NCBI GenBank assembly: GCA_041742355.1
Contig: JBGSIV010000289.1
Coordinates: 1 to 33,665, forward strand
DNA from: Candidatus Zixiibacteriota bacterium
GTDB lineage: Bacteria; Zixibacteria; MSB-5A5; GN15; FEB-12
Direction: 5' to 3'
Length of the DNA stretch: 33,665 nucleotides
Made by a program: the position numbers and the translations under genes. Positions within the stretch are counted from its first letter, which is position 1. Each line of letters begins with the position of its first letter. Positions 1-33,665 of this stretch are shown piece by piece. The notes under the pieces were generated by a model. It was not told the DNA's origin and made no database searches. It saw only the letters and a program-made list of their open reading frames with translations.

Positions 1-141
1 AAAAGTCTATGACTAGTCATTGCGAGCGCAGCGAAGCAATCTCTCCGTTGGCCAAGACGCTGGTACGAAGAGAGATTGCTTCGTCGCTCCGCTCCTCGCA
101 ATGACTGCCAACAGCCGCGCTCGGGGCTTTTCAACAGGCCC
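1..141 (-). mobile_element. MITE copy 1, truncated by the window edge (first 11 bp missing); inverted relative to the copy at 21064-21215
   Basis: 1-141 is the reverse complement of 21064-21204 with about 5 differences. It ends in TIR ...CTTTTCAACAGGCCC and is followed by CTCC-GCGGGAATG, the right half of a REP-like hairpin. Confidence 0.8.
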
Positions 142-284
142 CTCCGCGGGAATGGCGGAAAAGGATGCTAAGCCACTTCCGCGGGAATGACAGGATTTGC
201 ATTGTCCGCCTTCGCTCGGCTGACAGCCATGAGTCTCTCTGATAGAAATTGGGTTCGTTTGCGCGTTTTCGAGTTGTTCGAAAT

Positions 285-325
285 GTCGGGTTTCTCGGAG
301 CTTCGCTCCTCGGAACCCGACCTAC
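285..325 (-). repeat. GTAG-tagged REP-like palindrome, family A (GTAGGTCGGGTTCCGAGG...CGAGAAACCCGAC)
   Basis: Imperfect hairpin with a GTAG tag. Other copies at 20779-20819, 26050-26092, 26305-26347, 26757-26797 (degenerate), 27277-27318 and 27515-27556. Confidence 0.85.
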
Positions 326-948
326 TCTCTGTTCCCCGTCTTCCGGTAATGCATGTAGTGAATTGTCCGTCCCTCGGCGCGCCACTTCTGCTCGAAAAAG
401 GTCGGGGCGTAGCTGAACAGCGCCTCCGGGCCCACGAAAGGCTGACCGTGGGCCGCTGCCCCCATGTTCCGCATCCCGGCGACGCAGTTGGCGCTTTCGA
501 TCGCCCACTCGGCGTACCAGGCGACGTCAGTAGCCATGAAGAGATCACCGCCGGGCTTGAGTGTCGCCGCCAGCAGTTCGAGGAAGCTCGCGTGCAGCAG
601 GCGCTTGAGTTCGTGCCGCGCTTTGGGCCATGGGTCGGGGAACAGGACGTAGATCTTTTCGAATGTCGGTCCGTGGAAGTGCCGGGGCAGGACAATGCGG
701 GCATCGCCGCAGATGAGCTGGATATTGGTCAGCCCCTGTTTCTCGATCCGCGGCAGCATGCGATAGTAGCGCTTCTTGCCGATCTCGATTGCGACCAGGC
801 GTTTCCCGGGCATCGCCCCGGCCAGCGACAGCAAGAGATCGCCGCGCCCGGGACCGATCTCGAGGATATCGCCGCTTCCCGGCTCGCTCCCCTCGGGGTA
901 GACGAGGACCGGTTTCTTTTCTTCCCATGCCCACGGAAATTTTTTCAT
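322..948 (-). CDS. trmB: tRNA (guanine-N7)-methyltransferase TrmB
   Basis: Motifs LEIGPGRG (SAM binding), ICGDAR, FPDPWPKARH..KR, LKPGG..MATD and TFFEQKW. Start moved to ATG 948 because the upstream extension translates a repeat. Confidence 0.9.
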   Translation of the reverse strand: MKKFPWAWEEKKPVLVYPEGSEPGSGDILEIGPGRGDLLLSLAGAMPGKRLVAIEIGKKRYYRMLPRIEKQGLTNIQLICGDARIVLPRHFHGPTFEKIYVLFPDPWPKARHELKRLLHASFLELLAATLKPGGDLFMATDVAWYAEWAIESANCVAGMRNMGAAAHGQPFVGPEALFSYAPTFFEQKWRAEGRTIHYMHYRKTGNRE

Positions 949-1006
949 GGCTGCAAGATGACCTGTTCCGACGCTCAGGCGTAGTCGTCGCCGACGCTCA
1001 GATATT

Positions 1007-1032
1007 GTCATCCCGGCGAAAGCCGGGATCCA
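1007..1032 (+). repeat. GTC-tagged REP-like hairpin GTCATCCCGGCGAAAGCCGGGATCCA
   Basis: Palindrome with relatives at 21049-21230 (split by the MITE), 26593-26618 and 27368-27393; half copies at 146-154, 181-191 and 21291-21301. Confidence 0.8.
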
Positions 1033-1051
1033 TGCCTTTTCTTCTTCACCC

Positions 1052-1081
1052 GTCAAGCACCCAGAGCGGTGCTTGACCTAC
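1052..1081 (-). repeat. GTAG-tagged REP-like palindrome GTAGGTCAAGCACC-N6-GGTGCTTGAC
   Basis: Perfect 10-bp stem; second copy at 20959-20988. Confidence 0.8.
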
Positions 1082-1207
1082 CGCCGTTGACCCACGGATA
1101 CCACAGCAAGTGCGTGGGCGATCCGGTAAAACGAAAGCCTGCCGGGATACACCAGCATCCCCTCAGGCTCGACAAAATACCCAATGCTGCGCGGGCTGTC
1201 AATCGTT

Positions 1208-2104
1208 TCAGGCCAGTACTGCCGCCAGCGCTTCGGGCAGTTCCGGGTGTTTGAACCTGAACCCGGCGTCGGACAGCCGTTCCGGGATTGCCCGGCACGA
1301 CGCCAGCAGCATTTCCTCGGCCATCTGCCCGAGCGCACCCCGGAGCATGAACTCGGGTGCTCGAAACCATGTCGGGCGTTTCACCGCTTTGCCCAGCTCG
1401 GTCGTGAACTCGGCGTTGGTCACCGGGTTCGGCGTCGACAGGTTGATCGGTCCCCGCGCCTGCTCATTGCTGATGAAAAACTCCATCGCCCGCGCGACAT
1501 CTTCGCTCGTCACCCACGACATGTACTGCCGTCCGTCCCCCAGTTTCCCCCCCAGTCCCAGCTTGAACAGCGGCAGCGTTTTCTCCAGCACGCCCCCGAC
1601 CTTGCTCAGGACAACGCCGAGCCGGAACACTACAACGCGTATTCCCGCCTCTGTGGCCGGAGCAGTCGCCGCCTCCCATTTGCGGCAGACATGAGCCAAG
1701 AAGGTCGAACCCGAGGGCGCTTCTTCGTTCACCACGTCATCGCCGGTGTTGCCGTAGTAGCCGACCGCCGACGCCGACAGAAACAGCTTCGGTTTGGGTT
1801 CCATCGCCGCGACAGTCCGAGCGAGTAGCGCAGTGCTGTCAACCCGGCTGGAAAGGATCTTCCGCTTCTTCTCTTTGGTCCACAGCCCCGAACCGAGGTT
1901 CTCACCGGAGAGGTTGATCACCACTTCAATCCCCTGCATCGCAGCGGCATCGATCCGGTCGCTGGCCGGATTCCATCCGATCTCCCGCTCGGGATCCTTT
2001 ACCTCCCGCCGCACCAGTTGCAAGACGCGGTGGCCGCGCGATTCGAGGTGCGGCATGATCGCCGATCCGAGCAATCCCGATCCCCCTGCGACTGCGACTC
2101 TCAT
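1208..2104 (-). CDS. TIGR01777 family (YfcH-like) NAD-dependent epimerase/oxidoreductase
   Basis: Motifs GGSGLLG (Rossmann), VINLSGENL, SRVDST, SASAVGYYG, LGGKLGDGRQYMSW, NPVTNAEF and GFRFKHP; AGGAGA RBS before ATG 2104. Confidence 0.92.
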   Translation of the reverse strand: MRVAVAGGSGLLGSAIMPHLESRGHRVLQLVRREVKDPEREIGWNPASDRIDAAAMQGIEVVINLSGENLGSGLWTKEKKRKILSSRVDSTALLARTVAAMEPKPKLFLSASAVGYYGNTGDDVVNEEAPSGSTFLAHVCRKWEAATAPATEAGIRVVVFRLGVVLSKVGGVLEKTLPLFKLGLGGKLGDGRQYMSWVTSEDVARAMEFFISNEQARGPINLSTPNPVTNAEFTTELGKAVKRPTWFRAPEFMLRGALGQMAEEMLLASCRAIPERLSDAGFRFKHPELPEALAAVLA

Positions 2105-2176
2105 CGTCTCTCCTATCCGAAAGTCCAACCTGCTTCCGCTATAACCTACGCGCGTACCACCGATAATCCAACACAC

Positions 2177-2220
2177 AAAAAAACGGGCTCCCCGGCAGGA
2201 GCGCGGCGCCGGGAAGCCCG
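2177..2220 (-). terminator. Intrinsic terminator after the beta-propeller lipoprotein gene
   Basis: GC stem CGGGCTTCCCGGC/GCCGGGGAGCCCG followed by T7 on the minus strand. Confidence 0.75.
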
Positions 2221-2240
2221 ATAGTGCGATCATTCGACCG

Positions 2241-3446
2241 CTATTCAGTCGTGTCGTAGACCGCTACCGGCTCAATCGCCGCCGGCTCAAAGACTGCCGG
2301 CTCAACTGCGACCGGTTCAATCGCTGCCGTCTCGACCGTTGGTACAGCCTGAAGTTCGGCCGGGGATTCGGCAGTGAACTCGGCCTGGGGTTCGGTCGGG
2401 AGTTGGGCGGCCTCGAAAACATCGGCCTGCGGCTCGATCAGCGTCGTCACCACCGGCCCCGCTTTCAGGAGCAGTCCGTTCCCTTCGGTCGCCACCACCA
2501 TTTTGCTGCCGATCACGCGGACATCGGCGGCCACGATTCCCTCGAACTTCTCGACCGGCATGATATTGTAGTTGAACCACGACACCACACCGCCGTCGGT
2601 GGCGATATACACCACCCAGCCCGAGGCATCGATACCATTCACCGTGTTCGACAGCAACCCGCTCTCGGTCGTGACCGTGGTCCAGCGGCCGCCGTTGTAG
2701 ACATACAGCGCGTCATCGGTCCCGACAAAAAGGTGGTTGTGGCTGAAATCCAGCGCGTTGACCACGTCGAACACCGCCGTGTCACGGTGCAGGAAGCGGC
2801 GCTTGAACTCGTTGCCATCCCAGCGGTAGAGCCCGGCGCCGTCGGTGCCGACCCACAGCCCGCTGTTGTCCGAGGCCATCGCGGTCACGACGACTCCGTC
2901 GAAGAGCACGACATCGCCAAAGATCGATTTGGCGTACAGCCCTTCGGTGGTGCCGACCATGAGGTAGATGTCGTGGCTGTACAGCGATCCGATTGTTCCC
3001 GCGAACGCCATCGGCACCGGTTCGAGCAGGCCGTCGGCGAACAAGAACAGGCCGTCGCCGCCGACATAGATCTTCCCGGCGTGCGTAGCGATTGCGTGGA
3101 GCGACCCGCCCGCGGCTACCCGCTGTTCGGTTTTGTTCGTCAGGCTGTACACGATCAGTTCGTTGCCGCTGACCGCGTACACGGTGCTGTCGACCAGGAT
3201 CATATCGTCGAACGCGTAGAGGCCGTCGTCGATGGCGTCGCTTCCGTTCGACGCGAACAGCGCTTCTTCGCGTGCAAGGCGCTGCTCTTCGATCTGGGCG
3301 ATCAGTGCCGAGGAAGTGCTGTCGGTCACATCGGTCGATGAGAGTCCGCCCGGCTGGGGCTTGTCCTTGTCGGAGCAGCCATTGGTCATCAGTCCGGCAG
3401 CGATCACAGCCGCCGCCATCGTGGTGAAGAATCCTTTCGATTTCAT
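2241..3446 (-). CDS. Lipoprotein with a beta-propeller (ligand-binding/sensor-type repeats) and an acidic Pro/Ala-rich tail
   Basis: Lipobox-like LMTNGC; blades such as LWVGTDGAGLY, LFVGTDDALY, VYIATDGGV and GLLSNTVN; AGGAGG RBS before ATG 3446. Confidence 0.75.
   Translation of the reverse strand: MKSKGFFTTMAAAVIAAGLMTNGCSDKDKPQPGGLSSTDVTDSTSSALIAQIEEQRLAREEALFASNGSDAIDDGLYAFDDMILVDSTVYAVSGNELIVYSLTNKTEQRVAAGGSLHAIATHAGKIYVGGDGLFLFADGLLEPVPMAFAGTIGSLYSHDIYLMVGTTEGLYAKSIFGDVVLFDGVVVTAMASDNSGLWVGTDGAGLYRWDGNEFKRRFLHRDTAVFDVVNALDFSHNHLFVGTDDALYVYNGGRWTTVTTESGLLSNTVNGIDASGWVVYIATDGGVVSWFNYNIMPVEKFEGIVAADVRVIGSKMVVATEGNGLLLKAGPVVTTLIEPQADVFEAAQLPTEPQAEFTAESPAELQAVPTVETAAIEPVAVEPAVFEPAAIEPVAVYDTTE
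2267..2326. repeat. 4 x 15-bp coding tandem repeat (AAIEP/VAVEP/AVFEP/AAIEP)
   Basis: CCGG(C/T)TCAA units at 2267, 2282, 2297 and 2312. Confidence 0.8.
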
Positions 3447-3497
3447 TTCAGTCCTCCTGAGGTTTGGTGGTTTCGGTTGCATCTGACCGCCAACCAT

Positions 3498-3513
3498 TAC
3501 AAGAGGTGTGCCA
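3498..3513 (-). promoter_or_regulatory. Candidate sigma-54 (-24/-12) promoter
   Basis: Minus strand reads TGGCAC-ACCTC-TTGTA (consensus TGGCAC-N5-TTGC, one mismatch at -12), about 50 bp upstream of ATG 3446; a sigma-54 activator is encoded in the divergent operon. Confidence 0.55.
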
Positions 3514-3580
3514 TAATCCGTATCCTGCACTGCGGGTTACACTTACGGCGTTTTCCCGGTCGCCGATGAATGAGGTGATT

Positions 3581-3663
3581 TGTGTCTTGCATGACACAGT
3601 CCTTGTGTCGTCATAAAACTCCCGTTATTATTCAACGACTTACGTTGTGTCAATCGTGCCACA
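3581..3663. promoter_or_regulatory. Candidate upstream activator sites TGTGTC-N6-GACACA
   Basis: Perfect dyad at 3581-3598, one-mismatch dyad at 3646-3663, half site at 3604-3609. Confidence 0.5.
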
Positions 3664-3729
3664 GGACAAAATCTGTCGCACGCACTGACCCCGAGGCACC
3701 TTGCGCTGTATACAGGACAGGAGAACCAC

Positions 3730-4959
3730 ATGAACGCGTTCATCGCCGCCCTGCTCGTCCTGTTGACTGCCGCGGCGCTTGTCGCCCAAAGCGACAGCGA
3801 GCGGCTTTCCGCCGTCCCCCTTCAGTACAAACTCGACCGGCTGTATTTCGGCGCCGGTTTGGAGGAACGGATCTATCCCAACTGCCGCTTTGTCGTTATG
3901 CGCGGCAAGGAGGCGGTGTACACCGGCTGCATTGAATCCTCTTATCCTGGAGTTTCTCTCAGCTACCCGACCGGGCAGGCCTTCGATACGCTTCCTTTAT
4001 CCGACGTGGTCGTGCAGATCGAGCGCGCCCCGCTCGATACGTCCGCGACGGTCATCCTCGGGCATGTCGGCTACCTGCCTTTCACTCTGGATGCGCCGGG
4101 CGATTCCACCGTGGCACTGCCGGCTGTGCGTGAATACAAGTCGCCGTTCGAGATGTCACTCGCGTTTGAGCAGGGTGTTGTCGACGGCTGCTTCAGCTAC
4201 CGGAAAGTCAGCTTCCCCAATACCGGGGGCACGGTCGCACGCCCGGCCCCGTTCTTTATCGCCCTGCTTCCCAATCCATCGCGCGAGATCACCCGCAGCG
4301 GTTTCCTCACCACTTCGCTGTACTACCGCCTCGACCCGCAGCGGTTGCCGATGTATTTCGATGGCGACGCGATCCGGCCTTTTCACCGGCTGCGCGGTGA
4401 GGATGCGGCTTCTGCCCGCCCCTTCCCCTACTCTCCGTCGCAGGGGCGGACGCTACTGGAAAACATTCGCTCGCGTTCGCGAACGGTGAGTATCAGTGTC
4501 GAGCATCCGATGCTCAACGCCGCCGCCGGCTATTTCGCCGACATTCTGTCCCGGGACCGTTTCCAGACGTCGACAGTCGGTGACCCGCGCAAGGCTGATA
4601 TCCGGCTGGTGTGCGTTCCGCTCGATGTTCCCGACGTGACGATACTGAGGTACATCACAGGCCTGCTGGCCGCCGATACGGTCGCCGGCTCTGCCGCCAA
4701 TGAGACGGTTCGCATAATCGATGGCTACCTGCGCACCGCCGCGCTGTCATCGGATTCCGCCAGGCAGGAGCAGTACCTCATGCTGGCGGAATCAGCGTTG
4801 CGCGACGACATCGGTGTGCTGCCACTGTTCCGTCCGACCCTCTTCTTCACGCCGGGGCAGGCGTTGATCGGAGAGGCCTTCCTTCCCGGAGGCGGCATCG
4901 ACGGCTCCGGCCTCCGCAAAGTCCGCCTGCCTGAAGCGGTGGAAGGATGCGGGCGATGA
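3730..4959 (+). CDS. Secreted protein with a C-terminal region resembling family-5 solute-binding proteins
   Basis: Signal peptide; C-terminal D..RQEQY..AE..LRDDIGVLPLF resembles SBP_bac_5 ends; GGAG RBS; ATGA overlap with the kinase gene. Confidence 0.6.
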   Translation: MNAFIAALLVLLTAAALVAQSDSERLSAVPLQYKLDRLYFGAGLEERIYPNCRFVVMRGKEAVYTGCIESSYPGVSLSYPTGQAFDTLPLSDVVVQIERAPLDTSATVILGHVGYLPFTLDAPGDSTVALPAVREYKSPFEMSLAFEQGVVDGCFSYRKVSFPNTGGTVARPAPFFIALLPNPSREITRSGFLTTSLYYRLDPQRLPMYFDGDAIRPFHRLRGEDAASARPFPYSPSQGRTLLENIRSRSRTVSISVEHPMLNAAAGYFADILSRDRFQTSTVGDPRKADIRLVCVPLDVPDVTILRYITGLLAADTVAGSAANETVRIIDGYLRTAALSSDSARQEQYLMLAESALRDDIGVLPLFRPTLFFTPGQALIGEAFLPGGGIDGSGLRKVRLPEAVEGCGR

Positions 4960-6590
4960 CGTTCACCGGGCGGATCCGTACGTGGCTGATCATTGTCGCG
5001 GTCGCGCCGACACTGATAGTGCTGTCGGTGATTTACTTTCTCGGCCAGCGGCAGGCGTCGTCGGCCGAGCGTGTCGCGGCCCAGCGGGGGCTCGACCGTT
5101 TCGCGCACTTCCACGCCGCCTACACAGGGGAACTCACGACTGCCGTCCGCGACGCGGCGGCTTCATCCGATGTTGCCCGCGCCCTATTGCTGCTGGACGC
5201 CGACCGCCCGGCCGACGTGCGAATCGGTTCCATTCCGGCCAATCTTGATTTCCTGGAAATCCTCGATACGAATTACACCGTCCTGGCCAGCCACCACCGT
5301 CCCGGTTTGATTGGCGAAGTTCTGACGAAGATGCGGGAGCAGCCGGATGCCGCCGGCCTTGTGGCCACGGTTGAGATTGACATCTCCGGCTCTCATGCCG
5401 CCATCGGCCACATCGTCCCGGTTGGCGAGAAGTATGCTGTCTACGCCGGCAAATACCTCGATAGTTCTTACCTCTCGTCGGTCGAACGGCTGATTGCCGC
5501 CAATGCCCGGATCGATTTCGCCGAGGATGCCCCGGCGCTGCTTGACAATATGTCGCCCGAGCGGCTGTACACCGACGGCGACTCGCTGCGCGCGGTGCTG
5601 ATCGGGGCGGGGGAGGACGGCTACTATCTGTCGGCGGCGTTCACCGCCGGCCCCGCCACGGCGATTTTCGGCAATCTGCTGCTCATCACCGGTGTGGTCG
5701 CGCTCGTTTCAGTCCTTGTCGCGGTCGCTCTCGGGATCTACATCGCCGGGCGCGCCAAACGGGAATTCGACAATCTCATCTCCGCGACCGCCCGGGTTTC
5801 ATCGGGGGATTTCTCGACGCCGGTGATGGCCTACGACGAAGGGGAGTTTGCCCAGCTCGCCGACTCCTTCACCGAGATGACGTTCCGCCTGAAAGATGTC
5901 CAGCGGCGTCTCGCCACCAGCGAGAAGATAGCCGCGTGGCAGGCGGTGGGTCGGAAGATCGCGCATGAAATCAAGAATCCGCTCACGCCGATAGCGATCA
6001 GCACAGACGATTTGCGCCGCTCGTACCACGAGCAGCTGCCCGACTTTCCCGCGATTCTGGACGAAACGACCACGACGATAAAGTCCGAGGTCACCCGGCT
6101 TACGCGACTGCTGGACGAGTTCGTGCGTTTCGCCCGAATGAGCCCGCCGATCTTCCGGGATGTCGCGCCGAAAGACCTGCTCCCGCCACTCGAATCACTC
6201 TATCGCGCGGAGGTCGCCGCACGGCGCCTGACGCTGACGAATGCCGGCACCCTGCAGAGCGTTAACCTCGATCCCGACGCCCTCCAGCAGGTGCTCGTCA
6301 ACCTGATCAAGAACGGCCTTGAGGCCGGTCCCGTCAGCTGCGTTACAGTTACGTTGAGCGATGAGGCTGACCTGCTCGTCCTCACGGTCGCCGACACCGG
6401 CCCGGGCTTCCCAGGCGATATTCTCACCCGCGGGTTCGAGCCGTATGTCTCCACGAAGAAGGGGGGCAGCGGTCTCGGTCTTGTCATCTGCCAGCGTATC
6501 GTGTACGACCACGGCGGCACGGTCGAATTGTCCAATCGCCCCGAGGGGGGCGCCCAGGTAACCATCAAACTCCCGGTGTCCCATGGCTAA
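4956..6590 (+). CDS. HAMP-domain sensor histidine kinase, NtrY-like
   Basis: Two TM segments, HAMP, H-box AAWQAVGRKIAHEIKNPLTPI, N-box NLIKNG, DTGPG, GSGLGL. Alternative start at 4947. Confidence 0.9.
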   Translation: MTFTGRIRTWLIIVAVAPTLIVLSVIYFLGQRQASSAERVAAQRGLDRFAHFHAAYTGELTTAVRDAAASSDVARALLLLDADRPADVRIGSIPANLDFLEILDTNYTVLASHHRPGLIGEVLTKMREQPDAAGLVATVEIDISGSHAAIGHIVPVGEKYAVYAGKYLDSSYLSSVERLIAANARIDFAEDAPALLDNMSPERLYTDGDSLRAVLIGAGEDGYYLSAAFTAGPATAIFGNLLLITGVVALVSVLVAVALGIYIAGRAKREFDNLISATARVSSGDFSTPVMAYDEGEFAQLADSFTEMTFRLKDVQRRLATSEKIAAWQAVGRKIAHEIKNPLTPIAISTDDLRRSYHEQLPDFPAILDETTTTIKSEVTRLTRLLDEFVRFARMSPPIFRDVAPKDLLPPLESLYRAEVAARRLTLTNAGTLQSVNLDPDALQQVLVNLIKNGLEAGPVSCVTVTLSDEADLLVLTVADTGPGFPGDILTRGFEPYVSTKKGGSGLGLVICQRIVYDHGGTVELSNRPEGGAQVTIKLPVSHG

Positions 6591-7899
6591 GATCCTTATT
6601 GTCGACGATGAAGAGAACATCCGCGGTTCGCTCAAGTCCGCTCTCGAACGCCGCGGCCACGAGACAGTGACCGCCGAGTCGTTCGCGCGCGGGATGGAGT
6701 TTGTCACCGGCCGCTTCGACCTGATTTTCCTCGATGTGCTCCTGGGCGACGGCAACGGAATCGATTTGCTGCGTCTTGCGCTCGAACGCAACCCCCGGCA
6801 CATAATCGTCATGATTTCCGGGCACGCCGATATCGACATGGCGGTCGAGGCCACCCGGGCAGGTGCCTACGATTTTATCGAGAAGCCGCTCTCGCTGGAC
6901 CGCGTGCTGGTGACCATCGACAACGTCGTGCGGACCCGCCGCCTGCAGGCCGAGGCCGACCGCCTGGCGTCACGGGCCTATGGGGAGTTTGTCGGTGAAT
7001 CAGATGTCATCGTTCGCCTCAAAGCCGACATTCTGAAGTCGGCCCCGAAGGCCTCCCGCTTTCTCATTCTCGGCGAGAACGGCACCGGCAAGGAATTGGT
7101 TGCGAGCATGATCCACCGCGCCGGGCCACGCGCGAACGGCCCGTTTGTCGCGGTGAATTGCGCCGCGATTCCGGCGGAACTCGTCGAGTCCGAGCTCTTC
7201 GGTCACATCAGAGGTTCGTTCACGGGCGCCCGGGCGGATCGCAAGGGGAAGTTTGTCGAGGCGGATCAGGGTTCGATCTTTCTGGATGAAATCAGCGAGA
7301 TGCCGGCAGAGGCGCAGGCCAAGATCCTCCGGGTTCTCGAAACCCGGCAGGTCACGCCGGTCGGCGCGAGCAAGACGACCACGGTCGACTGCACGATCAT
7401 CGCCGCCTCGAATCGCAACCTCGAACGGATGGTGGCCGAGGGGACGTTCCGGCAGGATCTTCTCTATCGCCTCAATGTCGTGAGCTTCACTCTTCCGCCG
7501 TTGCGCGAACGCAAGAGCGATATTCCGCTCCTGGCGGCGCACTTCCTCGGCCGTTTTGCCGACGATACCGGCACGGCGCCAAAACAGCTTGACTCGGAGG
7601 CCATGAAGATGCTCTGTGCGTATGATTTTCCGGGGAATATCCGCGAGTTGAAGAACCTGATGGAGCGGGTGAGCATCTACTGCGACCGGGCGGTAGTCAC
7701 CCGCCTTGACCTCAAGCCCCTCCTGCCGCCGAATGCCGCCGGCAACTCCCGACGCTCCCTCAAGGAGGCGGTGCAGGAATTCGAGCGGGAGTATATAGAA
7801 ACGGCCATCCGCCGCAACGACGGCAACATGACCGAGACCGCGAAGGAACTGAAGGTCGAGCGTTCGCTGCTCTATAAGAAAATCAAGCGGCTGGAGTAG
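6583..7899 (+). CDS. Sigma-54-dependent response regulator (NtrC/NtrX family)
   Basis: Receiver domain (VDDE, FLDV, EKP), Walker A GENGTGKE, ESELFGH..GSFTGA, FLDEI, FRQDLLYRL, Fis-type HTH. Confidence 0.95.
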   Translation: MAKILIVDDEENIRGSLKSALERRGHETVTAESFARGMEFVTGRFDLIFLDVLLGDGNGIDLLRLALERNPRHIIVMISGHADIDMAVEATRAGAYDFIEKPLSLDRVLVTIDNVVRTRRLQAEADRLASRAYGEFVGESDVIVRLKADILKSAPKASRFLILGENGTGKELVASMIHRAGPRANGPFVAVNCAAIPAELVESELFGHIRGSFTGARADRKGKFVEADQGSIFLDEISEMPAEAQAKILRVLETRQVTPVGASKTTTVDCTIIAASNRNLERMVAEGTFRQDLLYRLNVVSFTLPPLRERKSDIPLLAAHFLGRFADDTGTAPKQLDSEAMKMLCAYDFPGNIRELKNLMERVSIYCDRAVVTRLDLKPLLPPNAAGNSRRSLKEAVQEFEREYIETAIRRNDGNMTETAKELKVERSLLYKKIKRLE

Positions 7900-7991
7900 G
7901 CTGAGGCAGACCGGGTGGATTGCGGCCTTGCCACAATCCGCCCGATCGGCCTGACGACTCTCGGCTCCAATGAGTCGGGAAGCGCCTCCAC

Positions 7992-9860
7992 TTACTCCGA
8001 CGCCATCTTCACCTTCACGAACTCGCGGGCCTTGGTCTGGCGCGCGCGGACGAAGGCGGAGAAGGCCGCCAGCTGCTCACAGCCGACTTCCCTTTCACGG
8101 CACTCCGAATCCTGGATGACCTTCACCCACTCTTCGCCCGTTTCCGCAGCCCTGCGCCAGAATCCGAGATCACACTCCACTGAGTCATGGGCCGGCGCTG
8201 TCGCTTCCGCCACGCCCGTCATTCCTTTCCAACTGATCGTCACCACGTCGCGCATACGCCGGGGGTAGCCGAGATTGACCGGGTATTTGCGGGTCTCGGG
8301 GTTGAGCGCCGAAAGATCCAGCGCGTCCCCGTACACCGACGGCGGTATGTAGCAGGTCTGCTTGAGGAAATCCACCGGCCGTTCTGTCGCGCCCTCGAGG
8401 CGGATGGTGAGGCCCGACGTATCGCTCGGGGAGCCCGTGATCGTAGCGGCGGTGAGCTTGACCGATCCCAGTTCGCCGGCGAAGTAGCCTTCGAGGCGCC
8501 GGAGGCGGTTTTCGACATCGGAGTCTTCGAACAGCGCCTGCAGGCGCAGCGCGCCGATGCCGGTAACCTCCCACTCCGCCTCGATGCCGAGGCGGTGATC
8601 TTTGCGGAGACGCAGGGTTGTCGTCCTCACCCAGCGATTGTCGTCGGCCGTGCTTGACGGCGTCCGCAGCAACACGCCGCCGGTATCAGTCACCGCCAGC
8701 ACCGGCACGTCCTGATCGGCCGCCGGCAACTGCCCGCACAGGCAGTCATCGCAGGTCGGGTCCATCCAGATCGTATCGCTGCCGTCGATCGCAAAGGTGA
8801 TCACATGATTGAAGCCGAACGAAGGGAACTCCGGATCGATCGTGCCCGATCCCCGAGTCGCTATCAGAACCGGGTAGGCTTCGACTCCGGCCTGCCGGAG
8901 GTACGAAACCAGAAGCGTCGCCATGTCCTTGCAGTCGCCGTAGCCGCACTGCTGCACATCGGACGCTGGGTGCGGCTGCCACCCGCCGATGCCGATCGAC
9001 ACCGCAACGTAGCGGGTCTCCTGGAGAACCCGATTGTAAGCGTCCCAGATCACTTCGATTCCGGTCTTCGCCGCCGCTGGAGAACCGGCCGGAAGATACC
9101 GATCAGCCGCCAGGGAGCGGTACCAGTTCCCGACCTCCTTCCATGAAAAGCCGCTGTACTGGCTGCGGTCAAACCTGAAAGCGTGTGGCGACAGCGCGAG
9201 GTGAGCGGGCTCCTCGGCTTCGACCGGGAGATAGTCATCGTTCGGCAGGGGCGCGACATCCGCGACCTCCCAGCGGTAGACCATCGGATTCCCCTCGGTG
9301 ATCTGCGGCTCGATGTCCAGCCCCCTGACCTGGTAGTGCACGTCCAGTCCCGGAGGCCGCTTCAACTCGTACGCTGCCCGCACCACGGGCAGGTAGCTCT
9401 GGAGAGATCCCCCTCGGAGGAAGAACAGCGAGGTCGATTCGATGGTGTACGCATACTCGATTGTGTACGGGTAGGCCGGTCCGGGAAGGTCGATGTAGTA
9501 CGTGCAGCTCGAGGTGTACAGCGAGTAGGACGGACCGAAACCGCAGGTCCGCAGCATGTCCTTGAGCTTTTTCGAGTACACCCTCTGCCCGCAGCTGTCG
9601 TAGAGGTCGATACGGACATTGTCGATTTTGTTGTAGGTGTCGCCGGTGATGGACAGACCGGCAAACCGTTCGCCGCGGTCGTTCAGGATCACCAGCCTCG
9701 CCCGGGTTTCTTCACGTACCCCTTTGTCGGTCACCTCGGCTGTGTAGAGCCGATACTCGAAGTAGCCGCCCCGCTCGACGGCGGTTTCGGGGATGTCGGC
9801 CGCCGACACGCAGGATGTCAGGAGCACGACCGCTGCGGCTATGAACGCGAGCCGTTTCAT
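7992..9860 (-). CDS. DUF3857 / transglutaminase-like domain protein with an intact catalytic triad
   Basis: Signal peptide; RYVAVSIGIGGWQP, GYGDCKD (Cys), FNHVI (His), WMDPT (Asp); start overlaps the upstream stop (TGATG). Confidence 0.88.
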   Translation of the reverse strand: MKRLAFIAAAVVLLTSCVSAADIPETAVERGGYFEYRLYTAEVTDKGVREETRARLVILNDRGERFAGLSITGDTYNKIDNVRIDLYDSCGQRVYSKKLKDMLRTCGFGPSYSLYTSSCTYYIDLPGPAYPYTIEYAYTIESTSLFFLRGGSLQSYLPVVRAAYELKRPPGLDVHYQVRGLDIEPQITEGNPMVYRWEVADVAPLPNDDYLPVEAEEPAHLALSPHAFRFDRSQYSGFSWKEVGNWYRSLAADRYLPAGSPAAAKTGIEVIWDAYNRVLQETRYVAVSIGIGGWQPHPASDVQQCGYGDCKDMATLLVSYLRQAGVEAYPVLIATRGSGTIDPEFPSFGFNHVITFAIDGSDTIWMDPTCDDCLCGQLPAADQDVPVLAVTDTGGVLLRTPSSTADDNRWVRTTTLRLRKDHRLGIEAEWEVTGIGALRLQALFEDSDVENRLRRLEGYFAGELGSVKLTAATITGSPSDTSGLTIRLEGATERPVDFLKQTCYIPPSVYGDALDLSALNPETRKYPVNLGYPRRMRDVVTISWKGMTGVAEATAPAHDSVECDLGFWRRAAETGEEWVKVIQDSECREREVGCEQLAAFSAFVRARQTKAREFVKVKMASE

Positions 9861-11791
9861 CACTGCCCCCCGGTCATCGTGAATACCACCTTCTCGGCGG
9901 ATGCCTTCTCCACCTCGACGAAGAACTCCCGCAGGTCCGGGTACTCGTCGACTTCGAAGAGGGGTTTGCCGACCTTGAGCGAATTCCTGATCTGCACCAT
10001 GGATCCGTCGGCGGAGCAATGGCGCTCGTAGAGCAGCCCGTCGACCATGAAGGCCGTGTCCGGGGGGGCCGAGGCCGCGACGGAACCGTCGGGGCCGACA
10101 ATCTGCACGATCGACTGATAAGTGTACGGATAGTTAAAGTTGATCGGGAACGTGCGCCGCTTGTTCCGGAACGGATTCCGGGAGAACATTCCCGGCGGCA
10201 TGTCCACCACGAGGTTCTCTTCCATGCTCCGCGCCGCCCCCTCCACCGTGTAACCTGTGACGACCCGGAAACGGTGCAGAGAGTCCAAGGTCGCTTCGAA
10301 GGTGCCCCGCTTGTAACCGTCATGCGTTATACCGAGGATGTCGTCGTCGAGATACTCGTCCGGCTCAGTCGTTTCGTACGCCCGGCCGTAGGCTGCAGTC
10401 AGGTATCCCGTGCACATCACCGATGTCGAGCACGAAGCGTTGCCCGCCTGATCCAGGCGGTACGTGACCATGTCGATCCGGTTCGAAGCCGGCTCACCGG
10501 TCGTGATTTTGACCAGCTCCGACTTGTCCCCGTCCAGAAGCAGGCCGATGTCGGTCCGGCACACCGGCGGGAGGGTGCCGTAGGTATTGTACTTGCTCGT
10601 CGCGTCGAGATAGATTCCCCCCTGTTCGACCTCCGCGAAGACAATCGCGTGGGTGAACTGGTCCGCTCCCAGCCAGGTGGGATCGAATTTGGCGTAGTCG
10701 CGCGTGCAGATCAGAATCGGCCAGGCTTTGACTCCGGCCGTCCTGAGCATCTCGAGCAGGAGGAGGTTCTTTTCGCCCGAGGTCCCGTACTTCGCCTTCA
10801 GCAGATCGCCTATCCCGTCGTGGTGGAAGTTGTCAGAGAAGTCGTCCTGGCGCGTGGCGATCTCCCCGACCACCCAGTCGTATAGTGCTTTCGACTTCTG
10901 GTAGCTGGAATCAAGCCCCTTAATCAACCCCCGCACGAAGGGCTTGAAATCGCGGGGTTTGCCTATGTACTCGTTGAGGTGCGCCTCCCACACCTGGCCG
11001 ATGTCGCGCCACTTGTCCATCGCGTCCTGGTTGGTCGCCTTCCGCTCCATGGAGGAGTAAGTGTACGTGAGCGACGGCACGAAGTCCGCCCAGAACCCCC
11101 GGTAGGGTTCATCATCGTCGATAGGGGGAAGATTGGTCAGCTCCCAGATGAACTTCTGCTTGGCCTTCATTTCTGCCCCCGGCAGTTTGACCACGACCGG
11201 ATCCCGCTTACCGAGCGGGACGTTTCTCGTGCGGAACTGGTATTGCAGGCCGACGCCCACCTCGAGCGCAAACTCAGTCTCGAGCGTGTAGACTGCGTGG
11301 CTGAATATCCGGTAATCGGAGTACATCCACCCCCCGCCCCACAGACGGTAGGAGTACTCGAGGATGCACCCGCTGTCGGCCTGGGGGAATGCGAAGGTGC
11401 AGTTGATGCGATCCCCGACCTTGCGGGTATGGAAGTCGCTTTGGGCAACCGCAATGGCTTGGCCGCCGGGCAGCACCGTTTGGGCTTTCAGGTCTTCGAG
11501 GTGCTCCCGCTTGGAATAGGAGAATTCCCGTTCCCCGACGTCTTCGATCCCCTGCTTGTTCAGTACCTTGTAGCGTATGTGCCGGCGTTCCTCGCCGGTG
11601 GCGCCGATGACGTAGATCCTGTCAAAGATCACGAGCGCGTTGGCTTCGCGGTAATCGCTCGGGGCCTGCAGTTGCCACTCCCGCTCGGTGATTTCCCCGA
11701 ATTCCTGCTGCGCCCACGCGGTGCCGCCGGCCGCCGCCGTCAGGACCGCTGCCGACAGCGCTACCCCGGCAATCCATGCTGCACGTTTCAT
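9860..11791 (-). CDS. DUF3857/DUF3858 transglutaminase-like protein lacking the catalytic Cys
   Basis: Signal peptide; LKAQTV, GCILEYSY, GTSGEKN in place of GDCKD, FTHAI, YLDAT, NPF...RTFPINF, EYPDLREFF; AGGAGG RBS before ATG 11791. Confidence 0.85.
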   Translation of the reverse strand: MKRAAWIAGVALSAAVLTAAAGGTAWAQQEFGEITEREWQLQAPSDYREANALVIFDRIYVIGATGEERRHIRYKVLNKQGIEDVGEREFSYSKREHLEDLKAQTVLPGGQAIAVAQSDFHTRKVGDRINCTFAFPQADSGCILEYSYRLWGGGWMYSDYRIFSHAVYTLETEFALEVGVGLQYQFRTRNVPLGKRDPVVVKLPGAEMKAKQKFIWELTNLPPIDDDEPYRGFWADFVPSLTYTYSSMERKATNQDAMDKWRDIGQVWEAHLNEYIGKPRDFKPFVRGLIKGLDSSYQKSKALYDWVVGEIATRQDDFSDNFHHDGIGDLLKAKYGTSGEKNLLLLEMLRTAGVKAWPILICTRDYAKFDPTWLGADQFTHAIVFAEVEQGGIYLDATSKYNTYGTLPPVCRTDIGLLLDGDKSELVKITTGEPASNRIDMVTYRLDQAGNASCSTSVMCTGYLTAAYGRAYETTEPDEYLDDDILGITHDGYKRGTFEATLDSLHRFRVVTGYTVEGAARSMEENLVVDMPPGMFSRNPFRNKRRTFPINFNYPYTYQSIVQIVGPDGSVAASAPPDTAFMVDGLLYERHCSADGSMVQIRNSLKVGKPLFEVDEYPDLREFFVEVEKASAEKVVFTMTGGQ

Positions 11792-11973
11792 CGTAGTCCT
11801 CCTCGCCCGAAACTTAGCGTGTGTCATCCGTGATTCAAATATAGACATGCGTCGGTTTGCCGGTGTGCCATCCGGCGCACCGCGAACGACTGCTGTCAAA
11901 ACGACGCCCTGCGGGGGCTCCTTTGTAACTCCGTGATTTCGCGCGTGACCGACCCTGCCTCGGTCACTCCCCG

Positions 11974-12002
11974 AAAATATGGAACGTCGATGTCCCTGTC
12001 AA
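11974..12002 (-). promoter_or_regulatory. Candidate sigma-70 promoter for the DUF3857 operon
   Basis: TTGACA-N17-TATTTT on the minus strand. Confidence 0.55.
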
Positions 12003-12020
12003 TAATTTTGCGACAGCGCG

Positions 12021-12052
12021 AAAAAAACCGCCGCCCGGTACCGGGCGGCGGT
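12021..12052 (-). terminator. Intrinsic terminator after the S41 peptidase gene
   Basis: Perfect 26-bp palindrome ACCGCCGCCCGGTACCGGGCGGCGGT (12027-12052) followed by a T-run on the minus strand. Confidence 0.8.
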
Positions 12053-12096
12053 CTATGAGGAGGAACAGTGCGATGTGTTCCTATTATCTCTATTAC

Positions 12097-12128
12097 GTGC
12101 CTAATATGTGCCTAATGTGTGCCTACAT
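12097..12128. repeat. About 3 x 11-bp tandem repeat GTGCCTAAT(A/G)T overlapping the S41 stop codon
   Basis: Units start at 12097, 12108 and 12119. Confidence 0.6.
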
Positions 12129-13472
12129 CGTCTTTTCGCTGCGATCCGAGTGGCCGTCATCGTAGCGACCTTCGACTGCGACTACCTTCCCGAAATCATC
12201 CTTGATGAATTGCAGCCGGAAATACGGGATATCCGCAAACCCGAACAGATCGTTCCCCATTGGCGTCATCTGATGCTTCGGGCCGTCTTCCCGCTGGTAG
12301 ACCAAAATGCCCCCTTCGCTGCGGACATGCCTCGGGCCGAAATCCCCGACATACGCCTGCATCTCAGTCTCGGAGAGCGCCACCGGGTTCACCTCTGCCT
12401 GGAGGCCGGCGATACCCCAGTCGTACTGCGCCGCAAGCTGAGGATCGGACGCGTTCTTGTCCCGGAGCGACTTCAGAGCCTCCATCTGAGCTACCATGAG
12501 CGCCTGCGGCGCCGGGCACTGGATATCCGGCTCCACGCCGACGCCCTCCCAGTTGGTCCCGGTGATGGGATTGATCGCCCGGCCGAATGGGACGCGCACG
12601 CCTACCTGCAGATTGGGAAATCCATGCATACCCACCGGATGCGCCCCGCCACCAGTCGTTTCCCCGACTATGGTCGCGCGTTTGAGATTCTTCAGATTAT
12701 AGGTGAACTCCTCCGCGCCCGAAAACGAGTAGCTGCTGGTGAGGACGTAGATCGGTGTCTTGTCCATCCGCTGCCCATCGACATGCGCGCTGGTCCAGAA
12801 CTGCTGAAGCGAGTCCGTCTCGCGAATATAGAACGTATTCAAATGTACCGGCTGATCGAAAAAGTAGCTGGAGAGCAACCCGATCATCACCGGATCTCCG
12901 CCGCCGTTCTCCCTTAGGTCAATGATGAGCGCATCGCAGTTGCCGAGGAAATTCATCGCCGCCACCGCTGTTTCGCGCGCCTCGGGATAGCCGCTGAACT
13001 GGTTGAACTTGAGATAGCCGATATTCCCCGGCAGGCGCTTCACTTCCTCAAACCAGAAGTTGTTGAAACGCGCCTCCCGCAGTTCCTCCCACTCGCTCGG
13101 ATGGTTGGTCGTATCAAGCATCGCCTCGAGCTGCTCCTTCGGCATGTACCGCACGCCGAAATGCTTGTCGTGGCACACCGTCAGCAAATCCAGGGTGAGC
13201 CCGCGCGCGAAAGCCGCCGTAGTCGTCAGCGTATCATACGCGCCCTTCTTCAACTGCTTGCGCGCATGCTCCTCCATCTTCTTCGCGACATCCGGGAAGA
13301 CGTAGTACTTGTTCAATGCCTCGCTAATGCTGTCGATGACCGCCGCCTTGCCCGCCCGATCGATCGCCGGCCCCATATCATTCGGCCCCGGCTGCGCCAG
13401 GACTATCGATCCCGCCGCCAGCACGAAAACCGGCACCGCCCACAACATCATCTGCCTCATCGCACGCACCAT
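12123..13472 (-). CDS. Secreted S41 family peptidase with an N-terminal S41_N domain
   Basis: Motifs YYVFPD, DKHF, NIGYLKF, LIIDLRENGGG, SFSGAEEF, GETTGGG and WEGVGVEPD; signal peptide; GGAGGT RBS before ATG 13472. Confidence 0.92.
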   Translation of the reverse strand: MVRAMRQMMLWAVPVFVLAAGSIVLAQPGPNDMGPAIDRAGKAAVIDSISEALNKYYVFPDVAKKMEEHARKQLKKGAYDTLTTTAAFARGLTLDLLTVCHDKHFGVRYMPKEQLEAMLDTTNHPSEWEELREARFNNFWFEEVKRLPGNIGYLKFNQFSGYPEARETAVAAMNFLGNCDALIIDLRENGGGDPVMIGLLSSYFFDQPVHLNTFYIRETDSLQQFWTSAHVDGQRMDKTPIYVLTSSYSFSGAEEFTYNLKNLKRATIVGETTGGGAHPVGMHGFPNLQVGVRVPFGRAINPITGTNWEGVGVEPDIQCPAPQALMVAQMEALKSLRDKNASDPQLAAQYDWGIAGLQAEVNPVALSETEMQAYVGDFGPRHVRSEGGILVYQREDGPKHQMTPMGNDLFGFADIPYFRLQFIKDDFGKVVAVEGRYDDGHSDRSEKTM

Positions 13473-13513
13473 CACAACCTCCAAAGCATCCGCACATTTC
13501 ACTTCCTGAACCG

Positions 13514-14011
13514 CTAAGGCAGGATCTTCTTCCGCTTCAACCGCGAGGCAACCCGTTCGTACATGCTCTCCCGGTCGAGGTTTTCCTCGGCGCGGCGCAG
13601 GGCATCGATCAGGTTCACGCCCGATGAGACCGCCAGTTCGCCGGTTGCCTCGGCGATCACCCCCCACACCGGCTCCAGCACCGTCACCGTCTGGCGACCC
13701 AGCTTCGTGAGGCTCAACAGGCGGCGGCGGTAATCCCCGGGGTCGCGCGACGACTGCAACAGCCCTTTGCGCGTCAGCTGCCCGGCCACCTGATTGACCG
13801 CCGGGTGCGTCAGCCCAAGGTCGGACGCCACCGTCGTCAAAGGCACCCCGTCATCGTAGTCCTTGAGGTAGTACACCACCGCGAACCACCGGGCCTCGAA
13901 CTCGATATCAAGCTCCTGGTACACCTGTGAGACATCTCTTTGCAGACGATCCGCCAGGCGCCGAAGACGGCTGGCCAGAGCCAGCGGGCCGAGTTGTTCG
14001 ATCACATCCAT
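13514..14011 (-). CDS. MarR family transcriptional regulator
   Basis: LASRLRRL, wHTH LTHPAVNQ..L.RKGL, D.RRRLLSLT.LG. Confidence 0.9.
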   Translation of the reverse strand: MDVIEQLGPLALASRLRRLADRLQRDVSQVYQELDIEFEARWFAVVYYLKDYDDGVPLTTVASDLGLTHPAVNQVAGQLTRKGLLQSSRDPGDYRRRLLSLTKLGRQTVTVLEPVWGVIAEATGELAVSSGVNLIDALRRAEENLDRESMYERVASRLKRKKILP

Positions 14012-14041
14012 TACCTTGCGGCTCCCTTTTCTGTATGGTGA

Positions 14042-14061
14042 GTTACGTAAGCGGTTACGTA
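14042..14061. promoter_or_regulatory. Candidate MarR operator TACGTAA-N4-TTACGTA
   Basis: Perfect AT-rich dyad (also a GTTACGTA direct repeat) about 30 bp upstream of the marR start codon. Confidence 0.55.
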
Positions 14062-14171
14062 TTTGTTGCGATTTGCCCGAGACTTCTCAAGCTCTCGCAT
14101 CTGCTTTAGATCCCCAAGGTAAGGGCTGCCGCAGGCAAATTCAACGCTATCTTTGGAAAAACCGGGCAGAG

Positions 14172-14206
14172 AAAACCGACCGCCCGGTTTCGGCCAGGCG
14201 GTCGGT
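14172..14206 (-). terminator. Intrinsic terminator after the dockerin protein gene
   Basis: Stem ACCGACCGCC.GG / CC.GGCGGTCGGT followed by a short T-run on the minus strand. Confidence 0.65.
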
Positions 14207-14241
14207 AGGGATTCTCGGATAGTCACTTGACGTAAAGGGAG

Positions 14242-16752
14242 CTACGGGCAGAGGACCGCTAGCGGCCCGGCCTTGAACAGGAAGTTGACTAAATAGGTCA
14301 GATCGGCGACGTTTACTGTGACATTCCCGTTCACATCAGCCTCCTCGAGACATTGGGGCACAGGACCGTCCTTGAAGAGGTAGTTCACGAGATAGGTCAG
14401 ATCGGAAACGTTCACTCCATCCCCCGCATCGCCGTTGACATTCCCGCGGCGGTTGATGCAGCAGGAGGATGGTGACCACACTATACTGAGAACAGTCAGC
14501 GATATCGGATCCCCCTTATCGCCGTTTGCGCCACATAGCGCCGCATGCGTCGGACCATGCACTGACGTGTCGCTGTTTTGGTAGGTGAGAGTCAGTGAGT
14601 CGATTCGAAGGTCGGTGATGCCATGCCCCGGCCAAGTCCATAGAACACCATTTGGCGCTGCCGAACAGTCCATCGTCGACACTAACTTCTGGGGAGGGAG
14701 CGAGGAGGCCCCCCCTTTAAATCCAACTGGATACACCCCCTTGGCCGTCGCCTCGATGAACCCAAGGCTGCTGACCGAAATCCCTGCGACGCTAAACACA
14801 GAGGCGTTATTGTAATAGGCACTGACATTGCAGAGGATAGTGCTGGGCAGTGCCCCCACATTCCAAGTGTTGGTCGCTGCTTTGGTCATGGAAAGGGCCG
14901 TCATGAGTGAGTCTGCCTGTCCGCCAACCTCGAAGTAGAACTCTGTTTCGACCGACGCCCCCACCGGCAGGGTGCCGGACGGATCCGGGTTCGCGGCAAC
15001 GATTGCCCAATCGCCGTCATCTGCGTCGTGCTCCGCAGGAATCACATCAAACCCATCCACCCCACTGGCGCCGAGGTTGCTGACTACGAGCGTCGAGTCA
15101 ACCAACGTGAGGACAGCATTGCCCAGGTTTTTGGCCGATAGCCCGCTGTAATAGAGCCCGGCAGTCTCAGAGATGACCCTGAAGGTCGGCGATCCGGCGG
15201 ACCGAGTGAATAATACATGAGAAAACCCCCCAGTATTCGCGCCAAGATCTCCTGTCTCTATTCGAATGTGTGTCACTCCTGGGTATTCTGTCCCTTCCGG
15301 ATACAGGGTGATGTCCGCACCGCTGTGACAACTGACTCCCGACGCGATCCTTCTCAGCCCGAGGAACCCTCCCCGCTCGGTCCACGTGTCATCCCAGACA
15401 TCATCCTCAATATCTTTGATTACGATTCTGTTGGCCTTAGCCCCGAAGATGACTCCCTCGTACCGATGAAGAACCACCCCGTCCCGAATAATCTCAACCG
15501 CATAGGTGGCCGCATCGGACTGGGCCGTCAGTTCCCAATCAGTCGCACTCACCTTTGAAAGGGTGGTCGAAATCAGATGATCCTCAGGCTGGCCGCCCAA
15601 TTCCCCGTATACCGCCGCGATCATCGAGGAACCTACCGGCATTGCTCCGCCTGAGTCGAGCGGCGAAATATCGGCATGCCATATCCAGTCTTTTCCATTC
15701 AGGTCGATTCTTACCCCTCCATCAGTTCCCAGCCTGGTGACTTCCAGTGACTCGCCAGCCGCCTCCAGACACGCTGTCCCCAGCGAGGTATGCTGCAGCC
15801 CCCAGATTTCCAACGTATCTGGAATCACTACCGCGGTAGGACCGCAACACGTCGGCACCGGATACCCGCCGTAGGGGGCGAACACACTCATCCCGTACAT
15901 GAGGTAATTCTGGAACACCTTGATGTCCAGTGTATCGACGATACAATCCCCGTTCAGGTCGGCGCTGTGCAGGTCTGGCGGCGTCTCGCCACAGGCCGCG
16001 ATGAACTGGGCAAGGTATGAGAGATCTGCCACCGCCAGAGCAATCCCGTCATTATTGATATCCGCGTCAGCAACCCACTCACAGCCCATATCTGCTTCGA
16101 ACACGAATACGTAGTCCGTACCCATCGTTTCAAAAAACGTCGCCCACTCCGTGCCGAAGTAGGTGCTGCGGTGCTCCCCCGAATGCGGCCCCTGGCCGTT
16201 ATCGCTGACGACTGCCAGCGTATCACCGGGCTCGAACGGACAGCAACTCCGAATCCCGATGTGGAAAGGTGCGTCTCCGGGAAGCACCAGATTCATCGAA
16301 GTGAAATCTGCAGTTGCCCAGACGAAGGTTCCGGTCGGAATAGCGGCGTAGGGTACGACCACGGATGTCAAGAGAGAGCTTGGATAGCCCGTACCGTCGT
16401 CAGTCCAAATTCCGACCTCTACGTTCGGCGTGCCTTTCAACGACGGCCGGTGCAGCATCACGCGCACCGTCTTGAGGGAGCAGGCAATACTGCCGGGGGT
16501 TTCGAACCGCTCCGCAATCCACTGCGCACCGCCCTGCGGCAGCTTCCACACGACCGCGGTCGCAGTGTCATCGTAGTAGTAGACCGTTGAGCAGCCGTCG
16601 AGGGCTTCCCGGAGCGACGGATCTTCTGCTGGTGCGTCCACTTTGTCAAAGCGCAGCGGCACCGCAGCCGCTGTCACCCACAGCAAACTGCCCACTGCAG
16701 CCACCAACACCATCGTGGTCACACGGACCATCTTCAGGCGCGTTTCACTCAT
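14242..16752 (-). CDS. Secreted protein with two type I dockerin-like domains and two internal homologous beta-rich domains
   Basis: Signal peptide; internal DINNDG...ADLSYL...ADLNGD; C-terminal CC..RGNVNGD...VSDLTYLVNYLF...EADVNG...ADLTYLVNFLF; GAGGAG RBS. Confidence 0.85.
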   Translation of the reverse strand: MSETRLKMVRVTTMVLVAAVGSLLWVTAAAVPLRFDKVDAPAEDPSLREALDGCSTVYYYDDTATAVVWKLPQGGAQWIAERFETPGSIACSLKTVRVMLHRPSLKGTPNVEVGIWTDDGTGYPSSLLTSVVVPYAAIPTGTFVWATADFTSMNLVLPGDAPFHIGIRSCCPFEPGDTLAVVSDNGQGPHSGEHRSTYFGTEWATFFETMGTDYVFVFEADMGCEWVADADINNDGIALAVADLSYLAQFIAACGETPPDLHSADLNGDCIVDTLDIKVFQNYLMYGMSVFAPYGGYPVPTCCGPTAVVIPDTLEIWGLQHTSLGTACLEAAGESLEVTRLGTDGGVRIDLNGKDWIWHADISPLDSGGAMPVGSSMIAAVYGELGGQPEDHLISTTLSKVSATDWELTAQSDAATYAVEIIRDGVVLHRYEGVIFGAKANRIVIKDIEDDVWDDTWTERGGFLGLRRIASGVSCHSGADITLYPEGTEYPGVTHIRIETGDLGANTGGFSHVLFTRSAGSPTFRVISETAGLYYSGLSAKNLGNAVLTLVDSTLVVSNLGASGVDGFDVIPAEHDADDGDWAIVAANPDPSGTLPVGASVETEFYFEVGGQADSLMTALSMTKAATNTWNVGALPSTILCNVSAYYNNASVFSVAGISVSSLGFIEATAKGVYPVGFKGGASSLPPQKLVSTMDCSAAPNGVLWTWPGHGITDLRIDSLTLTYQNSDTSVHGPTHAALCGANGDKGDPISLTVLSIVWSPSSCCINRRGNVNGDAGDGVNVSDLTYLVNYLFKDGPVPQCLEEADVNGNVTVNVADLTYLVNFLFKAGPLAVLCP

Positions 16753-17062
16753 AGCACCTCTCCTCGTTGGTTGAAAACTTGTTCGGATGAACTATCCGTC
16801 TCCCGTGGCCCCAGACGTCCGCCGGACGTCAGACTTCACAGACCTCCCCGGACTTCAAGCGAAACGGAAGATTGTCCCTGCGTCGTCAATAGGGACCACC
16901 TCATAGCGGCCATCCATCGGCTTGCTCTCCGATGGCGGCCCGGTCGGGAGACGACCCGGCGCGGACATTACTCTCGGTCCCGGCCGAAGGAAGTCGTCAC
17001 ACGGTGGTGCTTGCTGAAAATGTCAGATCCTGCGACAGTACTTACTAAAGTGACCTCGCTGT

Positions 17063-17091
17063 ATCATAGCGCAAAAGATCCACAACTGCAA
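17063..17091 (-). promoter_or_regulatory. Candidate sigma-70 promoter for the dockerin gene
   Basis: TTGCAG-N17-TATGAT on the minus strand. Confidence 0.45.
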
Positions 17092-17149
17092 GGCCTTTCG
17101 CATCACACCCCAGACAATTACCGCTCCGCATAGTGTTCCAGGCATGCGC

Positions 17150-17713
17150 CTATGCATCTGTTGCGCCGGTCGCTCCCTTTTGCTCCAGCATTCTCCGATA
17201 TATCCGCACAATATTCCGGACATCGTCCCGCCCCCGGTGGTGCTGTCCCTCCAGCGGAAGGTCCAATTTACGCAAGGCTTCGGCCATTCCCCTCGGCTTG
17301 GTCCCATACCGCGTCGCGAACTCCCGTTTCAGGTTGCGGTGGACAGCGAAGGGATACTCAACACCGTGCAGGGCGCAGTCCTGCCGCATCTGACGGTCGT
17401 CGTAGCCGCCCCAGGACATGAGGCAGGTCTCCTCTGCGGCCCCCACCCACGCCAGGAACCTGGCCCAGACAAGCGGGAAAATCTCCGCCCGGTCGATATC
17501 TTCCTGTCGGATGGTGGTCAATTCGGTGCAGAACGGGCTGAGATCCGGGTGCTTGACCGGTTTGACAAACGCGTCGTATTCGTCAAGGATATCCCCCTCG
17601 TCGCTGATCCGGGCGGCGGCAATTTCGATGATTTCCTGTTTCTTCGGAAATGTCCGCAGCCGCCAGCAGGTCGCCTCGAGATCGACTACAATATGCTGAC
17701 CGCACCCATCCAT
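17150..17713 (-). CDS. DEDDh 3'-5' exonuclease (ERI-1/KapD-like)
   Basis: Motifs VVDLEATC, EIIEIAA, FVKP...LSPFCTELT.I.Q, SWGGYD and HHRGRDD. Start uncertain (17713 or 17722). Confidence 0.88.
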   Translation of the reverse strand: MDGCGQHIVVDLEATCWRLRTFPKKQEIIEIAAARISDEGDILDEYDAFVKPVKHPDLSPFCTELTTIRQEDIDRAEIFPLVWARFLAWVGAAEETCLMSWGGYDDRQMRQDCALHGVEYPFAVHRNLKREFATRYGTKPRGMAEALRKLDLPLEGQHHRGRDDVRNIVRIYRRMLEQKGATGATDA

Positions 17714-17877
17714 CGACGGCAAGGTACGGCAATTGACTTCGGAAAGCCACCCGAATCGCGTCCGCGAACTGAACTCCTCCTTCCGCCCGGGGCAGCCCCC
17801 TTGTTCGGGAGGGAATGGCCGTCGGGCTAATCTCTGATCCTCGGCCCCATTTATCCACGAAGAACTCGATTTGCATA

Positions 17878-17906
17878 TTGCCCCACCGGTTCCTGCTCCC
17901 TATATT
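17878..17906 (+). promoter_or_regulatory. Candidate sigma-70 promoter for the TonB-family gene
   Basis: TTGCCC-N17-TATATT about 45 bp upstream of ATG 17951. Confidence 0.5.
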
Positions 17907-17950
17907 GATCGAGGAGTTAAATATCCCGATTCTGACCGGAGAGGCTATCC

Positions 17951-19330
17951 ATGCGCTGCGTACCCCTCACCGCCGCGGTGCTGCTTGCCTTCGCCGCACC
18001 GCTTTTTGCCGCAGGGCAATCATTTGAGATCCTGCTCGCCCGGCCGCTGCCCGGCGACACGGCCAATACGTGGCTGGTCATCCTCGATGGCGGCTATGCC
18101 GACGGGCTCGAGGAGGGCATGACCGCCGTGGCCTATCATGGTCCGGATCGGACCGCGCTGGCCGACATCACCATCGAAATCGCCGACCGTCACGAGTCTT
18201 TCGGCCTGGCCCAACCTCGCGCCGCAATAGACACCGACACGCTCAAGAAAGCCTGCGGCGAACACTGCCTGGTCGCCTTTGATCTGCCCGAACCAGATTC
18301 TTCGCTCTATCAGCGGAGAGCAATTGCCGCCATGGGCGAGGCCGACTTTGAACGGGCGAAGTACTTCCTGACGCTTCTGGCCGATGCCGGCGATACGCGG
18401 CCCTCAATACAGAACGCCCTCACTCGCTGCGAAAAGGCCCTGGCCGCCGATTCCGCCGGGCTTCCGCCTGCCCTTGCGGAAGCGGAGTCAGCGCGCCTTC
18501 CCCTCTACGAGTACCTCCTCGCGCACTATTTCGGCGAATGCCGGTTCAATCGAGCCAGGGATGTCGCGGCGCGGATCGAACGGGTCGCTCCCGGAAACGA
18601 GACAGCCGCCGCGTACAGCCGCGCCCTCCGCCGTATCGCGTCCGCCACCGCCGACCCGGGTTTGCCCGCGATCGCGAACCTTAACCCCGGACCGGTCAGG
18701 ACGGAATTCCCGCAGATCATACTGTCGGCCGAGCCGATGATTCCCGAAACGCTTCTTGCGGCCGGCCCACCGATCCGCGCCACCGTGGCGGTGCTCGTCG
18801 ATGAAACCGGGGGGGTCGCCAAGGCTTCAATGAAGAGACCCAGCGGGCAAAGGATTATCGATAACGCCGTCGTCAACGCCGCCTACAAGACGCTTTGGCG
18901 CCCGGCGATGCACTCCGGCCTCCCCGTAGCTGCGTTCGGTACGTGGGATGTGACGATAGGATCTTCCTCCGAGACCAGAAAGATGGCGGTTGACCTGCTG
19001 GTTCTGGTCGAGGATTCGACCAACACGCTCCCGACCGGAGAGCCCTATGTGCCGGTCGATGTTGTCCCGGAGATGACTTACAATCACGCTCCGACTTTCC
19101 CCCCGTCCGAGATGCGGGCCGGAATTGCCGGCACGGTCTGGGTAAAAGCGTTGGTCAGTGAAAAGGGGAAGGTTATCGATGCAGCGGTATATAGATCATC
19201 CGGCAACGAGCGCCTGGATCAGGCCGCGGTTGATGCCGCGCTGAAGTGCCGCTACAAACCGGCCCTGAAGGACAGGCGACCGGTCAGGATCTGGGTGCAT
19301 TACAAAGTCGTTTTCGAGCAGGATAAATAG
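17951..19330 (+). CDS. TonB family protein with a TPR-like helical region and two TonB C-terminal domains
   Basis: Signal peptide; VLVDETGGV...SGQRIIDNAVVNAA..WRPA and GTVWVKALVSEKGKV...SSGNERLDQAAVDAA...YKPA; GAGG RBS. Confidence 0.82.
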   Translation: MRCVPLTAAVLLAFAAPLFAAGQSFEILLARPLPGDTANTWLVILDGGYADGLEEGMTAVAYHGPDRTALADITIEIADRHESFGLAQPRAAIDTDTLKKACGEHCLVAFDLPEPDSSLYQRRAIAAMGEADFERAKYFLTLLADAGDTRPSIQNALTRCEKALAADSAGLPPALAEAESARLPLYEYLLAHYFGECRFNRARDVAARIERVAPGNETAAAYSRALRRIASATADPGLPAIANLNPGPVRTEFPQIILSAEPMIPETLLAAGPPIRATVAVLVDETGGVAKASMKRPSGQRIIDNAVVNAAYKTLWRPAMHSGLPVAAFGTWDVTIGSSSETRKMAVDLLVLVEDSTNTLPTGEPYVPVDVVPEMTYNHAPTFPPSEMRAGIAGTVWVKALVSEKGKVIDAAVYRSSGNERLDQAAVDAALKCRYKPALKDRRPVRIWVHYKVVFEQDK

Positions 19331-19405
19331 GCTCCTGCCTGACCGGGATGGATCCCGGGGTCAATCATCATGCGGGGTGGAGTTGTCCTTCGCCGCACTT
19401 CTCCC

Positions 19406-19434
19406 TTGCGTCCGATCCGTTCGCGGACTATACT
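19406..19434 (+). promoter_or_regulatory. Candidate sigma-70 promoter for hppD
   Basis: TTGCGT-N17-TATACT. Confidence 0.55.
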
Positions 19435-19574
19435 AGACCACATTAGCCCCCGGGGAACAAACCCCTCAGGGCATGGTTCTAAATCACAACGGCCGGATCG
19501 CTCTAAATTTCACTCCCCGAACCGCTTACCCTGCGATCCCGCCGTCAAGGGCAAGATCGTCAGATGAAAACTAA

Positions 19575-19604
19575 TGTCACGCTTCGACGACGCTCAGCGT
19601 GACA
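19575..19604. repeat. Palindromic repeat GTCAC..TTCGAC..CGCTCAG..GTGAC
   Basis: Related copies at 20872-20899 and 25976-26003; fragments at 968-978 and 991-1001. Confidence 0.75.
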
Positions 19605-19628
19605 GACATAACGATAGGAGTACGAACC

Positions 19629-20774
19629 ATGAGCAGCCCCCTCGGTATTCGTGGATATGATTACGTGGAGTTCTATGTCGGCTCCGCCAAGATGACCGCA
19701 TTCTGGATGGCCAAGGCGCTCGGGCTGCAAATCACCGGGTACTGCGGCCCCGAAACGGGCATCCGTGACCGGGTCTCCTACTATCTCACCCGCCACCGCC
19801 TCAAGTTTGTCGTCACGTCGCCCGCCCAGCCGTCCAGCTACGACATCTACGGTTGGATCACTAAACACGGCGACGGCGTCAAGCGGTGGGCGGTCGAGGT
19901 GGACAATGTCGAGCAGGCGTGGAAGTACGCCACCAAGCGCGGCGCGGTGATGGTCAAGCGCCCCGAACGGATCGAGAACCAGCACGGCTTTATTGAGGAA
20001 GGATCGATCCGGCTCTACGATGACACCGAGCTGGTGTATATCAACCGTGATAATTACAAGCACATCTTCCGCCCCGGTTTCTGCGAACCACTCCAGAAGA
20101 TCAACATCGAGCACGAGGACACCGGCCTGCTGGCGGTCGACCACATTGTCGGCAACGTCCGCGAGAATGAAATGGGGCTCTGGGCCGAGTATTTCAACAA
20201 CACGATGGATTTCGAGACGTTTGTCGATTTCGGCCCCGGCGACATCCAGACCCAGTACTCCTCGCTCCTGTCGAAAGTGGTGCGCACGAAGGATTCCAAG
20301 ATCCGCAACCCGATCAACGAGCCGTATGAGGGGCTGAAGAAGTCGCAGATCGAGGAGTTTATCGAGCAGTACCACGGTTCCGGCGTGCAGCACATAGCGA
20401 TCCGCACCAACCACATTATCGACAGCATCGCCGCGCTGCGCAAAAACGGGATCGAGTTCCTCACTGTCCCAGACACGTACTATGACAAGCTGCGCGAGCG
20501 CAAGGAAGTGATGAGCCGCCTGCAGGAAGATCTCAACGTGCTCAAGGAGCACGGCATTTTGTGCGATGTCGAGGCCGACGGTTACCTGCTCCAGTTGTTT
20601 ACCAAGCCGATCGGCGATCGCCCGACATTCTTTTTAGAGATCATTCAGCGAGTCGGCAACAGCGAGGGTTTCGGCAAGGGGAATTTCCAGGCGCTGTTCG
20701 AGTCGATCGAGCTGGATCAGAAGTTGCGCGGCAATTTGGAGAAAGACCAGATTGCGCATGCGCCGATTTGCTAG
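19629..20774 (+). CDS. hppD: 4-hydroxyphenylpyruvate dioxygenase
   Basis: Motifs HGDGVK, VDHIVGNV, PINEP...KSQIEEF, GVQHIA, GYLLQLFTKP, FLEIIQR and GFGKGNFQALFESIE; GGAG RBS. Confidence 0.96.
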   Translation: MSSPLGIRGYDYVEFYVGSAKMTAFWMAKALGLQITGYCGPETGIRDRVSYYLTRHRLKFVVTSPAQPSSYDIYGWITKHGDGVKRWAVEVDNVEQAWKYATKRGAVMVKRPERIENQHGFIEEGSIRLYDDTELVYINRDNYKHIFRPGFCEPLQKINIEHEDTGLLAVDHIVGNVRENEMGLWAEYFNNTMDFETFVDFGPGDIQTQYSSLLSKVVRTKDSKIRNPINEPYEGLKKSQIEEFIEQYHGSGVQHIAIRTNHIIDSIAALRKNGIEFLTVPDTYYDKLRERKEVMSRLQEDLNVLKEHGILCDVEADGYLLQLFTKPIGDRPTFFLEIIQRVGNSEGFGKGNFQALFESIELDQKLRGNLEKDQIAHAPIC

Positions 20775-20778
20775 GGGA

Positions 20779-20819
20779 GTAGGTCGGGTTCCGAGGAGCG
20801 CAGCGACGAGAAACCCGAT
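20779..20819 (+). repeat. GTAG REP family A copy immediately after hppD
   Basis: GTAGGTCGGGTTCCGAGGAGCGCAGCGACGAGAAACCCGAT. Confidence 0.8.
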
Positions 20820-20871
20820 TTGACAACGCGAACTGGCGGGTCGCCCACAGCTTGCTGTGGGATCCTCAAAT

Positions 20872-20899
20872 GTCACCCTTCGACTCCGCTCAGGGTGAC
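20872..20899. repeat. Palindromic repeat GTCACCCTTCGACTCCGCTCAGGGTGAC
   Basis: Near-identical to 25976-26003. Confidence 0.8.
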
Positions 20900-20958
20900 G
20901 GAATGGCAGGTCAAACACGGCCCTGCGTGCTTGACGGATTCAACGGACGATTTACCAT

Positions 20959-20988
20959 GTCAAGCACCGAGACCGGTGCTTGACCTAC
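20959..20988 (-). repeat. GTAG REP copy (GTCAAGCACC stem)
   Basis: Same stem and tag as 1052-1081, different loop. Confidence 0.8.
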
Positions 20989-21063
20989 CGTGGATTCGAG
21001 GAAGGTCGTGCACGGCTCCGAGTGGTTGACGGGAAAGAAGAAAGGGACTGGATTCCTGCTTTC

Positions 21064-21215
21064 GGGCTTGTTGAAAAAGCCCGAGCGCGGCTGTTGGCAG
21101 TCATTGCGAGGAGCGGAGCGACGAAGCAATCTCTCTTCGTACCAGCGTCTTGGCCAGAGGAGAGATTGCTTCGCTGCGCTCGCAATGACTAGTCATAGAC
21201 TTTTTCAACAGGCCC
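21064..21215 (+). mobile_element. 152-bp non-autonomous MITE with 16-bp TIRs and a 4-bp TSD (TTTC)
   Basis: Left end GGGCTTGTTGAAAAAG and right end CTTTTTCAACAGGCCC (15/16 inverted match); TTTC at 21060-21063 and 21216-21219; second copy at 1-141; internal inverted doublet at 21099-21190. Confidence 0.88.
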
Positions 21216-21322
21216 TTTCGCAGGAATGACAGTTTCAGGCGTTCACGCTGAGAAAGTGCGGGGCCATAAAGGTCGTGGCCGGCGACGCGAGCAGGAATGA
21301 CAGATCCAAGTATCGGCGTGAA

Positions 21323-21415
21323 TCAATGTCAGGACCATAAAGGTCCTGACCTACAACAGGAACCTACATTTCAATGCCTTCTTGTAGGTCAGGACCCTTG
21401 CGGTCCTGACATTGA
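21323..21415. repeat. Inverted REP doublet (REPIN-like)
   Basis: TCAATGTCAGGACC-N-GGTCCTGACCTACAA and its inverse TTGTAGGTCAGGACC-N-GGTCCTGACATTGA, separated by 25 bp. Confidence 0.8.
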
Positions 21416-21504
21416 CCTACACGCGAAGCTCAGGTGACGTCAGAGCGCAGGTGACATCGATACGCGGAACAAAGTCCGGGCTTTACATACGAAAGGAACT
21501 CGCA

Positions 21505-22674
21505 ATGTCGTTCTATCACCGACTGGGCGAACTGCCCAAGGTCAAACATACGACCTTCTTTAAACCCGACGGGAAGTCGCTCTACCGCGAGGAGCTCTTC
21601 TCGAGCAAGGGGTTCTCCGGCGAGTACTCCACCAAGTACCACCATCACATGCCGACCGAAATCCTTCGGTCGCGCGAGATCAACCTCCACAAAGATGTCG
21701 AGTGGCCGGAAGCGCAGGTCCTCTACTACCACTTTTTCACCGACAACAAGGAAAGCGGCGGCAATTACATCACCGCCCGCGATTCCTATCTCGAGAATCC
21801 GCACACGGTAATATCTGCCGCCAGAGTCACAGAGGATACCGACGATTTCTACCGTAACGGATTTGCCGCCGAGTACATCCTTGTCCACCGCGGCCGCGGC
21901 GTCTTCAAGAGCGAATTCGGCAACATTCCGTTTGAGCCGGGCGACCAGTTCATTATCCCGCGCGCGGTCACCTACCAGCTCAAGTTCGACGACTTCAAGG
22001 ACAACAAGCTGCTGGTGGTCGAATCCGACACGGCGTATGAGATCCCCGGCAAGTTCCGCAACGAGCATGGCCAGCTTGAGGAGCACGCCCCGTACAGCGA
22101 GCGGGATTTCAAGGTCCCGAGTGTGCTCGAGCCGAAAGATGAAACGGGGGAATTCCGCATAATCCTCAAGACCGGCCGCCGGTACTTCGAACACATCTCC
22201 CCACATCATCCGTTCGATGTTGTCGGCTGGGACGGTTTCCTCTACCCGTATGCGTTCAATATCAAGAGCTACCATCCGAAAGTCGGCCGCATCCACCTGC
22301 CGCCGCCGGTCCATGTCGCCTGGCGCACCGGGAATTTCGTGCTCTGCAACTTCTGCCCGCGGCCGTTCGATTTCCACGAACAGGCGATCCCGGCCCCCTA
22401 TGTCCACTCCAACATCGACAGCGACGAGGTCCTGTACTATGTTGAAGGCGACTTCATGTCCCGCGAGGGGGTCAAAGAGGGCTCGATCACGCTTCATCCC
22501 GGCGGCATGCCGCACGGCCCCCAGCCGGGCAAAACCGAGGCGTCGATCGGCAAGAAGGGGACGGACGAGTACGCCGTGATGATCGACACCTACTCCCCGC
22601 TTCGCCCGACGCTGAATGTGAAGGAGACGATCGATCCCTGCTACGCCCAGTCCTGGATCGAAGCGGCAAAATGA
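21505..22674 (+). CDS. hmgA: Homogentisate 1,2-dioxygenase
   Basis: Motifs EHAPYSERDF, HHPFDVVGWDG, GRIHLPPPVH, PYVHSNIDSDEVLYY, SITLHPGGMPHGP and AVMIDT; AAGGA RBS. Confidence 0.94.
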   Translation: MSFYHRLGELPKVKHTTFFKPDGKSLYREELFSSKGFSGEYSTKYHHHMPTEILRSREINLHKDVEWPEAQVLYYHFFTDNKESGGNYITARDSYLENPHTVISAARVTEDTDDFYRNGFAAEYILVHRGRGVFKSEFGNIPFEPGDQFIIPRAVTYQLKFDDFKDNKLLVVESDTAYEIPGKFRNEHGQLEEHAPYSERDFKVPSVLEPKDETGEFRIILKTGRRYFEHISPHHPFDVVGWDGFLYPYAFNIKSYHPKVGRIHLPPPVHVAWRTGNFVLCNFCPRPFDFHEQAIPAPYVHSNIDSDEVLYYVEGDFMSREGVKEGSITLHPGGMPHGPQPGKTEASIGKKGTDEYAVMIDTYSPLRPTLNVKETIDPCYAQSWIEAAK

Positions 22675-22783
22675 TGTCGGGCGGGCTGTCCGGCGGCGGT
22701 TTCTGCTGGCACTTCGGGCCGGAAAATGGCATATTGCGGTTCGACATGATTATCCGACCGCCCGAATGCTAAAGGATAGACTG

Positions 22784-23932
22784 ATGATCTATATACCGGC
22801 CTACGTCAAGTCGCTCGCTCCCTACAAAGCGGGCAAACCGATCGCAGAACTGGCTCGCGAGAGGAACCTTATGCGCATCGTCAAACTCGCCTCCAACGAA
22901 AACCCGCTGGGGCCGTCGCCCAAAGCCATGGCCGCCGTCACCCAGGCGGTCGCGGAGATGCACCGATATCCCGACCCCCGTACCTGGGATCTCGTTCAGG
23001 CGCTGTCGCGCAAGTACGATATCCGCCCCGAACACATTGTCTGCGGCCACGGTACCGACGCCCTGCTCGGCTACGCTATTGGCGCCTTCTCCGAACCGGG
23101 CGATGAACTGCTGACGGCCGAGGGCACGTTTATCGGCATCTATGTCAGCACGCTCAAACAGGGGCGCACGCTGCGCAAAGTGCCGCTCAAAGACTACGCG
23201 TTTGACCTCGAGGCGATCCTCGCCGCAATTGGCCCGAAGACAAAGATCATCTTCCTGGCTAACCCGAACAATCCGACCGGGACCATGGTCACGCGCAAGG
23301 AATTCGAATCTTTCATGGACCGGGTGCCGGAGGATATCCTCGTCATTCTCGACGAGGAGTACTACACTTACGCCGGGCTCTTTCCCGAGTACCCCCAGGG
23401 AGTCTCTTACTGGTACGACAACCTGGTCGTTACCCGCACGCTCTCGAAAGCCTACGGCCTCGGCGGCCTGCGGGTGGGGTTCGCTGTCGGCCCGAGCCAC
23501 GTGATCGACGCGATTTTCAAGGTGCGCTATACGTTCGAGCCGAACTACCTCGCCCAGGTCGCGGCCACGGCCGCGCTCGACGACGACGAATTCCTCGAAC
23601 GCACAGTGAAGACCAACACGGCTTCGTTGAAGCGTATGCGCGCCAGGTTTGACACCCTCGGCATCCGCCAGGTCGACTCCTACGCCAACTTCATCATGAT
23701 CCTCATGCCCTCCCAGACTCTCGCCGAGGAATTCTATCAGCGCTGTCTCGAGCACGGCCTCATTGTCCGGCCGGTTGCCGCCTACGGCGTACCCAACGGC
23801 ATCCGGATCAATTCCGGGACCGAGGATGAAACGACGTTCGCGCTCGAGGTTATCGAAGAGGTCTGGCACGAACTGAACGCGACCGATCCCCGTATCCGCG
23901 AAAGCGAAAAGCACAAGGAAGTCCACCGATGA
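22784..23932 (+). CDS. hisC: Histidinol-phosphate/aromatic aminotransferase (class I/II PLP enzyme, HisC family)
   Basis: Motifs KLASNENPLGPSP, YPDP, LANPNNPTG and RTLSKAYGLGGLRVG (PLP lysine). Alternative start at 22766. Confidence 0.88.
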   Translation: MIYIPAYVKSLAPYKAGKPIAELARERNLMRIVKLASNENPLGPSPKAMAAVTQAVAEMHRYPDPRTWDLVQALSRKYDIRPEHIVCGHGTDALLGYAIGAFSEPGDELLTAEGTFIGIYVSTLKQGRTLRKVPLKDYAFDLEAILAAIGPKTKIIFLANPNNPTGTMVTRKEFESFMDRVPEDILVILDEEYYTYAGLFPEYPQGVSYWYDNLVVTRTLSKAYGLGGLRVGFAVGPSHVIDAIFKVRYTFEPNYLAQVAATAALDDDEFLERTVKTNTASLKRMRARFDTLGIRQVDSYANFIMILMPSQTLAEEFYQRCLEHGLIVRPVAAYGVPNGIRINSGTEDETTFALEVIEEVWHELNATDPRIRESEKHKEVHR

Positions 23933-24960
23933 AGTTTGTTTCTTTCGCCAATTCCGTCAATGAAGAACGCCTTGGATTATTCTACAACGACCAGATTTTC
24001 GACCTCGCGCAGAACGCGCTGACGGTCGCTGTCCGGCTCCCCTCGACGATGGCGGAATTTCTCCGCCAGGGCGAGGCCGGTATGGAAACCGCCCGTAAGG
24101 TCCACGACGCCATTGTCGATGGCCGTGGTATTCCCGAGGACTCCGGCAACCTGGCCATGCTCGCGCCCGTGCCGCACCCGACCTCGTGTCGCGACGGCTA
24201 CGCCTTCCGCCAGCATGTCGCCACCGCCCGCCGCAACCGCGGTGTTGAGATGATTCCCGAATTCGACCAGTATCCCGTCTTCTACTTCACCAACCACAAC
24301 TCGATCATCGGTGAAGGGGATGTGCTGGTCGAGAAGGACCATCTCCAGAAGCTCGATTTCGAACTCGAGTGCGCCATAGTTCTGCATACGCAGGGACGGA
24401 ACATTCCCGCTTCGGAGGCGGACCGCTACATCGCCGGGTACATGATCATGAACGACCTCTCCGCGCGGGTTCTCCAGATGGAGGAGATGATGTTGAGCCT
24501 CGGCCCGGCCAAGGGCAAGGACTTCGCGACGTCGATCGGCCCCTGGCTCGTCACTCCCGATGAACTGGCGAACCGGCGCATGGCCACCCCCTTCGGCGAC
24601 AAGTACGATCTGCGCATGACCGCCAAACACAACGGCACGCTCGTTTCCGACGGCAATCTCAAGGACATGAACTGGACGTTTGCCGAAATCGTCGAACGCG
24701 CCTCGTACGGTGTCGATGTCTACCCCGGCGACGTCATCGGCTCCGGCACGGTCGGCACCGGCTGCTACCTCGAGCTCAACGGCACCCGGGCGATCGAAGC
24801 GAAGCAGCGTGGCGAGTCGTTTACGCCGGTCTGGCTGAACGACGGCGACACGATCGAGCTGGCGATCGACGGGCTGGGCGTGCTGCGCAACCGCATCGTC
24901 AAAGCTGGCGGCGATTACTCGATCCTCGCGAAGAAGAAGTCGGTCGAAACGGTCTCCTGA
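23929..24960 (+). CDS. Fumarylacetoacetate hydrolase family protein
   Basis: Motifs RDGYAFRQHV, PVFYFTNH, LDFELE, NDLSAR..Q, KGKDFAT and GDVIGSGTVGTGC; ATGA overlap with the upstream gene. Confidence 0.93.
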   Translation: MKFVSFANSVNEERLGLFYNDQIFDLAQNALTVAVRLPSTMAEFLRQGEAGMETARKVHDAIVDGRGIPEDSGNLAMLAPVPHPTSCRDGYAFRQHVATARRNRGVEMIPEFDQYPVFYFTNHNSIIGEGDVLVEKDHLQKLDFELECAIVLHTQGRNIPASEADRYIAGYMIMNDLSARVLQMEEMMLSLGPAKGKDFATSIGPWLVTPDELANRRMATPFGDKYDLRMTAKHNGTLVSDGNLKDMNWTFAEIVERASYGVDVYPGDVIGSGTVGTGCYLELNGTRAIEAKQRGESFTPVWLNDGDTIELAIDGLGVLRNRIVKAGGDYSILAKKKSVETVS

Positions 24961-24977
24961 TCGCGGCAGACACAACC

Positions 24978-25949
24978 ATGTTGAGCTTTGAACCAAAAGA
25001 CCTCCCTGTCCCGAAAGTCCACCAGTACCTGCTGGGCGGTGTCGGCCCGCGACCGATAGCGCTGGTCTCGACTGTCTCGGTCGACGGCGCGGTGAACCTT
25101 TCGCCGTTCTCTTTCTTCAATGCATTCGGCGCCAATCCGCCGATCGTCGCTTTTTCGCCCGCCCGACGCGGCCGTGACGGCACGGTCAAGGACACGTACA
25201 GCAACCTGATCGCCACCCGCGAGTGCGTGATTCAGGCGGTGACCTACAGCATGGTCCACCAGGTCTCGCTCGCCTCGGCCGAGTATCCGTCCGAGGTCGA
25301 CGAATTCGTCAAGAGCGGCCTGACGGCTGTCCCCTCCGATCTGGTCAAGCCGCCGCGCGTCGGCGAGTCCCCGTTCCACATGGAGTGCCGCCTGCGGCAG
25401 ATGGTCGAGCTGGGTGGCCTGCCTGCATCGGGCAACCTCGCGATCTGCGAGGTCGTTAAGTTTCACATCGCCGAGGATATCCTGCGCGACGGCGTCATTC
25501 ACCCCGACCAGATCGACCTTGTCGCGCGCATGAGCGCGGCGTTCTACTGCCGTGCCACGGGCAGTGCGATTTTCGAACTCCCTCAGCCGGGCGCGCGCAA
25601 GTGTATCGGCTTTGATGCCCTTCCCGAGTACATTCGCACCTCGCACGTGCTCTCGGGCAACAACCTCGCTCAGCTGGCGGCGGTTGAGGCGATCCCTGAT
25701 ACAGAGGCGGCAGTGGCAACGGTCGGAGCGATGGCTCACGAGAGTCCGGGCGTGGCGCTGTTTGAACGCTTTGCGCGCCGCCGTCTGCATCTGGAGATGC
25801 TCCGGGTTGCCGTGGGGCTCAAGTGCGCGGGCCATCCCAACGCCGCTGCTTTCATGGAGCAAAGCGCGAAAGCCGCTCTTGACAACAACGACGTGGCGTT
25901 TGCGTGGAACGCGCTGTTGTACCTGGGGCGTTTGAAACACCAGGTCTGA
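24978..25949 (+). CDS. Flavin reductase-like (DIM6/NTAB) family protein with a C-terminal extension
   Basis: Motifs PRPIALVST, NLSPFSFFN, KDTYSN, EVDEF..SGLT, VKPPRVGESP..MEC, IGFDALP and VLSGNNL. Confidence 0.9.
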   Translation: MLSFEPKDLPVPKVHQYLLGGVGPRPIALVSTVSVDGAVNLSPFSFFNAFGANPPIVAFSPARRGRDGTVKDTYSNLIATRECVIQAVTYSMVHQVSLASAEYPSEVDEFVKSGLTAVPSDLVKPPRVGESPFHMECRLRQMVELGGLPASGNLAICEVVKFHIAEDILRDGVIHPDQIDLVARMSAAFYCRATGSAIFELPQPGARKCIGFDALPEYIRTSHVLSGNNLAQLAAVEAIPDTEAAVATVGAMAHESPGVALFERFARRRLHLEMLRVAVGLKCAGHPNAAAFMEQSAKAALDNNDVAFAWNALLYLGRLKHQV

Positions 25950-26957
25950 TCTTGTCTTCCTGCGGGTGACGCTGCGTTACCCTTCGACTCCGCTCAAGGT
26001 GACCGCTCTTAGCGTTGGGTTTCGCGGAGGTGAAGTTCGTCGTCACCAAGTCGGGTTTCTCGGGGCTTGCGCCCCTCGGAACACCGACCTACGTCCAAAA
26101 CCCATTTGGTTCGTTTGCGCATTTTCCCGTCTCCGGGTTTGTGTCGCTGTCAGGCCGCAAGCGGCCTGACCTACCTCCAAGAATTGGGTTTGTTCGCGAC
26201 CGCTCGGGGGTGACACAAGGCCACCCCCTACGCGCTTGAAGGGTGACGCATCGACACATTGGGTTCGTTTGCGCAGTAGTCGCTCGTTCATTGCTTGTCT
26301 CCCAGTCGGGTTTCTCGGGGTCTTCGACCCCTCGGAACCCGACCTACGCCCAAGCCCCATTGGGTTCGTCGGCGCACTATCTCAGCAGCGTTCAAATCTC
26401 TCCCCTGTCTTTCTGTCTGAGAGGAACCCACCAGGAATGGTGGGCCACCGGAGGGGACGCCGGAAATTGGGTTCGTTCGCGCAATTTCTAGTCTCCATGG
26501 TTGTGTGGCTGTCAGGCCGCAAGCGGCCTGACCTACGAACCAGAAATCGGGTTCGTTTGGTAATCCTGGCATACAGTAGACCTCGGCGTGACTGGGGCCC
26601 GGCCTCCGCCGGGCTGACAGAATAGGATTCCATGCCGTCTCCGCGGGAAAGACAGTGTGGATTCTCCTCCTCCAGCTGATTGACAGCAAAGGGCGTCGGG
26701 CTGTCAGCGGGGAGCTTTGTGCTTGAAATTGGGTTCGTGTGCGTAAACTCCCTGTTTCGGGTTCTCGCTTTGACAGGCTCCAAGGAGCCCGACCTACTTC
26801 GCCGATCAACTTCTTCGCTTAACTTCCCCGGCCTGTTTCCGTGACCTTCCTGGCTGTTACCCATGTAGTCGTTTCAGCCGGTTACCTCTGTATCCGGTTT
26901 GTGCCGGAATCTTCTCCCACCGCGAGCGGTGGGGCACCCGTGCCACAGGAGCATGTG

Positions 26958-26999
26958 TTTACACTCCTTCATTTACACTCTCTTCTTTACACTCTTTCC
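26958..26999. repeat. 3 x 14-bp direct repeat with a TTTACACTC core
   Basis: TTTACACTC at 26958, 26972 and 26986, followed by TATATATA and a G-run. Confidence 0.8.
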
Positions 27000-27387
27000 T
27001 ATATATACCGGGGGGGCGGGGCAATCTCCATCAAAAGGCACGTGAAAGGGGGCAGAATCAACGGTGATGTGCCGTCGTGCGAGAGAGTGAATACAGTGCT
27101 ATGTGAGGACTTAGTGTTTTGAACGACAGAAGTGGGGATTTTCAAAGGTCGGAAATGCCAGGGAAATTGGGAGCGTGCGGCGAGGGCGGTTTTTTTGATG
27201 GCAGCGGGCATGGGGGATGGTGCCGGTTTTTCTGGAGGTCGGTTAGAGAGTCACGCCGTGAGCGGTTTGATCTATTGTCGGGTTTCTCGGGGCTTACGCC
27301 CCTCGGAACCCGACCTACGTATTGGGTTCGTTTGGTAATCTCGGCATACGGTGAGCCTGAGCGTGACTGGGGCCCGGCCTCCGCCGA

Positions 27388-27445
27388 GCTGACAGAACAG
27401 GAGCTCAGGCTGACAGAACAGGAGCCCGGGCCGACAGAGAAGGGG
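27388..27445. repeat. 21-bp tandem repeat GCTGACAGAACAGGAGC....
   Basis: Units at 27388, 27409 and a degenerate one at 27430. Confidence 0.7.
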
Positions 27446-27727
27446 CGGGCGGACAGGGAGCGGTCTCTCTGCTCGCAATTGGATTTGTGTGTGCGATCTC
27501 GAGGTGTCTGGGATGTCGGGTTTCTTGGGGCTTACGCCCCTCGGAACCCGACCTACGATGTTAAAGATTTCCCGTCACGGGAGAAGGCACGACCGCTGAA
27601 GGGTCGTGCCCTGCGTTGTGCCCTATGTCGTGCTGTAGTCTCTCTCCACCGCAAAACGTGGGCAAAGAAACGTGCCGGTGGCAACACCGGCCCGTTCTGA
27701 CACAAATTCTGCGAGGCACTTCAGCGG

Positions 27728-29296
27728 CTAGAATCCCTGAGTAACGTATACGCCCCGCTGCTGGAGTGCCCGGACCTGAGTTTCGGCCGCCTCGACCGAA
27801 AGAGGATTGGCGTGCAACATCACGGTGTCACCGGATGCAAGGCCCGCATTGTTCACAAGCGCCGCGATATCGGTGATCTGGTTACCGGCCAGATCGAGGT
27901 AGTGCAGGTTGGTCAGGTTCTGCAGCGCCGAGAGATTCGATATCTGGTTGCTTCTCAGATTCAACCGCCACATTCCGGTCGCCGACGCCAGCGGCGCGAT
28001 GTTCTGGATCTGGTTGTACGACAGATCGACATCCCACAGCCACTGCATCGATGACAGCGCCGTGATGCTGGTAATCGAGTTGGAGTACAGGCTCAGTGTC
28101 GACAGCGACGTCAGTGAGGCGAGGGGTGATATGTCGGTTATCGCGTTCCCCTGGATCGAGAGCGAGTAGAGGCTCTTCAGATCGCGCAGCGGACCGAGAT
28201 CGCTGAAGTCGTTGTACCCGGCGTCAAGGACGCCAAGATTCTGCAGCACGCCTATGCCTGCGATACTGCTCACCGGCCACTCCACGAAATCGAGGCGGTA
28301 CATCTTCAGCGCTTCCGACAGGTGGATGTTCGAATCGGTCGTGCCCCAATAGTTACTGGCCACGACATCGCGGAACACCGGATCGGGAAATACCAGCACC
28401 GAGTCCTTGACCGGATCGATGATCAGTTCCGAGGACTCAAACCAGATCCCGCCCGGCAACTCCTGCGTGAGCGTCAGCCACGTTTGGAACTCGACGAATC
28501 CCAGGGGAATGATAAGCGTGCTGGAATCGGTATCGGTGAATTTGTTGGTCGCAAACGGCATCGTTGCCAGCACCGTGCCGCCCCGGGCCAGCGGGAACAC
28601 ACCGCCGCTCGAATCGGTGATGGTCACGCGGTACTGCGTGTTGTCGTTGTCTCCGCCGGAGTAGAAGTACTCTGTCGCCGGGAACCACGCGGGCGCCGTT
28701 CCATCGAGCGGATCAACGGCGTTGTTACCGCCGGGGTAGATTCCGTAACCGTAGTCGAACACGGCGTTCACGCCCGACAGGCCCGGCATGTTGTACGCTC
28801 TCAGCTCGAGACGGAACGTATCCCCCGCCGTGATCCGCGTCACCATCGGGGTCAACTTCAGCATCGGCAATGCCGGGATCAGCGTGATCCCCACGGTCGT
28901 CACGCGGCTCGGCGAGACATCCATGGTTGTCTGCCCGACGTACAGGAGGGTCGCTCCCACCGGCTGCTGCTGCGGCGCACCAATTACCGGCGCGACCTCC
29001 TTGTACAGCTCCAGCACGAACGTGCGCGACCGCCCTACGGGGATCTCGGCCCGCAGTTCAAAGGTGCCGTCGGGCTGGACTCTGGCGGTCGTGTCGATCG
29101 CTTCCATGTCGGGTCCGGTCACTTGCAGCGCCGCCCACAGGCTGTCGATCGGCTGCTGCTGCAGGAGTTTCGGCGACTCGACATCGATCGCGAACTGCAC
29201 CACGCCCCCGCCCGAACCGGTCGGCTCCTCGGTGCACCCGGCCAACAGCGCCAGTGTCGCGAAGAGCGCGAGAGTCAGCAGAATATGCTTCTTCAT
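27728..29296 (-). CDS. Lipoprotein with a cohesin-like domain and internalin-type leucine-rich repeats
   Basis: Lipobox LLAGC; AGDTFRLELRAYN..GLSG...FDY...GTVLATMPF (cohesin-like); FPDP cap and about six 22-aa LxxLxxLxLxxNxIxDI repeats; AGGAGG RBS. Confidence 0.85.
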   Translation of the reverse strand: MKKHILLTLALFATLALLAGCTEEPTGSGGGVVQFAIDVESPKLLQQQPIDSLWAALQVTGPDMEAIDTTARVQPDGTFELRAEIPVGRSRTFVLELYKEVAPVIGAPQQQPVGATLLYVGQTTMDVSPSRVTTVGITLIPALPMLKLTPMVTRITAGDTFRLELRAYNMPGLSGVNAVFDYGYGIYPGGNNAVDPLDGTAPAWFPATEYFYSGGDNDNTQYRVTITDSSGGVFPLARGGTVLATMPFATNKFTDTDSSTLIIPLGFVEFQTWLTLTQELPGGIWFESSELIIDPVKDSVLVFPDPVFRDVVASNYWGTTDSNIHLSEALKMYRLDFVEWPVSSIAGIGVLQNLGVLDAGYNDFSDLGPLRDLKSLYSLSIQGNAITDISPLASLTSLSTLSLYSNSITSITALSSMQWLWDVDLSYNQIQNIAPLASATGMWRLNLRSNQISNLSALQNLTNLHYLDLAGNQITDIAALVNNAGLASGDTVMLHANPLSVEAAETQVRALQQRGVYVTQGF

Positions 29297-29309
29297 TCTC
29301 CTCCTCCTC

Positions 29310-30539
29310 TCACAGCGCCGCTGTCAGGCCTAAGGATACCTGGTATCCGGTCACGTCGGCGTCGACATCGATCGGCGAATAATCGATGTCGTACAGCGTT
29401 ACCGCGCCGGTGTAGAATTTCAAGCCCCCGTCGACCGAGATGTGCCGGGTAAGGCTCTTGCCGACGGCCGCGCCGACTCCCCAGACGGTGGAGCCGTCCA
29501 TATTCAGTTCGTTGTTGCCGATGATGTGCAGATCGACATTCGGCGTGATGGTCCAGCCCTCGGAGAGCACCCACGACAGGTAGCCGCCGACGGTGAATTC
29601 GTTGCCGTACCACTTGAGCTTGCTCAGCTCCGCGACGGCTTCGTCTACCTCATCGGCATACTCGCGGGCCGGGACCTCGTTGTCGCCGCGCCAGACGTAG
29701 CGAATCGTGCCGCCGTAGTTGAGGATCTTCCCGGTGTGGTTGCCCTGCAGCCGGACATCCATCTGCGGGCTCTGCCGGAAGGTCTCGGTGTCGCCGACCT
29801 TGTCGAGGCCGTACATGCTGTACACGACATCGAGCGTCCAGCGCACGGTTTCGCGTTCAAGCTCGCCGCGGACGTTAAAGAGGAAAATATCGCCGGGGTT
29901 GTATTCGCTCGGCTCCTGGTAGACGCCCAGGGTGTCGGTGTAGCCCGTGTAGGGTTTGTACTCGCCGACATACTGGTACGAGGCGCCCGCGCCGAGCTTG
30001 ACCTTTTCGCCGAGCATGGTCGCGCCGCCGAACAGGAGCGTGAAGCCGAAGCCTTCGCCGAACCGCCGCATCGGCAGTTCGTAGTGGTTGGTCGACATCT
30101 CCTGCACCACGAGCCATTCGCCCCCGAGATTGAGCTCCCGCTTGCCGGTCGGCAGGTTCACGCCGACGGCGGCCAGCAGGCGGTCCTTCGCGAACGAGTG
30201 TCGCGCCTGCAGCCGGACATCGCTCAGCCCGGTCAGATCCCACTCGGCCGTTCCGCCGCCGAGCTCCTCGCTGAGGCTCCCCTCAAGGTTGTTGCCGGAA
30301 TTGGCCAGGTACAGCGTGATATCGACGTTGTCCCGGAGCGGCACGAAGGCGGTGAAGGGGGTATAGAACTGGCTCAGGGACACTTTCTGACCGAGGAGCT
30401 CGGTTGTCCACGACGTGTAGATGAACTGCGTCGAACCGGAGGCCGGCTGACCGTAGATCACCTGAGCGGACACGTTGGATGCGCTCGCCGCGACGATAAG
30501 CACGGCCGCTGTCGTTATGAGGAATCGTCTAGTTTCCAT
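29310..30539 (-). CDS. Putative outer-membrane beta-barrel protein
   Basis: Signal peptide; alternating amphipathic strands; GLSDVRL...GVNLPTG and YNPGD motifs typical of MetA-pathway/transporter-like barrels. Confidence 0.7.
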   Translation of the reverse strand: METRRFLITTAAVLIVAASASNVSAQVIYGQPASGSTQFIYTSWTTELLGQKVSLSQFYTPFTAFVPLRDNVDITLYLANSGNNLEGSLSEELGGGTAEWDLTGLSDVRLQARHSFAKDRLLAAVGVNLPTGKRELNLGGEWLVVQEMSTNHYELPMRRFGEGFGFTLLFGGATMLGEKVKLGAGASYQYVGEYKPYTGYTDTLGVYQEPSEYNPGDIFLFNVRGELERETVRWTLDVVYSMYGLDKVGDTETFRQSPQMDVRLQGNHTGKILNYGGTIRYVWRGDNEVPAREYADEVDEAVAELSKLKWYGNEFTVGGYLSWVLSEGWTITPNVDLHIIGNNELNMDGSTVWGVGAAVGKSLTRHISVDGGLKFYTGAVTLYDIDYSPIDVDADVTGYQVSLGLTAAL

Positions 30540-31824
30540 TGAGATTCCCCCTTACGACGACCGTAACGGTACCGGTCGTGACCGGCGGTTGTTCGGCCGG
30601 CCGCTGGAAGATCAGGTTCGGCAGGTTGCCGATATTGCGGGCGACATCCGAGAGCGTTCCGTCGAGCTGGGCGACCGAGGCGGTCAGCATTTCGGCGCTG
30701 AACACCTGTTGCTGGAAGGCCCCGAAGGTGTGGTTGCCGCCGAGCGCGAGCGCTCCGTTGACGGCGGCCGCTTTCGCCGCGGCCATGTTGAACCCGGGAT
30801 CATGTGTCGTCGCCTCGCCGAACGCTCCCTGCGCCTCTTTGAGCATCCCGCGCTGCTGATAGTCCAGCCCGCGCGAGTAGGCCATGAAGGCGAGGAACGA
30901 TTCGGTCGGCACTTTCGCGATTTCGTCCCGCTCTTCCGCGGTCAGTTCGATCCCGAGGTCATCGATAACCCGGAACACGAATTCTTTCTGTACGCCGAAG
31001 AGCTGGCGGAGCTGCCCTTCTTTCGTTTCGGCGTCTTTCACCGTGGAGTCGACGGTATTGACAATCACGCCGTCGAGGCGGAACTGGTCCTCGCCCAGCC
31101 CGAGCACGGTCGCTGTCACGACGTTGCGGCTGCCGAGCAGGCGTCCGACCCGAGGTGCGCTCGCCTGATCCACGGCCCCGCTCTGGGCCAGCTTCAGCTC
31201 GTTCATGATAGCGTCGATCTTGAGCCGGTCGACGACGCGCAGTGATTTCACTTTGGCCAGATCGGATGCGGTGAATTCGGCCAGTCCCCGCGCCAGCGGG
31301 GCCAGATCCGGGTTGAGTCCGGTGGCTTCAAAGTCCGCCACGGCGATCGTGTTCTCAGGAATTTCGGCCGCGTTGATTTGTCCTTCGCCGGCCAGCGCCT
31401 GGTCGACTTCGAGCTTCATCCGCTCGGCGAGCAGTCGATCGACGTGCGCGCGCAGCAGGTTGCGGGTCTCCCCCTGCGGGTCGAGGCTCAGCGCCGTGCC
31501 ATACGCCGCGATCGCTTCCTCGGTCTTCCCTTCCTGTTCGCGGATGAGGCCGATGTAGAGGTGCGCCGTGGCGTCCGGGCTGATCGTATTGGCCTGCTTG
31601 AGGGCATCCTCGGCTTTGATCAGGTCGCCTTTTTTGTAGAAGGCGGCGCCGAGTCCGCGCCAGGCCTCCATGCTCTGCGGGTTGACTGCGATCTCCCTGT
31701 AGTACAGGTCGATCGCCTGGTCATGCTTCCCTTCTTCCGCTGCCCGATTGCCCTGTTGCAGCAGGCCCGAGGAACAGCCCGCCAACAGTCCGACCGCCAG
31801 GCAGCCCAGTAACAGTATTTTCAT
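30529..31824 (-). CDS. TPR-containing lipoprotein with a CsgG/HfaB-like domain
   Basis: Lipobox LLAGC; TPRs (AWRGLGAAFYKKG, AHLYIGLI); TIAVADF...LRVVDR..I.AIMNELKL.QSG.VD..SA.RVGRLLG; PTES..AF.AYSRGL. Confidence 0.85.
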   Translation of the reverse strand: MKILLLGCLAVGLLAGCSSGLLQQGNRAAEEGKHDQAIDLYYREIAVNPQSMEAWRGLGAAFYKKGDLIKAEDALKQANTISPDATAHLYIGLIREQEGKTEEAIAAYGTALSLDPQGETRNLLRAHVDRLLAERMKLEVDQALAGEGQINAAEIPENTIAVADFEATGLNPDLAPLARGLAEFTASDLAKVKSLRVVDRLKIDAIMNELKLAQSGAVDQASAPRVGRLLGSRNVVTATVLGLGEDQFRLDGVIVNTVDSTVKDAETKEGQLRQLFGVQKEFVFRVIDDLGIELTAEERDEIAKVPTESFLAFMAYSRGLDYQQRGMLKEAQGAFGEATTHDPGFNMAAAKAAAVNGALALGGNHTFGAFQQQVFSAEMLTASVAQLDGTLSDVARNIGNLPNLIFQRPAEQPPVTTGTVTVVVRGNLNGN

Positions 31825-31842
31825 TCGCTCTCCCTGCATCCC

Positions 31843-32886
31843 TTAGCTCGCCTGGCCGGCCAGGGGACGGTAGATCTCCATTTTTCGCTTCGCTTCGGTG
31901 AAGGTCGGGTCCAGTTCGTACGCCTTCTTGAAGTTGTCATACGCCAGCTTGTAGTCGTACTCGTCCATGTAGCGCAACCCGAGCGAGTAGAACCCGGCGG
32001 CGTCTTTCACATCGGTCCCGCCCTCTTCGATCAGCCCGATCGTTTCCTTGTTGAGCTTCACATCAAGCTTGGCAGCCAGTTCCTGCACGAGCTGCTTTTC
32101 CATCTCGGAGTACTTCGGCTTTCCTTCCTTGTCAACCGAGGCCACGATCTCGGAGGTCTCGACATTCACTACCCGCACGACCATTCGCGCCAGGCTTTCG
32201 TCCATCTGCGTGATGGATCCGAACACCATGAATTTCGCGCCGAGGACTTTTCCGACCTGGACGGCGGTCGCCTGGTCCACCGCGGCCGTCTGCTGCAGCT
32301 TCAGTTCCTCCAGCACCACCGGGATCTTGTCGCGTTCGATTACCTTCAGGTCGCTGATCTTGGCGAAGTCATGCTCGAAGAAGTCGGCGAGCCCCTTCGA
32401 CAGGAGCCCGAGCTCCTCCTGGTACTTGCCGGTGGAGAAGTTGTCGAATTCCATCACGGCGATCGTCTTGAGATTCGGATCGTGGTCGCAGACGAGCGCG
32501 TTTTTCTCTTTCACCAGGCGATACCAGCGGTCGCGAAGCTCCTGCGGCCAGAAGTCCTGCGGCATCGGAGTGAGGCACGGCCCGATGGTCGAAATCCGCT
32601 CGAGGTACCCGAACGATTCCTGCTCGAACGTCTGTCCCTTAGCGTAGGTGAGGATGCTGAGGACCTCGAACACGGCGACGCTGTCCTGGGCCGACAGGGT
32701 CGGCCGGGCCAGCAGCCCCTGCGCGATCTCAATCCCCTTGTCGTAGTCGAGCTCGTTGTACATGGTCAGCGCTTCGGCCAGACGGTCCGCGACCGTTTCG
32801 TCCGCCGACGCCACCGTTCCCAGAACCGGCACGAGCGCGCATATGATGAGCGCCACCGGCCATACTGTGCTACGGATCCGTCGCAT
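31843..32886 (-). CDS. Secreted CsgG/HfaB family protein with a C-terminal TPR
   Basis: Signal peptide; TIAVMEFDN...LKVIERDKI..VLEELKLQQ...VD..TA..VGKVLGA..MVFGS, RVVNVETSEI, FKKAYELDP.F.EA; AAGGAG RBS. Confidence 0.87.
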   Translation of the reverse strand: MRRIRSTVWPVALIICALVPVLGTVASADETVADRLAEALTMYNELDYDKGIEIAQGLLARPTLSAQDSVAVFEVLSILTYAKGQTFEQESFGYLERISTIGPCLTPMPQDFWPQELRDRWYRLVKEKNALVCDHDPNLKTIAVMEFDNFSTGKYQEELGLLSKGLADFFEHDFAKISDLKVIERDKIPVVLEELKLQQTAAVDQATAVQVGKVLGAKFMVFGSITQMDESLARMVVRVVNVETSEIVASVDKEGKPKYSEMEKQLVQELAAKLDVKLNKETIGLIEEGGTDVKDAAGFYSLGLRYMDEYDYKLAYDNFKKAYELDPTFTEAKRKMEIYRPLAGQAS

Positions 32887-32956
32887 GGATACTCCTTTAT
32901 GATGAGGTTACCTGAGTTCCTGAATCAGAACTGTCCGGATCTATCGCTCTTGGAAT

Positions 32957-33665
32957 CTACTGCTCGAAATCAAAGAGAACTTTGTGTACGCTGTCGGTTG
33001 CGACCGCGACGGTATCGGCCTTTCGCCGTTCCTGACCGTCGATCGACAGCACAGCCTCCACGACGTGCCGGCCCGGTTTGAGCCAGAGGGTGTTGTTGGT
33101 CTGCACCGCCTGGCGCTCCCCGTCGACGTAGATAGTCGCCCCCCGTGGGCGGGATCCGACCCGGACTTCGACGGTCTTCGCCGCTGGCGGTGTCTGCGCG
33201 GTCGGTGTCGACGGCTTCCCGGCCGTCGGCACGGTGAACGCAAACGCTTTCCGCGCCGACCGGTCCGCCGTCACGCGCACCGTGTCGCGGAGCACCTTTT
33301 CGTTGGAGCGGTCGTTTTCGGCCCGGAGCTCATAGAGCCCGGTATCTACCGTTACCCGCACTTCCGACTGGCTCCGGCCTATCTGTTGATCGTTGAGATA
33401 CACGTTTCCCGATGGCGACACCGCCACCACCAGCTCTCCCTGCACTGTTGCCGCCCCCTCGACCGTGAGGAGGCGTGCTGCCGATGGTTCCCCGGCGACT
33501 CCCTGATCGGTCAGCGCCGTGACCCGCCAGCGGTAGGTTCCGGCCGGGACTCCCGGGGGGAAGACCGCGCTGTCGGCGGGCGTGCGCATCTGCCGGGGGG
33601 AGGCAAAGGACGTATCCGGCGTATACTCTACTTTATACACGCCACCGTCCTTGAGCGTCGGCGTC
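32957..33665 (-). CDS. PEGA-domain protein with an FN3-like strand region (5' end outside the window)
   Basis: Frame stays open to the window end; GTYRWRVTA (FN3-like), VSPSGNVYLND and VGSRPRGATIYVDG...LKPGRH (PEGA). Confidence 0.78.
   Translation of the reverse strand, partial: TPTLKDGGVYKVEYTPDTSFASPRQMRTPADSAVFPPGVPAGTYRWRVTALTDQGVAGEPSAARLLTVEGAATVQGELVVAVSPSGNVYLNDQQIGRSQSEVRVTVDTGLYELRAENDRSNEKVLRDTVRVTADRSARKAFAFTVPTAGKPSTPTAQTPPAAKTVEVRVGSRPRGATIYVDGERQAVQTNNTLWLKPGRHVVEAVLSIDGQERRKADTVAVATDSVHKVLFDFEQ

What the first reader, a model, noticed from the sequence alone, without database searches (positions are those of the whole stretch)
26015..27614. Polarised cassette-like array: a constant ~18-bp motif alternating with interchangeable tagged hairpins
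In the 1.8-kb gap between convergent operons, ATTGGGTTCGTTTGCGC variants recur at least nine times in one orientation, with spacings of 79, 75, 101, 107, 80 and 182 bp in the first block. Each interval holds a palindrome: REP-A, GTCAGGCCGC-type, GGGGGTG-type, a GTGG-tagged CCCACCA stem, or a GTC-tagged stem. All recognisable tags lie on the minus strand. Whole units are duplicated out of order: 26104-26190 matches 26466-26553, 26546-26627 matches 27321-27402, and the 26050-26112 junction matches 26305-26367. It is not CRISPR, and I know of no named element with this layout. The motif may be a recombination/integration site or a protein-binding site that collects hairpin cassettes, or the locus may encode a multi-hairpin RNA (hypotheses).
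Basis: partly seen in the sequence, partly recalled or inferred. Interest (0 to 1): 0.8.

Follow-up and report, generated by a model that had tools for sequence, protein, structure and literature searches.

The report
Terminase-like selfish cassette sharing capsid promoter
The hairpin array is a gene-less copy of an apparently undescribed mobile DNA unit: a promoter shared with the bacterium's own virus-like capsid genes, a small gene resembling a phage DNA-packaging guide protein, and a short end motif; it may steer those particles to package its own DNA.

Summary
The genome holds 204 copies of the motif in 74 clusters, and 40 of 42 multi-copy arrays are single-stranded.

One is a conserved 'head' (window 27098-26924, minus strand; 54 copies). 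The other is a gene that lies between head and motif in two intact copies elsewhere.

The gene belongs to an unnamed family of about 50,000 clusters. The motif follows it in 24 of 28 loci from relatives, and also in Planctomycetota, where near-identical copies and gene-less derivatives exist. The protein is all-helical, models as a head-to-tail oligomer, and shares its N-terminal module with phage small terminases.

The head is the promoter of this lineage's conserved single-copy portal/terminase/capsid cluster. A model trained only on relatives' capsid-gene promoters finds 25 heads in its 25 best hits. This scan noted that GTA-like cluster before on other DNA; I found no note of the cassette.

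Best reading: a one-gene parasite that gives a GTA-like packaging machine sequence specificity, with REP hairpins as passengers. Binding, packaging and the route to new sites are inferred. Promoter sharing was not found outside this order.

The parts
26924..27098 (-). 'Head': conserved 5' end and putative promoter (core box about 26990-27060), shared with the portal, protease and lysin-like genes and with the two intact cassette genes
   Evidence: nhmmer E 1e-27; same motif before C282 portal, C120 protease, C157 lysin-like ORF, C113 and C185 genes
26728..26744 (-). End motif copy 1 in element direction (reads AAACGAACCCAAT on minus), preceded by a REP-B hairpin 26765-26797
   Evidence: 23.1 bits
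26546..26627 (-). Unit family B: GTCA-type hairpin 26590-26620 + linker + motif 26546-26562
26466..26545 (-). Unit family F: GTAG REP-C hairpin 26511-26536 + linker + motif 26466-26482
26359..26465 (-). Unit family D: GTGG hairpin 26424-26447 + linker + motif 26359-26375
26258..26358 (-). Unit family G: GTAG REP-A hairpin 26305-26347 + linker + motif 26258-26274
26183..26257 (-). Unit family I: GTAG hairpin 26200-26232 + motif 26183-26199
26104..26182 (-). Unit family F: GTAG REP-C hairpin 26149-26174 + linker + distal strong motif 26104-26120
26050..26092 (-). GTAG REP-A hairpin beyond the last strong motif
27277..27614 (-). Second, head-less block upstream of the head: R3-type REP 27586-27614 (the REP type flanking the RAYT gene on C214), REP-A 27515-27556, weak motif 27478-27494, family-B unit with motif 27321-27337, REP-A 27277-27318
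26958..26998 (.). Three 14-bp tandem copies of the head's 3' edge
24978..25949 (+). Flanking host gene (flavin-reductase-like); not part of the element
   Evidence: PF01613 E 6e-19
27728..29296 (-). Flanking host gene (LRR protein); not part of the element
   Evidence: PF12799 E 3e-21

Best explanation
SHOWN: the array is the 3' end of a gene-less derivative of a mobile unit built as head promoter -> small all-helical gene -> motif AAAC(G/A)AA(C/G)CCAAT. In this genome the motif end has been amplified with REP hairpins between the copies. The head is the same promoter type that precedes the lineage's conserved portal-terminase and protease-capsid operons. INFERRED: the protein is a small-terminase-like ring whose N-terminal module binds the motif, as a pac-like site at the end of its own gene. 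It is expressed together with the resident GTA-like particle and recruits the resident large terminase, so packaging starts at cassette copies and they are over-transferred. Gene-less copies such as this one ride on protein made in trans. Recombination of delivered fragments at shared motif and REP units would shuffle units and could seed new sites; this last step is the weakest.
For: Gene-motif link: 24 of 28 loci from relatives against 1 of 28 upstream and 1 of 28 antisense controls. In 40 relatives: both 19, gene only 3, motif only 3, neither 15 (kin are not independent). Head-motif polarity 34:0. Mobility pattern: 1-38 matches in 16 of 61 genomes of another class; six copies at 91-96% DNA identity with a common left edge; gene-less head+motif derivatives there too (3 of 21 heads); dN/dS 0.12 and 0.39 within copy families. 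TerS likeness: the N-terminal 44 residues recur in phage ORFs upstream of ~600-aa ORFs, 3 of 6 tested being TerL at E ~1e-13, and in one ORF that is phrog_9231 TerS at 1.5e-17. The model has an N-terminal helical pair, a long helical hairpin and a C-terminal tail. Four copies model as a head-to-tail arc with residues 1-37 outside the listed interface: score 0.76, best control 0.00; the mark was reached by 20 of 30 solved pairs and 1 of 23 single chains; runs agree in at least 64% of contacts; pLDDT at least 70. Promoter: a PWM from 40 portal/protease upstream regions of relatives gives 25 of 25 hits at >=22 bits and 34 of 38 at >=18 bits in heads, 0 in the reversed genome. Cassette-gene upstream regions score a median 16.3 (n=26) against -5.3 for control ORFs (n=156). 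The TerL is in 40 of 41 genomes with no recognisable TerS beside it in 6 of 6 clusters read. Known GTA TerS proteins lack a DNA-binding domain (PMC6854486, PMC11841831, passages).
Against: No experiment shows binding or packaging. The helical core has no detectable homology to those phage TerS-position proteins (hhalign probability 0.2%), and the N-terminal match is partly by construction, since they were retrieved with that motif. Those phage loci lack the DNA motif downstream. Direct family-to-TerS hits are weak: 4 of 104 members, E 0.0035-0.048. Outside this order, promoter sharing was not found: none of 21 head matches in G046 precedes a capsid gene, its four TerL loci lack their own head, and the G045 test was negative. 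phrog_2 TerL was not found in 3 of 5 other-phylum gene carriers (one family only, draft genomes). In G045 the motif lies on the antisense strand inside the gene's 3' end in 12 of 13 loci. Packaging alone does not explain insertion at new sites with a sharp left edge.
Confidence: 0.42

Rival explanations
1. A new insertion-sequence-like element: the protein (or a host or RAYT enzyme that it recruits) cuts and pastes the head-to-motif unit inside the cell. The shared promoter only times expression.
For: High, patchy copy numbers and gene-less derivatives keeping both ends. Nearly invariant H36, W83, R84, R87, E92, Y130 and E131 could be catalytic. REPs abut the motif in this genome, and five RAYT genes are present.
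Against: No target duplication in 5 copies (best shared word 5-6 nt). The right edge varies by up to ~180 nt between copies. The model has no beta strand, so no HUH or RNase-H fold. No replichore bias (23 vs 17). REPs flanking two intact RAYT genes never sit by the motif (0 of 243, 0 of 32), and 35 of 47 heads have no REP end just upstream.
Confidence: 0.25
2. An inhibitor or decoy: the TerS-like ring poisons or diverts phage or GTA terminases, protecting carriers from phage or from lethal GTA induction. The motifs are decoy or autoregulatory sites.
For: Same TerS-like anatomy and co-regulation. Satellite small terminases are thought to redirect helper packaging (PMC9618062, passage). It would not need a fixed motif orientation (G045).
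Against: It does not explain ~50 gene-less heads and ~40 arrays per genome, or up to 38 gene matches.
Confidence: 0.13
3. A host-serving part of the GTA-like system: an optional specificity subunit, with dispersed start sites that spread packaging over the chromosome.
For: Shared promoter in this order; arrays are dispersed over many contigs. Some GTAs show discrete packaging peaks of unknown cause (PMC11841831, passage).
Against: The gene was not found in 18 of 40 relatives, although TerL is in 39 of 40. It is often broken or multi-copy, and is far more widespread than this capsid cluster.
Confidence: 0.1
4. Ordinary BIME-like REP mosaic, or a processed multi-hairpin RNA locus; the gene link is incidental.
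For: The hairpins are true GTAG-tagged REPs, and most copies lie outside arrays. Tandem REP clusters with flanking DNA are described (PMC3733652, passage). A promoter-like head could transcribe the array.
Against: The motif follows the gene without REPs in most relatives and in other phyla. All tags share one strand, whereas the BIME unit is an inverted pair (PMC6006769, passage). No Rfam match.
Confidence: 0.07

Closest known systems
Phage satellites that encode a small terminase (SaPI/PICI type; marine VEIMEs, PMC9618062, passages; SaPI details recalled)
   Same: A TerS-like protein proposed to redirect another element's packaging motor to its own DNA.
   Different: One gene only; no integrase, replication module or att site seen; dispersed in up to dozens of copies with gene-less derivatives; the apparent helper is a resident GTA-like cluster whose promoter it shares.
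Phage small terminase with pac site (P22; review PMC9611059, passages)
   Same: N-terminal module shared with phage TerS-position proteins; helical-hairpin oligomer with C-terminal tail; an asymmetric DNA motif in or at the end of its own gene.
   Different: Not beside a terL gene; helical core not detectably homologous; binding untested.
Gene transfer agents (RcGTA PMC6854486; CcGTA PMC11150451; review PMC11841831; passages)
   Same: The resident cluster is single-copy, conserved and in a fixed context, with a lysin-like gene elsewhere under the same promoter, like the GafY regulon with ~18 accessory promoters.
   Different: GTAs have no known packaging start sites and their TerS lacks a DNA-binding domain; this cassette would supply both. 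Particles are unproven here.
REP/BIME/REPIN with RAYT (PMC3733652, PMC6006769; passages)
   Same: GTAG/GTGG-tagged hairpins in intergenic mosaics; RAYT genes in the genome.
   Different: Direct rather than inverted orientation; a constant non-palindromic motif, a head and a non-HUH gene define the unit; REPs are dispensable in relatives.
Insertion sequences and MITEs (recalled)
   Same: Autonomous gene-bearing copies plus internally deleted copies keeping both ends.
   Different: No target duplication or terminal inverted repeat seen; no known transposase family matched.

Membership tests
CRISPR array | Unique spacers of near-constant length | tested here: not met
   Spacings 37-593 bp; 106 of 128 segments fall into 12 recurring families
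CRISPR array | Known repeat family or adjacent cas genes | tested here: not met
   No Rfam match; flanks are a flavin reductase and an LRR gene. Cas1 hits in 9 of 104 family members are below cut-off and lie mostly in the variable insert. The whole genome was not searched for cas genes.
BIME/REPIN | GTAG-type tagged REP hairpins | tested here: met
BIME/REPIN | Basic unit is two REPs in inverted orientation | tested here: not met
   REP families A, B, C, F: 0 copies on the opposite strand within 120 nt of a motif
BIME/REPIN | Cognate RAYT flanked by the same REP | tested here: inconclusive
   Five RAYT matches. Only REP types H and R3 flank one and also occur at arrays; none was seen for A-F in the 300 nt read on each side; draft genome
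Integron cassette array | Adjacent tyrosine integrase and ORF-bearing cassettes | tested here: not met
   Flanking genes are not integrases; units are non-coding. attC features recalled, not modelled
Insertion sequence / MITE | Multi-copy discrete unit with non-autonomous derivatives | tested here: met
Insertion sequence / MITE | Target-site duplication | tested here: not met
   5 copies of G046 examined; best shared word 5-6 nt, at chance level
IS200/IS605, IS91, RAYT (HUH) | HUH fold with beta sheet and HUH motif | tested here: not met
   Model has helices only; no Y1_Tnp hit among the 25 Pfam families listed for 104 members
Insertion sequence / MITE | Any known transposase fold | tested here: inconclusive
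   Fold searches gave only generic helical matches
Phage small terminase | N-terminal DNA-binding module, helical oligomerisation core, C-terminal stalk | tested here: met
   Architecture by model; N-terminal module shared with phage TerS-position proteins. DNA binding itself not shown
Phage small terminase | Ring oligomer | tested here: inconclusive
   Four copies form a head-to-tail arc, score 0.76 vs control 0.00; ring closure cannot be modelled with four
Phage small terminase | Gene directly upstream of terL | tested here: not met
   C113 and C185 genes run into arrays; the only TerL match is on C120
Phage small terminase | Binds TerL and a pac site | not testable with these tools
Phage satellite (PICI/SaPI) | Integrase, replication genes, att sites | tested here: not met
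   The unit is ~1.5 kb with one gene
Gene transfer agent (resident cluster) | Conserved, single-copy head genes in a fixed chromosomal context | tested here: met
   TerL 40 of 41 genomes; same order and neighbours in 6 of 6 regions read; portal, protease and capsid hits
Gene transfer agent (resident cluster) | Particles that package and transfer host DNA | not testable with these tools
   No particle data; no tail genes recognised

The most novel reading that the evidence does not exclude
A very large, unnamed class of one-gene selfish elements that parasitise gene transfer agents or other domesticated capsids. They copy the host's capsid-gene promoter, supply a small terminase with the DNA-binding module that GTAs have lost, and seed the chromosome with their own packaging start sites, which then multiply by transfer advantage as gene-less arrays.
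Probability: 0.35. Interest if true: 0.95.

Novelty: categorically new. Interest (0 to 1): 0.86.

Why it matters
It attaches a cis motif, a promoter and a mechanism to a protein family of about 50,000 clusters that has no Pfam or NCBIfam model. If the packaging reading holds, it would be a genetic parasite of a gene transfer agent, for which I found no report. It makes an open question testable: why GTAs package DNA without sequence specificity, and whether selfish DNA can cheat that fairness. Even if the mechanism is wrong, it defines a new kind of mobile unit with MITE-like derivatives in several phyla and explains a class of spurious repetitive ORF tails.

Tried and rejected
Rfam: no match. 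Pfam, NCBIfam and PHROGs on the two genome proteins: nothing significant.

Fold searches: PDB and viral Foldseek gave no E<=0.001, with five terminase-small-subunit rows among the 50 viral rows at E~1-2; VIA-align gave generic hairpins at Z<=8.5. PDB sequence search gave nothing relevant. The Atlas gave only unnamed clusters at 0.94 and SEC-C clusters at 0.8 or less.

Cas1 likeness was rejected. A sigma-54 reading of the motif was rejected by inspection: the GG-N10-GC spacing is not kept in relatives (consensus recalled). No replichore bias. No homolog in the annotated phage collection; one plasmid hit.

No RNA holder was listed. Related-loci scans with alignments A1 and A3 on genomes failed for lack of a conserved stretch, so cross-phylum sampling rests on genomes reached through motif hits, which biases it toward motif carriers.

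The cluster's small ORF F20 is not homologous to the cassette protein.

Paper searches found no description of the motif, the protein motif, a Zixibacteria GTA or a GTA satellite; I saw 40 of 121 listings. The library lacks most subscription papers, and no supplements were read.

Full report
**1. Observation.** The motif, spacings, duplications and minus-strand tags are as described. Independent contigs reproduce most joints. A PWM finds 204 copies in the 4.37-Mb genome against 4 in the reversed genome. They form 74 clusters; 42 are multi-copy and 40 of those are single-stranded. Earlier scan notes call it Zixibacteria-like, and named Zixiibacteriota records carry the same motif-plus-GTAG pattern.

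**2. Units.** Read on the minus strand, each unit is a REP hairpin, a purine-rich linker and AAACGAACCCAAT. Of 128 inter-motif segments, 106 fall into 12 recurring families; 20 are singletons or pairs and 2 were too short. Order is biased: family B precedes F 10:0, A 7:1 and D 6:1. The pooled 100:22 takes the majority direction per pair and so overstates the bias. Most copies of these REPs lie outside arrays (A: 17 of 28 have the motif just 5'; B 9 of 59; C 15 of 46; F 10 of 46), and none of those four lies on the opposite strand near a motif. Five RAYT matches exist, each with its own REP. The REPs of two intact ones never neighbour the motif (0 of 243, 0 of 32).

**3. The missing gene.** From memory I recalled hypothetical proteins with an STGP...NALKHG motif. 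The genome has exactly two such ORFs (C113, C185), and both run into an array; C111 holds a broken third. The family has no Pfam or NCBIfam model. It has 49,800 clusters at E<=0.001 and 8,167 at 1e-30. Among relatives of the same order, the motif follows the gene in 24 of 28 loci, usually once and near the stop codon; controls give 1 and 1. Gene and motif co-occur in 19 of 40 genomes and are both unfound in 15 (Fisher p 1.6e-5, inflated by kinship). In genomes of other phyla, chosen through motif hits, it follows the gene in 5 of 5 loci of G041 (75-bp repeats in 4) and 13 of 16 of G046 (79-bp pairs in 7). It does so too in G044 and on plasmid pPL62-1. In Bryobacteraceae G045 it is antisense in 12 of 13.

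**4. The head.** The DNA upstream of the gene recurs 54 times, including window 27098-26924. 27 of 42 arrays have one upstream; 6 of the other 15 end at a contig edge on that side. When a motif lies within 1.3 kb downstream of a head, it is on the expected strand 34 times of 34. The window locus is thus head plus array without the gene.

**5. Mobility pattern.** G046 holds six copies at 91-96% identity over 1.2-1.75 kb with a common left edge; the right edge is at the motif in one copy and up to ~180 nt beyond in others. Three of its 21 head matches are gene-less head-plus-motif units. No target duplication was seen in 5 copies. In that class 16 of 61 genomes have 1-38 matches. dN/dS is 0.12 and 0.39 within copy families and 0.66 between them. 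No empty site was found, so movement is inferred from copy pattern.

**6. The protein.** The model (pLDDT 82) is all-helical, with no clear fold match. Four copies model head-to-tail through the hairpin and C-terminal residues, with residues 1-37 outside the listed interface. The score is 0.76 against a best control of 0.00; that mark was reached by 20 of 30 solved pairs and 1 of 23 single chains; runs agree in at least 64% of contacts; pLDDT is at least 70; the calibration used two copies. In IMG/VR, 20 loci matched. Eleven (nine distinct proteins) carry only the N-terminal module, in an ORF upstream of a large ORF. Three of six full-length such ORFs tested are TerL, and another locus's ORF is itself a TerS family member. 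The helical cores are not detectably homologous. [quoted passage not shown]

**7. The resident capsid cluster.** The genome's only phrog_2 TerL match (C120) follows a portal and precedes a protease-like gene. That TerL is found in 40 of 41 genomes, once each apart from one split copy; one match is weak. Six regions show the same order and neighbours, including a head maturation protease and a major head protein, with no TerS beside TerL. Earlier scan notes had described this cluster; I confirmed it. The head motif stands before the portal gene, the protease gene and a lysin-like ORF (lysin assignment recalled from its motif). As an independent test, a PWM from 40 portal and protease upstream regions of relatives, with no cassette and no own-genome sequence, picked heads in 25 of 25 hits at >=22 bits and 34 of 38 at >=18, with 0 in the reversed genome. 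Seven upstream regions with uncertain starts were left out of training. Cassette-gene upstream regions in relatives scored a median 16.3 against -5.3 for 156 control ORFs, whose top nine are the training genes themselves. In G039 the cassette and protease promoters are nearly identical over ~35 nt.

**8. Mechanism.** GTAs have no known packaging start sites and their TerS lacks the DNA-binding domain (PMC6854486, PMC11841831; passages). Dispersed accessory genes share the activator of the main cluster (PMC11150451; passages). A cassette that copies the capsid promoter and supplies a TerS with a DNA-binding module and its own site would be packaged preferentially, as satellite TerS proteins are thought to achieve with phages (PMC9618062; passages). 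Extra motif copies would add binding sites, and REPs would ride along and provide homology for shuffling. Steps shown: linkage, polarity, promoter identity, copy pattern. Steps inferred: binding, TerL contact, packaging, and integration at new sites.

**9. Against.** Promoter sharing was not seen in G046 or G045. TerL of this family was not found in 3 of 5 other-phylum carriers. The motif is reversed in G045, and packaging does not by itself give sharp left edges. A cut-and-paste element or a decoy remain live rivals.

**10. Literature.** REP clusters in tandem and inverted-pair BIMEs are described (PMC3733652, PMC6006769; passages), but not this motif, head or gene in the passages seen. Nine searches found no description. 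Subscription papers and supplements were not seen.

**Verdict.** Real, genome-wide and cross-phylum; not a member of any family tested; packaging-parasite mechanism about 0.4.

Noticed in passing
window 248-325: A strong motif copy (32 bits) with a REP-A hairpin near the contig start; probably another array of the same family.
   Followed up: partly
G000 C282/C120/C28/C104/C112; L228-L239: Conserved GTA-like cluster: portal before TerL, protease fusion, scaffold-like, decoration-like, capsid, further unknown genes; no tail recognised.
   Followed up: yes
G000 C104:3984-4350; L247 about 2400-2700: Small helical ORF F20 weakly resembles (12 bits, one post-hoc comparison) the ORF directly upstream of TerL in a Bryobacteraceae cluster; it may be the resident TerS without a DNA-binding domain.
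   Followed up: partly
L247 (G045:C3:366000-385900): Compact TerL-portal-capsid-tail-like cluster between housekeeping genes in Bryobacteraceae, with no integrase or replication gene evident by eye: a second GTA candidate.
   Followed up: partly
G000 C157:57045-57545: Stand-alone lysin-like ORF behind the head promoter.
   Followed up: no
G000 C111:1667-2721: A head drives two small unrelated ORFs just upstream of a broken cassette copy: possible cargo.
   Followed up: no
L157, L159, L264 (G046): The two motifs 79-80 bp apart enclose an AT-rich stretch resembling an IHF site (consensus recalled), reminiscent of lambda cosB.
   Followed up: no
motif flank; protease promoters: A TG(C/T)(A/G)CA box abuts 51 of 180 motifs and occurs in 15 of 24 protease promoters but 0 of 25 portal promoters; significance unclear.
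   Followed up: partly
L241, L243, L244, L246 (G046): Four terS-terL pairs, three with no portal seen downstream; one lies 1 kb from a cassette fragment in divergent orientation.
   Followed up: partly
L001-L005: Five RAYT matches with five different REP families in one genome; the C233 copy is broken.
   Followed up: partly
window 19599-25949: Tyrosine-catabolism-like gene run (dioxygenase-like ORFs by eye; aminotransferase, FAA hydrolase and flavin-reductase-like by Pfam) ends at the array.
   Followed up: no
122 Atlas: Nearest named clusters are Acidobacteriota proteins with SEC-C motifs (score about 0.8): possible fused relatives.
   Followed up: no
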